This document shows positions 1-64,000 of a DNA stretch of 64,000 nucleotides, one piece after another. Location: positions 1-64,000 of the IMG/VR virus record IMGVR_UViG_3300032236_001727; one strand, 5' to 3'. Within the stretch, counting starts at the first letter, position 1. Every line of letters begins with the position of its first letter. The notes beneath the pieces were generated by a model. The model was not told the origin of the DNA. It did no database searches and saw nothing but the letters and a program-made list of their open reading frames with translations. This DNA is from a virus. A program made the translations under genes and the position numbers.

Positions 1-353
1 AATAGTTTTTCTAATGCTTGGCGGGCTTCCGGGCTTGTTTTAGCTGCCTCCAATATCTGTGCTTTTGTTGGTGTTTGATCCATATTTTCATTTTTTTGTT
101 CCCATTCATCTAAAGTCATAATGGATATGTGGGATGGTAGTTCTGTTAGACCCCAATAGTTTGTATAACCATATGATGATGATTTTTCATCATATCCATA
201 ATAACAACCTTCTTGATGTCCCGACCATTCAGTTTTACTTCCTCCATTAGAATTAGCATATTCATTGAGTTGAGTTATGAATTCTTTCCATGTTGTGTTT
301 GTTCTGCAGTCTGAAGGGCATTGAATGGCGTAGTTGGGGTATGTTTTTTTCAT
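1..353 (-). CDS. Early modular paralog-family protein (domains A+C), 3'-truncated by window edge; not in ORF track
   Basis: Manual translation from ATG at 353: MKKTYPNYAIQCPSD...WKEFITQLN...YYG...TLDEWE...PTKAQILEAAKTSPEARQALEKL; similar to 1822..2721. Confidence 0.8.
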   Translation of the reverse strand, partial: MKKTYPNYAIQCPSDCRTNTTWKEFITQLNEYANSNGGSKTEWSGHQEGCYYGYDEKSSSYGYTNYWGLTELPSHISIMTLDEWEQKNENMDQTPTKAQILEAAKTSPEARQALEKL

Positions 354-380
354 TTTTATTGTTTTTTTGTTATTCTTATA

Positions 381-416
381 ATATAAAGATACGAAAAATA
401 ATTTAAGAAGCCAAAT
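381..416 (-). promoter_or_regulatory. Bacteroidota-type early promoter
   Basis: Minus strand TTTGGC-N-TTCGTATCTTTATAT, resembling the -33 TTTG / -7 TAnnTTTG consensus; repeated at least 11 times upstream of ORFs. Confidence 0.8.
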
Positions 417-525
417 AAATTTGCGGGTTTTTGCGTTTTCTTTGTTTGTTTTGAAAAAGGGACGGGGCGCGGACAGAACGGGTTAGATTTGCGAAAACGA
501 GCCACACCTCCCTCACACCATATCC

Positions 526-999
526 TCACATATCCACTTCCTCCTCATCCCGGACTTCCACCCTTTCCTTTGTTTTTTCCACATACTCCACAGCCCTATC
601 ATACATTTCACTATAATTGTTTTTATAAAACTCAACTATCATACTACTAAACTTTCTTGCAAAATAACCAATTTCCTTACTATCTTGCACATTTATAAAA
701 TAAGCCAAATGATCTGCTGTTTTCATATATTCCGATCTTTCATGTAGCCATTTTTCTCCTCCATACGTCCAGTACCTCATCCATCCCGCTATTGCCGTTT
801 TGTTATTCGTCCATACTACTGCTTTTTTATATATGGGTGTTAGTGTTTCCCATAGATCAATTATGGGGGAGACATTATACCACGTTATACAGGTTAGTAC
901 TCTAGCAAATCTATTTTTTATATTCATTATTTCGTCCCAGTGTCTTCCCGTACTGAATGCTGAATAAGTATAATACAGTGTTATTAGTGTTGTTGTCAT
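526..999 (-). CDS. Hypothetical protein
   Basis: 157-aa ORF on the coding strand. Confidence 0.6.
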   Translation of the reverse strand: MTTTLITLYYTYSAFSTGRHWDEIMNIKNRFARVLTCITWYNVSPIIDLWETLTPIYKKAVVWTNNKTAIAGWMRYWTYGGEKWLHERSEYMKTADHLAYFINVQDSKEIGYFARKFSSMIVEFYKNNYSEMYDRAVEYVEKTKERVEVRDEEEVDM

Positions 1000-1017
1000 T
1001 GGTGTTTGGTTTTGGGT

Positions 1018-1431
1018 TTAAAGGAATATGTTTGTGATGTCTGTGTATTTGGTGTTTGTTTTCTTGAAAATGATTTGATGGTTACCTTCTATGCCTTCTG
1101 TTGTTTCAATGTAATATATTTTAAATCCCGCATCTGTTATTTCTTTCAATTGTGAATCTGTGACCCATTCTTTCATTTGTTCTATAGATTTGAAAGCACA
1201 ATGGTATGGGTTTGGTACATCTCCTAAATCCCATTCAATTGATGCATTTATAAATGTATCACTAATGGGTAGGTCTGCTTGTGGCGGGGGCATGTTAAGG
1301 TGTTTTTCCTTTAATTCAATATAACAATCTAACCTATGTATTAAGTAATCATGTCTTGATGAATTATTTCCTGTACTTGTCCATAACCCATTACCATCTC
1401 CAGGGTGTTCTATCCTTACACATTGAATCAT
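1018..1431 (-). CDS. Hypothetical phage protein
   Basis: 137-aa ORF with A-rich start context. Confidence 0.7.
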   Translation of the reverse strand: MIQCVRIEHPGDGNGLWTSTGNNSSRHDYLIHRLDCYIELKEKHLNMPPPQADLPISDTFINASIEWDLGDVPNPYHCAFKSIEQMKEWVTDSQLKEITDAGFKIYYIETTEGIEGNHQIIFKKTNTKYTDITNIFL

Positions 1432-1463
1432 TGTTGTTTGGTGTTTTATGTAAAGTTAATAAA

Positions 1464-1865
1464 TTATTTCGATACTTCCAAACATTTTTCAGCAAATCTT
1501 TTTGTTGCATTTTCATAAACCCTTCTCGCTTTATGCGCTTCAAATATTGCTTCATCTAATTCATCTATTTTATCTGCATGTCTTGTAATAGATAAAAGAG
1601 TTGAAAGTATTACAGAAATAGATATCAATCCTGAACACATTAAAATTGTTATGAAAGTATTATCTGCATGACCCAAAATTATATTTTTTAAAAATTCTCC
1701 ACCGCCAAATAAATTTTCAAATCCAATCATTGCCACAAATAGCATGGAAAGAAAAGTAGGTATAGCAAGAAATATAGACGCAGTTATGAAGTGTTTTAGT
1801 TTCATTTTTTTTTGTTTGTTTTTATTCAGATATTTCTTCAAATCCAAAATGTACTCCTTTTCCAT
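1464..1865 (-). CDS. Membrane protein (2 TM); real start probably MKLKH near 1805
   Basis: Two hydrophobic stretches followed by a coiled tail. Confidence 0.65.
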   Translation of the reverse strand: MEKEYILDLKKYLNKNKQKKMKLKHFITASIFLAIPTFLSMLFVAMIGFENLFGGGEFLKNIILGHADNTFITILMCSGLISISVILSTLLSITRHADKIDELDEAIFEAHKARRVYENATKRFAEKCLEVSK

Positions 1866-2721
1866 TGATATCGTATCTGCCTACTACTTCACCCTTATTA
1901 TCAAATATTACAAAGTTGTATTTGTTTTTGTGAACACCACCAGTCATACTAGGTGATAGATAAAAGCTTTTATGTTTTAGTTCTGTCTTTCTAGCATTAC
2001 CATATGCTGTGGTTATTCCTATTTTTATGTCGTTGAGTAGTTGTGTTAGGTTTGGAATAGCCGTTCCATCATGTTCTCCTATTTTGCCATCTACTCTTGG
2101 TACTTCCATTAAACGGGGTCCAAAACATTCCGGGAATAGTTTTTTCAGTGCTTGTTTTGCTTCAGGGCTTGTTTTAGCCGCTTCCAATATTTGGTCTTTT
2201 GTTGGTGTGTTCATTTTTGTTTTTGGTGTTATATATGTTTGTTCAAATTGTTTATAGGTTATTAGAGTGGCTTGATCATGTGTTATTTCACTTTTATCAT
2301 AATAGTTTATTTCCCCAAATTTATTGACTCCATAATGAAATAATGTCCCTCCACCATTGTTATGTGGATCAGAAAATCCAGCTTGTATCAAATAATTGAA
2401 TACTTCTTCATTATGACCTGGTTCTATATAAGTGTTTAGTGGGAATTTAGTATCTTTTCCATTAACAATTTCATCCCACTGTTCAAGAGTTAATTCTATT
2501 GCACCTTCAGGAAATGAAAGGATAGAAGAATGCATATTTGTTCCACCATAATGATCATCATCTGTACCATAGTATTGACCTATTGAATTTCCTTCCCAAT
2601 CTCCCTTCCATCTATTCGTTTCACCATGTTTATTCAACCACTTTATGTATTCTCGCCATTTTGGATTTTTGGGGTAATCCTTAAGGCATTCTATTGCAAA
2701 ATATTTAGGTAATTTATTCAT
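1822..2721 (-). CDS. Early modular paralog-family protein (domains A-B-C-E)
   Basis: LPKYFAI...WxxYIKWLN...YYG...LTLEQWDEIVN shared with four other ORFs in the window. Confidence 0.8.
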   Translation of the reverse strand: MNKLPKYFAIECLKDYPKNPKWREYIKWLNKHGETNRWKGDWEGNSIGQYYGTDDDHYGGTNMHSSILSFPEGAIELTLEQWDEIVNGKDTKFPLNTYIEPGHNEEVFNYLIQAGFSDPHNNGGGTLFHYGVNKFGEINYYDKSEITHDQATLITYKQFEQTYITPKTKMNTPTKDQILEAAKTSPEAKQALKKLFPECFGPRLMEVPRVDGKIGEHDGTAIPNLTQLLNDIKIGITTAYGNARKTELKHKSFYLSPSMTGGVHKNKYNFVIFDNKGEVVGRYDINGKGVHFGFEEISE

Positions 2722-2907
2722 TTTTATTGTTTTATATTTTTTTTTATTTGTATAGATTGTAAATAAATGGCTTGTATAGAAACACTTTTATCACTTGTCC
2801 TACTATAACCATAACTAGGAATAGTTTTTAATTCTGATTTTATGTATTCTTCCAATTCTTTTGGAGAGTTGAATGTTATTTCTATTCTGTTCATAATTTT
2901 TATTATG

Positions 2908-2943
2908 ATATAAAGATACGAAAATTATTTTAGGGAGTCAAAT
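2908..2943 (-). promoter_or_regulatory. Early promoter repeat
   Basis: TTTGAC-N-TTCGTATCTTTATAT. Confidence 0.75.
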
Positions 2944-2976
2944 AAAATTGTTAAAGTTTTATCTTTTACAATATAT

Positions 2977-3597
2977 TTATTTTTTTCTTGTTGGAACCAA
3001 ACAAACAACACCACTCACATCTTCTACAAGTTTCCAATCATAAAGATTATTAAGATAAAATGATTTGTCTCTGAGGTTGGATTCACTACGTACTGATATT
3101 AATGAAGTGCATGTATCCCCATCTTTTTTAAATAGTTCTAAATTATCAACCTTATCCTTACTCAAATCAATTTCATTAGTGTCTTTTCCAAATATCTCAT
3201 CAAATGAAGCATTTTGAGGACCTGTACAAGCTTTTCTCATTTTTTGATAGAATTCTTCGGTAATTTCTATTGGTCTTTCAAGAACTATTTCTTTTGCCCA
3301 TTTTTCTGCAAGTTTTACTTTCCAACGGGCACAAGCAATTTTAATAATTTCTTGAGCTTGAGTATAACTTATTGACCTAGACTTGTTTTTTACATCTGTT
3401 AATTCTACATCATCAAATGCAAAAGCATAGTCTATTATTACACCTTTAAAGCCCTCAGTGTTTAGACACAGTTTACCTCCATATTCTTCTGAAATTACTT
3501 CAGTGACTGTAAAAATGTTTCCTGTTAAGTCTGTTCCTCCGTATTTAGATTTCTTAAGAACTTTTACTTTGTCTCCTACTTTAAATGTTTTTTTCAT
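2977..3597 (-). CDS. Modular paralog-family protein (KOW/SH3-like N-terminus, domains D-E)
   Basis: FKVGDKVKV N-terminus; EEFYQxMRKACTxxQNxxFDEIFGK shared with 17220..18137; KSFYL shared with 1822..2721. Confidence 0.8.
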   Translation of the reverse strand: MKKTFKVGDKVKVLKKSKYGGTDLTGNIFTVTEVISEEYGGKLCLNTEGFKGVIIDYAFAFDDVELTDVKNKSRSISYTQAQEIIKIACARWKVKLAEKWAKEIVLERPIEITEEFYQKMRKACTGPQNASFDEIFGKDTNEIDLSKDKVDNLELFKKDGDTCTSLISVRSESNLRDKSFYLNNLYDWKLVEDVSGVVCLVPTRKK

Positions 3598-3600
3598 TTC

Positions 3601-4134
3601 TTATTGTTTTTCTGGTTTGTTAAGGTATTCTTTTTCAAATGTTTTAAAAGTTATTACAGTAGGTTTGCTTTCAGGAGCACATACTCTATAATCTGATGCA
3701 TAGTAAATATCATTATTAGAATCAACTCCATAATGTCCGTTCACACCACCTCCGTCCCAGCCTCCTTTATTATGTCCAGATGATATTAAATAATCAAAAA
3801 CTATTTGATTTTGAGTTTCAGGATCATCACATTTCACATATGTGTTGGGAGGAAATTTTTTATTATTAGGTGTGGTAAGTTCTTTCCATTCCTCCAATGT
3901 TATGAGTTGAACCCTTTCATGTCTATAGAAATGTTTAAATTTCACCACACAGTTAGTACCTGCATCACCTCCTAGTCCACCATCTATTCCATAATATGCT
4001 CCTACATCACCTGAAAAGGTGTTGTTACTACCTCGTTCTTTTAAAATATTATTTAGGTATGAAATATATTCTTCCCAAAGTGGGTGTTTAGTGTCTGTTT
4101 TAATAGCAAAATAGGCAGGCAGTACTTTTTTCAT
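3601..4134 (-). CDS. Modular paralog-family protein (domains A-B)
   Basis: LPAYFAI...W..YI..LN...YYG...ITLEEW; KFPPNTY...HYGV shared with 1822..2721. Confidence 0.8.
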   Translation of the reverse strand: MKKVLPAYFAIKTDTKHPLWEEYISYLNNILKERGSNNTFSGDVGAYYGIDGGLGGDAGTNCVVKFKHFYRHERVQLITLEEWKELTTPNNKKFPPNTYVKCDDPETQNQIVFDYLISSGHNKGGWDGGGVNGHYGVDSNNDIYYASDYRVCAPESKPTVITFKTFEKEYLNKPEKQ

Positions 4135-4150
4135 TTTTATTATTTTATTG

Positions 4151-4185
4151 ATATAAAGATACGAAAAATTTTTTAAAAAGCCAAG
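4151..4185 (-). promoter_or_regulatory. Early promoter repeat
   Basis: TTGGC-N-TTCGTATCTTTATAT. Confidence 0.8.
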
Positions 4186-4201
4186 TTTTTAATTAAAAAA
4201 A

Positions 4202-4277
4202 GACCTAAGTTCGCTCATATCTGTAAGGGTTCTTATGTATAACAGATTTACCATTGTTTCTGGCACCTCCTTAGGTC
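4202..4277 (-). ncRNA. Putative small structured RNA with its own promoter
   Basis: Closing helix GACCTAAG/CTTAGGTC, inner hairpins TGCCA/TGGTA and ATCTGT/ACAGAT; lies between two promoter repeats with no ORF. Confidence 0.55.
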
Positions 4278-4290
4278 CTTTTATCTTATA

Positions 4291-4326
4291 ATGTAAAGAT
4301 ACGAAAAATAATTTAGAAAGCCAAAT
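4291..4326 (-). promoter_or_regulatory. Early promoter repeat
   Basis: TTTGGC-N-TTCGTATCTTTACAT. Confidence 0.8.
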
Positions 4327-4328
4327 TT

Positions 4329-4541
4329 TTACCTGTAGAGGATAACATATTCTCCAAAATATTTTTCAAATACATCTATAAGGTTTTCATAATCACTTGC
4401 TGTCATCTCTTCATGAATAGCATCAGCATCTAAACTCAGTTGGTTAGCAAATCTACGGGCTTGTCCCAACAAAAAAAAGGCATTACCTTGTGGACCTGTT
4501 AGATCAATTTCAATAAATTCTGTATTTTTAGGCTTGATCAT
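4329..4541 (-). CDS. Small conserved phage protein
   Basis: IDLTGPQGNAFFLLG motif, recalled from phage hypothetical proteins. Confidence 0.75.
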   Translation of the reverse strand: MIKPKNTEFIEIDLTGPQGNAFFLLGQARRFANQLSLDADAIHEEMTASDYENLIDVFEKYFGEYVILYR

Positions 4542-4566
4542 ATGTTTTTTTATTTAGTTTAAATTG

Positions 4567-4893
4567 TTAAATACTTATTTCCCTGTATACTCCCATTATT
4601 TCAATTGTATTTGGGTATTCTTCTGCTCCCCATTCAGGTTCATACATAGACATAGTTGTTTTGGTTCTAATATATTCTTTCTTATAGTATTTCTTTGATA
4701 GTTTATATGCCATATAATAAGCTTCAAATACAGAAGAACAGTCATGTGTTACTATGTCTCTGCTAGAAATGGCTGTAAGTCTTTGTACGACAGCTTGAAA
4801 TGTTCCTTTTTTATCTTCTTTTGGGTGATTATCCCAAAATTCTTTTGGAAGAAATAATCCTCTCCAAAAAGGTATGTGTTTATTTTTTATCAT
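4567..4893 (-). CDS. Hypothetical protein
   Basis: 108-aa ORF. Confidence 0.65.
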   Translation of the reverse strand: MIKNKHIPFWRGLFLPKEFWDNHPKEDKKGTFQAVVQRLTAISSRDIVTHDCSSVFEAYYMAYKLSKKYYKKEYIRTKTTMSMYEPEWGAEEYPNTIEIMGVYREISI

Positions 4894-4924
4894 ACATAAA
4901 ATTTATTTAAATTAAAAAATGATC

Positions 4925-5005
4925 ATAACAGAGGGTAATCAATAACAGACCCTTTTTAGCCTTAAACTGTAAATACACCCACAACAGTTAAAGACTATCT
5001 GTTAT
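4925..5005 (-). ncRNA. Putative structured RNA (array element 1)
   Basis: ATAACAGA pairs with either of two TCTGTTAT copies; long inner hairpin TAGTCTT-AACTGT/ACAGTT-AAGGCTA. Confidence 0.5.
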
Positions 5006-5031
5006 CAAACTTTTTGTTATGACCAATAAGA

Positions 5032-5248
5032 TGATACTCTGTCTCCAATAACCAGTTGGAGTAGCTATCAGAAGTGTTCTGAAACTTTTAGCTACCTCTC
5101 TAACAAATAACAGCTTCTGGTAAAGCTTGGTAGGTTACATTAAGAGTTTGTCAAATTCTCTACAGGAATTTCTTTGTGGTTATCTGGCAGATTCCAGCTC
5201 CCGTGATTTACCAACTCTACCTATTTGTCTTCAAAGAACAGAGTATCA
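5032..5248 (-). ncRNA. Putative 217-nt multi-stem structured RNA (array element 2)
   Basis: 11-bp closing helix TGATACTCTGT/ACAGAGTATCA, at least six nested helices and two possible pseudoknots. Confidence 0.65.
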
Positions 5249-5260
5249 ATATTTTAATAG

Positions 5261-5414
5261 AAAATGCGCTAGGACTCGAACCTAGAACAAGAGTAGGGCT
5301 GTTAACTCCATTTCTGGATTAAGGACTGACTATTAAGCCAAGGCATTTCCGTCTTACTACTATTCCTATTTATTAAGTCATGCAACCTGTGTATACCAAT
5401 TCCACCACACATCT
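5261..5414 (-). ncRNA. tRNA-like RNA with an approximately 80-nt insert in the anticodon loop (array element 3)
   Basis: Acceptor AGATGTG/CGCATTT, D arm GTGGAATTGGTATACAC, T arm CTAGG-TTCGAGT-CCTAG, stem GGTTG/CAGCC enclosing the insert. Confidence 0.7.
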
Positions 5415-5427
5415 ATTTAAAAAATAA

Positions 5428-5512
5428 AGTAATTACTTAGACAGTTTAAAGATCGCCACTATTAGGCTCAACTGTTTTTCATGATCAATAGTTATTTAAC
5501 TAAGTAATTACT
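5428..5512 (-). ncRNA. Putative pseudoknotted RNA (array element 4)
   Basis: 13-bp perfect closing helix AGTAATTACTTAG/CTAAGTAATTACT; crossing pairings GATC/GATC and ACAGTT/AACTGT. Confidence 0.55.
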
Positions 5513-5532
5513 AAAAAGAACTAATAAAATAA

Positions 5533-5691
5533 GATAGTAACTAAAAGGGCACTTTGTTTTCACGGTTTGTTGTATCTGGAGAGCTCATTCCCAATTAAAA
5601 GTGCTAAATACTAGACATTATCCAGCCTTTTTTGTTTAAATGCCTTCTCAGCCTATGATTATGTACACTTATCATAAACCAGCAACCTATC
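5533..5691 (-). ncRNA. Putative structured RNA (array element 5)
   Basis: GATAG/CTATC ends; hairpin TTTATGAT/ATCATAGG; AAAAGG/CCTTTT; crossing CTGGA/TCCAG and GCACTTT/AAAGTGC. Confidence 0.5.
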
Positions 5692-5696
5692 AATTT

Positions 5697-6437
5697 TTAT
5701 TTGTTAATTCTCAAATATTCGTTCCAAACTTCAATCCATTTTTCAACTGTTGTCTCATTAGATTGACAACCAGTTTTTGACAATACTACTTCTTTTATTT
5801 CAAAAGCATATGAATCAAATTGTGCAGGTATGGATAAATACCATTTATACATTTGTTCAACATATTCTGTTATGTTGTCACTTTTATGAAAAATACCTTC
5901 ATTGGTTATCTTCAAATCAAACACCTCATTCATCTGTACTGTTGTTTCTTGATGTTTGTATATAGGTTCAAACCATAGCTTTAGTACACCAGCTTTTTCA
6001 AGTTGATTAGCTGTTGATGAATCTGTGTTTATTCGGCCCACACTATTCATAAGATAATTACTATCAGGAACTATAGCTAATGCGACTTTGCGATAACATT
6101 CAAATTCTTTTTTTAGTTTATAACCAATTGGTTCTTTTTGTTTTTGCATTTTTTCGTGTTTAGGGTTAACAATTTCATCCCATTGTTCAAGGGTTAGTTT
6201 TACTGTACCTTTTGGAAAAGAAGATAATTCATGATTCCATTCAGTATTTCCCCAGCAAATATTTTTTCCAATTCCATAATATGCTCCTTCTGTATTTCCA
6301 TCCCAACACCAAGTTCCTGTTCTGGGATTATTTTCATATGCATAGCCGTTGAGCCATTTTATGTATTTTGCCCATAAAGGATTTGTTTCATAGTCCTCGG
6401 GGGTTGCAATCGCAAAATGTTTAGGTAGTTGTTCCAT
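5697..6437 (-). CDS. Modular paralog-family protein (domain A + unique C-terminus)
   Basis: LPKHFAI...DYETNPLWAKYIKWLN...GTVKLTLEQWDEIVN. Confidence 0.8.
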   Translation of the reverse strand: MEQLPKHFAIATPEDYETNPLWAKYIKWLNGYAYENNPRTGTWCWDGNTEGAYYGIGKNICWGNTEWNHELSSFPKGTVKLTLEQWDEIVNPKHEKMQKQKEPIGYKLKKEFECYRKVALAIVPDSNYLMNSVGRINTDSSTANQLEKAGVLKLWFEPIYKHQETTVQMNEVFDLKITNEGIFHKSDNITEYVEQMYKWYLSIPAQFDSYAFEIKEVVLSKTGCQSNETTVEKWIEVWNEYLRINK

Positions 6438-6452
6438 TATTTATTTGATTTA

Positions 6453-7253
6453 TTAGTTTACATAAGTTAATGCTATATCAAATAGCTTTTTATTTATTGA
6501 TATGTCTTGGCTAAAGTTTTTCACTTTGCGAGCTTTACGTGTTTTAGTACTGTAGTTGTATTGGAAATCTCCATTGAGTATTTTTTCCTGCACCACATTG
6601 AATACACTCCATAGGCTATTTCCTTTGTCTTCATTACGTACAGGACTTAGTAGTGCTTCATAATCTACTTTTATCCTATCATTTTGCTCAGTTCCAAATC
6701 TTGCTTCCAATGCTTTTTTAGCAAATTCTATTGCTTGTTCCTGCAATAGTTCTATATTTTTCATTTTATTCATACTATCAACTGTTAGTGGTAGTTTTTC
6801 AACCATAGCATGAATTTTATTTTGCAGTTCCTCAAATGTATAACCTATGTGACGAATCTTTACATCTTCAAACTGTTCAGTAGATACCACCAAACCATTT
6901 TCACATATACATCTGAATATACCAGCTGTGAATGTAAATGCATTCTTTCCATCATGTGAATTACTCAACAAAATTTGGGGGAAAACATCATCACCATTAT
7001 CTCCAGTTATTATTATGTCTGGGTTTCTAAACACTATGAGATGTTTTTGGAATCCTATTCCGGTTCGTGCTTTGACTTCTTTAGCATCTACTACTTTCCA
7101 ACCCAACATCTCCATATCATCTATAACCTTATCGGTTGGAATGTGAGTGTATTGTTCTGACAAATGATGAGCTCGCTGTGTTGTGAACACAGATGGGGCT
7201 TGTTTCTTAATTTCTTCTTTGGTTTTGAAAACCATATTTGATAGATCTAACAT
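6453..7253 (-). CDS. DUF932/DUF945-family protein
   Basis: APSVF...YTHIPT, ILLSNSHDG, AGIFRCICENG, IRH and LWSVFNVVQE motifs. Confidence 0.85.
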   Translation of the reverse strand: MLDLSNMVFKTKEEIKKQAPSVFTTQRAHHLSEQYTHIPTDKVIDDMEMLGWKVVDAKEVKARTGIGFQKHLIVFRNPDIIITGDNGDDVFPQILLSNSHDGKNAFTFTAGIFRCICENGLVVSTEQFEDVKIRHIGYTFEELQNKIHAMVEKLPLTVDSMNKMKNIELLQEQAIEFAKKALEARFGTEQNDRIKVDYEALLSPVRNEDKGNSLWSVFNVVQEKILNGDFQYNYSTKTRKARKVKNFSQDISINKKLFDIALTYVN

Positions 7254-7284
7254 AACTGTTTTATTTTTTGTTTAAAATATTATG

Positions 7285-7319
7285 ATATAAAGATACGAAT
7301 CTTTTCTTAGGGAGCCAAG
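7285..7319 (-). promoter_or_regulatory. Early promoter repeat
   Basis: TTGGC-N-TTCGTATCTTTATAT. Confidence 0.8.
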
Positions 7320-7591
7320 TTTTTTAACAAGAAAATAATAAGATAATTTTGCAAATTATCAATAAAGTAAATGCTACTACAGCTACCCAATAGGCGGGTG
7401 TTTTTTCAGTCATTTTAGTGGTTTAAAAATTGTTATAGTATAATGTACTTCCAATAGCATAAGCTAACCAAAACACAGCAAACATAATCAATGAACCTAA
7501 TATGCCTATATCAATTATTACTTTTATAGTAATAGCGGCTATAGCCAATACTATTAGTCCTAAAATTATTTTAATAATGAATTCGAACATA

Positions 7592-8125
7592 TCATTTGGT
7601 TTTAGCTAAGTCTTTCAAATAGTTTTTATCCTCAGCATATAGATTACAATACTTCTTCCAGTATGAATTCATAAAATGTGTATAACACAGTATACAATCT
7701 TTACGAGTTTTATATACTGAATGGTTGTTTTTGAATCCAATACATAATTTGCAATAGCATTTGAGACCAAATAGGTTATTATTTTCTAACAATATTTTAC
7801 TTTTTCCAAATGCTGTTTCTTTATGGTATTGTTTCAACGCTACTATAGGAAATTCACAAGAATCTAATTCAAGTTGATGTAATATTGCAGAATCTGATAA
7901 TTCTATATCTACACATGAATCTTTATTATTTGCTTGATATTTGTATTTGTTGAAATGTTCTTTATTACCTACAACTGAGTAGCTTATGAAGAAAGCTATT
8001 AGTATTAAAGCATATATTATTTTGAAATTATTGGTAGATTTTGCAGGTAATAAACAAAAACTACATCTCTTATTTCCAAGATAATCCTTGTTTATCTTAG
8101 AAGAACAGCATTTACTTATTCCCAT
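7592..8125 (-). CDS. Membrane-anchored glucosaminidase (GH73-like) peptidoglycan hydrolase
   Basis: TM segment, then ETxxGxS...NNLFGLK...YAED.NY. Confidence 0.7.
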   Translation of the reverse strand: MGISKCCSSKINKDYLGNKRCSFCLLPAKSTNNFKIIYALILIAFFISYSVVGNKEHFNKYKYQANNKDSCVDIELSDSAILHQLELDSCEFPIVALKQYHKETAFGKSKILLENNNLFGLKCYCKLCIGFKNNHSVYKTRKDCILCYTHFMNSYWKKYCNLYAEDKNYLKDLAKTK

Positions 8126-8319
8126 AACCTTTATTTTGTTTTTTTAGCTTATTGTTACTGACTTATAGTTTTGACCTTCCAAATCTTTCATCAGTTTTAC
8201 TGCTTGAGATTGGTTGTAGGCACCCCACACTCTGATTACTCTTTTTGTTCCATCCTGGTTAAAACCAGTGATTGTGCTTTTGATTTGATTGTCTTTCATT
8301 TTTATTGTTTTTTATTATG

Positions 8320-8355
8320 ATGTAAAGATACGAAGGATAATTTAGAAAGCCAAAT
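8320..8355 (-). promoter_or_regulatory. Early promoter repeat
   Basis: TTTGGC-N-TTCGTATCTTTACAT. Confidence 0.8.
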
Positions 8356-8359
8356 TTTA

Positions 8360-8599
8360 TCACCTGTTTTTATAGTCTTTTCTTTGAAATAGGATTAAAA
8401 ATGCTTTTAAAGAAGGTTTGTAATTCGATAAAAATTCTAAACAATGTCCAATTATGTAAGTGAAAACTAAAATCCAACTCCATAATATTACAAAAACATT
8501 TGATTTAAAATGATTACCCATTTTATCATTCTCCCAAGCTGTTATCAAATAAGCCAAAAATACCCCTAAAAGGTATATAATTATTATACTGATTATCAT
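8360..8599 (-). CDS. Small membrane protein
   Basis: Two hydrophobic segments. Confidence 0.6.
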   Translation of the reverse strand: MIISIIIIYLLGVFLAYLITAWENDKMGNHFKSNVFVILWSWILVFTYIIGHCLEFLSNYKPSLKAFLILFQRKDYKNR

Positions 8600-8629
8600 G
8601 TTTTAAAATTTGTTTATTTTTTGTAAATC

Positions 8630-9220
8630 TTAAAATTTCCACTCCTGACCTACTAAACAATTGTTCTTAAATCTAAGACCATGAAGCGGACAAGTTATTA
8701 TTCCATCTTTATCAGGCGTTTCTTGAGAAAGATCGTAGCCTTTATGAGGACATTTATTATTTTTTACATAAGGTTCAGATAGTTTATCTGTGTAAACTGT
8801 GCCTGCTATTCCATGTTGTTTAGTCCTAAGACATTTAAAAGCATGATACTCAATTTTATAGTCTTTTGAAACATCGTCTTTAAGATCATAACGTATACTT
8901 GGAGCATAAATATGACCCATAGGACCTAAAATAGGATGAACATGCATATTGCTTTTTGGCTTTTTTAAAGCTATAAACCTAAAATCTATGTGGTAATGGT
9001 AATAATCCTGACCATGTTCTTTATCATGATGCAAATGATTTATAATAGGATACACCACTAACTTTGGTTGTCTTGGTACATAATACCTTTTAAGCTCTTG
9101 TTCTTTGTCTAATTCCCACTCTACATCATAGCCTTGACCTTCTTGTAGTATACAAGGCACTAAGTAATAATATCCTACTATAGGCGATTCTTTAAGTTCA
9201 TCAATTTTTTGAAGTGACAT
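8630..9220 (-). CDS. Protein with C-terminal Rieske-type [2Fe-2S] motif
   Basis: CPHKG...CPLHG (CxH...CxxH); His-rich N-terminal region. Confidence 0.7.
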   Translation of the reverse strand: MSLQKIDELKESPIVGYYYLVPCILQEGQGYDVEWELDKEQELKRYYVPRQPKLVVYPIINHLHHDKEHGQDYYHYHIDFRFIALKKPKSNMHVHPILGPMGHIYAPSIRYDLKDDVSKDYKIEYHAFKCLRTKQHGIAGTVYTDKLSEPYVKNNKCPHKGYDLSQETPDKDGIITCPLHGLRFKNNCLVGQEWKF

Positions 9221-9230
9221 GTATTATAAT

Positions 9231-9506
9231 TTATTTTAGTTTCATTATACGTAATGTATCGCCTACGTTGAAATCAGAGTCTGAATAAAATTCTATAGTA
9301 CAAGTCCTTCTATCAGGACTATAACTTTCTATTATATAGAAAAACTTACTATAATTGTCATTTTGAAGTTCTTTTCTAACAATTATAGGATAAGACCTTC
9401 CACAAATTACTGATGGAGTTAATTTACAGGAACTTAACAATATTCCTGTTATAGCTATTAATATTAGTTTTTTCATATTTTTATTTTTGCTCCTGGTTAC
9501 TTTCAA
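9231..9506 (-). CDS. Putative lipoprotein; start probably MKKLIL
   Basis: Signal peptide with lipobox LSSC. Confidence 0.65.
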   Translation of the reverse strand: MKVTRSKNKNMKKLILIAITGILLSSCKLTPSVICGRSYPIIVRKELQNDNYSKFFYIIESYSPDRRTCTIEFYSDSDFNVGDTLRIMKLK

Positions 9507-9984
9507 TTAAAGCCCCACTCTCCCACATATCCTCAGTAGCCCACCATGCTATGCCGATGGAGGTGAGGTAGTGGATGATAGGAAATTGCCTAACAATTAG
9601 TTTCTGACCATTGCATGAAAATTCTATGCCCCTTTCCTCTACGGTCATGCCATAGGTAACATCTAATTCATCCCACCTAACTTGCAATCCTACCCCTTCA
9701 TCTTTGTTCTGCTTGAAATAGATTACCCTCATATCTCCTTGCATGTTGTGATATATTTGAACATGAATCATCTCAAATATTTTGAGCATCTCCTCCTCCG
9801 TCAAGCTCTCGATCTTTCGCATGTGGGGGATGATTTCAAAATCGTCTGAATCGCATAGGTCAAGTGTAAGACCTGATACGATAATTGTATCGCCTACTTT
9901 TGCAAATCCTGAGTGATTAGGTGCTTTCTTTACTGTTGCCTCTTTGTCTTTGCAATAAGGCAGGTATTGTTTGATGTCGGTCAT
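9481..9984 (-). CDS. Hypothetical phage protein
   Basis: 167-aa ORF. Confidence 0.65.
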   Translation of the reverse strand: MTDIKQYLPYCKDKEATVKKAPNHSGFAKVGDTIIVSGLTLDLCDSDDFEIIPHMRKIESLTEEEMLKIFEMIHVQIYHNMQGDMRVIYFKQNKDEGVGLQVRWDELDVTYGMTVEERGIEFSCNGQKLIVRQFPIIHYLTSIGIAWWATEDMWESGALIESNQEQK

Positions 9985-10127
9985 GGCTTAATATTTTTGG
10001 CGATTGATTTAAAACAGTTTTCGCAGTACTTTACAGAGCAAAAGTTATTATCCTCACATGGAGTTTGCGCTATCTTCCATTTATGGAATCCTAGAAAGCA
10101 TTTTAGTTTTGTCATGGCTTGGTGGTT

Positions 10128-10322
10128 TTAGAGGTTAAATAATTTTTCTGCTAACTCAATAGTTTCTTGCCACCAATTTTTCATTGATACTGTAAAACTT
10201 TTTGAGAAATACCATAGAATAGGCATCTTAATAATTAATGTATTCACTGCAAATACTACTACAACCAATGATGCCATAATGTAAGTAGGTAGAAACGGAA
10301 TTTTTAATAATAGATTCTTCAT
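10128..10322 (-). CDS. Small membrane protein
   Basis: Hydrophobic 64-aa ORF. Confidence 0.55.
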   Translation of the reverse strand: MKNLLLKIPFLPTYIMASLVVVVFAVNTLIIKMPILWYFSKSFTVSMKNWWQETIELAEKLFNL

Positions 10323-10462
10323 TTCATACAGGATATACCGTTGCCTGCGCGGGTTTGTTAGTTAAAAAATTACTGACATATTGCATTTTGTACAATACCA
10401 CTGACCTTGCAACCATATAAGTTCGGTTGTGCAGTGATGCCACATTCTGATTTGATATTGTT

Positions 10463-10795
10463 TCATCCTTTCTTATTTATCTCATTAAACCATACGATTG
10501 CTGAGTGTAGGGCGGTGAAGGCTTCCAGTATTGTGCCGTTTGCAATCAAATAACCTATGTTTTGCTTAATTACCCAAAACTCTTTACCCAATCCCTTCAT
10601 ATCCCTAAACTTCTCCCATACAGGATGGAGCAAACGCCAGTCTTCGTAAATTGGATACTTTGCCAATATTTCGTATTCAAAAATTAATGAACCTTCACTA
10701 TTCTCATAGTAAAATACCCCATTAGCAAATTTCAGTTCCCATCCATCAAACACCATTACTGTGATAATTGCCTGTTGTAGTTCTTCGTTAGTCAT
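10463..10795 (-). CDS. Hypothetical phage protein
   Basis: 110-aa ORF coupled to neighbours. Confidence 0.7.
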   Translation of the reverse strand: MTNEELQQAIITVMVFDGWELKFANGVFYYENSEGSLIFEYEILAKYPIYEDWRLLHPVWEKFRDMKGLGKEFWVIKQNIGYLIANGTILEAFTALHSAIVWFNEINKKG

Positions 10796-10985
10796 TGTTT
10801 TCTTTTAAAAGTTTTCTCAAAATATAAATGCAGTGAGCATGGTCATAAGCAAATGAATCTTGAATTTCAGATGAATCCCCATCTACTAATTTTTGATACA
10901 TCTCTAAATAATCAGATTCAGTTTCTGCGTGATTTGAAAGAAGTTCTATAACCTCCTCAATTACTAATTTTTGTTCGTTAGTCAT
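10788..10985 (-). CDS. Hypothetical protein
   Basis: 65-aa ORF with overlapping stop/start. Confidence 0.65.
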   Translation of the reverse strand: MTNEQKLVIEEVIELLSNHAETESDYLEMYQKLVDGDSSEIQDSFAYDHAHCIYILRKLLKENND

Positions 10986-11317
10986 CCTTTCTTATTTTTC
11001 AGATAATCAATAGCAACAGATAGACCTGCTGTGTAGGCGGCAAGACGGGTGGGGTAGGTCTTAAACATTTCATCCATATCAATACGATTCCTCCCGTCTA
11101 TAATTTCTATCAGCCATCCATCAATAAGTGTATTTACGTAAGGCACCACATACACCCCCTTACTATCCAGCCACTCAATAGCCTCGTAGACTGTGGGGGC
11201 GGAGATAGCTTCAATAATCCTATGTGTAATTTTTAAATTGTAAAACTTATTTGTCGGCACATCATACCCTATACCTTTCAGGGCTATGGCTATTTCTTTG
11301 GTTACTCTTTCTTTCAT
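10982..11317 (-). CDS. Hypothetical phage protein, paralog of 16251..16667
   Basis: A.ALK.IGY...SAPT..EAI.WL pattern. Confidence 0.7.
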   Translation of the reverse strand: MKERVTKEIAIALKGIGYDVPTNKFYNLKITHRIIEAISAPTVYEAIEWLDSKGVYVVPYVNTLIDGWLIEIIDGRNRIDMDEMFKTYPTRLAAYTAGLSVAIDYLKNKKG

Positions 11318-11580
11318 TGGTTTAGTTTATAATTTTCACAAAAAAATTTGAATAGATAGGTATTATACAGTGGGCTTTGAGTTATGTCATAATTAGTTTC
11401 TTGAACATAAATATCCTCTAGGTCTTTTACGATGTTACCTATTTGATACATATCGTCATCTTTACCTATAAGCTGAGTATCTATACACAAATAATTATAC
11501 CCATTTTCGCTTTTTTCTAAACAGACTAAAAATGCTAATTGCATATGACCTAATCCCGCATCAGTTTGATATATTTTCAT
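11314..11580 (-). CDS. Hypothetical protein
   Basis: 88-aa ORF, ATGA overlap. Confidence 0.6.
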   Translation of the reverse strand: MKIYQTDAGLGHMQLAFLVCLEKSENGYNYLCIDTQLIGKDDDMYQIGNIVKDLEDIYVQETNYDITQSPLYNTYLFKFFCENYKLNQ

Positions 11581-11978
11581 TCTCCAATTTTGTATTTTGA
11601 TGAAATGAGGGCGCAGATAGCAAATGTATTGTCAGGTGTTTGATTTCCGAAATCATCAGCATATTCCAGTTGACCGTTTTCATATACTATCAAATCATAA
11701 TCTTCCATTACAATTTTTACAGAATTTCCATTAATTGACACTGCAAATACTTCCTTATTCTTTGGATTGCACAATCTCGCAATTTCCTCGCACATCTCTT
11801 TATCTTCTGCCAGTTCTCGGAGAGGACGAAGTTCTTTTGCGTTATTAGCTAAAGCAGTTTGATAGCCTTTTATAAATCCTATTCTTTTTGAATTATTTGC
11901 GACCATATCAACCGCATATTCACTTCTTATGTCAGGATATTCATTCAATGCTATTTGGTATATTTCAGATTCTTTCAT
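11577..11978 (-). CDS. Hypothetical protein
   Basis: 133-aa ORF. Confidence 0.65.
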   Translation of the reverse strand: MKESEIYQIALNEYPDIRSEYAVDMVANNSKRIGFIKGYQTALANNAKELRPLRELAEDKEMCEEIARLCNPKNKEVFAVSINGNSVKIVMEDYDLIVYENGQLEYADDFGNQTPDNTFAICALISSKYKIGE

Positions 11979-11981
11979 TTC

Positions 11982-12374
11982 TTATTTATTTTTTGTTTTT
12001 GGTAATGAGGGCAGAGGTTGCCAGTGGGTGACGCCAAATATTTGTTGACCGTTTGCATACCATCTTGAATCCTTTAGCAATGAGCCAATAAACATAGGTT
12101 GATAATATAGTAATCCTGCTTTAGTATCTTGATTTGTAACAACTATAACATCGTCTTCAATCTCAGGCAATCTCTCTTCTACACTTATCCACCCACTATT
12201 TAGGGTTGAGCCGTCACCATTCTGAGCATTGATTAGGGTGCAAAGGGCTTTGCAGATTTCTATTGCACTGGGATGGGTAAAATCAACAACTAATGCTGTT
12301 CTACCTTCTGCATCCATGATGATATTTCGCTCTGAGAACACGGGCACTGTTATTAGGTTTTTTAATTCTTTCAT
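11982..12374 (-). CDS. DUF551-domain protein
   Basis: WISVEERLPE...VTHWQPLPSLP. Confidence 0.85.
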   Translation of the reverse strand: MKELKNLITVPVFSERNIIMDAEGRTALVVDFTHPSAIEICKALCTLINAQNGDGSTLNSGWISVEERLPEIEDDVIVVTNQDTKAGLLYYQPMFIGSLLKDSRWYANGQQIFGVTHWQPLPSLPKTKNK

Positions 12375-12383
12375 GTTTATGGT

Positions 12384-12593
12384 TTAATTTATTTTAGGAA
12401 TATAAAAATACTCTATAACTTTATTGTTATAAGCCCATCCTGTACCGTTGAATGTTTCAGTATGAGTGTTGCCGTCTTTTCTGACTATTAAATATCTGCC
12501 TGAGCTAATATATTGTTTCTGTTCAGGTGTGTCAAGATATTTTATTGGGGTTAATATTGGAGGTGTCATTGTTTTTATTTTTATCCTTCCCAA
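12384..12593 (-). CDS. Hypothetical protein
   Basis: GRYLIVRKDG...FNGTGW. Confidence 0.6.
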   Translation of the reverse strand: MGRIKIKTMTPPILTPIKYLDTPEQKQYISSGRYLIVRKDGNTHTETFNGTGWAYNNKVIEYFYIPKIN

Positions 12594-12892
12594 ATATTAG
12601 GGTTTTTACCAACTGTATACTTTCCTATTCTCCAAATGGCGCACAAATAGTTTTTGTAATGTCTTCGTTCTGCATCCCATGTATATTTATTTACAATGGT
12701 TTCACTAAAGTCCTCATGAACTCCAATAGTAAAATTCAAACTAAAATTCCACATAATGTTTACAATAGCCATTATAATCAAAATAATTGTACACATCAAT
12801 GTCAGATATGTATTAAGTATAAATTCTAAAATTGGTATTACTATGTATTTCATGTTTTTATTTTTAATAATTAATTTTTTTAGGTCTTCCAC
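12581..12892 (-). CDS. Membrane protein; start probably MKYIV near 12853
   Basis: Long hydrophobic segment. Confidence 0.55.
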   Translation of the reverse strand: MEDLKKLIIKNKNMKYIVIPILEFILNTYLTLMCTIILIIMAIVNIMWNFSLNFTIGVHEDFSETIVNKYTWDAERRHYKNYLCAIWRIGKYTVGKNPNIWEG

Positions 12893-13262
12893 GTCTCAAT
12901 ACTTCACCACTATTTATTCTCATTTCACGTTCAATTTTTTTCAATTGACTTGGTGAGTTGGGGTTTGATGGGCGTCCTCTACGTTTAGCAGGATTTGTTT
13001 CTTGTTCTATATTATCACCACTATTAACAGTAGTAGGAGTTGAATATTTTCTTTTAGCTACTATTTTTTCAAATTTTATTTTATATTTTTTGTTATAGGT
13101 TTGAATAAACTTTTCCCCAACCCCCATATCTAATATTTCTGCATTTTCAGATATTCCTGATAAGTTGGTTTTAGGGTTCAATACTTCATCTATCTCACGA
13201 TAGAATGTTTTCATTTTTATTTTATTTTTATTCTTATAAACTATAACAATCGTATTTTTCAT
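12864..13262 (-). CDS. AT-hook-containing DNA-binding protein; start probably MKTFY near 13214
   Basis: KRRGRP and RRGRPKK motifs; directly downstream of a promoter repeat. Confidence 0.65.
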   Translation of the reverse strand: MKNTIVIVYKNKNKIKMKTFYREIDEVLNPKTNLSGISENAEILDMGVGEKFIQTYNKKYKIKFEKIVAKRKYSTPTTVNSGDNIEQETNPAKRRGRPSNPNSPSQLKKIEREMRINSGEVLRRGRPKKINY

Positions 13263-13263
13263 G

Positions 13264-13299
13264 ATATAAAGATACGAAAGAAAATTCTAAAAGCCAAAT
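13264..13299 (-). promoter_or_regulatory. Early promoter repeat
   Basis: Core identical over 37 nt to the copy near 28850. Confidence 0.8.
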
Positions 13300-13395
13300 T
13301 TTTTATCCAAAATATTATTTTAGGAAAATCATAATAATTTATAAACATTATGATTGAAGGATGATTATCAGGACATAACCCCAAAACATGCAACA

Positions 13396-13974
13396 TTAAT
13401 CCCACCATAATTCAATATTATTTTCTAGTATTTTAAACAATAATTTTTTAGCTTTATTGTGGTTTATGTGTGATATATTTAAAGCTATTCCTAAACCCCT
13501 ATCATTTTCAAATATTAGTTTATCTTTTGTGGATAAAACATAATTATATGTTTTAAAATATTTTTTATAATAAGAATCAATATCATCTTTGATTAATTCT
13601 TCAACCATTTCTTTATATCCTAGATGATTGATTGAGTCAACAAAGGATATATCGGTATTATAATAATCCATATATTCTGTTATGTAATGTTGGTCCTGTA
13701 TTTTTTCTATTAATCTTACACAAGTCATCATTATTTCAACGTCACGCTTAGCACTTTCATGTCTGTTGTGTTTTCCAATATAATTGGCTTGATTCTTTAG
13801 TTTGAACTTTAATATTTCCCATATATAATGATCATCCCAATCTCTATCATTGAATATAACTTTAAACCATTTAATTAGGTTTTTAATTCCTTTAATTAGG
13901 TTTGAAGGATAGTATTGGGCTTCAAATTTCCACCATAGTTTTATTCTACGAAATAAGCTTATTTCAGTTGTCAT
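13396..13974 (-). CDS. Conserved hypothetical phage protein
   Basis: WFKVIFNDRDWD...ILENNIELWWD. Confidence 0.75.
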   Translation of the reverse strand: MTTEISLFRRIKLWWKFEAQYYPSNLIKGIKNLIKWFKVIFNDRDWDDHYIWEILKFKLKNQANYIGKHNRHESAKRDVEIMMTCVRLIEKIQDQHYITEYMDYYNTDISFVDSINHLGYKEMVEELIKDDIDSYYKKYFKTYNYVLSTKDKLIFENDRGLGIALNISHINHNKAKKLLFKILENNIELWWD

Positions 13975-14077
13975 ATTAAAATGAGTATTATTAGTGATAT
14001 AATTAATGTTATGATTGATACTGTTATAATGATTTTTAGTTTTTTAAAACTATTATTTATATTAGGAAACATTTTCT

Positions 14078-14530
14078 TTAGTTTTCTTTGATTGTAATGT
14101 TATGTTCTTTTCTGTACTCAACTTCTTTTTCAAGCAGGCTTATTTCTATAGCTACTGGAGATCCTCCCTTAGGACGTAATACACTCATATCCTGCTGGCG
14201 GTCTTTCAAATATCTTATAGTATTAGCTACGCATTCATCAGACATGTTTTCATAAGTAGTTGTTCTAAAAATACCATAGTCTTTAGAATTAGGCTTACCA
14301 TAACCGGCTCTTGAAGCAAACTGCCTTACTTTTTCAAAAGGCTCGTCTGAATAGACACATAAGTCTACCTCATCACCATTGTTAGATCTTCTATGATATG
14401 ACAGTCCTCCGTCTATCATGTACTCTTTTCCATTAGCATCTTGATAGACATTGTAATCATGTCTGCTCCAGCTTTCAAGAACTTTCCCATCAGGCGTTCT
14501 TATAGCATTGTAAACTAATTTTCTTTCCAT
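14078..14530 (-). CDS. Conserved hypothetical phage protein
   Basis: NAIRTPDG..LES..RHDY...IDGG..Y.RR motif. Confidence 0.75.
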   Translation of the reverse strand: MERKLVYNAIRTPDGKVLESWSRHDYNVYQDANGKEYMIDGGLSYHRRSNNGDEVDLCVYSDEPFEKVRQFASRAGYGKPNSKDYGIFRTTTYENMSDECVANTIRYLKDRQQDMSVLRPKGGSPVAIEISLLEKEVEYRKEHNITIKEN

Positions 14531-14569
14531 ATTTAATTATATTTCAGTATTTAAAAGCTTTTTTTAAAT

Positions 14570-15085
14570 TTATTTTAATTTAAAACCTTGTGATTTTAAA
14601 TAAAGAAGAGCTTCAGCATTACCTTTAGCATCATCTACAGGATTGTGTGTATGCCTAGTGACTCTATGTTGTTTCCAATTATAATATAAATCATTCTTGA
14701 ATCCACAAAATAAATCACCTATTCTTCTGCTACTCCAACCAAATGGATTTGTTCCTGTGTATTTCAAAAAATACCAATTGATCCAAGAAGCATCATAACC
14801 GTTATTATCTGAAATTAGTACAGGTTTTCCTTTTGAGTTATCACTAATCCATTTAGCGAAATTTTCAAACACAACTTTTGGGTCGTTAAAAGTTTCGTGT
14901 TCTGCTCTTGAAAATCCACTTATAGCTAAAGCATCTGGGTCGTATATAGTAGAAATTGGCTTAGTTTGTCCGTAAAAGGTTTTATCTAATTTGTCATCTA
15001 CTATTACTGCGCCTAAACAAACCATACTGTTTACACCTAATAAATTTCCATCACTTTCTACATCTACTACTATTAATTGCGCCAT
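14570..15085 (-). CDS. DEDDh 3'-5' exonuclease (RNase AS/Rv2179c-like)
   Basis: DVE, N..YD and HNPVDDA motifs. Confidence 0.8.
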   Translation of the reverse strand: MAQLIVVDVESDGNLLGVNSMVCLGAVIVDDKLDKTFYGQTKPISTIYDPDALAISGFSRAEHETFNDPKVVFENFAKWISDNSKGKPVLISDNNGYDASWINWYFLKYTGTNPFGWSSRRIGDLFCGFKNDLYYNWKQHRVTRHTHNPVDDAKGNAEALLYLKSQGFKLK

Positions 15086-15151
15086 TTGTATTTATTTGTT
15101 TATATTGTAATTATAATAACTTTTTTTCAGTATTCAAAAGGTTTTAACAAA

Positions 15152-16249
15152 TTATTTTTCATTAGATAAAAAGATGTTACTAATTGCTTTGAAGCTAATA
15201 CTTGTATCAATTGATCTAACTACTAATCCTTCTCTGTCAGTGTTTGGATTCAGGAAAGATTTACCATCTGCTAATTTCAGTATTTCTTCTATTGTATTTG
15301 GAAAAATAAACGGTGTTAGTATTGGAACAGTATCTAAGCCGAGAGATGTGATAAAAGTAACAAAATCATCAAAAGATAATCTTTTCTGTGTATCAATATC
15401 AAATACATTGTAAAATTTTACAGTGTGTCCTTTAATCTTATAAGGATTACCTTGTATGCCTTCGCCAATTAATTCTCCTTGTAAACAAATGTTGCGATTA
15501 GTTGCTAACAATTTGTCTTTCAATTGCATCTCACGAGCAACTTTCCAGAAAGTATTTTCTTGTTTAGGTCTTTCGATACCATCTTCGCAAGTAACCATTC
15601 CCGGAACAAATTCTCCCGAATCTTTAAGTTCTAAATTTCTAGAGCATACACCAAACTCACCATTTCTTACATAAAATGTTGCAGATGATCCATCTAATTT
15701 TTCTGTTGCATAAAATGTAGTATTAGACTTTACCCATTCTGGATATTTGTTTGCTAAATTTTGCACTCGTTCTTCATCAGTTTTTTGTAAAAATGAAGGA
15801 AATAATCCTTTAACTTTACCGGCTAATTCAGCTGGTATCGGTGGTTCGTATTTTACAATCCCCAAATATTCAGTAACATCTACACCTTCAACCCATTCTT
15901 CAGAGTCAATTAAAGGATCTTTTTTGCGTATGTATAAAGAGTTAGCATCTGTTAGCGGAATAATAAGTCCTTGTGATATCTGACCTCTCAGTCTTATTGT
16001 CTTCAAACGAAATCCTTCAGTACCATCAACTAATTTCTTGTAGCTACTTTTACGCAGAAACTCAAACTCAGGTTCAATTGGTAGGAAAGAATCTATTTCG
16101 CAATAAACAACTAAGTCACCTATTTTATGGTTTACGTCTTTTGCTACTACAACTTTCCAACCATCTATGTGTGCTAATTCGATTTTATCTGCACCTTCAA
16201 TTGGTGTTAAATTGCTGATCTTTCTTATTGTTGCTAATTTTCTTTCCAT
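15152..16249 (-). CDS. ATP-dependent RNA ligase (Rnl2/DRB0094 family)
   Basis: N-terminal OB-like PIEGADKIE; TEKLDGSS, SRN, GELIGEGIQGN, REGLV and FKAIS motifs. Confidence 0.9.
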   Translation of the reverse strand: MERKLATIRKISNLTPIEGADKIELAHIDGWKVVVAKDVNHKIGDLVVYCEIDSFLPIEPEFEFLRKSSYKKLVDGTEGFRLKTIRLRGQISQGLIIPLTDANSLYIRKKDPLIDSEEWVEGVDVTEYLGIVKYEPPIPAELAGKVKGLFPSFLQKTDEERVQNLANKYPEWVKSNTTFYATEKLDGSSATFYVRNGEFGVCSRNLELKDSGEFVPGMVTCEDGIERPKQENTFWKVAREMQLKDKLLATNRNICLQGELIGEGIQGNPYKIKGHTVKFYNVFDIDTQKRLSFDDFVTFITSLGLDTVPILTPFIFPNTIEEILKLADGKSFLNPNTDREGLVVRSIDTSISFKAISNIFLSNEK

Positions 16250-16250
16250 A

Positions 16251-16667
16251 TTATTTTTGTTTTGCTATTTCAATTAATTTTCTCAGACACGCTAGTTCGG
16301 CTTGCTCATAGGTATCACATTGACCACTGCCGTCTTTAGGTATAGACGGATTTAATTCATCTTTACATATATACCAACCATATTTTTTTAAATTCCCACC
16401 ATTTTTATTAGAAGCTTCGATAGCTCCTTGTGGGTATCTACTTATTGCATAGTGGGCGTTATGTTTCTCTCTAAACCATTTGAAAGCCTGTGAGTATAGT
16501 GGAGCTGATATAAACTCTTGAGTTTCGTGACTTCTAAAGGTATGTGTAAAGAAAAACATTTCTTTAGTTTCTAACTCACCATTTAAGTAAGTAGTTAAAC
16601 ACTCTTCATTAAAGCCTAAGTCTCTTAAAGCTTTTGCTTCTTCGTATGGTACAAATAGTTTTTCCAT
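16251..16667 (-). CDS. Hypothetical phage protein
   Basis: FVPYEEAKALRDLGF...SAPLYSQAFKWFREKH...TYEQAELACL. Confidence 0.75.
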   Translation of the reverse strand: MEKLFVPYEEAKALRDLGFNEECLTTYLNGELETKEMFFFTHTFRSHETQEFISAPLYSQAFKWFREKHNAHYAISRYPQGAIEASNKNGGNLKKYGWYICKDELNPSIPKDGSGQCDTYEQAELACLRKLIEIAKQK

Positions 16668-16702
16668 GTTATTTTTGCTTTACGTATTTTTGTAGTGTTT
16701 CA

Positions 16703-16975
16703 TTAACCTTTTTCCTTATTTCCAGTTCTTTTGGTTTTAAGTACTTTACAATTTTTATCAAACCATTCTTTTGCAGTAGGTCGATTGCTATTATAACCAA
16801 CCCCAGACTCTTTAAATAAAGCATCACACCCACTTTTGCTAAAACCTATAAAAGTATATGTACTACCATGAAGTAATACTTTAGTTTCTATAAAATTTTC
16901 AATTTTTTTCATGCTATCCATTACTAAATTTTTTAGTATTTTTTTCTCTAATGAAGTTAAAGATTTTTTCTTCAA
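16703..16975 (-). CDS. Hypothetical protein
   Basis: ORF on coding strand; start uncertain. Confidence 0.5.
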   Translation of the reverse strand: MKKKSLTSLEKKILKNLVMDSMKKIENFIETKVLLHGSTYTFIGFSKSGCDALFKESGVGYNSNRPTAKEWFDKNCKVLKTKRTGNKEKG

Positions 16976-17216
16976 TCTCTAATTCTGTCATATTCCTAGT
17001 TTTTTTTAGTATTTCTTTTTCCAAATTTGGTATGTCTGTATAGAAATCTTTATCTACTTCTTTATCAACGTAATCAAGTATTTCAGGTAGAGCTTCTTTT
17101 ATACCTTGTTTAATAGCGTTTTGCATATTACCATAAGTGTAATCTAAAGAACTGCCATTAGAATCAGTTTTCCAATCGTTGTCTTCAATTATTTTATTTA
17201 TGTCTAGTTTTTCCAT
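16914..17216 (-). CDS. Hypothetical protein
   Basis: 100-aa ORF. Confidence 0.6.
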   Translation of the reverse strand: MEKLDINKIIEDNDWKTDSNGSSLDYTYGNMQNAIKQGIKEALPEILDYVDKEVDKDFYTDIPNLEKEILKKTRNMTELEIEEKIFNFIREKNTKKFSNG

Positions 17217-17219
17217 AAT

Positions 17220-18137
17220 TTATTCATTTACAGGAAGGTTATTAATGTCTAGTTTCATGTGGTATGACCATGTACTACATGTACTATATTCACCAGATTT
17301 TCTACCCACGTTATAGAACCCTCCTTTACCATTGGCATATCTTAGATTCCAACCCTCGGATGTACCACCCCTAACCAAACAAGGCGTCCCATCAGGATAT
17401 ACTTCTACATTTTTTCCAAATATCTCATCAAAAACAATATTCTGAGAAGGTGTACAAGCTTTTCTCATTTCTTGATAGAATTCTTCTGATATGTTTATTT
17501 CATTGCCTAACACAATGTCTTTAGACCATTTATTGACAAGATCTTCTTTCCATGATGGACAAGCAATGTTGATTACTCTTTGAGCATTTGATGGCGATAT
17601 TTTTCTTTCTTTCATTTCTTTTTGTTTTAAAACGTATTTAATAAATTGTTCTGTTGTTATTTCTTGGTATCCTCTACATGTTAAAGAATCAGTCCACGTA
17701 GTTGCGAAGTAATACGAGTCATCCAGCCAATGAGAAGAGATCACAGAAAAACCAATTAAAAGTAGATGTCCTTTATAATTTTCAGAACAAACCGATTTTC
17801 TCCAATTTTCCAAAATTTCTTGATTCTCTTTTGTAATAACACAATACCATTTTTCAGGCAGCTTGTAATTATTAACAATCTTATCCCATTGTTCAAGAGT
17901 TAATTTTACTGTACCTTCTTCAAATTGAGATATTCTGCTGCACATATTAGTACCTTGGTTTTCAGTTGTATTTTCTGTACCATAATAAGAACCTACAGAA
18001 TCACCTGTCCAATTATCCCCTGTTTCGCCACCATTCTTTTCAGCATAAGTATTCAACCACTTCATGTAGTTTTTCCATGTAGTGTTAGTCTCATAATCTG
18101 CAGGACATTTAATTGCAAAGTGTTTAGGTAGTTTCAT
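17220..18137 (-). CDS. Modular paralog-family protein (A + LPEKW domain + D + unique)
   Basis: Shares domain A with 1822/3601/5697 and domain D with 2977. Confidence 0.8.
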   Translation of the reverse strand: MKLPKHFAIKCPADYETNTTWKNYMKWLNTYAEKNGGETGDNWTGDSVGSYYGTENTTENQGTNMCSRISQFEEGTVKLTLEQWDKIVNNYKLPEKWYCVITKENQEILENWRKSVCSENYKGHLLLIGFSVISSHWLDDSYYFATTWTDSLTCRGYQEITTEQFIKYVLKQKEMKERKISPSNAQRVINIACPSWKEDLVNKWSKDIVLGNEINISEEFYQEMRKACTPSQNIVFDEIFGKNVEVYPDGTPCLVRGGTSEGWNLRYANGKGGFYNVGRKSGEYSTCSTWSYHMKLDINNLPVNE

Positions 18138-18519
18138 TCTTTATTTTTTTAATGATTAAATTTTTAAGTTCCTGCTCAACTTGTTCTTTATTCTTAAAAC
18201 AGTGACCAACGCCCATCTTCCCCCAATTATCAATAAAATGCTTATGTATTTCTGATTGAACAAAAGTCTTATCTTTTGGTTTCTGATATTTAGGATTCGT
18301 CACAAATACTTCTGATCTTGATAATTGAAAGTTTGATTCCTTCAATAGTTTTTGGAGCATACGGTATCTTATGTTTAGTAACTTTGTAAATTTATCCCAA
18401 GCTGAGTCTGTTTCAGCAAGTATAAATAACAAGCCATCTTCAAAAGAAGATAAGTTTGCTTCTTTATTTCTAACCATATCAACCATTCTAGCTATTTCAT
18501 CAAAGTCTTTTTGTCTCAT
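18124..18519 (-). CDS. Hypothetical protein
   Basis: 131-aa ORF. Confidence 0.65.
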   Translation of the reverse strand: MRQKDFDEIARMVDMVRNKEANLSSFEDGLLFILAETDSAWDKFTKLLNIRYRMLQKLLKESNFQLSRSEVFVTNPKYQKPKDKTFVQSEIHKHFIDNWGKMGVGHCFKNKEQVEQELKNLIIKKIKNETT

Positions 18520-18778
18520 TGTTATAATTTTCTCGCCTTAGTATTATCCAAAGCTCTATGTTAATTAATATAAGATTCAAAGTAAGGCATATACAGCTAG
18601 AAGATCTTTTGTCTTTAGGAAAGCTGTAATATATACCCGGTCCTAAATAAAAACTAGCACATTCCAAACTATTGTCATAGAATGTATCGTAGGTTAGTTG
18701 TAGCCTCCCACCCTCAGGCTCAAAGTATTTCTTCATCTGTTTCGTATGTTTTAATGTAATATTCATCTCCAAAACCAA
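18500..18778 (-). CDS. Hypothetical protein; start probably MKKYF
   Basis: ORF filling gap between neighbours. Confidence 0.5.
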   Translation of the reverse strand: MVLEMNITLKHTKQMKKYFEPEGGRLQLTYDTFYDNSLECASFYLGPGIYYSFPKDKRSSSCICLTLNLILINIELWIILRRENYNNETKRL

Positions 18779-18998
18779 AATTGACTATTGCTGCATTATA
18801 CATTCCTTCTTCAAAAGCAGTTTCAATTTGTTCTTTTTCTTTTGGAAGAAGTGATTTAGCTTTATCTATTACAACTTCCAAAGAACATTGAAAATCCTTT
18901 CTTGTTTCTTCAGTAATAAAACCATTAGCTTCGTCTTTAAATACACCCTCATGTTCTTTTTCCAGATATTCTATTAATTCCTGTAACGCTGTTTTCAT
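18720..18998 (-). CDS. Hypothetical phage protein
   Basis: MKTALQELIE...EKEQIE.AF..G...YY..TY pattern. Confidence 0.7.
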   Translation of the reverse strand: MKTALQELIEYLEKEHEGVFKDEANGFITEETRKDFQCSLEVVIDKAKSLLPKEKEQIETAFEEGMYNAAIVNFGFGDEYYIKTYETDEEIL

Positions 18999-19076
18999 TT
19001 TCTTTTAATGTTTTGTACAATTATGTCTATTACAACTATAATCGTTATTCCTAAAATTATGCCTATTATTTCCATT

Positions 19077-19322
19077 TTAATTTTTGCATGTTATTTTGTT
19101 TTCAATTAAATTTTCTCCAATTTGCTTTAAGCGTGTTGCTTCATCAGAATTTAGCCAATTTTCAGGGAAATAAGTATTAACTTTTATTGTCCTTGTTGTT
19201 TTATAAGCTATTATGCCTTCTTTCCTTTTCTTATTTTTTGGAAACAAACTACAATATTTTATATTGTTTACTGCTCCCAAACTCAAATACTTAATAATCC
19301 AAAATATGTTTTTGTTTTTCAT
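19077..19322 (-). CDS. Hypothetical protein
   Basis: 81-aa ORF. Confidence 0.5.
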   Translation of the reverse strand: MKNKNIFWIIKYLSLGAVNNIKYCSLFPKNKKRKEGIIAYKTTRTIKVNTYFPENWLNSDEATRLKQIGENLIENKITCKN

Positions 19323-19744
19323 TATTTTATATTTTTTATTGTTTTAAAAGCTTCCCAGTACTGTTTTCCATAAGGACAAAATATTTCATTACCAGCATTT
19401 ATATTTCTTGTAGCATATAATATTATCTGACTGTCAGCGTTTGCTATTCTTGAATTGTTGCGTTTGGTTGTTTTTATAGGTCCACAACAATCATTTGCAT
19501 ATTTAGCATAACATTTGGATTCATAAGTATTTAAAACATATCCATTTTCTAAATCAATAGAATATAATGATTCTTCATATGGTATTTTATCTTCTTTAAC
19601 TTTTCGTCCTGTGAATCTACTTATAACGTCTCCTTTCTTTATATTAATGTTAGTATAAAGACCATCTCCTATTATTTGAGACTTTTTAACTTCTAAATGT
19701 TTTTGATTTATCATTGAACTTTTATTCATATTTTCCAGACTCAA
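19322..19744 (-). CDS. SET-domain lysine methyltransferase-like protein
   Basis: G.GLY...IKKG..I..F.G; KYAND; N; YATRNINAGNEIF.PYG..YW. Confidence 0.85.
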   Translation of the reverse strand: MSLENMNKSSMINQKHLEVKKSQIIGDGLYTNINIKKGDVISRFTGRKVKEDKIPYEESLYSIDLENGYVLNTYESKCYAKYANDCCGPIKTTKRNNSRIANADSQIILYATRNINAGNEIFCPYGKQYWEAFKTIKNIK

Positions 19745-20108
19745 TCTTTTCTCTTATCATATCAACAAACCTAATTCCGCTGGGTGTGATACCGTTTTCG
19801 TTCCACATATAATCTTGATCATGTAATCTTTGAATATTGTGGAGGAATGTTTGTCCTAATTCTTGTAATGATAGAGGTAATAGAAGAAAAACATCGTCAT
19901 TAGACACTGATGAATCCTCAAATTCACTATCTAATTCTTTAGATAATTTTTTATCTTCAATAAACCTTCCTATAGCACAACATTTTCCATTACTTTCATT
20001 GTAATATTCACAAGAAAATACACCAGTGCTACGTCTATTAGTATCTTCAGAATAATACTTTACAGTGTCATTGAGAAAGTCAATTTGTTTTTCTTTTATA
20101 CTTTTCAT
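19722..20108 (-). CDS. Conserved hypothetical phage protein
   Basis: C.Y...KCCAIG...IQRLHD motif. Confidence 0.7.
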   Translation of the reverse strand: MKSIKEKQIDFLNDTVKYYSEDTNRRSTGVFSCEYYNESNGKCCAIGRFIEDKKLSKELDSEFEDSSVSNDDVFLLLPLSLQELGQTFLHNIQRLHDQDYMWNENGITPSGIRFVDMIREKIESGKYE

Positions 20109-20125
20109 TTTTACTTATTTTTATA

Positions 20126-20160
20126 ATGTAAATATACGAAAAGTATTTTTAAAAGCCAAA
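20126..20160 (-). promoter_or_regulatory. Early promoter repeat
   Basis: TTTGGC-N-TTCGTATATTTACAT. Confidence 0.75.
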
Positions 20161-20162
20161 TT

Positions 20163-20429
20163 TTATTGCGAAGGAGGATTTTCAGATTTTTTAGAAAAGA
20201 AAAATCCAAGTTTATCTACACAAGTTGCACCTATGCAAGAACAAACTATTAAAGTTATTGAGTTAACTACTTCTGGTGATGGGGATGTTTTTAGATAAAG
20301 TGAACTACACAAAAATATGGTTCCTATAAAAGCTATTATTCTTTTTGTAGATTGAGTACCTGACTCATCTTGTAGCATAGATTTGATAAATTCTTTCATT
20401 TTATTATAAATATTATGAAAGAGTAGCAA
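20163..20429 (-). CDS. 2-TM holin-like membrane protein; start probably MKEFIK
   Basis: D..G..STKR followed by two TM helices. Confidence 0.55.
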   Translation of the reverse strand: MLLFHNIYNKMKEFIKSMLQDESGTQSTKRIIAFIGTIFLCSSLYLKTSPSPEVVNSITLIVCSCIGATCVDKLGFFFSKKSENPPSQ

Positions 20430-20430
20430 A

Positions 20431-20622
20431 CTATATTATATTAGCGTATTTTTGTGGGTATTCTGTAGTTCCCACATTGGGTATTTTGGTTCCATCTTTT
20501 TCTGCAGTGACCCAAAATGATAATGGATTATCACTATAAACACTTGCTATAACACATTTATATTCATGGTTCAAAAATCTTACATTGACTTTATCACCTA
20601 TGTTGTGTTTTTGATGTTTCAT
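20431..20622 (-). CDS. Small SH3/KOW-like protein
   Basis: IGDKVNVRF pattern. Confidence 0.55.
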   Translation of the reverse strand: MKHQKHNIGDKVNVRFLNHEYKCVIASVYSDNPLSFWVTAEKDGTKIPNVGTTEYPQKYANII

Positions 20623-20650
20623 TAAATAGTGGTGTTTAGTTGTTAAAAAA

Positions 20651-20756
20651 TAAATGAGGAATTGCTTTCAGGATTGAATTAATATTTCGCGTACATTGGT
20701 AATTACTCCAACAGTTATTTTATTAACTACCAACTCAATGGTACTATCCTCATTTA
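20651..20756 (-). ncRNA. Putative structured RNA downstream of tRNA-Leu
   Basis: 10-bp closing helix TAAATGAGGA/TCCTCATTTA; inner ATTGAGTTG/TAATTCAAT, TAGTTA/TAACTG and TTGG/CCAA. Confidence 0.5.
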
Positions 20757-20830
20757 ACCTTGGTGTCAATCATAGTTTGGTACCGGGAGCGGGAATCGAA
20801 CCCGCACGGCCTTTTGGGCCAAGAGATTTT

Positions 20831-21513
20831 CTTACTACTATAGTTTTCACTACCACTGAACGTGTTTGTAGTCTGGACTATACCTTCACCATACTTTCGT
20901 TTAGGTGTTCCGTGTCTAGTCTCTACACCTTCTTCATTTCTGAAGCTTGGCTCGGTATTACCATTTTAAAGGCTTCACCGAATTTACGGAATTCTACTCC
21001 TTAAATTTCTCTAAGGGCACTCAAATTTTGTTTGTTCCTACCAGCATAAGTAGTTGTTTGTGAATGGCAATTAGGGCATAAAAATCTTAAATTTTCTATT
21101 CTATGGTCCCCATTGATTCCATTTATATGATCTAGATGAAGTGAAATACTCATATTATTCCATTCATTTATACCACATATAGAACACTTATATTCAATTA
21201 AACCATTTTTAATTATTTCTTTTCTTACTGAACATCTAGAAGCATAATCTTCTATATGTGTTATACGCTTACTAATATTTTTATTTAATCCCTTTCCTGA
21301 TTGGTTGGGTTTATAACAATCATATTTTAAAGCATATTTTTTGAAAGAATTAAAATGTAAATTTAATTTAGCAGCAGCTCTAGCCATAGAAGGCTCAGTG
21401 TTGCATACTTCTATAAAGTATTCTTTACTTATGCTAGTTATTTTTTTCATATCTATCAGTTTTATGTATTTACCCATAAATATGAAAAAATTTCAAAGAA
21501 CTAAAACTCTCTC
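20831..21513 (-). mobile_element. Group I self-splicing intron (trnL-UAA/IC3-like), 683 nt, ORF-containing
   Basis: P1 GACUU-GAGA-GAGUU with U.G at 5' splice site; P AATTCGGTGAA, Q AATACCGAGC, R GTAGAGACTA, S AAGGTATAGTCC; P3 TTCCGT/ACGGAA; terminal G. Confidence 0.92.
21001..21477 (-). CDS. Intron-encoded HNH homing endonuclease
   Basis: N-terminal HTH-like segment; CSIC...HLDHINGINGDHRIENLRFLCPNCHSQT. Confidence 0.9.
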   Translation of the reverse strand: MGKYIKLIDMKKITSISKEYFIEVCNTEPSMARAAAKLNLHFNSFKKYALKYDCYKPNQSGKGLNKNISKRITHIEDYASRCSVRKEIIKNGLIEYKCSICGINEWNNMSISLHLDHINGINGDHRIENLRFLCPNCHSQTTTYAGRNKQNLSALREI

Positions 21514-21549
21514 AAGTCTCTCATGTCTACCTTTTCATCACCCCGGCAT

Positions 21550-21575
21550 AAAAAAGATGCTGCAGTCATCTTTTT
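21550..21575 (-). terminator. Hairpin with T-tract immediately 5' of tRNA-Leu
   Basis: AAAAAGATG-ACTGCAG-CATCTTTTTT; weak, AT-rich stem. Confidence 0.4.
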
Positions 21576-21590
21576 CTCGTTTTCTGTGTT

Positions 21591-21884
21591 TTATTCTATC
21601 TCATAATATAAAGCATCTTCAAGTAGTTCTTCTGAGAGATGGTTTATATATTTATTAAGTTGGCTTATGAAATCATATCCTATTTCTTCTAATTCAGAAA
21701 TCAAAGCTTCATAATCTGAAAACTTTTTTTCATATTGAGATAAATTCTCATCTTCTGATACTATCCAACAAAACAAACTAAATAGTTCAATGTCGATCAT
21801 GGCGTTTTCTGATGTGAAGCATCGCATAAACCCCGTGTGGTCTTTGTCAGACATTATGTGCTCGTAATTTGTTATTATAACCAT
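21591..21884 (-). CDS. Acidic hypothetical protein
   Basis: 97-aa ORF behind promoter. Confidence 0.65.
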   Translation of the reverse strand: MVIITNYEHIMSDKDHTGFMRCFTSENAMIDIELFSLFCWIVSEDENLSQYEKKFSDYEALISELEEIGYDFISQLNKYINHLSEELLEDALYYEIE

Positions 21885-21902
21885 TTACTTAATTTTCTTA
21901 TA

Positions 21903-21938
21903 GTGTAAATATACGAAAGATTTTTTAAAAAGCCAAAT
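21903..21938 (-). promoter_or_regulatory. Early promoter repeat (drives ORF and the tRNA-Leu unit)
   Basis: TTTGGC-N-TTCGTATATTTACAC. Confidence 0.75.
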
Positions 21939-21942
21939 TTTT

Positions 21943-22554
21943 TTAATTATTTAGATGCTTATTGAAAATCTTTTTCACATCATTTATACCTAATTCAATA
22001 GATAATCGTTTATTTGGTTCTTCAAATTTTTTATCAATATCCATTGAATCTACTATACAATAATACATTTCATTAGCATTATTTCCTAAGAAATATATTT
22101 CAGAATACTGTATGTTTTCAGATTGATATAATCGTTTTAATAAACTATTAGGCATATCCTTTATTACTTTATATGTTTGTCCATTCTTTTGAATGTCTAT
22201 AAGCATATCTACATATGGGCCATCTATTTTTATACTATTGTATTTCTGGTATATTTCTAAATCTTCATCAATAGTAGAGGCATATAGCAGTTTTGTAAAC
22301 ATTTCACTACCTGGTTTGGGAATTCCTCCACCGTTTGAAGCTCTCAATATTAGCACCTTATCGGCACCCGAATCTTGTAATAGTTGTTCTATTATTCTAT
22401 ATATTTGAGATAAGTCTTGTAAATTGTTAGATAATTTTTCAAGATGTTTTTTTCTTGTTTTTTCTCTAAAATGATTTATAATTTTTACAAATCCAGCTCC
22501 TCCTAAAAAATTCAATATAGCTACAATTATATTACTTACAGGGAGTATATTCAT
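21943..22554 (-). CDS. Putative holin-like protein (N-terminal TM + GAF-like domain)
   Basis: Single TM, then I...L..LL....ADKV.I....NGG; adjacent to lysozyme. Confidence 0.5.
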   Translation of the reverse strand: MNILPVSNIIVAILNFLGGAGFVKIINHFREKTRKKHLEKLSNNLQDLSQIYRIIEQLLQDSGADKVLILRASNGGGIPKPGSEMFTKLLYASTIDEDLEIYQKYNSIKIDGPYVDMLIDIQKNGQTYKVIKDMPNSLLKRLYQSENIQYSEIYFLGNNANEMYYCIVDSMDIDKKFEEPNKRLSIELGINDVKKIFNKHLNN

Positions 22555-22568
22555 CTTATTTTCTCTTA

Positions 22569-23039
22569 TTACATAGGTTTAAAATACAAATCTGCTTCAG
22601 CCTTTCTTCTGCGAACAAGACCAGGAATTATTTCTTTTCCAGCATATACCCATTTAGCAAATTGGTTTCTTATGTCTGGGTTATTTGGGTTTGTGTTTAC
22701 TTCTTTAAGTAATGTGCTGTATAATAAAGACATTATTCCAAGATTATATGCAAAACACATCAAAGCATCAAATTGATTTTGATTTATTTGAGTTTTTATC
22801 ATATCTGAAACTGATTTGGCTCTTGGGGCTATGTCGGCCATAAACAATTGTTCAGCTTGTTGTTCTGTTATAATGTCTCCTGATTTCACTTTTTGCCCAT
22901 TAGGCATAATGAGAGAACCATATCCAATTGTCCATATTCCTACAGAATCTTGATATGATTTTAATTTGTCTCCCTCAAATTCTTTAATTAAATCTATACC
23001 AGCTTTACCTATTTGTGTAATTTTTTCCATAGAAAACAT
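22569..23039 (-). CDS. GH24 lysozyme (endolysin)
   Basis: E-x8-D-x5-T triad (EGDKLKSYQDSVGIWTIGYG), NQNQFDAL, GLVRRRKAE. Confidence 0.95.
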   Translation of the reverse strand: MFSMEKITQIGKAGIDLIKEFEGDKLKSYQDSVGIWTIGYGSLIMPNGQKVKSGDIITEQQAEQLFMADIAPRAKSVSDMIKTQINQNQFDALMCFAYNLGIMSLLYSTLLKEVNTNPNNPDIRNQFAKWVYAGKEIIPGLVRRRKAEADLYFKPM

Positions 23040-23082
23040 ATATTATAACAATACATATGTTCCCTATTTGAAAAATACATTA

Positions 23083-23523
23083 CTACATATGCTCTATTTC
23101 ATCTAAAACATAGTTAGATAATTTAGCATTTTTTAATACAGTTTCTATTATGCTTCTTGTATTCTTTTTGGATGGATTTTTAATATTATCAAAAACTAAC
23201 ATATTATCTTTTATATAATAATATAGTATATTTGGCTTTGATACTATAGATTTCATTAAATCATCTATACTGCTTTTAGTTTTGATTGGGAATAAAAATC
23301 CCTGCTGTCTCTCAATCATTTTTCTTTTAGCAGGTATGGCAGGACCAAAATGTTTTTCAATTATATCCTTTGCATTCATATGGTTTTGCATATTTGAAAT
23401 ATACATTCCATAATTATTTATGTCTTTAAAGGCCTCTACTATTTTTGAAATTTCATCACTTGTAATGCAGTAATCATATGTTATCTGTATTTTTTTATTA
23501 TCTTCTCCTATTTGTATATCCAC
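23083..23523 (-). CDS. Hypothetical protein
   Basis: 146-aa ORF. Confidence 0.65.
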   Translation of the reverse strand: MDIQIGEDNKKIQITYDYCITSDEISKIVEAFKDINNYGMYISNMQNHMNAKDIIEKHFGPAIPAKRKMIERQQGFLFPIKTKSSIDDLMKSIVSKPNILYYYIKDNMLVFDNIKNPSKKNTRSIIETVLKNAKLSNYVLDEIEHM

Positions 23524-23534
23524 TCATATTCATT

Positions 23535-23843
23535 TTATCCAAATTTAACAATATCTGTTCTTCGTTTATCTATTCTTTTTCCGTCTTTGTAATTTATTCC
23601 TTTTACTACATCTTGTGTAGGAATAATTTCATTGGTTTCATAAAAGTAAATAGGACCATTATATTCTTCATGATGTACATTTTTAGGGTTTGAAATATTT
23701 AATATCCTTCTTTTTCCACCAAAGCTTCTAAAATCTCGTGGAGTAACACGAGCCCATTTTTCATCAATGAAATTAACCTCTAGACATAACTGTGTAGGGA
23801 AATCATATTGTATTTTTACTGTATTGCCTCTTTTTTCAGCCAT
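23535..23843 (-). CDS. Conserved hypothetical phage protein
   Basis: W.RVT.RDFRSF.G.RRI motif. Confidence 0.7.
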   Translation of the reverse strand: MAEKRGNTVKIQYDFPTQLCLEVNFIDEKWARVTPRDFRSFGGKRRILNISNPKNVHHEEYNGPIYFYETNEIIPTQDVVKGINYKDGKRIDKRRTDIVKFG

Positions 23844-23866
23844 TGTTATTAATGATTCCTTTATTT

Positions 23867-24151
23867 TTAAATGTTGTTTTGAACTTCTTTTTGAAGTTCA
23901 TCCATTAATTCAGATATGTCAATATCATCGAGGGGCTTAAATCGTTTTGAATCAAACCATAGTCCTTTTATTTTTCTTTTACATACCTCACAGTAGGACT
24001 GCTCAATAAATACTTCTATGTCTACTGATAAAATAATAGGTTTATGTTCGCAAAAGCTCATTATACCGTTCACTAAATAAACCTGTCCCTCTCTAATAAC
24101 GTTCTCATAACTCTCCAAAGCCACCACCTCTTTGCCTACTTCAAATCCCAT
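23867..24151 (-). CDS. Hypothetical protein
   Basis: FEVGKEVVAL...WFDSKRFKPL. Confidence 0.65.
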   Translation of the reverse strand: MGFEVGKEVVALESYENVIREGQVYLVNGIMSFCEHKPIILSVDIEVFIEQSYCEVCKRKIKGLWFDSKRFKPLDDIDISELMDELQKEVQNNI

Positions 24152-24168
24152 GTTGTTTGATTTTTATA

Positions 24169-24203
24169 ATATAAAAATACGAAAAATTTTTTAAAAAGCC
24201 AAC
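24169..24203 (-). promoter_or_regulatory. Early promoter repeat
   Basis: TTGGC-N-TTCGTATTTTTATAT. Confidence 0.75.
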
Positions 24204-24237
24204 TATTTTCATTAAAATATTATATTTTCAATTGTTT

Positions 24238-24540
24238 TTAATATAAGTCTTCTGAGAATAATTCGTCTGTTGAGTAATTCAGTTCACCTCCATTTTCTAT
24301 ATGTAATTTAGCGGCTTCCTCTCTATTCAAAAATCTATTGGCAGAGGTCAAAAAGCCTTGAACACTTTTGCCCATTTCGTGTTGTTTTTTGCCAAGTAAA
24401 GAAGCGCATTGACCGATTATATGATTATGCCTATGACCGCATAAAACCGTTCCTGAGCTGATGTTTTTCACCTTATACGGATATTCCATAGGATAATCTA
24501 AATAGTGAATAGCGGCACATAATATTTTTTCTTTAGACAT
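24238..24540 (-). CDS. Conserved hypothetical phage protein
   Basis: ILCAAI...GHRH...QGFLTS.NRF..REEA...LFSEDLY. Confidence 0.8.
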   Translation of the reverse strand: MSKEKILCAAIHYLDYPMEYPYKVKNISSGTVLCGHRHNHIIGQCASLLGKKQHEMGKSVQGFLTSANRFLNREEAAKLHIENGGELNYSTDELFSEDLY

Positions 24541-24542
24541 AA

Positions 24543-24815
24543 TTAAAATTTTTTAGAAAAGTTAATAAAATAATCTTCTTCTTCAGAAGTTAATCTATCT
24601 CTACTAGAAAATATTTTTAAAAGAGCTGCAAAAAGCTCAGTATCCATAAGAGTTGGATTTTTATAGACTGGGAGAGAAAATTCGTTTGCAAATTCTACTA
24701 AAGGATTTTCGTTATCAAAATCATCTTTTAATAAACGATACATCTCTTTTTTCTCATAAGTAGACATTTCATAATATATGTCTTGCACACTTAAATCAAT
24801 ATCGAAATTTGGCAT
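24543..24815 (-). CDS. Hypothetical protein
   Basis: 90-aa ORF. Confidence 0.65.
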   Translation of the reverse strand: MPNFDIDLSVQDIYYEMSTYEKKEMYRLLKDDFDNENPLVEFANEFSLPVYKNPTLMDTELFAALLKIFSSRDRLTSEEEDYFINFSKKF

Positions 24816-24845
24816 ATTTTTATTATTTTTAAAATGATTAAATTC

Positions 24846-25097
24846 TTAAACAAGTTTAGTTCCTAGTAGAGTTTCTAACTTATCAACACATTTTATTCTT
24901 GTATTTTTAATAATAGGATTTTCTTTGAAAGATTTAGTTATTATTAGACAAGTCTTTAATCTTCCAACATTTGCTTCTGATATTAAATTAACCATCTTAG
25001 TTTCAACATTTGTAAAATCTTTAGCATCTAATAGCTTTTTGAATTCATAATGTAATTTTATCAAATCATCAACTTCTTTTCTAACTTCTTCTCTCAT
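24846..25097 (-). CDS. Hypothetical protein
   Basis: 83-aa ORF. Confidence 0.6.
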   Translation of the reverse strand: MREEVRKEVDDLIKLHYEFKKLLDAKDFTNVETKMVNLISEANVGRLKTCLIITKSFKENPIIKNTRIKCVDKLETLLGTKLV

Positions 25098-25118
25098 TGT
25101 TTTTTGTTTTAGGTCATT

Positions 25119-25358
25119 TTATAGAATTTTCCCATCATTATTATAGACACTTACCGCTTCTTCTGCTGTGTCAAATCTATAAGAATATGACTCCCCATTA
25201 TGTCTGCCTTCAACTCTGAAATATGTTTCTTCAAACTTTCCATGTTTTGTTAGAATGGTTACTACTTGTAGTTCCTTATATCCATTACCACCGCTTGAAG
25301 ATGCCAATGATTTAACTACTTCGCCTACTAGGTCACTAATTTTTACTTGATGTGTCAT
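25119..25358 (-). CDS. Hypothetical protein
   Basis: 79-aa ORF. Confidence 0.6.
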   Translation of the reverse strand: MTHQVKISDLVGEVVKSLASSSGGNGYKELQVVTILTKHGKFEETYFRVEGRHNGESYSYRFDTAEEAVSVYNNDGKIL

Positions 25359-25367
25359 ATTTTTTAT

Positions 25368-25622
25368 TTAAACTTGAGTATTTCCTATATAAAATTTGCA
25401 ATTAATAAATGAAGGCTCATATTCTCTATGTTCAGCAATCATATCCTCTATATCATAGAAAGTGCTATATGAAGCTAATTTTAGGTTATGGTTCACACAT
25501 ATAATTTCGGCTTCATCTCCTCTTATGGGATGTTCATAAAATTCAATAACCTGACCTAGTCTGTTTGTCATTTCTGAGTATTTTGTAGGTTTTTTAGACA
25601 TTAGGTTTGAGTAATTGAGCAT
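25368..25622 (-). CDS. Hypothetical protein
   Basis: 84-aa ORF. Confidence 0.6.
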   Translation of the reverse strand: MLNYSNLMSKKPTKYSEMTNRLGQVIEFYEHPIRGDEAEIICVNHNLKLASYSTFYDIEDMIAEHREYEPSFINCKFYIGNTQV

Positions 25623-25652
25623 GTTTATTATGTTTTTTGTTATTGGATATTA

Positions 25653-25728
25653 GGATTTAAGAAAGGATTTGAACCTTTACCTCGCGCCTTCTAGTCAGCC
25701 CTTATGCTACCGTTACACCACTTAAATC
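25653..25728 (-). tRNA. Degenerate tRNA/tRNA-like element (anticodon unassignable)
   Basis: GATTTAAG/CTTAAATC acceptor, D arm GTGT-AACGGTA-GCAT, T arm AAAGG-TTCAAAT-CCTTT; anticodon stem has G-G mismatch and 8-nt loop GACTAGAA. Confidence 0.6.
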
Positions 25729-25742
25729 TTTTCAAATCATTA

Positions 25743-26114
25743 TTATCTCAACATTGCCTCGAGTTGTTTCTTACTTTTGCTTTTCAGAGATTCTTCTTCT
25801 TTATCAGCAATAAGACCCAGAATCTTTTTGTTGTGTTCTTTGATTTCTTTTGCTTCTTGAGCTGCTTGTTGTTCTTCTACTTTTGTAGTGAGGATATCTA
25901 GAACCACATCAAATTTTAATTTAGATGTTTTATCCTTTTCAGATTTTGCAACTACAAAAGATTTCTTACCAGAATTTTTGTGTTGTTCCTCAAGAGAAAC
26001 AGCCAGTTCATCCAGATCAGTTATTGAGAGGTCCCAAAGTTGTTCTGTAGAAAGAGAACCTTTGGATGTTTGAAAACGAAGTTTTTGTCTACTAGCTTCT
26101 TTGAAATTTTCCAT
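25743..26114 (-). CDS. Conserved coiled-coil phage protein (usual partner of the 703-aa ORF)
   Basis: F..ASR.KLRF.TSKG.LS.EQLWDL motif. Confidence 0.8.
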   Translation of the reverse strand: MENFKEASRQKLRFQTSKGSLSTEQLWDLSITDLDELAVSLEEQHKNSGKKSFVVAKSEKDKTSKLKFDVVLDILTTKVEEQQAAQEAKEIKEHNKKILGLIADKEEESLKSKSKKQLEAMLR

Positions 26115-26144
26115 TTTTTGTTTGTTTTTATTGTTTAATAATAG

Positions 26145-26223
26145 TTAGCATGACAGGATTTGAACCTGTGACCTCCGCCTTGTAAATGGATGGCGGCACT
26201 CTACCAGACTGAGCTACATGCTA
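26145..26223 (-). tRNA. tRNA-Val(UAC)-like with 12-nt anticodon loop
   Basis: TAGCATG/CATGCTA, D arm GCTC-AGTCTGGTA-GAGT, CCGCC-ATCCATTTACAA-GGCGG, AGGTC, T arm ACAGG-TTCAAAT-CCTGT; no encoded CCA. Confidence 0.75.
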
Positions 26224-26229
26224 AAGAGT

Positions 26230-28341
26230 TTAGAATTGTATTTTTACAACTCTTTTATGACTTCCTGATAGTTTTACTATTAGTTCATCTTTTACTGTGG
26301 CGTTAAAACCAAGGCCTGAAAGTTGTTTGTCAGTAGGTTCTATTTTATTAGTAGCACCTAATACTTCCAATACTTTTCTATGAGTGGCTAATTCAGGGAG
26401 AAGATTTTCATTATGGAAACTTCTTATTGCTTCAGGTGCTTTACAATTTTCAAGCATAAACAAATAATGTTTATTACCTGTGTTGTTATCACCCCAATGA
26501 TTTGGAGAAAGGCATACAAGATTTACTTTATGGAACTCATTTGTATCTAAATTGTATATTTTTCTAGAAGCATTTGTTTCAGGAAGATGATGCTTAATAG
26601 TAAATTCAGAGCCTTTCTTAGTTACTGTAGCTATTTGAACATCACCTTTAGCTTCACCAGAATATTCATAACAGAACAATTCTCCTTCAAATTCCACTTC
26701 AGCTTTGAACCCTGTATTTTTTCCACCATCATAATTTCTGTTGAAAAATGTATAAGTTCCATCTTTCATAGCAGACTTTTTGGTCCATGTGATATTTTCT
26801 ACACCTTTTCCTGCTGGTCTAATCATATCTACATCGAGAAATCCTGACATACGGCTGCTATGCATTTGACCTCTGTAAGTATTAAATGCTATTTCTGTTT
26901 TATCAGGTTCTATAGCATGAGCGTCAAAATCACAGATACTTCTTCCATCATCATTCCACCCTATAGAAAATCTCAAAACACCATCTACTTTACCTCCTGC
27001 AGCTTTTACGGCTTCTTTTATTTGGGACTTACCAGCCAAATTACCATTGAATGTCCATGAGTAATTATTAGACCATTTGAAAATAGGTTTAGAATTTGGA
27101 TCATTAGCTGTAGTAAGAGACACCATATGGCCTTCATGTTGGTTTGTAAGGAAAGCCTCTACAGATGTACAACCAGGCAATATGTCTTTCATAAACTTTT
27201 CAATAGAAACTGTCTCTACACCATCAAATTCATTTCGTTTATGTCTTGTGGAAGTAGATTTTACTCCATCAAAAATAGATACTGTTTTGACTTTTCCTTC
27301 ACCTACATTGGAATGTAATATTTCAGATACTTTTATATCATCTATAGTTGCAAACCTTCTATTGAAAGACTCTACATAACCATTTTCTTCAACAAATTTC
27401 TTAGCTTCTTCTATTTGCTTTTTAGTGATTGGTGCTGTAGTTTTCATGTAATTAACAGGATCTACACGCTTGTTCCATGATTGGCATGCTTTGTTGAGTT
27501 CTTCACCTTCAGCAAGTTCTGTACAAAGTACACCTATCAACTCATTTTTAAATTTAGCAATAGGTAGATTATAAGATTTTACCCAACACCAGTTTTCTCT
27601 TTGTTTTGCAGACAATTCATCATATTCTCTTTTAAGAGGTATAATTGATTCTATTTTATAGAGATGTGTTTGCCCATCTAAAAGACTTCCTTGATTAATC
27701 AAATCTTTCACCAGTTGTAGTGTGTCTAGAGAAATTATTTCCATAGCTTTCTGAAACACATTTTTAGCATCCCTATAACTACCCATTATAGACTCTACAG
27801 ATGCTCCTGATGTGTTTACAAACTGATTAGAAACGGATAGGTGCATGTGATTAAATGTAATTATTTGATTAGGTTTTACTACACCATATTTTTCAGCTTC
27901 TTCTTTTGTGTACCTTTTCACATTTTGAGCCATACCCAGTCTGAAAACTAAATTTGATCTGGAGCATGATTCATATGGTAGAGAATTAAGTTCATTGAAT
28001 GTTTCAAAGAACACTTCAGCTATTTTAGCTTTTTTCAAAGCTTTAGATATAGCTTTAGCCGAAGCAGCATATTCATCGTCTGCTTCTACATCAAATATTG
28101 TTGATATAGAATAATCCGGGTTTACAGCTACTATATTACCATATCGTCTTATGAAATTTTTACAGAGGTTGCAGTTATGGGAACTGCTTGATGGGTCCCT
28201 GAAAATAGGATCATCTTCTTCTGAAAAGGCCTTTATATAAAGGTCCCATACTTCATATCCAGACACACTTGATCTGAATAATCTTCCAGTTTCAGACATT
28301 TTTTGGAACTGTTCCTGGAGTTTTTGGTTAAATTCTTTCAT
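26230..28341 (-). CDS. Large conserved phage protein with YfaP/DUF2135-like domain
   Basis: HNCNLC..FIR.YG; LRFSI.W...DFDAH..EP...LDVD...VENITW. Confidence 0.75.
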   Translation of the reverse strand: MKEFNQKLQEQFQKMSETGRLFRSSVSGYEVWDLYIKAFSEEDDPIFRDPSSSSHNCNLCKNFIRRYGNIVAVNPDYSISTIFDVEADDEYAASAKAISKALKKAKIAEVFFETFNELNSLPYESCSRSNLVFRLGMAQNVKRYTKEEAEKYGVVKPNQIITFNHMHLSVSNQFVNTSGASVESIMGSYRDAKNVFQKAMEIISLDTLQLVKDLINQGSLLDGQTHLYKIESIIPLKREYDELSAKQRENWCWVKSYNLPIAKFKNELIGVLCTELAEGEELNKACQSWNKRVDPVNYMKTTAPITKKQIEEAKKFVEENGYVESFNRRFATIDDIKVSEILHSNVGEGKVKTVSIFDGVKSTSTRHKRNEFDGVETVSIEKFMKDILPGCTSVEAFLTNQHEGHMVSLTTANDPNSKPIFKWSNNYSWTFNGNLAGKSQIKEAVKAAGGKVDGVLRFSIGWNDDGRSICDFDAHAIEPDKTEIAFNTYRGQMHSSRMSGFLDVDMIRPAGKGVENITWTKKSAMKDGTYTFFNRNYDGGKNTGFKAEVEFEGELFCYEYSGEAKGDVQIATVTKKGSEFTIKHHLPETNASRKIYNLDTNEFHKVNLVCLSPNHWGDNNTGNKHYLFMLENCKAPEAIRSFHNENLLPELATHRKVLEVLGATNKIEPTDKQLSGLGFNATVKDELIVKLSGSHKRVVKIQF

Positions 28342-28371
28342 TTTTTATAACTTTTATTTTAATTCAATTTA

Positions 28372-28809
28372 TTAATAAGTCTCTTCTTCTACTTCAATAT
28401 CATCTATTTCAATAATATCATATGCTATTACTGGAATTGTTGTTTCTTCTACAATAGTATCAGGTTCATTTTCCCAGTCACAGTCATGTTCATTTTCTGG
28501 TGTGTTATAATCATCAACATATTCCTCCATAATTTCATCATCAACATCTCCAGGCAACTCGGCCAACAAACCAGCGTTTTCAACAATAATCCAAACACGG
28601 TTCTTCCAAAAATCAAGATTCATTCCTTCTATCAAAATTTGAGAACCTTCACTTATAGTTATACAGGCTAGAGCTTCTATAAGTTCCATAGCTTTCATAT
28701 CCAATTCACCTCCAATAGGGAATTTATTGCCATATTTTTCTTTGTCTCTTTTATAAATGGCTTTAATTTCTTCAAACCTTGGGGATACTTTGTCGATCAG
28801 TTTTCGCAT
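28372..28809 (-). CDS. Hypothetical protein with acidic C-terminus
   Basis: 145-aa ORF behind promoter. Confidence 0.7.
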   Translation of the reverse strand: MRKLIDKVSPRFEEIKAIYKRDKEKYGNKFPIGGELDMKAMELIEALACITISEGSQILIEGMNLDFWKNRVWIIVENAGLLAELPGDVDDEIMEEYVDDYNTPENEHDCDWENEPDTIVEETTIPVIAYDIIEIDDIEVEEETY

Positions 28810-28845
28810 AACTTTTATTTGTTTTTATTGTTAAAAAATCTTATG

Positions 28846-28880
28846 ATATAAAGATACGAAAGAAAATTCTAAAAGCCAAG
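28846..28880 (-). promoter_or_regulatory. Early promoter repeat
   Basis: TTGGC-N-TTCGTATCTTTATAT. Confidence 0.8.
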
Positions 28881-29041
28881 CTTTTTAAAAATATTTTTAT
28901 CTATCTCGTACTTTTTTAAATCAGTACTTTTTTTATCATTTTCGAGCATTTTTGTAGCTAATGTCTCTAAATGTTTAGATTTTATTTTATCATAATTATT
29001 TATGATATTTTTATGTTTTTTCATTTGCTTCTTATCCATAA

Positions 29042-29737
29042 TTATTTTCTTATAGAAACAATATTAAAACCATTTATTTCAGTTTCAATACTTACTGGTT
29101 TAGCAAATATGTTTAGTTCTTGTAATCTAGATAAATGATATTCGTCAAGTTCAAAATTAGCAACTTCAGATACTTTATTACTATTTTCTTTGAAATTTTC
29201 TATATGGTTTATTTCTCTATTAGTGAATACATTCCCTATAAATAAGAAATAACAATTATAACATAAAAGTTGCATATTTCCTAGGTTATAATGCCTTTTA
29301 TCATTATCTTTAAAATGTAATATTAATGGTATTTTGAAATCAACAACACGTCTTTCACAAAAACCACATTGATTACATTTCTCCTCAAGAAATCCTTCTG
29401 TAATAAGTCTATATTTTATTTTTTCAGGATTAAAAGGTAAAGGATCAACTCTACCTTCAATTATATCTAGTAAAGGTGTTTCTCTAGTTCCATCTCTAAG
29501 GAATTTAGGTATTCCCTTTCCACATTGATTTTTATGTTCATCAAATAATGTAGCCCCTGTTTCAGGATTAACATATAATTTAGCGTATTTTTTATAATGC
29601 TGGTAACTGCAATTTAGATAACGAGCTGCACTTTTGTTGGATTTAGTTTTAGCCATTGCAGCTATAACCATTTCTTTAGTTATGGGTTTGGGATGTCTAC
29701 CTCTGTTTTCTGCAGGTTTTCTATTTAAATCATCCAT
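29042..29737 (-). CDS. HTH + degenerate HNH-fold zinc-binding protein
   Basis: AARYLNCSY..YKKYAK; CNQC...LILHFKDND...N...LLCYNCY. Confidence 0.7.
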   Translation of the reverse strand: MDDLNRKPAENRGRHPKPITKEMVIAAMAKTKSNKSAARYLNCSYQHYKKYAKLYVNPETGATLFDEHKNQCGKGIPKFLRDGTRETPLLDIIEGRVDPLPFNPEKIKYRLITEGFLEEKCNQCGFCERRVVDFKIPLILHFKDNDKRHYNLGNMQLLCYNCYFLFIGNVFTNREINHIENFKENSNKVSEVANFELDEYHLSRLQELNIFAKPVSIETEINGFNIVSIRK

Positions 29738-29749
29738 ACTTTATTTTTA

Positions 29750-30181
29750 TTATTCATCTTCGTCTTCGTCTTCATCTTCTTCAGAAGACATTTCCATATT
29801 TACTAAATCCAAAAGATTCCATAAATCTGATGGGCCGTTCATAATGAATTGTTTTCCATCTATTGTTACTAGTGGAATTACTTCTCCTTTTTCATCAAGT
29901 CTATCAAATATATACCACATTATTAGATCTGTGGCTTTAGTACCATATGTAAATTCTAATAGATTTTCAACAGCAATCCAAAGTGGATCAGTTACATTGG
30001 TTAGATTAATACCTCCAACTCCTAATAAAACACCTTCTATTTCACAAGATGCTTCAAGAGTTTCAATTAAATTACAGAAAAATTCTTTTTTATTTGCAGA
30101 ATCTTTTTTCAATATTACATCTACTCCTAGCAATGCGTCAAATATTCTCTTAATATTACTTTCTGGATTTTCCATTTTCAA
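29750..30181 (-). CDS. Hypothetical protein with acidic tail
   Basis: 143-aa ORF. Confidence 0.7.
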   Translation of the reverse strand: MKMENPESNIKRIFDALLGVDVILKKDSANKKEFFCNLIETLEASCEIEGVLLGVGGINLTNVTDPLWIAVENLLEFTYGTKATDLIMWYIFDRLDEKGEVIPLVTIDGKQFIMNGPSDLWNLLDLVNMEMSSEEDEDEDEDE

Positions 30182-30374
30182 AAATTTCTACTTTAAATAT
30201 TTTATAAAAATCACTTAGATTTAATTGTTTTTTTATGCATGCCAACAATGTAGCCTCTACAATATCGTTAGCATAAACAACTCCTACAGCTTGTTTGTCA
30301 AGATCGTTTTTTGAGTAGTATTTGTATTTCTTCATGGCTACAATGTTTTTATTAGTTCCGCTATATCTATGCAT
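30156..30374 (-). CDS. Hypothetical protein; start probably MKKYKY
   Basis: Small ORF in operon. Confidence 0.55.
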   Translation of the reverse strand: MHRYSGTNKNIVAMKKYKYYSKNDLDKQAVGVVYANDIVEATLLACIKKQLNLSDFYKIFKVEIFENGKSRK

Positions 30375-30715
30375 GCATCAAAACTTTCTATTTTTTCGTA
30401 ATATTTTAAAACATTTTGTAATGCTTTTTTATAATTGTGTTTTTCAATTTCAATACTAAATGATAAATTTTCTATATTGAATAAAACTATACTACTTGCT
30501 TCCTTATTATCTCTTATAGAATTATAAGTACTATCCATTATAAAATCAATAAATTCTTTTTTAAGCAATAGTTGCTTTATATCTTCCTCAGTTTCACAAT
30601 ATAATTTTATATTAGGAATTTCTTTCACTTTAGTAGTACTCATATTTAAGTTTTTATATTTTTTAAAAAAGATACCAATTTTTATTCCATTATAAATATA
30701 GAATAAACTAAACAA
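30338..30715 (-). CDS. Hypothetical protein; start probably MSTTKV
   Basis: C-terminal YE..E.FD.C..I..L helical motif. Confidence 0.6.
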   Translation of the reverse strand: MFSLFYIYNGIKIGIFFKKYKNLNMSTTKVKEIPNIKLYCETEEDIKQLLLKKEFIDFIMDSTYNSIRDNKEASSIVLFNIENLSFSIEIEKHNYKKALQNVLKYYEKIESFDACIDIAELIKTL

Positions 30716-30717
30716 AT

Positions 30718-31542
30718 TTATAAAAACTTTAAATTATTTTGAGGGTGTGTTTTAATATATTTTCCCCATTTATATTTGGCATATTCATGACAATTTATTT
30801 CATCTTGTTGTGCTTTCTCTATTTGTTCAGGTGATTTAGATGATACAGAAACAAAATGATAGAAATGGCAATTATACGCTCTCATCATTTTTAAGTCATT
30901 CATTCTACATTTGAGGAAAAAATCCCAATCTGCTACAAATCCTGCAGAAGATGGATATGATTCATCAAAACCACCTATTTTAATAAAATTATACTTATAC
31001 ATCATAAATGGGAAAGTTGAACCACTTTCTTCTACTTTATTATGATTCACACTATCTGCATAATCATAAAAAGCATTTAGATCAAATGTTTTTGGGTCGC
31101 GTCCTAGATTTTTTATATTAAACTGGGGGAATATGCTTGGGGTGGGTTCTATTTGGTTTGGAGTAATAACATATGGCTGTTGTATTTGGGCGTCTAATAA
31201 AGCTTCATCCCATTTTCTACAAGCTATATTATCATCATTCATTATAAGTACGTTAGAATGACGCGCATTATACACACCTAAATTTATAGCGCGGCATGTT
31301 CCGACATTATGCTCTAAATTGAGAATTTCAATGTGTTCTGCATGAGTTTCTAATATGGTCTTATTTAAGTTATGATGACCGTCTACAACTACTATTATTT
31401 GGTTTTTTTCTACTTGATTTTCAATCAATGATTTGAGACATAAATCAAGAGTGTCAGGACTTTTATAAGTTGGAACAATTACACTTAAGGGCATATAATA
31501 TTTTTTATGCTTAAATATAATAAAAAAGGCTTGGATTTCCAA
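30718..31542 (-). CDS. Glycosyltransferase family 2; start probably MPLSV
   Basis: SVIVPTY, VVDG, MNDD, GGFDE and DWDF motifs. Confidence 0.9.
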   Translation of the reverse strand: MEIQAFFIIFKHKKYYMPLSVIVPTYKSPDTLDLCLKSLIENQVEKNQIIVVVDGHHNLNKTILETHAEHIEILNLEHNVGTCRAINLGVYNARHSNVLIMNDDNIACRKWDEALLDAQIQQPYVITPNQIEPTPSIFPQFNIKNLGRDPKTFDLNAFYDYADSVNHNKVEESGSTFPFMMYKYNFIKIGGFDESYPSSAGFVADWDFFLKCRMNDLKMMRAYNCHFYHFVSVSSKSPEQIEKAQQDEINCHEYAKYKWGKYIKTHPQNNLKFL

Positions 31543-31547
31543 GCCTT
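31526..31547. terminator. Hairpin (possible terminator) overlapping a weaker promoter
   Basis: AAGGCTTGG/CCAAGCCTT inverted repeat followed by a T-run on the minus strand. Confidence 0.55.
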
Positions 31548-31569
31548 ATTAAAAAATATGTTTAAAAAT

Positions 31570-31914
31570 TTATTTTACATTATCTGCTCCAAAAATGGAT
31601 TTAAGTGTTTCTTTATCTCCATCAACAGACCAAGATTTGCAAGTTTTTGGTTTTGTTTTATAACACCATATAAATATTTCTTTTCCATCTGGTGTTTCGT
31701 AAGCCCAACTAGCTTCAACTTTACTTGGATCATCCATATCAGTTACATTTGGTTCACCAACTTTTGATATTATATCATCATATGTTGTTGTTAGAATTCC
31801 TGTTCTACTTTCACCTGTCTTACGAATTGGGATTAATTCTGTTTTTATTTCATTCTCATTAAGAAGACCTGCTAATTGCTGCATTCTCTTAAATTCATTG
31901 AGTGGTTGTTTCAT
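31570..31914 (-). CDS. Hypothetical protein with N-terminal RMQQLAG/LNE motif
   Basis: 114-aa ORF with its own promoter and terminator. Confidence 0.7.
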   Translation of the reverse strand: MKQPLNEFKRMQQLAGLLNENEIKTELIPIRKTGESRTGILTTTYDDIISKVGEPNVTDMDDPSKVEASWAYETPDGKEIFIWCYKTKPKTCKSWSVDGDKETLKSIFGADNVK

Positions 31915-31927
31915 TTTTATTGTTTTG

Positions 31928-31962
31928 ATATAAATATATGAAAAGATAATTAAAACGCCAAA
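31928..31962 (-). promoter_or_regulatory. Promoter repeat variant containing CATATATTTATA
   Basis: TTTGGC-N-TTCATATATTTATAT. Confidence 0.6.
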
Positions 31963-31967
31963 TTTTT

Positions 31968-32669
31968 TTAAAATTTAGAAAATTCTTCCCAATTTGTTAA
32001 GGGAGATAACCATTGTGTTTCTCCATGTGTACTATAACCGGGAACACTTGAAATTAATATGAATCCTTTTTCTTGTAATTCCAAGAACATATGAAAATCG
32101 TTTGGATGTGAACCTGATGTATGTTTACGTAAAATAGATTCTGAATTTTTGAGGGTTTTAACAGAGCATGCAAAAGTCATTGTTGTACTGTTTGTAATTT
32201 TCCAATGGCATGACTTTGAAATGTATAGTTTAGTAGTTTCACCACCATCAACATCTACATAAGGATTACCTCCTAAATTTCCTGGTATATATTTGTCTGG
32301 ATGGTCATAAAGTGTGATAAAATTTGCCCCTAGTTTTATACCTTCTTTAATTATTATATTAGAGTCTTTTTTGTGTAGGTAATCATTTTCTAAAAAATAA
32401 ACTATTTCGTCATCCGGTAGAGTAAGAGCATAATCTAAAGCTAAATTAAAAGTTCCAGCGCCGTGTCCTACGGATACATGATGTATTTTATCTTCTTCAA
32501 TATATTTGCAAATCATTTGAGTAGTATCTATAGAACAGTTATCTGCTATAATATGCCAGTTGCAATCTTTAAATGTATCTAAAGCATTTTTTAAGCAATT
32601 TTCATTGTTGATATATTCTGGTTTTACTTTGTTATAGCCAGCATCAGAAATACGATATATTATTGTCAT
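31968..32669 (-). CDS. GT-A fold glycosyltransferase
   Basis: IIADN, YFLENDYLH and STH.E motifs. Confidence 0.75.
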   Translation of the reverse strand: MTIIYRISDAGYNKVKPEYINNENCLKNALDTFKDCNWHIIADNCSIDTTQMICKYIEEDKIHHVSVGHGAGTFNLALDYALTLPDDEIVYFLENDYLHKKDSNIIIKEGIKLGANFITLYDHPDKYIPGNLGGNPYVDVDGGETTKLYISKSCHWKITNSTTMTFACSVKTLKNSESILRKHTSGSHPNDFHMFLELQEKGFILISSVPGYSTHGETQWLSPLTNWEEFSKF

Positions 32670-33250
32670 TTTGCTCTTTTTAGAATTGTTAAACCGTTGT
32701 TGTTGGTGTAACGTTTATGTAATACCCATTCATCTGTAGAATCTAAAAATTCTTGTACAGCAGCCCATAATCCTTTTCCTGTAGGAGCTTCTCCTTCCCA
32801 TGCATTTTCAGATGTTAAAGGTTCATCTCTAAACTCATATGAAGTTGTATCATGCATTATTATATATTTTTTGGCTTTAGATGAATGTCTTTCCAACTCG
32901 GCTTTTAGTTGACAATAAGCATGCCATGTATCTAAAAACAATAAATCTGTTTCTTCAATATCTATATTTAAAACATTTTCTTTTCTAAATTCATAATTTA
33001 ATCCATAATATTTAGCCACATCACGAACCACATTTATATCAGCTCCCCATTTAGATGGATATTCAATATCATAGCTTATGAGTTTTTTAGGAGCGGCACC
33101 TAAAAAGGCCCAAGTAGATGTTATAGCTCTAACTCCCATTTCTGTAATATGATCACATTCTGAAGCATATTCAATCAAAGTAGGAATATGTTCATTGATG
33201 TCAGATGGTGTTGTGTAAATTTTGTTTACAATTTCTTCCAGGTTATACAT
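32666..33250 (-). CDS. Class I SAM-dependent methyltransferase
   Basis: EMGVR...ST, DLLFLDT.H.Y and IIMHDT motifs. Confidence 0.8.
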   Translation of the reverse strand: MYNLEEIVNKIYTTPSDINEHIPTLIEYASECDHITEMGVRAITSTWAFLGAAPKKLISYDIEYPSKWGADINVVRDVAKYYGLNYEFRKENVLNIDIEETDLLFLDTWHAYCQLKAELERHSSKAKKYIIMHDTTSYEFRDEPLTSENAWEGEAPTGKGLWAAVQEFLDSTDEWVLHKRYTNNNGLTILKRAK

Positions 33251-33821
33251 TTTGTTGTTTTATTTGTTTTTTATAATCAATAAGTTTAGGTAAATATTCT
33301 TTAAAATCTGTTGAACATAGATAAGGAGACATTTCATTTATATAAAAATCATCTAATTCCCACCATTTTAGTTCTAATAATTCTTTTATAGTTTCATCAT
33401 CAAATCTATTTTTAATTAATTTACATGGATTTCCACCAACAATACTGTATGGTTCAACATCCTTGGTTATTACAGAATTGTTGGCTAATGTAGCTCCATC
33501 TCCAATAGTAACACCACTCATTATAGTAACACTAGTTCCTATCCAAACATCGTTTCCTATTGTAACATTTCCTTTTGTTCCAGGATGACCAGCTCCATCA
33601 AATTTACTAAATATACCTTGATTAATATGTCCAAAAGGGTATGTTGTAGCCCAATCTGTTCTATGATTTCCTCCCAAATAAACAGTTATATGTCCTGATA
33701 TGGAGCAAAAGCTTCCAATGTCTAGCCATGTTCCTTCACCCCAATAGTATATTTCAATATTATGGGCTCCATAAGTATGTTTACCTACATTTCTAATTCT
33801 ATCTTGATTCTGGAGTACCAT
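33243..33821 (-). CDS. Hexapeptide-repeat O-acetyltransferase (CatB/Vat-like)
   Basis: IGSFCSIS, NH...TTYPF, IGNDVWIG and VGGNP motifs. Confidence 0.9.
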   Translation of the reverse strand: MVLQNQDRIRNVGKHTYGAHNIEIYYWGEGTWLDIGSFCSISGHITVYLGGNHRTDWATTYPFGHINQGIFSKFDGAGHPGTKGNVTIGNDVWIGTSVTIMSGVTIGDGATLANNSVITKDVEPYSIVGGNPCKLIKNRFDDETIKELLELKWWELDDFYINEMSPYLCSTDFKEYLPKLIDYKKQIKQQNV

Positions 33822-34713
33822 TTACTTTGTTTTTTAGATGATTTACTAATTGATTCCAGTTTAATTCTTTAGATTCATGTCTTCTATCTATATTGGTAAT
33901 ATATGAAGAGTAAGCTGATTTGCCAAAATATTTTCTATCTTCACATATAACTAGGTTTTCAACCTTATATTGGATAGCATTAGGCATATATCTGCAGCAT
34001 TCTATTATAAATGTGTCTATTGCTCCATATCCTTTAATATCTTTAGGAAATTCAATCCAGTCTAGTAATTTTTTAGAAAATAGAGTAAACCACCCCCCAC
34101 CAAATTTGAATATTTTTTGATTATTATATATTAAAGGTTTTATAGAAATCTCACCATATATAGGAAAAGAATCATCTATTGGATCATTAATTAATACATA
34201 AAAAGGATCATTAGATTTATTTATAAAGTTAGCATTTGTAACTACATTCCAGCTTTCATCCCATATTTTAACATACTCTGGTGTTATTATATATTCTGAT
34301 GTTTGGGATTTTGCTATTAAAGATGCTTCTAATATTGTGCTTAAAGTGTAAGGATTAAATATTATATCATTATCTAACATTATTGTACTATCGACATCAT
34401 ATTTGTAGATATTATTTATACACATATCGATACAACCCTTTACTTCTTTATCTATATAAAAATGACTTTCATCACACCAGTCTCCATATTTTTTAAGGTT
34501 TTCGAACTTATTAATGAAATAATCTTGTTTCAATATTGATTTTTCCCAATCAACAAAATGATCCGATACTGGATAAGTAACATCTAAAATGATGTAAAAT
34601 TTAGATTTATCTACATAGGATGCATTTTGTCTAAGGAGAACTAAAGTTCGTTCTAGATTATCTATATCATCCACCATTGGAAATAGATGAATTAATACTT
34701 TGTGTTTTTCCAT
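33799..34713 (-). CDS. Putative GT-A glycosyltransferase
   Basis: LDNDIIF DxD motif, GGGW, GYG..D; cluster context. Confidence 0.6.
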   Translation of the reverse strand: MEKHKVLIHLFPMVDDIDNLERTLVLLRQNASYVDKSKFYIILDVTYPVSDHFVDWEKSILKQDYFINKFENLKKYGDWCDESHFYIDKEVKGCIDMCINNIYKYDVDSTIMLDNDIIFNPYTLSTILEASLIAKSQTSEYIITPEYVKIWDESWNVVTNANFINKSNDPFYVLINDPIDDSFPIYGEISIKPLIYNNQKIFKFGGGWFTLFSKKLLDWIEFPKDIKGYGAIDTFIIECCRYMPNAIQYKVENLVICEDRKYFGKSAYSSYITNIDRRHESKELNWNQLVNHLKNKVNGTPESR

Positions 34714-34715
34714 AT

Positions 34716-35501
34716 TTAATCTTGATTCTTTTTGTAAAATCTTTTATGTTCTGGTTGATACCACTCATTTAATGAGGCTGGTACTCTTGAATAATATCCT
34801 AAAAATTGTTGTAATTTATCAGAAAGTGAATCCATTTTATCATATCCTATGGCTCTAGGATAATCCAGAAGTTGTTTCATAAAAGATCTACTAACAGTAA
34901 ATGGTATAGCTTTTCTATCAAATTTGGTTTTATTAGGAGCAGATGAATGCCATACATTAGCATTAAACACCAGTATATCACCTTTAGTTCCAACTGCTTG
35001 TACAGCATTATTGAAGAATTCTTCATCTGATGGTTTTCTTTCTTCTAAATGAGATTTAGGCAATAAATAAGTACCTCCATTTTCAACTGTAAAATCATCC
35101 AGCATAATTAAACAATTTAACATTACTGGGAATTCTCCAGAATAGAATCTAAGATCTCTGTGTACTATTGCTGAGAAATTAGGTTGATTTGGAAGATTAT
35201 TTAGAGCGCTTAGTGAATTTAATATGCAATTACTGTGGAAAAAGTTATCTTGTAAAGATTTAATAAATCCATTATCTAATAATATTTTTAAAAAATCAAT
35301 AAATGTGGGGCTACTTAACAAAGCATGAAGAGCGACTCCTTCTATAGCAACATCATTATTGTTTTTTATTTGAATATTTCTATGTTCAATAAAAGCAACA
35401 TTGACTGCGTCGGTTAATAAGCTTAACCATTCTTCATTTACTTGATTTTTGATGATTGTATATCCTTGTTCTTTTAGTTCTTTGCTTTGTTCTGTTGTCA
35501 T
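34716..35501 (-). CDS. PhyH-like Fe(II)/2-oxoglutarate dioxygenase
   Basis: HRD, LDDFTVENGGT..LP.SH, GD.LVF...WH...N...R. Confidence 0.9.
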   Translation of the reverse strand: MTTEQSKELKEQGYTIIKNQVNEEWLSLLTDAVNVAFIEHRNIQIKNNNDVAIEGVALHALLSSPTFIDFLKILLDNGFIKSLQDNFFHSNCILNSLSALNNLPNQPNFSAIVHRDLRFYSGEFPVMLNCLIMLDDFTVENGGTYLLPKSHLEERKPSDEEFFNNAVQAVGTKGDILVFNANVWHSSAPNKTKFDRKAIPFTVSRSFMKQLLDYPRAIGYDKMDSLSDKLQQFLGYYSRVPASLNEWYQPEHKRFYKKNQD

Positions 35502-36163
35502 TTTAAAAATTTTTCTTTTAATTCTCTACCTCTTATTACTTTAGCTGGATTTCCATAGGCTAGTACATTGTCAGGTAATGATTTTAAAACCACACTACCA
35601 GCTCCTACCACTGTATTTTCTCCAATTTCAATTCTATCCACAGCTGTTACACCTAAAGTTAAAGCTGAAAATCTTCCTAGTTTAACGTGACCTCCAGTAA
35701 GTGAGCCTGCTGATATACTAGAATAGTCAGATATGTAGCAATCATGTTCAACATGAGCTCCAGTAGCAAAAAATGTAAAATTTCCAATATAAGCTCCTGG
35801 GTTGAAGATACATCCGGCCATGGCTAGTATTCCTGTTCCTAAAGTAACATTATTGCCAATTACTACAGATGGATGAATTGCATTTATAAACTCAAAATCA
35901 GGTTTAATTCTCTCAATAATATTATGAACACAATAACGTGAATAATTATCTCCTATAGTAATTAAACCACCTTTAATATTATATTTTTCTATTAATTCTA
36001 ATAAGCTTTCTTGTCTTCCTATTATTTTATGTTTATATATAGTACTTCCTATTTCTTGTTTTGAATCAATTATTCCAATAATATTATATATATTTTGTTT
36101 TTCTATAATATCAATTGAATATTGTACTTGATTTCCACCTCCAATTAGAACTATATTTTTCAT
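35498..36163 (-). CDS. NeuD/PglD-like sugar acetyltransferase
   Basis: IGGG N-terminus, IGDN..R, IHPS, VEHD, hexapeptide repeats, GNPAK. Confidence 0.9.
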   Translation of the reverse strand: MKNIVLIGGGNQVQYSIDIIEKQNIYNIIGIIDSKQEIGSTIYKHKIIGRQESLLELIEKYNIKGGLITIGDNYSRYCVHNIIERIKPDFEFINAIHPSVVIGNNVTLGTGILAMAGCIFNPGAYIGNFTFFATGAHVEHDCYISDYSSISAGSLTGGHVKLGRFSALTLGVTAVDRIEIGENTVVGAGSVVLKSLPDNVLAYGNPAKVIRGRELKEKFLK

Positions 36164-36264
36164 ATTTATTTGCTTGCTTTCGTATAAACGCTGAGTTGTT
36201 AAAGTATTAACAGCGTGGGTATGTTAAGAATATTCTATATAAGGAAAAAAAATACATGAAATAG

Positions 36265-36996
36265 CTACTTGAGATTATTTTTTATCCATTCTTCAACTTT
36301 TTTGTTTGGGTTCTTTTTAAGTTTTTCTAAAATGTCTTCTTTACTATATTTAGTGGGGTTTTGAGAATATATAGGGAACTTAGAAAGATCAGGATAAGGT
36401 AGTTCTAAATCATCATTATTTTTAGGAGTTCCTCCATCGTAAAATTGATTCATAAGTAATAAACCTCTAGCTGAAAGTTCAGGTTGAAAGTAAAAATTCC
36501 ATCCAAGCATATCTAGGTTATCTTCATGATAAGAACATTCTCTTCTACCACTATACCTAGCTCTTTTAAACCACATATATGCTTCTTCACTATCTGTTAA
36601 TATAGCTCCACCTTTACTTAATTTAAAATGTTTATAAGGTCCAGTGAATGAAATACACATATGACTTTCAGGTTTATACATATTTGAAGTAAAACACAAT
36701 GCTGAGTCCCAGACATTACTTCCTTCTAGTTGATATGCTCCTTTAAGCATTTTACCTTTAACGGGCTTAAATTTTACTTTTAATCCAGCATGAATTATTT
36801 CACATGGTACTGAAGGATATGTTCTAGCAGGGATAGTAATTGTATCTGTTGTTATTGATTGTTTTACATTTTTTTCATAATATAAAGCTAAAAACAAAGC
36901 ATTACTTTGATTATCTACTGTAATAACATATGGAGCACCTGTATATTCGGCTAAGCGTTTTTCAAATTCTAAAGTAATATCATATACATTTTTCAT
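36265..36996 (-). CDS. DegT/DnrJ/EryC1/StrS aminotransferase (short form)
   Basis: FE..LAEY.GA, TYPSVP, DSA, SF...K...KGGAILTD. Confidence 0.85.
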   Translation of the reverse strand: MKNVYDITLEFEKRLAEYTGAPYVITVDNQSNALFLALYYEKNVKQSITTDTITIPARTYPSVPCEIIHAGLKVKFKPVKGKMLKGAYQLEGSNVWDSALCFTSNMYKPESHMCISFTGPYKHFKLSKGGAILTDSEEAYMWFKRARYSGRRECSYHEDNLDMLGWNFYFQPELSARGLLLMNQFYDGGTPKNNDDLELPYPDLSKFPIYSQNPTKYSKEDILEKLKKNPNKKVEEWIKNNLK

Positions 36997-37805
36997 ATTA
37001 GTTTATTTATTTTAAATGTTTCATTAATTGTATCTATTATGCGTTTTTCATAATCATAATAACTTAAAGCTCTTTGAAAATTATCTTCAATAGCTTGTTC
37101 TAAACTATTATAGTAATCAGCATCTAATTTATTAGATATTCTTATAAAATCATCTACACTTTTAAATTCAATAATACCATCTTTGTTAAAAAATTCAGTA
37201 ATATTTGAACAACCCCAATATATAGGAACCGTTTTTAATAGAAAACAATCCATTATTTTTTCAGTAAAATAACCACTATGTGAAGTATTTTCTATAACAG
37301 CTCCAAACATTGAATCACCAAAGATAAATTCTTTACCTTTTCGAGCATCTTCAATATTATATCTATCCCCATATGATTCATAAAAATTAGTAGGTATTTT
37401 TATTTCGTCTTTTCTAGCTAATAGTTCATGACGGAGAGAATGACCATATGTTTTAAGTAGTTTCCCACATAAATGAGATACTTCAAATTTTTTAGTTCGT
37501 GGTTTTGAATATTGTTCTTGAGTTATCCAAGTACATCCAAACGGGAAAAAAGCAGCATTATCACAATTATTTAATACTTTATCACTCCAAGTTAATATGA
37601 GAGAAAAGTATTGTTTATTTTGAATAGCCCAATCATGTAAACCAAAATATTCATTTGGTTCTTGCATCACTAATATGTTTATAGAAGATAAATCATTCTG
37701 TGATTTAGGAATATCATCTACAAATAAAGAAAAATCTACATGGCTTAAATTATTTAAGTCTCTTGTTATTCTATCTTGGTCTAGGTGGTTTACAAAAATC
37801 TTCAT
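36993..37805 (-). CDS. GT10-like (fucosyltransferase-type) glycosyltransferase
   Basis: IEN....YFTEKIMDCF...TVPIYWG. Confidence 0.8.
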   Translation of the reverse strand: MKIFVNHLDQDRITRDLNNLSHVDFSLFVDDIPKSQNDLSSINILVMQEPNEYFGLHDWAIQNKQYFSLILTWSDKVLNNCDNAAFFPFGCTWITQEQYSKPRTKKFEVSHLCGKLLKTYGHSLRHELLARKDEIKIPTNFYESYGDRYNIEDARKGKEFIFGDSMFGAVIENTSHSGYFTEKIMDCFLLKTVPIYWGCSNITEFFNKDGIIEFKSVDDFIRISNKLDADYYNSLEQAIEDNFQRALSYYDYEKRIIDTINETFKINKLI

Positions 37806-38815
37806 TATTTGTTTTTTACTTGTGAATTAATCCATTCAAATGTTGTTTTCAATCCTTCATATAATGGTTTGTTTGGTTCCCACCCCATTTTTTCTTTATA
37901 AAGCTTATTATCTGAGTTTCGACCTTTTACTCCGGTTGGACATTTGTAACCATATTTGGAAATAAATTCATCACCATATAAATTTTTAATAGTAATATCC
38001 TTACCAGATAATTCTATAGCCATATTAGCTAACTGATTTATTGTGACCATTTCTTCTGATCCTATATTTACAGGTCCTAAAAATTCATCTTGTCTCATAA
38101 ATCTTAATATAGCTTCTATACATTCATCTATATACAAGAATGATCTTGTTTGTTGTCCATCTCCCCAAACTTCAATTATGTCTCCATCTTTAGATTCAGC
38201 AGCTTTTCTACACATAGCTGCTGGTGCTTTTTCTTTACCTCCAGTCCATGTTCCATAAGGACCAAATATATTATGGAATCTAGCCACACGAACATCTAAT
38301 TTATAATTACGGTTAAAAGCTAAATATAGTCGTTCACTAAATAATTTTTCCCAACCGTATTCTGAATCTGGATTAGCTGGGTATGCTGATGATTCTTCAC
38401 AATTTGGGTTATTAGGATCCAATTGATTATGTTCTGGGTACATGCAAGCTGATGAAGAATAAAATATGCGTTTTATTTGTTGCATTACTGCTTCATAAGA
38501 TACATTTATATTAATTAGGGCAGAATTATGCATTACATTAGCATCATTATTACCTGTAAAAATATACCATGCTCCTCCCATATCTGCAGCTAGTTGATAT
38601 ACTTCATCAAATGGAGTTAATGTACATGAAGACATTACTTGTTTTACTATTAGTGGATTTCTTAGATCTCCTATAATAAATTCATCAGCGTATGTTTTTT
38701 CATATTCGGGATGTTTAAGATCTACCCCTCTAACCCAAAATCCTTCAGATTTTAGTTTTTTTACTAAATGAGAACCAATAAAACCACCAGCACCTAATAC
38801 TAAAGCATATTTCAT
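37805..38815 (-). CDS. NAD-dependent epimerase, GDP-mannose 3,5-epimerase-like
   Basis: GAGGFIG, LAADMGG, SSACMYP, YGWEK, EKAPAAMCRK, GVKGRNSDN. Confidence 0.9.
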   Translation of the reverse strand: MKYALVLGAGGFIGSHLVKKLKSEGFWVRGVDLKHPEYEKTYADEFIIGDLRNPLIVKQVMSSCTLTPFDEVYQLAADMGGAWYIFTGNNDANVMHNSALININVSYEAVMQQIKRIFYSSSACMYPEHNQLDPNNPNCEESSAYPANPDSEYGWEKLFSERLYLAFNRNYKLDVRVARFHNIFGPYGTWTGGKEKAPAAMCRKAAESKDGDIIEVWGDGQQTRSFLYIDECIEAILRFMRQDEFLGPVNIGSEEMVTINQLANMAIELSGKDITIKNLYGDEFISKYGYKCPTGVKGRNSDNKLYKEKMGWEPNKPLYEGLKTTFEWINSQVKNK

Positions 38816-39456
38816 ATATTATTGTATAAGTTGTTTTGTTTAATTTGTTTTTCTAAAGTTTTGGGATGATATAAACAAAAACGCTCTTCAAAAGGCAAAT
38901 AAGCATGAGATGCTATTCCTGTAAGAGTTTCATGTACTGCTCCACCCCACTTTATGTTAGACTTGTTATGGTATATTCTACCTTGGCAATCAGGATAATT
39001 TATATATTTTTGTTCACTTAATCTCCAACCCTGTGATTGAACGTATTCAATGACATTTTTTTCATCTCCTTCTAAAGTATTAATTCTAGAAACCCATAAT
39101 AGTTCTACTTGCGGATTATCTTGTAATATTGTATAAATGTTTTGAATCAAAAATTCATTAGGAATTTCATCAGCATCTATATTAAATATATGTGTTGAAT
39201 CTTGGGAGCAAAGTGAATTTAATTTATTTTTCCATTCAGCAAAATTTCCGGCAAATTCACCTTCATACCATGAAAAACTACCATCAACACAATGTGTTCT
39301 AAGATATTCTTCTACAGATTTAGAATTTTTAGATTTATCAAACAATACAACTATTTCATCTTGTTGTCTTTTATGTTTTAAAAGATGAGTTATAAGTTTT
39401 TGTATTTCTACATATTCATCACATACAGTAATGGTGTATGATATTTTTGTTTCCAT
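38812..39456 (-). CDS. Glycosyltransferase family 2
   Basis: IDADE, PD.Q.RI and W.G.VHE motifs. Confidence 0.85.
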   Translation of the reverse strand: METKISYTITVCDEYVEIQKLITHLLKHKRQQDEIVVLFDKSKNSKSVEEYLRTHCVDGSFSWYEGEFAGNFAEWKNKLNSLCSQDSTHIFNIDADEIPNEFLIQNIYTILQDNPQVELLWVSRINTLEGDEKNVIEYVQSQGWRLSEQKYINYPDCQGRIYHNKSNIKWGGAVHETLTGIASHAYLPFEERFCLYHPKTLEKQIKQNNLYNNI

Positions 39457-39471
39457 TTTTTATTTTTATTA

Positions 39472-39500
39472 ATATAATAAGATTTTTTTGGATTTCCAAA
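39472..39500 (-). promoter_or_regulatory. Weaker promoter variant
   Basis: TTTGG-N-TATTATAT; similar copies near 31515, 45672, 51578, 57570 and 61468. Confidence 0.5.
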
Positions 39501-39509
39501 TTTATTTTT

Positions 39510-39968
39510 TTAGATGGCACCATCTAACATACCAAGATATTCCAAAGCATCCATAAAATCCTTTTCATCAAATTGTTTGAGTGTGGTCATATCAGCTTTA
39601 GTTTTATAAAATTCTCCAGTTTTTCCAGGTATCGGATATTTTTTTCTATCTTCTTCTGATACTTCTACTTTTTTCACAGCAGACCATTTCCAACTAGCTG
39701 TATTTTTTCCGCTAGCATATACCATTCCTTTTTCATTGTCTATAAAAGTAGGCATCCATATTTTACCTTCATCGTCTTCTCCCATCAAAGCTTTATATAT
39801 GTCTGGGAGCATAGCAAATTGTTCTTCAAAAAATTGTTCACCTTTTTTCATTAAGGTATTAGTTTGATATCCACATCCCATACAAAAATAGTTTTTCATT
39901 TCTGGGGTTACTTGGGTTACGTAGCAGGCATCGCCTGAGCAGTTTGAGCATGTTATTAGATCTTCCAT
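39510..39968 (-). CDS. Zinc-finger hypothetical protein
   Basis: CSNC...C...CMGC. Confidence 0.7.
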   Translation of the reverse strand: MEDLITCSNCSGDACYVTQVTPEMKNYFCMGCGYQTNTLMKKGEQFFEEQFAMLPDIYKALMGEDDEGKIWMPTFIDNEKGMVYASGKNTASWKWSAVKKVEVSEEDRKKYPIPGKTGEFYKTKADMTTLKQFDEKDFMDALEYLGMLDGAI

Positions 39969-39969
39969 A

Positions 39970-40200
39970 TTATATATTGCTTAATGTGATTGAAATTTTG
40001 TATTTTATTTTTTCAGCATCTCTAACACCAAAAAAAACATCATTACTTTCAATATTTATTATTGGAGGAGTAATTTCTATGCTAGGCATGTTTTTGAGAG
40101 CTGTTTCTATTTGTGTAACTAACATATCTGGTATGTCGGTTTCTACTTCAGTAGGTGTAAAATCTTTAGGGCTGTAGTGTGTTGCTTTGTACTTTTTCAT
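39970..40200 (-). CDS. Hypothetical protein
   Basis: 76-aa ORF. Confidence 0.55.
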   Translation of the reverse strand: MKKYKATHYSPKDFTPTEVETDIPDMLVTQIETALKNMPSIEITPPIINIESNDVFFGVRDAEKIKYKISITLSNI

Positions 40201-40239
40201 AATGTTTATTGTTTAATGTGATTAAAATTTTATATTTTT

Positions 40240-41493
40240 TTAATTTGAAAGTGGTGCTTTTATTGTTGGGTGTGATTGATAATTACTTAGTTGTATGTCT
40301 TCTTCTATTAAACATTTACAAACAGTATTATTTTGTAAACTATCTAAAATAGATGTTGCACTTAAAGGTCCAACCCCACATTCTCCAGATTCTGTAGGCC
40401 AAAATTCTGTGTTGATGTTTAATTTTGGAAGCTGATATGGTTCTCTACCAATTTGTTCTTTTGCTTGTTCTACATGATTAAGATATAAGTGCGTGTCACC
40501 CAAGTTTCCGATTAGTTCGTCTGGAACCATGTTTGTAATCTTTGCAAGTATCTCTAAAAGTAGGCCATAAGAAGCTATATTGAACGGAAGGCCAAGGAAT
40601 GTATCGACTGAACGCTGGTTCCACATTAATGAGATTGCTCTGGTTGGAATATTCTTTTCATCTAAACATTCTTTGATTTTTTTTCTTCTAACATTCTTAA
40701 AACTTTGAACTTCTTCATAAATTAGTCTTTGTTCATTTTGAGTAAGAGTGTCCATTCTTTCTTTTTCACTCAATTCTCTTGTATAAACTTGAAACCCATA
40801 ATGGCAAGGTGGCAAAACGCAAGTATCAACTTCATCTGGATTCCAAGCTGTCACTAGCATTCTACGGTCATCTGGATTTGTTTTTAACTTGGTTATGAGG
40901 TTTTGTATTTGGTCTATACTATTAAAATGTACACCACTTGTGCCGTTGTGGTTTTGATGTTTCTTAGAAACCCTACCACCCCAGTCTCTCCATTGTGCCC
41001 CGTATATCAGACCTAAATCACCCCAATTATTAGCAAACTCATCATCAGTTTTGATTTTATTGATGAATTCTTCTTTTGAATATTCTTCAAATTCATATTC
41101 ATTGTTTTCGTGGTTGTAATTTGAACTACCGTATTCTATTTTATCTCTCTCATCTAATCCCCAATATCGTTTACAATATGATTTATAAGCATCACCATCC
41201 CAGATATGACAATCATTCTCTAAAAGATACTTTATATTTGTGTCTCCTCTTAAAAACCAAAGTAGTTCGGTTATGATACCTTTAAAGTACATCTTCTTTG
41301 TGGTAAGCAAAGGAAATCCTTCTGACATCTTATGTCTTATTTGTCTTCCGAATACTGAAGTGGTTCCAGTGCCAGTTCTGTCTTTTTTTACTGTACCGTT
41401 ATCAAGAATATCTTGAAGCAGGTCTGTATATTGTTTATCTAGTTGGTTTTTCATCTGATAAGTATTTAAGGTGTTCTTTTCCAAATTTATCAA
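40240..41493 (-). CDS. thyA: Thymidylate synthase; start probably MKNQ at 41454
   Basis: DRTGTGT, FPLLTTKK, ELLWFL, LPPCH, QRSVD.FLGLPFNIASY and GDTHLY motifs. Confidence 0.95.
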   Translation of the reverse strand: MINLEKNTLNTYQMKNQLDKQYTDLLQDILDNGTVKKDRTGTGTTSVFGRQIRHKMSEGFPLLTTKKMYFKGIITELLWFLRGDTNIKYLLENDCHIWDGDAYKSYCKRYWGLDERDKIEYGSSNYNHENNEYEFEEYSKEEFINKIKTDDEFANNWGDLGLIYGAQWRDWGGRVSKKHQNHNGTSGVHFNSIDQIQNLITKLKTNPDDRRMLVTAWNPDEVDTCVLPPCHYGFQVYTRELSEKERMDTLTQNEQRLIYEEVQSFKNVRRKKIKECLDEKNIPTRAISLMWNQRSVDTFLGLPFNIASYGLLLEILAKITNMVPDELIGNLGDTHLYLNHVEQAKEQIGREPYQLPKLNINTEFWPTESGECGVGPLSATSILDSLQNNTVCKCLIEEDIQLSNYQSHPTIKAPLSN

Positions 41494-41785
41494 TTATCAT
41501 AACAGTTTCAGCAATATCTGTTTCTGTAAATGTTAATTCATTATTATAGTAAGATGATTTATATAATTTACTACCATCACCATGCCTGCATTCTACGTAA
41601 GTTGTATTATCATCCCATAACAATATTCGTACAGTATATGAACAGTTTGGAAATCTTTGTAAGATATCTTTTTTTACTAGATCTATTTGTCTTTCTATCT
41701 CTTTCATAGCATGATTTTCATCAACATAATATGGATTTTTATCTCCTGTAAAAGGATCAAATTCAGGCATTGAATTATTATTCAT
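41435..41785 (-). CDS. Hypothetical protein
   Basis: 116-aa ORF. Confidence 0.6.
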   Translation of the reverse strand: MNNNSMPEFDPFTGDKNPYYVDENHAMKEIERQIDLVKKDILQRFPNCSYTVRILLWDDNTTYVECRHGDGSKLYKSSYYNNELTFTETDIAETVMIIDKFGKEHLKYLSDEKPTR

Positions 41786-41787
41786 AA

Positions 41788-42036
41788 TTAATACATTTTA
41801 AGTGTTGGATACTCTATGATGTCTACATATTTTAACTCAGTATTGTATTTTTCCAATAACACTTCATTAAGTAAGCTTTCTTTAGATATATTAGAATAAA
41901 CTATTTCAATTGTATCACCAAAACCAGCCATACAATGTTTACTAGCTATTTTCCAACCCCACCATTTTTTTATTTGCATTTTATAAAGAGGAGTGTCTGT
42001 GCCTGGTATCTCTATGTATCTTATTTTAAGTGTCAT
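41788..42036 (-). CDS. Hypothetical protein
   Basis: 82-aa ORF, Q.KKWWGW motif. Confidence 0.6.
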   Translation of the reverse strand: MTLKIRYIEIPGTDTPLYKMQIKKWWGWKIASKHCMAGFGDTIEIVYSNISKESLLNEVLLEKYNTELKYVDIIEYPTLKMY

Positions 42037-42350
42037 ATTATGATGATGTTGTTTTTTATTTATAAAGTATAGTTAACATCCAACCGTAGCTATTAGAATT
42101 TGTATGGATAGATATTATTTCAATAGGTTCATTACTAGCTATCCAACTATTAAATTGAGAAGTTAAATCATCTCCTGCTTTGTTGTTATTAGGTTCATTA
42201 TCAGTTGTAAATACTTTTATCATTGTTTTTTATTTATTTAATAAGTAATCTGTTACAATACAACTACCAACTGCTATAATAATTAAATGGATTATTTCTA
42301 TAGTTAAAATGACATATAACCACATTTTAATTTTTTTCTTTTTCATAACC

Positions 42351-42851
42351 CTAATATATTGATGTGTTTAGTTCAACAAAATTTGGCATCTTTTTATCAT
42401 TTAATGATAATAAAGAAAGATAGTCTTCCCAAATTGTATTAAGACCTTTGTTAAAAGAAAGAGCTCTATTTATTTTACTCCCCTCACCATCTTTATTATA
42501 AAAATGTTTTATAGTTTCATCATTACATTTAGTTTTAATAATCATGTCAGGGTTAAAAATACCTAATTGCATTCCTTTTCTCAGCAAACGAAAACATAAT
42601 ATACCCTCAACAATAAATGGAGCTCCCATTCTCTGATATGTTAAAACATCATCCATCAACGCATACAAAGATTCATCAGCACTGTTATATTTCACATAAT
42701 CATCAGATATTAATATAGGTCTACTAAGTTCATTAGCTATTTTTTTAGCAATGGTTACTTTTCCAGTTTTGGTGTATCCGCATACTACTATAGCGTTTTT
42801 ATCAGAACATTGTTTTATTAATTCTGGTGTTACTAAATCAGCTGGGTTCAT
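42351..42851 (-). CDS. P-loop nucleotide kinase-like protein
   Basis: IVVCGYTKTGKVT, ISDD and IVEG motifs. Confidence 0.7.
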   Translation of the reverse strand: MNPADLVTPELIKQCSDKNAIVVCGYTKTGKVTIAKKIANELSRPILISDDYVKYNSADESLYALMDDVLTYQRMGAPFIVEGILCFRLLRKGMQLGIFNPDMIIKTKCNDETIKHFYNKDGEGSKINRALSFNKGLNTIWEDYLSLLSLNDKKMPNFVELNTSIY

Positions 42852-44190
42852 TAGTTTGTGGTATTTTAAGTTTTGGTAATTCTATCTTTTTTACACCTGG
42901 TGATGCTAATTTAGGTAGGTTAAGAGCTATATGTTTAGGAAATTGAGGAATGTTTTTGTTTAATATTTCACCTAATTCTTCTTTCATTTTTTCATAACTA
43001 AAATTAGTTCTACTATAATATCCTTGACGTTTACCTTTTGTTTTCCAATCTTCATAGTTTTCAAATACATCTTTAAGATAATTTCCTATATAACCTGGAT
43101 CAGGGCTAAACCATTGTGAACCTTCTACAAGCATATCTTTTACTTGAGCTGATGGATGTATAGGTTTCAATTCACCAGGTATAAGTGCTGTGAATTCAGG
43201 ATTTAAAAAGTCAATATGTCCCGACCAATTAGATGTTATTATAGGTTTGTTAGTAACACTAAATTCAAGTAATGGTCTTCCAAATCCTTCACCTTTAGTA
43301 AGATTAACCATAGCTTTCACTTTAGGATGATTGTATAGTTCATTTATTTCAGAATCAGAAAATTCACCATGTATTATATATACATTAGGTAATCTTTGAG
43401 CAGAAACACTTTTACGAATCATGTCAATCTTCTTTTGTATTTCTCTTCTATCCATATATGATGCACCAGCACCACTAGTTTTCAGTATTAGAGCAGGAGT
43501 ATTTAGTTTATTTTTAAATACTTCATAAAAAGCTTTAACAAGAAGACCTACATTCTTTCTATCTTCGTTAATTTCACCTTGTAACCAATGTCCACAGAAC
43601 AAATAAGCAAACGATTCAGGAATATCATTTATATCATCATACAAATCAGTGTATTCAAATTCATTTTTTTCTAATGGTTTATATACATCTAAATTAACAC
43701 CTTCAAATAATACTTCTATAGGTTTTTCTGTCTTGATATTTTTTAATAATTGGTGTGTTTTGTTATCTTTAACTTGATATGATGTTTTTAGAAAAACATC
43801 TTTAGAATGTTTTGAAGATACTATATTAAGATCCATTCTATTTATACCTTCAATCCATTGAGGAGCACATACTGTGGTTTCTATTCCTGCAGTTATAAGA
43901 CAATTCCATTTCCCAACAGGTTGAGCTTCAGATGGAATAGTTATCCAAATCATTATATCAGGTTGATATGAAAGTTGAGGTTCAGGATGGATATATTCTT
44001 TAAGCCAAGTCCATTCAGGATTATCATCCAAAAACCCAGCGGGACAATTTCCCCACCTACATGGTATGATTTTTACATCCCATTCTTCTTTTTTCAATTC
44101 TATGATTGCTTTAACTTTATCACGAGAATTAGCAGAGTATCCACTATATATGTCTACAGGAGCATATATTACTACACGAACTTTATTCAT
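42838..44190 (-). CDS. GT-B (family 4-like) glycosyltransferase
   Basis: SGY, DRKN, KGEGFGRPLLE, WSGHIDF. Confidence 0.9.
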   Translation of the reverse strand: MNKVRVVIYAPVDIYSGYSANSRDKVKAIIELKKEEWDVKIIPCRWGNCPAGFLDDNPEWTWLKEYIHPEPQLSYQPDIMIWITIPSEAQPVGKWNCLITAGIETTVCAPQWIEGINRMDLNIVSSKHSKDVFLKTSYQVKDNKTHQLLKNIKTEKPIEVLFEGVNLDVYKPLEKNEFEYTDLYDDINDIPESFAYLFCGHWLQGEINEDRKNVGLLVKAFYEVFKNKLNTPALILKTSGAGASYMDRREIQKKIDMIRKSVSAQRLPNVYIIHGEFSDSEINELYNHPKVKAMVNLTKGEGFGRPLLEFSVTNKPIITSNWSGHIDFLNPEFTALIPGELKPIHPSAQVKDMLVEGSQWFSPDPGYIGNYLKDVFENYEDWKTKGKRQGYYSRTNFSYEKMKEELGEILNKNIPQFPKHIALNLPKLASPGVKKIELPKLKIPQTNEPS

Positions 44191-44222
44191 TATACTTTTA
44201 TTTTTTATTAATAACTAATTTT

Positions 44223-45656
44223 TTAATAGACTAGAGCATGATTTAAAACTCTAGGTTCAAGATCTGTGTCTCTAAGAAATTCATATTTTTCACGAGGTTC
44301 CCAAGTTGAAAATAATTCATCTAGACCTTCTATAATTTTTCCAGCCATTTTTTCAGATGTAAACCCTGCTTCATCTCCAGTAGCCCATTCTTTACCTTTT
44401 AAACCATTTTGTTTTCTTTTTTCTGGTCCCATATGATACAGTACTGATATTTTGCTAGCAGCATCTTCAAAACTACATCTATCATCAAATATATAAGGTG
44501 TTGGAACAGAACCAACTAAAGATATGTTAGATGGAAATACAGGTAATGCCCATTCACCACATTCTTTAAAAGTTGCTCTATGATTAGAAGGTATCTTATC
44601 AGATGGAGTATACCATTTTCCTTCATTATCTACAAATCTCATTTGATCTTGCATTCCACCAGTAACGTTAGCTATAAATGGTGTTCCAGTTAATAGAGCT
44701 TCAGTTAATGATAATCCCCATCCTTCATTAGAAGATAATAATATAACTCCATCAGCCATATTATATAAATAATTCATATGAATATGATCAAACTTTTGAT
44801 TAGTGATGATTATATTAGAATCATTATTTGGGAAAAAATATTCTATATTTGCTGGTAGATCTGTTCCGTTATCGTCTATAGCATCAGTGTGGAGTACAAA
44901 AGCACATTTTTCAGATTGTTCTTTAGGTAAATTATCTTTAAATACTTTCCATGCTAATATAGTATCTTGAATACTTTTACGTCTAATGTTTCTTGAGTTA
45001 AATAATAAGACAAAATCATATTCTTTTTTTAGTATATGACTCTTAAATTTTGTAAAGTCTTCATTATTATTTTCTAGTGGGAAAAAGTTCTTATGATTTA
45101 AACCATGAGGAACATATTTTATAATCTTACTGTCTGCTTTTTTCCCTAATACTAGTTTATTAATATTAACAGTTTGTTTAGATATACCTAACAATAGATC
45201 ACAACTTTCATAAAATTCTCTATTGTATGCTGGTGCTGGGTAGTCGTCCCATATTTCCAAATATACTATTGGGATACTTTTTCTTATTTCATTTTCCATT
45301 TGGAAAACCCATACAAAATATCTTGGATCAGTTATTAAGAATATAGCATCTGGTTTTTCAAAAGCTATTAATTGTCTTAACAAATCAGGGCTACCATAAC
45401 CATCTGAAGGATATAAAAAGATAGAAGCATCATTTATGTCAGCATGCTTATTAGCATCTTGACTTATGTCTATTTTTTTCCCTTTATCAGGATGATTAAT
45501 AGCTCCTGCAATACATGCATAATTGTAGCGATGAGCTGTATTTAGCACCATCTCTCTAGCAATGTGAGCAATTCCGGATGATACTCTAATATCGTCACAG
45601 ATTAATAATATTTTTTTTCTTTGATTTTGAGGGACATACCCTGCTTTGTTGTTCAT
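44223..45656 (-). CDS. GT-B (family 4-like) glycosyltransferase
   Basis: SGIA, VPHG, RNIRRK, EGWGLSLTEA, TGGMQDQ. Confidence 0.9.
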   Translation of the reverse strand: MNNKAGYVPQNQRKKILLICDDIRVSSGIAHIAREMVLNTAHRYNYACIAGAINHPDKGKKIDISQDANKHADINDASIFLYPSDGYGSPDLLRQLIAFEKPDAIFLITDPRYFVWVFQMENEIRKSIPIVYLEIWDDYPAPAYNREFYESCDLLLGISKQTVNINKLVLGKKADSKIIKYVPHGLNHKNFFPLENNNEDFTKFKSHILKKEYDFVLLFNSRNIRRKSIQDTILAWKVFKDNLPKEQSEKCAFVLHTDAIDDNGTDLPANIEYFFPNNDSNIIITNQKFDHIHMNYLYNMADGVILLSSNEGWGLSLTEALLTGTPFIANVTGGMQDQMRFVDNEGKWYTPSDKIPSNHRATFKECGEWALPVFPSNISLVGSVPTPYIFDDRCSFEDAASKISVLYHMGPEKRKQNGLKGKEWATGDEAGFTSEKMAGKIIEGLDELFSTWEPREKYEFLRDTDLEPRVLNHALVY

Positions 45657-45705
45657 AGCTTTTATTTAATGATAATATAACTAATTATTTTGGCAATACC
45701 AAATT

Positions 45706-45969
45706 TTATTCTTCTTTATTTGGTATACTTTTAGGTACTTGTAAATTTTGTATTCTTTTTCTAAATTCTATATCAGTATTAAAAAGATACATACAGTGTT
45801 CAGTTAATCGTTGAAGTGAGAACTTATATTTGATAGAATTAATTTTAAATTCTTCAAATAATGTACTATCTACTTTTACAGATGTTAATTGTTGATTTTC
45901 TTTTCCCATAATATTTGTTTTATATATAAATATATGTAAAAAATAGAAAATACAATTATTCACTATCAA
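45706..45969 (-). CDS. Small ribbon-helix-helix-like DNA-binding protein; start probably MGKEN
   Basis: LTSVKVD..LFEEFK...SLQRL. Confidence 0.6.
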   Translation of the reverse strand: MIVNNCIFYFLHIFIYKTNIMGKENQQLTSVKVDSTLFEEFKINSIKYKFSLQRLTEHCMYLFNTDIEFRKRIQNLQVPKSIPNKEE

Positions 45970-46900
45970 AAGTAGCAGAACATAAGCTTTTTTTATAAAA
46001 AGGACACCATTTACAATTTTTGTTTAATACAGGTTTATGTTCTGTTTTTTTATACCCATTTTCATCAAAAGCTGTTTCTATAAAATTGTTCAAAACTTCT
46101 ACAGCTTTATTTGTTTTTATTTTTCCTGAAGCGGGTTGGAATTCTTGTATGCGAGAGGTAGGGAAATCAGATTTTTCAGGTAATTTACGTTTAAGAATGA
46201 AAAAATTAATTTTAATTTTATCAATAGGAACATTAAATTGATGTGAAAAGAAATGTTTATATAATATTAATTGAAATTGTTTATTTTCATCTTTTTTATC
46301 ATTATCATACCAACCACGAGTACTAGTTTTAAAATCTATAATTAAAAATTCATTAGTTGGTTCATGGTATAAAACTATATCTAAATATCCTTGGTAAATT
46401 ACATTACTAAGTAAATAATGAGGATTAAGAGTAAGAGGTACTTCACAACCTACTAATACCCATCCTTTTTTACTAAAATAAGATGAACGTTTCTTTTTAA
46501 AATATTCAAGTATATTTACTCCGTCTTCATAAAATTCACTTAATTCTGTAGAATTACTAAAGTGTTGCTTATTATTTTTATTATACTGTTCTTTATATTC
46601 ATTCTGGAGAGCTTCTTTGAATATTTGTATTATATCTTCTCTGTCAGCTGCTGCTCCACTTTGTTCATAAAAAACACTTAAATAATGTTGGATAGCTTTA
46701 TGAAGAGCACTTCCAAAAATAGTATGAATACTCGAAGTAAATTGTTTATACCCCTCCACATATTGTAGAGACCACTTTTTAGGACATTCATTAAACATAG
46801 ACATTTGAGAATATGATATTAATTTTTGGGTACTCCAATTAATATCTTGTTTAGGAAAGTTCCTAATATTCTTAACGATTTGTGGAAGGGTATTACTCAA
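45956..46900 (-). CDS. PD-(D/E)XK RecB/Cas4-like exonuclease
   Basis: SYSQ...CP, FGSALH, GYLD, IIDFKT, QL.LY, C.WCPF....C. Confidence 0.9.
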   Translation of the reverse strand: MSNTLPQIVKNIRNFPKQDINWSTQKLISYSQMSMFNECPKKWSLQYVEGYKQFTSSIHTIFGSALHKAIQHYLSVFYEQSGAAADREDIIQIFKEALQNEYKEQYNKNNKQHFSNSTELSEFYEDGVNILEYFKKKRSSYFSKKGWVLVGCEVPLTLNPHYLLSNVIYQGYLDIVLYHEPTNEFLIIDFKTSTRGWYDNDKKDENKQFQLILYKHFFSHQFNVPIDKIKINFFILKRKLPEKSDFPTSRIQEFQPASGKIKTNKAVEVLNNFIETAFDENGYKKTEHKPVLNKNCKWCPFYKKSLCSATFDSE

Positions 46901-46901
46901 T

Positions 46902-47120
46902 TTATTTTTTTAAAGTTGTTTTAAGCTTTTCCAAGTATAAGATACCATCCATCAATTCATCTTGAGCATGTGATATCCAAGCTTGAGGATGTAAATCTTC
47001 TCTATCTAAAGTAGTATTATACTTCTTTTCACCGTTTTCAGCACGCTCAATAAATTTATTAATTATTGAGTCTACTATACTATCTGGAGTGTATTCTGTG
47101 TATATTACTTTTTTACTCAT
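46902..47120 (-). CDS. Small MazG-like/all-alpha NTP pyrophosphohydrolase-like protein
   Basis: R...G..KY.TTLDR.DL....W..HAQDELMD..LY. Confidence 0.6.
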   Translation of the reverse strand: MSKKVIYTEYTPDSIVDSIINKFIERAENGEKKYNTTLDREDLHPQAWISHAQDELMDGILYLEKLKTTLKK

Positions 47121-47356
47121 ATAAGATCATTTTTATATTCTTCTCTCAGATCTACAGGCAATGTAGCTTCAAGTATCTTGTTTGTTTTAGGATCATAAAA
47201 TACTGGGATAGGAAGAAGTGAGTCTTCTTTTCCACCTACTATGAATTTAGATACTTTTCTGAGGAGAAATCCTTGTTGAAAAATTTTTTCACCTGATGGT
47301 GTTTCTACAGCTGTGGTAGATTTTAGGTCAATGTTTAGTTGCGGTTGTTGTTCCAT
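47117..47356 (-). CDS. Conserved hypothetical phage protein
   Basis: F.QG.LLRKVSKF...PIPVF motif. Confidence 0.7.
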   Translation of the reverse strand: MEQQPQLNIDLKSTTAVETPSGEKIFQQGFLLRKVSKFIVGGKEDSLLPIPVFYDPKTNKILEATLPVDLREEYKNDLI

Positions 47357-47615
47357 TTTGTTTTGTTTTTGATTTAATGTATGGGAAATATGTTTTATTG
47401 CTTTTAGGAATTAGATCACAATATATTCTATATACTTTTTCTTTATCATCAATGTTTAATCCTTGTACATAGTCTACTAATTCAAGATAATTAGGATTCA
47501 TACTTAGTAATCTATGTATCATGAATATATCAAATGTATTCCAATCCTCTTGTTTGAATTTAGATGCTGGTGGTTTGTTTTTTATAATTTCTATAGGCCA
47601 ATCAAATAGTTTCAT
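47328..47615 (-). CDS. Putative clamp loader small subunit
   Basis: FMIHRLLSM...Y..LIPK...YIK; adjacent to clamp loader large subunit. Confidence 0.65.
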   Translation of the reverse strand: MKLFDWPIEIIKNKPPASKFKQEDWNTFDIFMIHRLLSMNPNYLELVDYVQGLNIDDKEKVYRIYCDLIPKSNKTYFPYIKSKTKQNGTTTATKH

Positions 47616-48529
47616 TTTATAATTTCTGATAGTTTAGCTAAGCAGCTTGCAATAGTTATTTCTTGATCTACTCTACTTGTTGATCTATATTTATATTCTT
47701 CAATTGTTATAATAGCTTCACCTATGTTTTTAGGTGCTATTTTATCAACATTTTTGTATAAGAATTTATATAACTCGCTATAGTCAGATAAATTAGTATT
47801 AACTAATGTTTGTCGTATATTGTTAATGGATTTAGTTGTTGTTAATTCTTTTAATATTTGCTCCTTATAATCAATACCATCTAATGATACATTTTCATTT
47901 GGTTGTAATTTATTATTTAGAGTAGATTTTTGAGCCGCATTAACTATAGAGCGAATATCAGGATAGTTTTGATTAATTATTATTTTTATACTTCCTGTTT
48001 CAAATTCAACTTTTTCTTTTACTAATATATCTGATAAATGTTTAGCTGTTTCTGATTTAGTGGGAGGTTTTAGATCAAATTCTTGTAATCTGCTTCTTAG
48101 TGGTTCTATTAAACGTTCGGGAAAATTTCCTGTTAATATGAATCTAGTTTTTAAACTAAATGTTTCAATCATATTTAATAATAATACTTGAGATGCTTCT
48201 AATATATGAGTTGATTCATCTAATATTACTATCTTTAATGGTTTAAAAGTACCGGCAGCGGCAAAACCTCCCACTTTTTCTTTTATGACATCTATACTTC
48301 TATCTTCAGTAGCATTTATATAAATAAAATCACAATCAATACTGTTAACTAATATCTTAGCAAGAGTTGTTTTTCCTCTTCCAGCCTTTCCAAACAATCC
48401 AATATGGGGAATATCTTGTTTTTTAATATATTCTTCAAATTTCTGTTTTTGGACTTTATCTAGTAGTAAATCATCTAATGCTTTTGGTCTGTATTTTTCA
48501 ACCCAAAGTGTATTTTCAGTATTGCTCAT
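47612..48529 (-). CDS. Clamp loader AAA+ subunit (RFC/gp44-like)
   Basis: LWVEKYRP, G..G.GKTT, ILDE, PLRSR. Confidence 0.93.
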   Translation of the reverse strand: MSNTENTLWVEKYRPKALDDLLLDKVQKQKFEEYIKKQDIPHIGLFGKAGRGKTTLAKILVNSIDCDFIYINATEDRSIDVIKEKVGGFAAAGTFKPLKIVILDESTHILEASQVLLLNMIETFSLKTRFILTGNFPERLIEPLRSRLQEFDLKPPTKSETAKHLSDILVKEKVEFETGSIKIIINQNYPDIRSIVNAAQKSTLNNKLQPNENVSLDGIDYKEQILKELTTTKSINNIRQTLVNTNLSDYSELYKFLYKNVDKIAPKNIGEAIITIEEYKYRSTSRVDQEITIASCLAKLSEIIK

Positions 48530-48547
48530 TATTTATTTTTTTATTGA

Positions 48548-50170
48548 TTATCCAAACATACCTTCCATTCCGCTTAGGTCAGGAGTTACATTTTTATTTT
48601 CTTCAGGGAGATCTATAATACATGCTTCTGTTAATAGTATGGTTGAAGCTACAGCTGCAGCATTTTCAAGTGCAGTACGTGTTACTTTCAATGGATCAAT
48701 AATACCCGCTTCTTTCATGTTGGTTATATCATCTGTTTTCAGGTTATATCCATCCCATTTATCTCCTGCTCCTATTACTTTTCCATGTATTTGAGCATCT
48801 ATGTTATCATAACCAGCATTTGTAAGAATAGTTTCAAATGGTTTACCACAGGCATCATATACTATTTGGGCGCCTATATCGTTGATTTCTAACGTATTTC
48901 TAGCGTGAAGTAATGCAGCTCCTCCACCAGGCACGATACCCTCTTCAAGTGCGGCTTTAGTAGCATTTAGCGCATCATCTACACGATCTTTCTTCTCATT
49001 CATTTCAGTTTCATTATATCCACCAACATAAATTATGGATACACCTCCTACCATTTTAGCTAAACGTTCTTGCAATTTTTCTATTTCAAAAGGTGTTGTA
49101 GATTTTTCTACCTGTGATTGTAGTTCTCCTACTCTGTTAGCGATATCTTCTTCTTTACCTTTACCATCAATTATAGTTGTTTGATCTTTAGTAACAGTAA
49201 CAGTTGAGGCTTGACCTAACCAATCTTTGTCAAACTTTTCAAGTTTCATACCTTTATTCTTATCAAATACTTTTCCTCCTGTTAGTATAGCAATATCTTC
49301 AAGTACTAATTTTCTACGCTCACCAAAATCTGGTGCTTTAACAGCTGCTACTTTGATAACACCTCTACCTTTATTTACAATTAATGTTGCTAGAGCTTCA
49401 TGTTCAATTTCTTCAGCTATAATAAGCAATGATTTGTTTGAAGTTGATATATATTCAAGTACTGGTAGGAGTTCTTTAGCTGTAGTAAATTTATGATCAG
49501 CTATTAGTATGTATGTATCTTTTAGATAACAAGTCATACTGGTATTATCTGTGACAAAGAAATGAGATTTATATCCTCTGTCAAATTGTAAACCTTCTAC
49601 AGTTTTCAGATAAGTTTCATGTGTTTTAGAATCTTCAATATGGACAATTCCGTTATGACCTGATTTTTCTAAAGCAGTTGCTATTAGATTTCCAATTTCT
49701 ACATCATTATTAGATGAAATAGCTGCTACTTGTTTTATTTGATCTTCAGATGATATATCTTCAGCAATTTCAGTTCTTAGAGTTTCTACTATTTGTTTTA
49801 CAGCTTTATCTATTCCTCTTTTTATTTCAACAGCATTTTCACCATTGTTAAGAAATTTAAGACCAGATTTAACCATTTCACGAGCCAATAAGGTTGATGT
49901 AGTAGTTCCATCTCCTGCATGATCTGCTGTTTTAATAGAAGCTTGTTTAATAAGTTGTACTCCTAAATCTTCAATGGGATCTTGTAAAGCTACAATTCGT
50001 TTAGCTACAGATACACCATCTTTTGTAGATTGAAATACCCCATTATTGTTATATATAACATTTCTTCCATTAGGACCTAGAGTTGTTACTACAGCATCTG
50101 TTAAGGTATCTATACCTTTCATTAGTTTTTTTCGTGCTTCAGCACCAAATTCTACTTTTTGTGTTCTCAT
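48548..50170 (-). CDS. groEL: Chaperonin GroEL
   Basis: TLGPNGRNV, TKDGVSVA, GDGTTT, GLQFDRGY, EEGIVPGGG. Confidence 0.97.
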   Translation of the reverse strand: MRTQKVEFGAEARKKLMKGIDTLTDAVVTTLGPNGRNVIYNNNGVFQSTKDGVSVAKRIVALQDPIEDLGVQLIKQASIKTADHAGDGTTTSTLLAREMVKSGLKFLNNGENAVEIKRGIDKAVKQIVETLRTEIAEDISSEDQIKQVAAISSNNDVEIGNLIATALEKSGHNGIVHIEDSKTHETYLKTVEGLQFDRGYKSHFFVTDNTSMTCYLKDTYILIADHKFTTAKELLPVLEYISTSNKSLLIIAEEIEHEALATLIVNKGRGVIKVAAVKAPDFGERRKLVLEDIAILTGGKVFDKNKGMKLEKFDKDWLGQASTVTVTKDQTTIIDGKGKEEDIANRVGELQSQVEKSTTPFEIEKLQERLAKMVGGVSIIYVGGYNETEMNEKKDRVDDALNATKAALEEGIVPGGGAALLHARNTLEINDIGAQIVYDACGKPFETILTNAGYDNIDAQIHGKVIGAGDKWDGYNLKTDDITNMKEAGIIDPLKVTRTALENAAAVASTILLTEACIIDLPEENKNVTPDLSGMEGMFG

Positions 50171-50188
50171 TTTTATTATTGTTTTTTA

Positions 50189-50494
50189 TTATTTTGCTTC
50201 ATTTATTTTACCTAATATCTGATTTTCTGGACCTATGAAATATTCTTCATATTCAAATTCAAATTTGGTAAATCCCATTGCTGGTAATATTACTACATCA
50301 TCTGGTTTTAGATATGATGGTATAAGTTGGCCTGTTATAGTATAACGACCTGGTCCTACAGTTACTACTTTAGCAATAATGTTTCTGTCTTTTCCCATAT
50401 CAGGAATTATAATGTTTCCTTGAGTGGCCTCTTCTGGAGAGTAAGGGATAACGATAACAGCATCGTTTAGGGCTTCTAGTGTTTTGTTTGTCAT
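50189..50494 (-). CDS. groES: Co-chaperonin GroES
   Basis: LND.VIV...G.IIIPD...VVTVGPG; adjacent to groEL. Confidence 0.9.
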   Translation of the reverse strand: MTNKTLEALNDAVIVIPYSPEEATQGNIIIPDMGKDRNIIAKVVTVGPGRYTITGQLIPSYLKPDDVVILPAMGFTKFEFEYEEYFIGPENQILGKINEAK

Positions 50495-50820
50495 ATTTGT
50501 ATAGTGTTTATTAAATTATTTATTTGTGTTTCAATTTTTTTATATTCATCAATGTATTCTTTTATAGAAACTATTTCTGATTTTTGTATGCTGGAATGGG
50601 ATTTCAGTTTGGATATACTTAGTAAAGCGGCTCCTAATGTACTATAAAAACCTATTGTTTTTAATGTTTCTTTTCCAGATGCTTCTTTTCCTCCAAAACC
50701 ACGAGTAGAAACACCTTTTTCTACAACAGTAAAATTATAAGTATCTTTTTCAATATAGTATGGCTCTATTAAAGGGTCAACTATATTATAACTTCGAGTA
50801 TTTTCTTTTATTTGTTCCAT
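50491..50820 (-). CDS. Hypothetical protein
   Basis: 109-aa ORF. Confidence 0.65.
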   Translation of the reverse strand: MEQIKENTRSYNIVDPLIEPYYIEKDTYNFTVVEKGVSTRGFGGKEASGKETLKTIGFYSTLGAALLSISKLKSHSSIQKSEIVSIKEYIDEYKKIETQINNLINTIQI

Positions 50821-50826
50821 TTGTTT

Positions 50827-51567
50827 TTATGTTGTTGCTTTTCTTATTATATAATATTGGCTTAGTATTGTACCACTAGGATATTCACTTATAAATTCTA
50901 ATTTCATTAATCCTTGATCATTTATTTTCATACTACTTTTTGTTGCATCTTTATTGGCTTGTAGTATTAGTTTGAATATATTAGAATTAAAATATAGTTT
51001 TATATTATCTTTTTTTACATCACCTTTTATTTGATAAATGATTTTATTACCATGACTAGATTCATCACCAAATATTAATTCACATACAAGAACTTCTTCC
51101 ATATTCTTATTTGTGGTAACTATCAAATTATCTAAATCAATAGCTCCTTGAGCCTTTATCATATTATCAATATTTTCAGACTCAAGCTCTAAATCCATAT
51201 CCCATTCTGGTTCATTTACTGTACCTGTTTTAGGAATTAAAAGTGGGTCTGCTAATGGATAAACAAGTTCATAATTAGTATCTGCTATTTTAAGTTTAGA
51301 TGGGATTTTATTTACTTTTTCTATATCAATAAGTAAATCTTCTTTACATATGCTTATAAGGTTAGATAGTTTTTTAGTATCAAAAATAGCTAATTCACTA
51401 TCTACTACTTTAAAGTTATCACATGATACTTTTCCTATTACATCTCGTGTTGGAGTAGTAAAATCAACAGTTATAGTGTTATTTTTGATTATCCATTTTA
51501 CTGATTCATTTGACCCGCCTAGGTAATATTTTGATATCAGTTTATTTAGTGTGAATTTATTAATCAT
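50827..51567 (-). CDS. Putative DNA polymerase sliding clamp
   Basis: 246 aa, two-repeat beta-rich pattern, located between polymerase and clamp loader. Confidence 0.7.
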   Translation of the reverse strand: MINKFTLNKLISKYYLGGSNESVKWIIKNNTITVDFTTPTRDVIGKVSCDNFKVVDSELAIFDTKKLSNLISICKEDLLIDIEKVNKIPSKLKIADTNYELVYPLADPLLIPKTGTVNEPEWDMDLELESENIDNMIKAQGAIDLDNLIVTTNKNMEEVLVCELIFGDESSHGNKIIYQIKGDVKKDNIKLYFNSNIFKLILQANKDATKSSMKINDQGLMKLEFISEYPSGTILSQYYIIRKATT

Positions 51568-51613
51568 ATGCTTTTATTATTATAATAAAAAATTTTACAA
51601 ATACCAAATTTTT

Positions 51614-52516
51614 TTAAAAGAAATTAAAAAATTTTTCTCTATAAGGATTAAGTTCAAGAACCCAACCTAAATCGTTATATAAATTTTCAAGCTGGTTTTT
51701 CATAATAGAGTCAAACAGTCCTTCTCGATCTATATATTTTTCAACTATGTCTATTATTTGTGGGGGATCGTTATAACCATTCAACCCAACTACATCTATT
51801 TTATATGGATTGTTTTTTAGATAAGCTATCAACATTTTATCTCCAATATTGAATTCAGGATATTTATTTGATATTTTCCAATGTCTTATAAAATCATTAC
51901 TTATTATAGCTGCTTTGGTGTTTATAGGGCATTTATTTTTTAATTTTGAAAATAATTCACCAGATGAAGGTTTTCGTTCAATATACTCATTTAATTTTTT
52001 TAGTCCTGTTGGTTTTAACAATTTCATCCAGTCAATGCTGTTAAGTGACTTTTTAAAAACCATTATATCTTCATCTAATTCCTTTTTAGATTTACCAAAT
52101 AGAATATCTTTTATTAGTTTTTCTCCAAAATTTCTAAATAATGGAGGAAAATTAGATTTCATTATATCTAAACCTTTTACATCTAATTCAGATACAGGAA
52201 CTCCCTCTTTATCCACTATGTACTGTGCGTATCTTCGCTTACCAGCCCAATATAGCTTTTTAATTACATATTCAGGTTTAAGATCGAGATAATGATTTTT
52301 TGAATTAAAACATCGTAGTGCGATGGAAGATTGATATTCATTTAGTTTATCTCCTATTTCTTTTTGAAGTTTTTTTACTTCTACTATCATATCTTCATCA
52401 CTTATTTCATCATAGTTTGGGAACCTTTTTCTTAAAATAGGCTCCAAACATATTATGAGTGAATCAGTATCACTACCTAAAACATGGGTGTTTATTTCTT
52501 GAGTATTAAATTTCAT
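51614..52516 (-). CDS. Family B DNA polymerase, C-terminal part (motif C + thumb)
   Basis: GSDTDS, KRRYA and KGLDIMKS motifs. Confidence 0.9.
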   Translation of the reverse strand: MKFNTQEINTHVLGSDTDSLIICLEPILRKRFPNYDEISDEDMIVEVKKLQKEIGDKLNEYQSSIALRCFNSKNHYLDLKPEYVIKKLYWAGKRRYAQYIVDKEGVPVSELDVKGLDIMKSNFPPLFRNFGEKLIKDILFGKSKKELDEDIMVFKKSLNSIDWMKLLKPTGLKKLNEYIERKPSSGELFSKLKNKCPINTKAAIISNDFIRHWKISNKYPEFNIGDKMLIAYLKNNPYKIDVVGLNGYNDPPQIIDIVEKYIDREGLFDSIMKNQLENLYNDLGWVLELNPYREKFFNFF

Positions 52517-53463
52517 ATAAGTTGAGACAAAATATCATTTATTAGGTGAAATTGATTATAATTTATTTCTATTAATTTTATATCATTCAATATACAATAC
52601 TTTCTTTTAATTTCATCTCTTTTTTGTAGTTCTTCTAAATCTCCACTTCGTTGTTTAAAAAAACTACTTTTTTCAAAATGTTGTTTTCCTTGAAATTCAA
52701 TTACTGTGTTTGTATCTGGTAAGTAAAAATCAAATAGTAATTTTTTTTCTGTAATTGGGTTTATACATTTTTCAAATGTTTTTTCTCTAGTATAGTTTAT
52801 GCTGTTTTCTAAAAGAAAATCTTCTATTCTTTTTTCTCCTTTGGATATCTTATTATTCCCACAGCTTTCACATCCACATCCTCTATAAAAATGATTTATC
52901 ATCAATTGATAGAACTCACCATGTATTGGGCATATTATTTTCAATTTATGCTTATTAGTTCTTTCTATCTTAGGTTGATCAGGATATGTATATTTGTTGT
53001 TATGTATTTTTTTAAGTTTATTATATATATTTTCATCAGGGTTATTAGATATACGAGTTTGAGAAATTTTATCACCTCTGCAGTTTGGGCACCCATGATT
53101 GTTCAAGTGATTGTTAGGATGAATCATAAATTCTCCATGGATTGGACATATAATAGTTGATTTAATTTTAGCCCCATTATATATAAATTTAGAATAATCA
53201 TATTTTTCACCATGTATAATTTTTGCTCGTTCTATAAAATATTCTAATGGATCTTCTACACGTCCAACTCCAGCACATTTTTGACATCCGGACCCATTTA
53301 CAGAATGATCCGATGGATTACAATGAAATGGACCATGTTTTCGACATATTATTTTAATTTTAGAATTAAATCCACTATATGTCGTTTCAGAATAATCATA
53401 TATATTTCCATGTTTTTTTTGTGCTCTTTCAATAAATTGTTCAGTAGTTAATTTTTTAGACAT
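52513..53463 (-). CDS. Putative homing endonuclease (zinc-ribbon repeats + Vsr/DUF559-like nuclease) inside polB
   Basis: Three FI..A...HG..YDYS...IICxxHG.F....H..G.GC..C repeats; FDFYL...IEFQG.QH. Confidence 0.85.
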   Translation of the reverse strand: MSKKLTTEQFIERAQKKHGNIYDYSETTYSGFNSKIKIICRKHGPFHCNPSDHSVNGSGCQKCAGVGRVEDPLEYFIERAKIIHGEKYDYSKFIYNGAKIKSTIICPIHGEFMIHPNNHLNNHGCPNCRGDKISQTRISNNPDENIYNKLKKIHNNKYTYPDQPKIERTNKHKLKIICPIHGEFYQLMINHFYRGCGCESCGNNKISKGEKRIEDFLLENSINYTREKTFEKCINPITEKKLLFDFYLPDTNTVIEFQGKQHFEKSSFFKQRSGDLEELQKRDEIKRKYCILNDIKLIEINYNQFHLINDILSQLI

Positions 53464-53532
53464 TTTACTTATAATTACATTATTTAATATCCATTATAAA
53501 TATATGTAGTCCAAGTCCAGGTGTAATATACT

Positions 53533-55380
53533 TTATAAAAATTCTTCATTTATTATCTTATTTGCATGTTTTATTGTTTCTTGAATAGCTCGCTGGCCAA
53601 ATGTAGTTACTGCTGAAGAAAGAATTTTATGGCCATCTGTAAAGCGCCAAGAATTGATGGCAAAAGCACCATAAATACTGTTAAGGGCTATTTTGAAAGA
53701 GTGTTGTTTCATGTGGAATAGTTCCCCCTTCACCTTATCTCCATCTTTATAAGCTTTTTTCATAGCATTTTTAAACTCTTTTCTCATATTAAACCACTCA
53801 GCTAGTAATTCAGCAACTATACTAGGCTTATCTGTTGAAAAAATCACTCCATTAGCGGATACTGTCCAATTATTTTCAATAATTGTTTCTATAAGATCTT
53901 TAATTTTTATTTTTCCAGATTTTAAGGTATATGTTCTTTTATCTAGTTTTTCTAATGTTACTATTTTTTCAGGGTCTTCTTCTCTTAGCTCTTCTAAACT
54001 ATACCAACAGTTATAATTTGGGTTGTCTATAACAATCCTAGCTTTTAATGTTTCTATTCCTAAATTTAATGATCGTATGATTGAAGGATACAAACTAGCA
54101 AAGTCGGCATTTATACTCCAGTTATGTAATCCTACTTGAGGATCTAAAAGAAATCCACCAGCATATCCTTCTTTTTTTCTAACAGATTTTAAAAATCTAG
54201 TTATGAAAGCACCTCCTTTGGTTTTAACAATAACTTGTTTATTATCAATTTCATGTACTGTTCCCTCTATAGTAGGTGTTCCTCTTTGGTGTACTACATA
54301 ATCTCCAACTTCTAATTCTCTTATAGATGGATTAACTGTTGTAGGTTTGTTAGGGGCTATAATGTTTTTTCTCTTAAGGTAAGTAAGTATAGCACCTTCA
54401 TTTAATTCAGTGTTATAGTATATTGATTCATAAGGTGTATGACATAGATGTGATATTAGAACAGTTAGTTCAATAAATTTCAATTTATTTTCTAATGCTT
54501 CTAATATTTCAACATCTCGTATGTTATACTCTATAAATTTGTTCTTATTTTCTTTAAATAAGGCATCCAAAGAGCCATTATATTCTATTTTACCTAATTT
54601 AACATATTTGGTTCCTATATCTCCTAATTTGTATGATGTTTCCTCTTTAGTAATATACTTTTTAAATAAAAGCATAAAATCAAGACAATTAATCAAACCT
54701 ATTTTTATAGGAGATTTAGAATTGTTTAGGTCTTCTGTTATTTTACCTATAGGGGATAATCTATATACTTCATCACCCATTATCTTTTTTATCCTATAAT
54801 ATAGATATGGCATATCAAAAAAATCACTATTCCAACCTACAACAATAGTAGGATCTATTTCTTCCCATTTGCTTAAAAAATTTCTTATTAATGTTTTTTC
54901 ATCAATACAAGAAATGATATGTTTATTTTCTATAGATATAGACTCTATTTCTTTATTTTTATCTAGAATAAAACATATAGTTTGCTTATTATTTACATCT
55001 AGTAAAGCAATAGAAGTTATTTCAGCTTTAGCTTCTTTAATAGTGTATTCATTTAAAGCGCCTATAATTTCAATTTCTATATCTAGATAAACCAGATTAT
55101 GAAATGAAGGTTTATCATCACTCTTGTAATATTGGTCTCTAAGTAGTACCAACTCTTTAGAAATATCTTTTTCATATATCGTGGGGTCATTTCTATCATA
55201 TTTTCCAGTTATTGGGGAACAACGATCTCCAAACAATGTTGTATATTCACCATATTGATCTAATTTATATAATGTTGGATTATATTTGAATTTAGAAATG
55301 TGTTTCTTATCATCACGTAAGAAGTAATGATAAGCATCTGGATCGTTTTTGTCTCGGACATAATAAAGAGCTTGATACAT
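53533..55380 (-). CDS. Family B DNA polymerase, N-terminal part (3'-5' exonuclease, motifs A and B)
   Basis: DIE, GWNSDFFD, YNIRDV, DFASLYPSII and KIALNSIYG motifs. Confidence 0.93.
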   Translation of the reverse strand: MYQALYYVRDKNDPDAYHYFLRDDKKHISKFKYNPTLYKLDQYGEYTTLFGDRCSPITGKYDRNDPTIYEKDISKELVLLRDQYYKSDDKPSFHNLVYLDIEIEIIGALNEYTIKEAKAEITSIALLDVNNKQTICFILDKNKEIESISIENKHIISCIDEKTLIRNFLSKWEEIDPTIVVGWNSDFFDMPYLYYRIKKIMGDEVYRLSPIGKITEDLNNSKSPIKIGLINCLDFMLLFKKYITKEETSYKLGDIGTKYVKLGKIEYNGSLDALFKENKNKFIEYNIRDVEILEALENKLKFIELTVLISHLCHTPYESIYYNTELNEGAILTYLKRKNIIAPNKPTTVNPSIRELEVGDYVVHQRGTPTIEGTVHEIDNKQVIVKTKGGAFITRFLKSVRKKEGYAGGFLLDPQVGLHNWSINADFASLYPSIIRSLNLGIETLKARIVIDNPNYNCWYSLEELREEDPEKIVTLEKLDKRTYTLKSGKIKIKDLIETIIENNWTVSANGVIFSTDKPSIVAELLAEWFNMRKEFKNAMKKAYKDGDKVKGELFHMKQHSFKIALNSIYGAFAINSWRFTDGHKILSSAVTTFGQRAIQETIKHANKIINEEFL

Positions 55381-55887
55381 TTATTTGTTTGTGCAGTTTT
55401 CTATTTCTTCTTTAGTAAAGAATTGTGCTAAATTTGGTCTGAAATAGTTTATAGATTTTAGTACTTTTTTATCTCTTTGTCTGTATACTACCCAAACATT
55501 TTCTTTTATTTGTTCAAAATAGGTAGCTTCACCTACTCTCTCAGCTTCATGTTTTGCAGTTTCAATAGCTTCTTGTTCACTACTACATGCTTTAGATAGA
55601 TTAGAACGTTGTATTTCATTGTATAAATCTTGGAATCTATCTTTTAGGCCATGTTGCATAATACCATTGCATAAAACATACATTATATCTCCAAGAGCAT
55701 CAGCTACTTCTATTATATCTCCATCCTCACAAGCTTCTTTATATTCATTTAATTCTTCTAAAATAAAATTATAAATGAACATCCAGGATTTAGTATCAGG
55801 TATAGTGGGAGTATGACTATTTGATTCAGATTTACCCATGGTTTCATTAAAAATCTCTACTTCACTAATAAAAGGTATCGTTTTCAT
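55381..55887 (-). CDS. MazG-like/PRA-PH nucleotide pyrophosphohydrolase
   Basis: EELNE...EVADALGDIMYV...SNLSK. Confidence 0.85.
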   Translation of the reverse strand: MKTIPFISEVEIFNETMGKSESNSHTPTIPDTKSWMFIYNFILEELNEYKEACEDGDIIEVADALGDIMYVLCNGIMQHGLKDRFQDLYNEIQRSNLSKACSSEQEAIETAKHEAERVGEATYFEQIKENVWVVYRQRDKKVLKSINYFRPNLAQFFTKEEIENCTNK

Positions 55888-55898
55888 ATTTCTAGTAT

Positions 55899-56534
55899 TT
55901 AAAGGTTATGGCCGTTTTTTGAAATGGCGTGTAAAAATTCTTCTCGGATCATGTTGTTTGATTCCATAAACACACCACTAAATTTATTAGTAGTCATTGT
56001 ACTTGTAGGATGTTTAATTCCTCTATTAGAACAACACATATGTTTAGAAGCAATACTAACTGCTACTGAATTACATTCTAGTTTTTCTGATAGGAATGTA
56101 TGTATTTGTTGGGTTAATGATTCTTGCATTTGTGGGCGACGAGCAAACCAATCTACAACGCGGTTAAGTTTAGATAATCCTACTACTTTTTGTGAAGGGA
56201 CATATGCTACTGATGCATATCCTGTAAATGGTAAATTATGATGGGCACAAAGTGATACTACAGGTATTCCTGTTTGTATAACAACCCCATCATAATTTTC
56301 TTCATTAGGAAATACAGTAATGCTAGGTCCCTCTGTTACAGAACCTACAATAAGATCTTTTAACCAGGCTTTAGCTACACGTTTAGGAGTAGATATTGTT
56401 TGAGGATCGGCTTCATAATCAAAGCCTACTGCTTTCAAGAATTCACCATAATGTTCAGATGCTTTTTTAAGCATAAATTCAATTTCAAGAGGAGTACGAG
56501 GTTGATTTTCGTTTGCTTTTTTAAGTAATTCCAT
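55899..56534 (-). CDS. folE: GTP cyclohydrolase I
   Basis: TPKRVAK, SLCAHH.LPF, GLSKL.R, RRPQMQE, HMC...RG. Confidence 0.95.
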   Translation of the reverse strand: MELLKKANENQPRTPLEIEFMLKKASEHYGEFLKAVGFDYEADPQTISTPKRVAKAWLKDLIVGSVTEGPSITVFPNEENYDGVVIQTGIPVVSLCAHHNLPFTGYASVAYVPSQKVVGLSKLNRVVDWFARRPQMQESLTQQIHTFLSEKLECNSVAVSIASKHMCCSNRGIKHPTSTMTTNKFSGVFMESNNMIREEFLHAISKNGHNL

Positions 56535-56555
56535 TTTTTATTATTTATTGTTTAT

Positions 56556-57128
56556 TTATTTTTTTCTATCGTCATATTCTAATACACCTTTTGCTTTAGC
56601 ATATTCAGATATTTCGTGTTTTCTTTTTAAATTAAAATTGTTCCATTCTTTAGTAGAAATACTTTCTGCTAAACATTCTGTATAGCAGTTTGGAGTTTCA
56701 TAGATGGTTACTTTATGTATTTTTAAACCTGTCTTAGAATCTTTGTATAGAGTATTTGATAGTATTTCCATAGCTAAAAATATTTCTTTAGCAATGTTTT
56801 CTACTGATGGATTGCAATATTCATCTGCTCCATTTAGGCTCATTAACCATAGTTTAGTTTTATATTCACAGGTAGTTTCTATTAGTTTAGAATCTTTAGG
56901 ATTTAATATCATTCCATGATCTATTATATCATCTATCCATTGACAGAACACACGTTTAATTTCTTTAAAATCAATAGCGTATCCTATTTCTTCCATACTT
57001 TCAAAAGAAAAGGTAAGTTCATATAAATAGGTATGACCATGAATATTAAAACATTTCATAAATTCATTCATAACTCTATGACCGGAGTCAAAGTTACCTT
57101 TACGTGTTATATATTGGGTATTTTTCAT
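56556..57128 (-). CDS. queD: 6-carboxytetrahydropterin synthase
   Basis: FDSGHR...C.NIHGHTY, IDF..IK, DH, PSVEN, ET. Confidence 0.9.
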   Translation of the reverse strand: MKNTQYITRKGNFDSGHRVMNEFMKCFNIHGHTYLYELTFSFESMEEIGYAIDFKEIKRVFCQWIDDIIDHGMILNPKDSKLIETTCEYKTKLWLMSLNGADEYCNPSVENIAKEIFLAMEILSNTLYKDSKTGLKIHKVTIYETPNCYTECLAESISTKEWNNFNLKRKHEISEYAKAKGVLEYDDRKK

Positions 57129-57129
57129 A

Positions 57130-57375
57130 TTAATTGTTATAAAAGTTAATTACTTCTTGTTTATTCCTTACACCTGTAAAACGTTTTAATTCAGTACCAC
57201 TATTTACAAGTACTACTGTTGGCACACTACGGATGTTATATTTTACAGTTAACACACTATTTTGATCAGTATCAATAAAATCTACAGGTATGTTTTGAGA
57301 AACCTGTTGCATAATTGGTTTGAAAGTTCTACATGGTGAGCATGTATTAGAACTAAAGTAGAGGAGTTTTTTCAT
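57130..57375 (-). CDS. Thioredoxin
   Basis: CSPC, IRSVPT. Confidence 0.9.
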   Translation of the reverse strand: MKKLLYFSSNTCSPCRTFKPIMQQVSQNIPVDFIDTDQNSVLTVKYNIRSVPTVVLVNSGTELKRFTGVRNKQEVINFYNN

Positions 57376-57566
57376 ATTATAAAATCTTGTTCTTTAATTA
57401 ATTCGTTTATTTTGCTTTTAAGATATTTTGTACCAGACATTCTTACAGGTTGATATTCAGACCAGTCAGAGGAAAAATAAAATTCACCATATCTAAATCC
57501 TGCAAATACTTGATTGTATGAATCTAGTACAACGTATAGTTGCTCTTTTTCTATTTTCTTTTTCAT
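57372..57566 (-). CDS. Hypothetical protein
   Basis: 64-aa ORF. Confidence 0.55.
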   Translation of the reverse strand: MKKKIEKEQLYVVLDSYNQVFAGFRYGEFYFSSDWSEYQPVRMSGTKYLKSKINELIKEQDFII

Positions 57567-57603
57567 ATTGTAAATATAATAAGAATTTTTGAAAAAGACA
57601 AAG

Positions 57604-57939
57604 TTATTGTTTTTCTTTAAAAATATCTTTTAAATCTACACCTACTAACTCTGCAACTTTTTTTAGAAGTTCAATTTTTTCTTCTACTTCACATTCAGGT
57701 TGGTTATGTATTTCATCATATCTAATTGCTTTTTTAAGCAACTCTTTCATTTCAAGTACTTCTTTTTTAAGTTCTTGAAATTCTTCGTTTGATACACCTG
57801 TTGGCCATCTAAACGTATCTGGTTTTGATACAAATGGGTTATTACCTGGAGGTATATTTGTAATTGTAGGTTGAATGTGAGGCTCTACCCATCTCCATTT
57901 TTCAGAATAATGATCGCCTACCATAGATACTACGCACAT
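57604..57939 (-). CDS. Conserved hypothetical phage protein
   Basis: MCVVSMVGDHY...A..YD....QP.C pattern. Confidence 0.7.
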   Translation of the reverse strand: MCVVSMVGDHYSEKWRWVEPHIQPTITNIPPGNNPFVSKPDTFRWPTGVSNEEFQELKKEVLEMKELLKKAIRYDEIHNQPECEVEEKIELLKKVAELVGVDLKDIFKEKQ

Positions 57940-57977
57940 ATTATTTATTTAATTGTTATTTAATTGTTGTATATATA

Positions 57978-58859
57978 CTAAACATTGAGAGTCTTGTCGT
58001 AAGCACTAATATGAAGGCGTGACAAACCAATAAACTTATATTTTTTAGCCATTTCAAATACAAATTGAGTACGTTCATGAAAGTCGGCTTGTGAATCTAA
58101 TCCAGGCATGCAAACTACATTCTTCAAAGGGATATTAAAAGGTTCAATAAAATCTGTAAATACTTCTTTTACATCTTCTTCAGTTGAAATTACAAACTTG
58201 AATTGATAATTTTTATGTTCCATTATACGTTTAATAGCTTCCGGAACAATTCTTTTATTATCTGCTTGTCCTGAATTTTTTAGTTTAGGTGAGCAATTAA
58301 TTTGGTCTAGTATAAAAAACAATTCATCATTAATATAGATAGTACCATTAGTTTCTATTTCGTCATATGTCGGTGTTTTGACAAATTGCTTTCCAGACTG
58401 TATATCATAATAACTTTTAATATATTCTAAAGCTTCATTATTGTCATTTAGTTTATATAAGTAGTCATGAAATTTTGTAATTGCTTCTTGATGTTTAAGC
58501 ATTGTAGGCTCACCACCAGTCCAAATGATATGTATTAAGCCACTGTTAATGTCTTCGTAAATACCTTGAGATTTCCACTCGTCAATTAAATATTGAAAAG
58601 TTTTTTCTTCACCTCTCCAAGCCCATTGTGATGTACTATCACAAGTCCAAGTAGCTTTACCTTCAAGTTCTAAATCACCTTTGAATATTTCACCATCTGC
58701 TAATTCTTTATTCTTTTTAAGTTGTCCTAAAAATTTAGCAGACATTCCACATTGAAGATTACATAATGCCAATCTAACAAAATAGGAAGGAACACCTGTA
58801 GATTTACCTTCACCTTGTACTGAATAAAAGTCACTTGATATTAATAATTTATTTTCCAT
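57978..58859 (-). CDS. queE: 7-carboxy-7-deazaguanine synthase (radical SAM)
   Basis: FYSVQGEG...G....FVR...CNLQC, TGGEP, IETNG, SPK, KFV, RLH. Confidence 0.9.
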   Translation of the reverse strand: MENKLLISSDFYSVQGEGKSTGVPSYFVRLALCNLQCGMSAKFLGQLKKNKELADGEIFKGDLELEGKATWTCDSTSQWAWRGEEKTFQYLIDEWKSQGIYEDINSGLIHIIWTGGEPTMLKHQEAITKFHDYLYKLNDNNEALEYIKSYYDIQSGKQFVKTPTYDEIETNGTIYINDELFFILDQINCSPKLKNSGQADNKRIVPEAIKRIMEHKNYQFKFVISTEEDVKEVFTDFIEPFNIPLKNVVCMPGLDSQADFHERTQFVFEMAKKYKFIGLSRLHISAYDKTLNV

Positions 58860-59064
58860 TTTTCTTAGTTTTTTTAGGCTTAGGTTCAGCTATTGTTGTT
58901 TCTGTAACTACTGCTGTTTCTATAACTTGTTTTTTGTTAAAGTCTCTAATGTTTGTTTTCCATTCGTTTTTTGGACAGTATTTCCATCCTTTTACAGAAA
59001 CAAATGCTTCAGCTTCTGTTTCATTTACTCTTTTGTACTCCAACCCTTTTTTGATAGTCTTCAT
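58849..59064 (-). CDS. Hypothetical protein
   Basis: GWKYCPKNEWK motif. Confidence 0.65.
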   Translation of the reverse strand: MKTIKKGLEYKRVNETEAEAFVSVKGWKYCPKNEWKTNIRDFNKKQVIETAVVTETTIAEPKPKKTKKNGK

Positions 59065-59087
59065 TGTATTTTATTTTTGTTTTGTTT

Positions 59088-59573
59088 TTAAATTTTATTT
59101 ATTTCAGAAGCAACATACAAAGCATTTGCATATGGGACTCCTATTCTTTCAATTACTTTTTGTGCAGTAATAGCATCTATATCAAACATTTCCCTATGAT
59201 CATTTATTCTGTTTTGATTTAGGTATTTATGAACTTCTTGTTCTAAATATCTTGAACCATAACATCTAAATTTATATACAGGTATCCAGGGTGTAGGAAC
59301 ACCAGTTGCTGCATTTATTTGTTTAGCTCTTTCTTCTACAGTACTTGTTGTCATTCCTATTTTAACCATACCAGGCATTGATTGATTTACTAAAACATAT
59401 ACCCATTCTGGTTTACGGATAGCTCCTGAAGGATCTACAATAGGTTCATGTAAATATATTATTTCTTCCCATCCGTTTTCTTGTGGAATTCTAGTATAGT
59501 ATTCCGCGTTATGGGATGAACCATCTGTTGCTTGTATGTACATCCATGCTTCTTTAGGTTCAATATATTTCAT
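59088..59573 (-). CDS. T5orf172/GIY-YIG-like domain protein
   Basis: VYVL.N.SMPG.VKIG.T....ER...TGVP.P...E..VH..L...RE.F. Confidence 0.85.
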   Translation of the reverse strand: MKYIEPKEAWMYIQATDGSSHNAEYYTRIPQENGWEEIIYLHEPIVDPSGAIRKPEWVYVLVNQSMPGMVKIGMTTSTVEERAKQINAATGVPTPWIPVYKFRCYGSRYLEQEVHKYLNQNRINDHREMFDIDAITAQKVIERIGVPYANALYVASEINKI

Positions 59574-59574
59574 T

Positions 59575-60423
59575 TTAAGAATGTACTTTATGTTCTGATA
59601 GTACTTCGCTTACATGCTTTACAACATCATTCCAAGAAACAACACCTGTTTCATCTTCATAAGTTATTGGGTCAGGAAGTCCTAGTTTAATAAATGCTTC
59701 TATTCTTTCTACTGAAGATGCTGATTTGTAATCACTATTTCCTGAAGGATATGGTTTATATGATGTACTAGTAAGTTTATATACATCATTAAATTCAAGA
59801 TTCATTTGTTCACAATATTGTAGACCATGTTGAAGAATTTCATATTTGCCTATTTCTAAAAATGGTGTATAATATGTTACTTTTTCACTTCCCCAATTTC
59901 CTAATTTAAAAGCTTCATAATCAGCATCACGAAACTCTTGTCTACAATCAGGATAAATTTGGTGATCACCAGCGTGGATTCCTAATGCTACAACACAATT
60001 TGTGTTATTTTTTTCAGCTATAGATAAAGCAACGGCTTGAATTATACTACTGAATATCTTATTGCGATTAGGTACAACAGTCTCACGCATATTTTCAGCT
60101 TCATAATGTCCTTCAGGTACATCATTTCCTCCACTAACTAAAGATGAATTTAATAAGCTTGATAGTCCATCTAATTTAATTATTTGATGTTTAATATAGA
60201 ATGGATAATCAAATGTTTTACTTGATTCATCTACTTCAATATAACCATTTAAATGTTTAACTAATTCTGTTGCTCTTTCTAGTTCTACTTTATGTTTTTG
60301 TCCATAATCAAATGAGAGGCATGTTACATCATATCCTGAAGCTAAGAGATGAAGTAAAAGAGTACTTGAGTCCATTCCTCCACTCAACGATAGTACTGCA
60401 AACTTTCTGTCTGTGTTTTCCAT
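59575..60423 (-). CDS. queC: 7-cyano-7-deazaguanine synthase (Cys-less variant)
   Basis: SGGMDS, FDYGQKH..E, VPNRN, YPDCR. Confidence 0.92.
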   Translation of the reverse strand: MENTDRKFAVLSLSGGMDSSTLLLHLLASGYDVTCLSFDYGQKHKVELERATELVKHLNGYIEVDESSKTFDYPFYIKHQIIKLDGLSSLLNSSLVSGGNDVPEGHYEAENMRETVVPNRNKIFSSIIQAVALSIAEKNNTNCVVALGIHAGDHQIYPDCRQEFRDADYEAFKLGNWGSEKVTYYTPFLEIGKYEILQHGLQYCEQMNLEFNDVYKLTSTSYKPYPSGNSDYKSASSVERIEAFIKLGLPDPITYEDETGVVSWNDVVKHVSEVLSEHKVHS

Positions 60424-60433
60424 TTTTTATTGT

Positions 60434-60655
60434 TTATTGGTTAATATATTTTTCTAAATTAAAAAAAGATTCAATTACTTGTTTTGGATATGTAAAAATT
60501 CTACCACCATTATATGCTGAATGGGGGACTATTTTTTCACTAATAGGAGCATTGATAGATCTAGCAAAATTATACAATCTTTTTCCAGTTCCATCAGTAT
60601 CCTTTTTGTTGTTTCTGTACTCATACAGAGACATAAATTCTGTTTTATTTTCCAT
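60434..60655 (-). CDS. Hypothetical protein
   Basis: MSLYEY...TYP pattern. Confidence 0.65.
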   Translation of the reverse strand: MENKTEFMSLYEYRNNKKDTDGTGKRLYNFARSINAPISEKIVPHSAYNGGRIFTYPKQVIESFFNLEKYINQ

Positions 60656-60657
60656 TT

Positions 60658-61452
60658 TTAGTATTTTACAATGTTTCTAAATGCTTTTATATTATAATTT
60701 AATATACCCATATTTACTTTTTCTATAGGCATATCAAAGCAATTATTCATATTTAATTTAGGTTTTGAATGTATTCCTAAATGATTATAATGAATTCCTT
60801 CTAGAGCAGTCATTACTGGATTAGAAGTGTCTATGGAGTGTATACATTCTATGTCTTTATAAAGAGAAAATTCAAAAGGACATGATGTGCCAAGCAAATG
60901 TATTCTGTGATATTTATTTATAACATTTTTATCATATAACCAAGATATAACTTGTACTCGTCCTAAAGCTTTTCTAATATCTTTATCAGGATGGAAATTA
61001 AGAGTATCATAATATGGAAGGCCATATGTAAAAGCTAAACGTTTGTATCCTAAATCTAGATATGTTTGAACACAAGTTACAGTTTCTGTCAAATTATTGG
61101 CTTGTACTATAGCTATTTTGTCTACACCTTCAGGAAATTCTATTTGAGCCCATTCTCTAGCATTTACTATAGAGTCAGTACATTTACTCCAAACATCAGG
61201 AATAAAAAATGCGTTTGGTTTCAATTCATTTATCCAAAATAACAAACGATCTTTATCATATGCATGACCTAATTCATGAAGAGAATTATCCATCAATATG
61301 TATCTTTCCTTTTCTTTTGATTCATAGAAGAATTTTTTATATCCTTCATTTGAATCTAATAGGTGAGGAAGGCAATAATCTCCATCTGTTTCTTCTCTTA
61401 CATGATTCATGAGACATAATGGGGCTTCATGAAATACTTTTATTTTTTTCAT
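60658..61452 (-). CDS. TGT-fold protein, probable DNA 7-deazaguanine transglycosylase (DpdA-like)
   Basis: ILMDNS, PD, IVQ, HLLG and SIDTS motifs match the TGT fold; heads the queC/E/D/folE cluster. Confidence 0.7.
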   Translation of the reverse strand: MKKIKVFHEAPLCLMNHVREETDGDYCLPHLLDSNEGYKKFFYESKEKERYILMDNSLHELGHAYDKDRLLFWINELKPNAFFIPDVWSKCTDSIVNAREWAQIEFPEGVDKIAIVQANNLTETVTCVQTYLDLGYKRLAFTYGLPYYDTLNFHPDKDIRKALGRVQVISWLYDKNVINKYHRIHLLGTSCPFEFSLYKDIECIHSIDTSNPVMTALEGIHYNHLGIHSKPKLNMNNCFDMPIEKVNMGILNYNIKAFRNIVKY

Positions 61453-61503
61453 TAACTTTTATTTTTAATATACTAAAACTTTTTTAAGATTCCAAACTAT
61501 TTT

Positions 61504-62427
61504 TTAGAAAAGTGTATTAAAATTATCATTTTTTCTTATAAGTCTTGAATCTTCTATTTCTTTTATTACTTCAGGGTCTTCTCTTATTTGTTGAACTATT
61601 TGTTCTACATCTTCCTTAGGTTGGGTGTTTGTTTTTTTATTTTGAGCAAATATAAAATTAGCAGCTATAACCAAAGATATAGCTAAAGGATCAAATACTA
61701 ATATTATAGTAAGAATTAATATATTAACTATTTCATCCATTGGAATTTTAGTTAATTTTTCAAGATATTTTAGAGAGCCTAGTTCATTGGTTGTTATAGA
61801 TTTTGATTTAGTATCAAATACTTGATTTTGGAGATCAAGAATTTTAGAGTCAATACTATCTAGTCTATTGTTAATATTTTCTTGTCTTGTCAATGAATTA
61901 TTTAGTTGTTTTTCAAGAGATTTTCTATCAGATTCGGATGAAGTTACTACTAAATGTCCTTTTGTATCAGTATATGAAAGTTTATTATTTGCTAGTCCTG
62001 AACGTAATTCTGATGTACTTTTGCTTATGTTATTTTTTTCAACAATATATTCATTTTTTTGTTCATTTAATGAATTTATTTTTGTTTGTATCAATTCTAT
62101 TTTTAAATCAGTATTACTTAATTTATTTGATGTTTCTTGGTAAGCTGATGATAAAAATCCATACACACCTATAGAAGTAATTACCATTAATATAATACAT
62201 GCTATAGTTAGATATGTTTTTAATATCTTATTAATAGAATCCCAATATTGGTATAATAATGAAGCTATAATTAATTTAGATATTTCAAGTGAAGTAGCCA
62301 ATATTATTATCCCCACACCAGCTCCAGCAAATAATTTACTAAGACCACTTACAGAATAGTATGCTGCAGATCCTGATAATGATAAAGCAGATAATGCTAC
62401 TATATAAGGAAGTATTTTTTTACTCAT
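61504..62427 (-). CDS. Multi-TM coiled-coil membrane protein
   Basis: Three N-terminal TMs, coiled coil, C-terminal TM with FDPLA. Confidence 0.75.
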   Translation of the reverse strand: MSKKILPYIVALSALSLSGSAAYYSVSGLSKLFAGAGVGIIILATSLEISKLIIASLLYQYWDSINKILKTYLTIACIILMVITSIGVYGFLSSAYQETSNKLSNTDLKIELIQTKINSLNEQKNEYIVEKNNISKSTSELRSGLANNKLSYTDTKGHLVVTSSESDRKSLEKQLNNSLTRQENINNRLDSIDSKILDLQNQVFDTKSKSITTNELGSLKYLEKLTKIPMDEIVNILILTIILVFDPLAISLVIAANFIFAQNKKTNTQPKEDVEQIVQQIREDPEVIKEIEDSRLIRKNDNFNTLF

Positions 62428-62428
62428 T

Positions 62429-63115
62429 TTATATATTTATGTCTTCAATTTTTGTTATAGCTGATGGGGGGATATTATTCATCGTGTAATATCCTTGTTT
62501 ATAATTTGGGTCTTGATATAGTCTAATATAAGGTGTATAACTAGTATCAATTTTTAATAAGACCCAATCTCCATTTTTAGTATTAGCTTTAAATTTAGGA
62601 ACTAAAAATCTAGCATCTTTTTCAGTTTTAGCTAAATATACTCTGTCAGGATGATAAGATAGTTTAGATCTTGATTTTGGAGTTAATCCTATTTTTTCTA
62701 TTTTTGCCCAATTTTTTTCAGGAGCAACATGATAAAGAAATTCAGGTATTTTTTCTATGTAAATATCATATTTAGCTTCAAAATTAATAACAAGAGATTC
62801 ATCAAACATAATTTTACTTTCACTCCATTTACCTTTATATTCAGGTGTATACATATAGGCCGGGAACCATCCTAAGTTATTTATAGCTTTTAATAGATCA
62901 TCAACTTCTTTTTTGTTAGCTTTTTCAATGTTTATATTAAATGTATTAGCATCTTTATCAATTGTAAATATAAATTTAAATTGTTTTTTTAATAAATGAA
63001 TTGTTTGATTTATGTCTGTAGTTTTTATTAGACCCTCTTCAATATTGAGTTTCATTTCATCTCCATAATGTTTAAATAATATATCTATTAATTTTAAATC
63101 TCTGCTATTTATCAT
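62429..63115 (-). CDS. ADP-ribosyltransferase/Tpt1(KptA)-like NAD-binding domain protein
   Basis: LYH.......I...GL.P.....RVYL....A...LL.ID...Y....IPP..I. Confidence 0.6.
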   Translation of the reverse strand: MINSRDLKLIDILFKHYGDEMKLNIEEGLIKTTDINQTIHLLKKQFKFIFTIDKDANTFNINIEKANKKEVDDLLKAINNLGWFPAYMYTPEYKGKWSESKIMFDESLVINFEAKYDIYIEKIPEFLYHVAPEKNWAKIEKIGLTPKSRSKLSYHPDRVYLAKTEKDARFLVPKFKANTKNGDWVLLKIDTSYTPYIRLYQDPNYKQGYYTMNNIPPSAITKIEDINI

Positions 63116-63133
63116 GTTTTATATTTTAATAAG

Positions 63134-64000
63134 TTAAGCTTCGCAACTAACACATTCACTAAGACGTTGTAAATTATCTCCTCTTAATACACTTTCTGTA
63201 CGAAGATAATATAATGTTTTTATTCCTGATTTCCATGCTTCTTTATGCACATTGCTTATAAATTTAGGAGAATCATTAGGATCAAAACATAAATTTAAAG
63301 ATATAGCTTGATCTACATATTTTTGTCTAATGGCGTTTTGTCTAACAATTTCCATTTGGTTTATTTCTTTAAATGTAAGAAACACTTCTTTTTCTTCAGC
63401 GCTTAATATATAATCAGGTAAACCCATTACTGATCCTTTATCTCTAAGTATTTGATCCCATACACTATCGATATTATATCCTTTTTTCTGTAATATATCT
63501 TCTAGCATTTTGTTCTTTTTAATAAAAACACCTTTAGCTGTTTTTAAATTATAAACATTTGCAGGTAATGCCTCTATTGAAGGTGAAACTCCGCCTGAAA
63601 TGTGAGCATTAGATACTGTTGGAGCAATAGCCATATGGTGTGTGTGTCTTAGTCCTGTGTTTTTGCACCATTCTGGTTCACCATATAGTTCGGCTTGATC
63701 TTTAGAAGCTTTTAATGCTTCAGTTTGTATAAATTCAGATATTATTCGTGTTAATGAATTAGCTTGAATACCTACAAAAGATAAGCCTTTAGACTGTAAT
63801 AGAGTATGCCATCCTAAAACACCTATTCCTATTGCTCTACCTTTTATAGCAGAACGAACAGTGTTTTCCATAAATTTCATATTCTTAGCTCTATCTATAA
63901 ATTCTTGCAATACACCCTCTAAAAACCAACAAGTTAATTCAGGTAGAGACATATCATTTTCAAACTTATAATCTTTCCATTCATCCCATCTAGCTAAATT
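63134..64000 (-). CDS. nrdA: Ribonucleotide reductase class Ia alpha subunit, C-terminal part (runs off window)
   Basis: Frame open to 64000 (NLARWDEWK...); RAIGIGVLG, AIAPT.S, DQAISLN, KTLYY, C-terminal CVSC. Confidence 0.95.
   Translation of the reverse strand, partial: NLARWDEWKDYKFENDMSLPELTCWFLEGVLQEFIDRAKNMKFMENTVRSAIKGRAIGIGVLGWHTLLQSKGLSFVGIQANSLTRIISEFIQTEALKASKDQAELYGEPEWCKNTGLRHTHHMAIAPTVSNAHISGGVSPSIEALPANVYNLKTAKGVFIKKNKMLEDILQKKGYNIDSVWDQILRDKGSVMGLPDYILSAEEKEVFLTFKEINQMEIVRQNAIRQKYVDQAISLNLCFDPNDSPKFISNVHKEAWKSGIKTLYYLRTESVLRGDNLQRLSECVSCEA

What the first reader, a model, noticed from the sequence alone, without database searches (positions are those of the whole stretch)
5261..5414. 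tRNA chassis carrying an ~80-nt structured cargo in place of the anticodon loop
Seen: acceptor AGATGTG/CGCATTT, type-II-like D arm (GTGGAATTGGTATACAC), perfect T arm and anticodon stem GGTTG/CAGCC. The stem encloses about 80 nt with its own pairings (TGACT/AGTCA; TCCA-GAAA-TGGA tetraloop). It is too short for a group I intron, and it has a D arm, unlike tmRNA. Inference: either a natural tRNA-scaffolded RNA (stabilised and matured by RNase P/Z) or a tRNA with a protein-spliced intron.
Basis: partly seen in the sequence, partly recalled or inferred. Interest (0 to 1): 0.8.

Follow-up and report, generated by a model that had tools for sequence, protein, structure and literature searches.

The report
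Non-decoding phage tRNA look-alike beside conserved RNA
A freshwater phage carries a gene shaped like a leucine-type tRNA whose codon-reading loop is replaced by 81 loosely folded bases, and it sits directly in front of a well-folded 217-base RNA that otherwise unrelated phages share, so it is probably a handle for that RNA and not a working tRNA.

Summary

The insert folds no better than shuffles (z +0.56) and I found no homologue. No single excision restores a 7-nt loop with U33 (0 solutions). Rfam finds no intron or ribozyme there.

The new point is what lies next to it. 12 nt downstream is a 217-nt RNA, "R" (5248-5032, z -3.2). R is the only similarity found between the window and three contig loci (two lineages) from other phage contigs. 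In all three lineages R follows, by 5-12 nt, a different tRNA look-alike with an enlarged anticodon loop or middle.

Best reading (0.4): a non-decoding tRNA-shaped module that gives processing or stability to a composite phage RNA.

Oversized phage tRNA genes are already in print as "enigmatic introns" of Lak megaphages (PMC6784885). This scan has noted similar genes on other DNA (54 notes). No expression data exist.

The parts
5261..5414 (-). tRNA look-alike, class II (Leu-like) frame, 154 nt including discriminator T; no encoded CCA
   Evidence: ARAGORN -i; 0 hits in 40 shuffles; anatomy
5302..5382 (-). 81-nt loop (74 nt more than a normal anticodon loop); A/U-rich (35% G+C); CTTAAT occurs three times
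   Evidence: (any 6-mer three times or more in 385 of 20000 shuffles)
5383..5387 (-). anticodon-stem 5' strand GGTTG
5297..5301 (-). anticodon-stem 3' strand CAGCC
5269..5285 (-). T arm CTAGG-TTCGAGT-CCTAG
   Evidence: also flagged as terminator-like because T-rich sequence follows
5389..5405 (-). D arm GTGG-AATTGGTAT-ACAC, identical to the D arm of ordinary phage tRNA-Leu(UAG) genes
5249..5260 (-). 12-nt spacer CTATTAAAATAT between the discriminator and R; identical in L040
5032..5248 (-). Module R: 217-nt multi-branched RNA closed by the 11-bp helix TGATACTCTGT/ACAGAGTATCA. Conserved blocks 5221-5248, 5093-5129 and 5030-5060 pair with one another. Two variable hairpin regions lie between them.
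   Evidence: z -3.2; I4; contigs of freshwater runs cover it
5428..5512 (-). upstream hairpin with a 13-bp perfect stem and a 59-nt loop, followed by a T-run; ends 13 nt before the look-alike
   Evidence: I3

Best explanation
5414-5261 (minus strand) is a tRNA-derived gene that no longer decodes. It keeps every part of a tRNA that the maturation enzymes read: acceptor stem, D/T elbow and T loop. Its anticodon loop has become an unconstrained 81-nt A/U-rich stretch. It is the 5' half of a two-part non-coding cassette. 12 nt after its discriminator begins R, a conserved, stably folded 217-nt RNA found in otherwise dissimilar phage contigs, each time behind a different tRNA look-alike with an enlarged anticodon loop or middle. 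I infer that the frame works as a handle. RNase P and RNase Z (or another 3' endonuclease) would cut at its ends, setting the 5' end of R and separating the members of this RNA array, and the stable tRNA fold would protect the transcript. The enlarged loop would keep the handle out of translation. Shown: the anatomy, the lack of structure and conservation in the insert, the impossibility of a canonical spliced product, the conservation and fold of R, and the repeated adjacency. Inferred: transcription, cleavage by RNase P/Z, and any benefit to R.
For: (1) The frame is intact: 20 of 21 stem positions pair (the 21st is the class II G13:A22), and U8, GG in the D loop and TTCGAGT in the T loop are present. 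ARAGORN -i calls it and finds nothing in 40 shuffles. (2) The insert is not constrained: z +0.56 alone and +0.23 with its stem, and no homologue was found in IMG/VR by three pattern scans. (3) No single excision gives a canonical anticodon arm: 0 solutions for the window and 0 for L040, against 4 for control L007 including CTTAAAA. (4) R folds far better than shuffles in all three lineages: z -3.20, -2.57 and -2.98, with 1, 1 and 2 of 200 shuffles as good. Its three conserved blocks pair with each other, and length variation sits at hairpin tips. (5) R (with a few bases of the neighbouring tRNA-like ends) is the only tblastx similarity at E<=1e-5 between the 64-kb window and L040 (12.6 kb), L042 (4.9 kb) and L043 (6.8 kb). 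(6) R was found by a pattern lying inside R. In 3 of 3 lineages where the upstream side is visible, a different tRNA look-alike ends 5-12 nt before it: the window; L040/L042 (class II, 144 nt, ARAGORN -i); and L043 (class I, Rfam tRNA 43.5 bits with 35 nt in place of the 7-nt loop). Contigs of runs X4 and X5 run from R into the L040-type T arm exactly at 5260/5261. (7) There is precedent for RNA elements tied to phage tRNAs. GOLLD and ROOL lie near tRNA islands, and tRNAs occur in the GOLLD linker (passages read). Theta ribozymes next to phage tRNAs are proposed to process 3' trailers (passages read).
Against: There are no expression data: no RNA run holds the stretch. So transcription, ends and cleavage are all inferred. 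An ordinary tRNA would serve as a processing handle just as well, so the reason for the enlarged loops is a guess. Only three lineages of R are known, and the conserved blocks are invariant, so there is almost no covariation (2 of 40 pairs with changes on both sides); R could in principle act as DNA. The cloverleaf is not the unconstrained minimum-energy fold (-26.3 against -30.1 kcal/mol), and the whole 154 nt folds no better than shuffles (z +1.15). Relatives of this phage lack the element: 14 of 15 loci next to the DUF932 gene have no tRNA and 1 has an ordinary tRNA-Ala, and 5 whole records lack R. It is therefore accessory and could be decaying. I found no complementarity between an insert and its own R beyond shuffles or non-cognate pairs.
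Confidence: 0.4

Rival explanations
1. A dying tRNA gene. A former class II tRNA was disabled by an insertion or by slippage in the anticodon loop and does nothing. It lies next to R only because such RNAs gather in tRNA islands.
For: The insert is unstructured and unconserved. No canonical anticodon loop can be recovered. The discriminator is T and the variable region is only 11 nt with no real stem; from recalled knowledge, bacterial tRNA-Leu has A73 and a longer variable arm. The element is absent from this phage's sampled relatives. It is not seen by Rfam.
Against: All stems of the frame still pair in a genome of 30% G+C, and the frame has 40% G+C. Three different look-alikes, all with enlarged anticodon loops or middles, precede R in 3 of 3 lineages. 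In the tRNA clusters I fetched, genes flagged as oversized (and not themselves the target of my search pattern) were a minority: none beyond the pattern-selected gene in L003, L006 and L007, and none in the 5 listings I read out of L004, L008, L009, L011 and L012; 3 in L010, 1 in L005 and 2 in L036.
Confidence: 0.25
2. A natural tRNA scaffold that displays a working, single-stranded cargo. For example, the three CUUAAU copies may mimic the anticodon loop CUUAAAA of tRNA-Leu(UAA), so the RNA would act as a decoy or sponge for a host nuclease or other factor that targets that tRNA.
For: CTTAAT occurs 3 times in 81 nt; any 6-mer reaches 3 copies in only 385 of 20000 shuffles. The phage invests in tRNA-Leu(UAA): it has its own copy with a group I intron. 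It also encodes an RNA ligase. Published work proposes that phage tRNAs evade anticodon-targeting defences (PMC10264068, search listing and abstract start only).
Against: The motif statistic is post hoc and modest. The inserts of the L040 and L043 look-alikes share nothing with this one. No homologue is available to test conservation. No defence target is known for the (unknown) host.
Confidence: 0.15
3. A working tRNA gene with an intron of an unknown kind, like the 'enigmatic introns' of Lak megaphage tRNAs, removed by host or phage enzymes and resealed by the phage RNA ligase, or by R acting in cis.
For: ARAGORN models it as a tRNA with a 74-nt intron. The phage has an RNA ligase of Pfam family RNA_ligase (PF09414) with a PHA02142 OB-fold domain, at 15152-16249. 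Oversized phage tRNA genes are published as intron-bearing (PMC6784885, abstract and passages read). With one stem mismatch allowed, 4-5 weak solutions appear, e.g. loop CTGGAGT.
Against: ARAGORN's product has loop CAGTTAA with A33, and it labels a class II frame as Asn. No excision gives U33 with a perfect stem, and the mismatch solutions give up the perfect GGTTG/CAGCC stem. No group I or other ribozyme match. No splicing endonuclease or RtcB in the record. 74 nt is far shorter than the 205-nt Azoarcus intron, which I recall as the smallest natural group I intron.
Confidence: 0.1

Closest known systems
'Enigmatic introns' in tRNA genes of Prevotella Lak megaphages (Devoto et al. 2019, PMC6784885; abstract and passages read)
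   Same: An oversized phage tRNA gene that standard bacterial settings miss and that is called only when introns are allowed. The insert has no Rfam class.
   Different: In Lak phages the tool assigns a tRNA type and excision point, and the inserts are identical across cohorts. Here no canonical product exists, no conserved homologue of the insert was found, and the gene is tied to a conserved downstream RNA.
GOLLD and ROOL RNAs of phages and prophages (PMC5737381; bioRxiv 10.1101/2024.12.08.627333; passages read)
   Same: A conserved, ornate phage non-coding RNA of unknown function placed beside tRNA genes. GOLLD can be downstream of a tRNA or carry tRNAs in its linker.
   Different: R is 217 nt, against about 580-800 nt. 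It matches neither Rfam model. Its tRNA partner is always a non-decoding look-alike in the three lineages seen.
Theta (minimal HDV-like) ribozymes next to phage tRNAs (PMC10879173; passages read)
   Same: A structured RNA tied in cis to a phage tRNA and proposed to process the tRNA-trailer boundary.
   Different: No HDV-like match. R starts 5-12 nt after the discriminator, is much larger and is A/U-rich. Self-cleavage is untested.
tRNA-like processing handles such as MALAT1 mascRNA, plant mitochondrial t-elements and mitochondrial tRNA punctuation (recalled, not read here)
   Same: A tRNA-shaped fold with no decoding role, used so that RNase P/Z define the ends of a neighbouring RNA.
   Different: Those are eukaryotic or organellar. 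None is described in a phage, and cleavage here is only inferred.
Class II bacterial and phage tRNA-Leu (Rfam RF00005)
   Same: Identical 18-nt D arm, G13:A22, canonical T loop and a 7-bp acceptor stem.
   Different: 81-nt loop, T discriminator, 11-nt variable region, no CCA, no Rfam score.

Membership tests
Decoding tRNA (Rfam RF00005) | Cloverleaf with acceptor, D and T arms and conserved elbow nucleotides | tested here: met
   0 hits in 40 shuffles
Decoding tRNA (Rfam RF00005) | Score at or above the Rfam gathering threshold | tested here: not met
   no match at gathering score or at E<=10 over 5000-5700
Decoding tRNA (Rfam RF00005) | 7-nt anticodon loop with U33 and a purine at 37, present directly or after removing one insert | tested here: not met
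   81-nt loop; 0 solutions by exhaustive single excision, against 4 in control L007
tRNA with group I intron | Catalytic core recognised by Rfam RF00028, of about 200 nt or more | tested here: not met
   no match at E<=10; positive control in the same window, 50.5 bits at 20856-21041; the insert is 74 nt
tRNA with protein-spliced (archaeal/eukaryal type) intron | Excision restores a canonical anticodon loop | tested here: not met
tRNA with protein-spliced (archaeal/eukaryal type) intron | Splicing endonuclease (PF01974) and RtcB ligase (PF01139) available | tested here: inconclusive
   neither is in the 83-kb record, but the record is about 51% complete and the host is unknown; an RNA ligase of another family is present
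tRNA with protein-spliced (archaeal/eukaryal type) intron | Bulge-helix-bulge motif at the splice sites | not tested
   no formal search was run; no splice sites could be defined
tmRNA | tRNA-like domain without a D arm, plus a tag reading frame and pseudoknots | tested here: not met
   ARAGORN tmRNA search found none; Rfam found none; a full D arm is present
YrlA / bacterial Y RNA | Rfam model match and a Ro60 (TROVE) partner | tested here: not met
   no Rfam match; no PF05731 in the record
Lak-type 'enigmatic intron' phage tRNA genes | Oversized phage tRNA gene detected only with intron-permitting settings; insert without an Rfam class | tested here: met
   definition from PMC6784885
Lak-type 'enigmatic intron' phage tRNA genes | Insert sequence kept across related phages | tested here: inconclusive
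   no homologue was found; closer relatives could not be fetched (closed)
GOLLD / ROOL | Match to RF01998 / RF03087 (accession numbers recalled) | tested here: not met
   no Rfam match to R in the window, L040 or L043

The most novel reading that the evidence does not exclude
The tRNA look-alike and R are one composite RNA of a class not yet described: a non-decoding tRNA-shaped head with a freely evolving anticodon-loop insert, covalently tied to a conserved multi-branched RNA that moves between unrelated phages. R would work on or with the tRNA head. It might grip its elbow, or cut or rejoin RNA as a ribozyme. That would make it a small cousin of GOLLD with its linked tRNAs.
Probability: 0.2. 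Interest if true: 0.8.

Novelty: new variant of a known kind. Interest (0 to 1): 0.55.

Why it matters
Oversized, unreadable tRNA genes keep turning up in phage genomes and are filed as 'introns' without a known splicing route. This case argues against splicing, because no canonical tRNA can be made from it. It also gives the first contextual clue I know of: a conserved, strongly folded RNA shared by otherwise dissimilar phage contigs that, in every lineage seen, sits right behind such a look-alike. If the link holds, it points to tRNA-shaped handles for maturing or stabilising phage non-coding RNAs. It also defines a compact new RNA motif (R) that can be tested at the bench.

Tried and rejected
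Searches for homologues of the look-alike. A pattern of the D arm plus T loop gave 10 loci. Five were ordinary tRNA-Leu(UAG) genes bridged to the next tRNA, and five were other oversized class II genes with unrelated middles. Patterns for the 3' end and for the D arm plus anticodon stem gave 0.

Synteny. The upstream protein P0001 has no relatives in IMG/VR. The DUF932 neighbour gave 15 loci: 14 have no tRNA, 1 has an ordinary tRNA-Ala, and none shows similarity to 4401-5750. Whole records of 5 relatives gave only short D-arm or A/T-rich hits and no R.

Wider searches for R. GenBank phages: no match to 4500-6500. Two block patterns gave 0 in genome contigs. Three viral scans gave only L040. 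The one metagenome scan gave L041 (the same contig as L040), L042 and L043.

Expression. No RNA holder is listed for 4900-5700. Contigs of X2-X5 leave 5278-5493 without cover.

Pairing between the insert and R. Cognate duplex energies are no better than non-cognate pairs or shuffles.

Promoter idea. TTTTTTAAATAG stands just before this gene, and similar T-runs stand before two look-alikes in L036. But the motif is not enriched in the window: 6 matches against 5.6 expected. The sigma-70 scan found nothing upstream on the minus strand.

Other family searches. A CCA-adding enzyme (PF01743) and Ro60 (PF05731) were not found in the record.

Print searches for this kind of gene. I found nothing on a tRNA look-alike tied to an R-like RNA. 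Supplements were closed.

Full report
WHAT IS THERE. The window is the first 64 kb of an 83-kb IMG/VR virus record that CheckV rates about 51% complete. It has 30% G+C and nearly all ORFs are on the minus strand. Its 703-aa protein is 51% identical to one of Cellulophaga phages phi4:1 and phi17:2, and 72% identical to one in the uncultured phage record LR756500.1.

The finding lies on the minus strand, in an intergenic stretch of about 800 nt between ORFs 5697-6437 and 4567-4893. Read 5414 to 5261, it is a complete tRNA frame:
- a 7-bp acceptor stem (2 G-U pairs), then U8 and G9;
- a D arm with 3 pairs plus G13:A22 and GG in the loop, then A26;
- the stem GGTTG/CAGCC, enclosing 81 nt;
- an 11-nt variable region;
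- the T arm CTAGG-TTCGAGT-CCTAG;
- discriminator T, with no encoded CCA.

Default ARAGORN and Rfam do not report it. ARAGORN with introns allowed does. The same setting finds nothing in 40 dinucleotide shuffles of the window, so the frame is not a chance match. Its 18-nt D arm is letter for letter that of ordinary phage tRNA-Leu(UAG) genes (L004, L008, L009, L011, L012).

THE INSERT IS NOT A FOLDED CARGO AND NOT A RECOGNISABLE INTRON. The 81 nt fold at -10.0 kcal/mol (z +0.56; 148 of 200 shuffles do as well). With the closing stem, z is +0.23. The whole 154 nt gives z +1.15. Rfam at E<=10 finds nothing in 5000-5700. As a positive control, the same phage's genuine tRNA-Leu(UAA) at 20778-21557 carries a group I intron that scores 50.5 bits, with an ORF inside it.

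I removed every possible single segment from the region between the D and T arms. For each I asked for one base at position 26, a 5-bp stem (G-U allowed), a 7-nt loop with U33 and R37, and a variable region of 4-24 nt. The window gave 0 solutions and L040 gave 0. A control oversized gene in L007 gave 4, including CTTAAAA, which is Leu-UAA. Dropping the R37 demand still gave 0. Allowing one stem mismatch gave 4-5 weak solutions that sacrifice the perfect GGTTG/CAGCC stem. ARAGORN's own model, Asn-GTT with loop CAGTTAA, has A33 on a class II frame and is not credible.

The record holds no splicing endonuclease, RtcB, CCA-adding enzyme or Ro60, but only half the genome is in hand. It does hold an RNA ligase. 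One oddity remains: CTTAAT occurs three times in the insert, and any 6-mer does so in only 385 of 20000 shuffles.

RELATIVES. Fifteen IMG/VR loci share the DUF932 neighbour gene at 57-70% identity. Fourteen have no tRNA within the flank downstream of it, one has an ordinary tRNA-Ala, and none has DNA similar to 4401-5750. The cassette is therefore accessory in this lineage.

One relative (G002, locus L036) has, in its tRNA cluster, two paralogous class II frames of 105 and 125 nt with unrelated middles. A D-arm pattern scan also picked up five oversized class II genes in other phages. Oversized tRNA-shaped genes are thus recurrent in phages. This is in print for Lak megaphages as 'enigmatic introns' (PMC6784885; abstract and passages read). 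This scan's own notes hold 54 findings matching the search words for such genes in at least 53 genomes. I tested none of those notes.

THE NEIGHBOUR IS THE INFORMATIVE PART. Contigs of four freshwater runs (X2-X5), laid on 4900-5700, cover 5038-5260 and not the look-alike. In X4 and X5 the sequence beyond 5260 is the 3' end of a different tRNA. Pattern scans with a 24-25-nt piece of that stretch returned L040 (the same contig as L041), L042 and L043.

Alignment and folding define module R, window 5248-5032 on the minus strand:
- an 11-bp closing helix, TGATACTCTGT/ACAGAGTATCA;
- a long helix made by block 1 (5221-5248) pairing with block 2 (5093-5129);
- a conserved hairpin, AGCTTT-ACCA-GAAGCT;
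- a conserved hairpin within block 3 (5030-5060);
- two regions that differ in length and sequence and sit at helix tips.

Each version folds far better than its shuffles: z -3.20, -2.57 and -2.98. The blocks are nearly invariant, so covariation is almost absent (2 of 40 pairs).

By tblastx at E<=1e-5, R, together with a few bases of the neighbouring tRNA-like ends, is the only similarity between the 64-kb window and the 12.6-, 4.9- and 6.8-kb loci. R is single-copy in the record. It is absent from five relatives' records, from GenBank phages and from 185,579 prokaryote genomes by two exact patterns. It is unknown to Rfam.

THE LINK. The loci were found with a pattern inside R, not with a tRNA pattern. 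Yet a tRNA look-alike with an enlarged anticodon loop or middle ends 5-12 nt before R in 3 of 3 lineages where that side is visible:
- the window: class II frame, 81-nt loop;
- L040/L042: class II frame, 144 nt, different acceptor and T stems. X4 and X5 show the same junction;
- L043: class I frame, Rfam tRNA 43.5 bits with 35 nt where 7 are expected.

The three middles share nothing and none is well folded (z 0.05, +1.17, -1.13). In L040 a 36-nt copy of block 1 (97% identical) also stands before the look-alike, and the window has a decayed version there. The genes after R differ: unknown in the window, PTH2-like in L040 and a family 2 glycosyltransferase in L043. R is therefore unlikely to be a leader for one gene family.

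MECHANISM. I take the look-alike to be a non-decoding, tRNA-shaped module of a composite non-coding transcript. The parts kept intact are those read by RNase P, RNase Z and other tRNA-handling enzymes (established knowledge, recalled). The part that reads codons is free to drift. Cutting at the frame's ends would release R with a defined 5' end and separate the members of this RNA array. A 13-bp hairpin at 5512-5428 stands just upstream. This is inference, and nothing shows transcription.

The rivals are a decaying pseudogene (0.25), a displayed single-stranded decoy built on the CUUAAU repeats (0.15) and an intron of unknown kind (0.10).

The closest known things are the Lak 'enigmatic introns' (same look, no explanation), GOLLD and ROOL (phage RNAs beside or linked to tRNAs), theta ribozymes (RNA next to phage tRNAs for trailer processing) and eukaryotic tRNA-like processing handles (recalled). 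It is a member of none by the tests run.

VERDICT. The gene itself is a further example of a known but unexplained kind. The tie to a conserved RNA shared between otherwise dissimilar phage contigs is new as far as my six paper searches show. Interest 0.55.

Noticed in passing
window 5032-5248 (-): Module R: a 217-nt multi-branched RNA (z -3.2) with three near-invariant blocks, shared with otherwise dissimilar phage contigs L040/L042 and L043 and with contigs of four freshwater runs. It is not in Rfam.
   Followed up: partly
window 20778-21557 (-): A genuine tRNA-Leu(UAA) with encoded CCA, split after CTT by a group I intron (RF00028, 50.5 bits at 20856-21041). An ORF (21001-21477) lies inside the intron.
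   Followed up: partly
window 26145-26223 (-) and 25654-25727 (-): Two more tRNA genes with altered anticodon arms. One has a 12-nt loop, ATCCATTTACAA. The other has a poorly paired arm containing CTA. Both pass Rfam tRNA (57.6 and 39.8 bits). So none of the four tRNA-shaped genes in the window has a plain uninterrupted anticodon loop.
   Followed up: no
L040 1931-2113 (-): The L040 look-alike is flanked on both sides by a 36-nt direct repeat of R block 1 (97% identical), as if the tRNA-shaped gene sat inside a duplication of R's 5' strand.
   Followed up: partly
L036 1152-1256 and 1392-1516 (-): A relative of this phage has two paralogous class II frames (same acceptor AGTCAGG and the same T arm) with unrelated enlarged middles. 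Each is preceded by a T-run plus AAAT, as in the window.
   Followed up: no
L010 757-2358; L005 10219-11188; L003 9907-10031; L006 1334-1469; L007 227-349: Other phage tRNA clusters hold genes that ARAGORN calls only with 32-133-nt 'introns'. Those I inspected (L003, L005 second gene, L006, L007, L010 genes 3, 4 and 6) are on class II frames. The L007 gene can restore a canonical Leu-UAA loop on excision, so it may be a true intron case.
   Followed up: partly
window 40240-41493 (-): The thymidylate synthase ORF is 417 aa, but the 266-position Pfam profile spans residues 20-416. About 130 extra residues therefore sit inside the domain.
   Followed up: no
window 53533-55380 (-): The family B DNA polymerase ORF of 615 aa matches only profile positions 15-202 of 453, so the polymerase appears to be split or interrupted.
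   Followed up: no
window 5428-5512: A perfect 13-bp inverted repeat with 59 nt between the arms, followed by a T-run, just upstream of the look-alike. It could be a terminator or another member of the RNA array.
   Followed up: no
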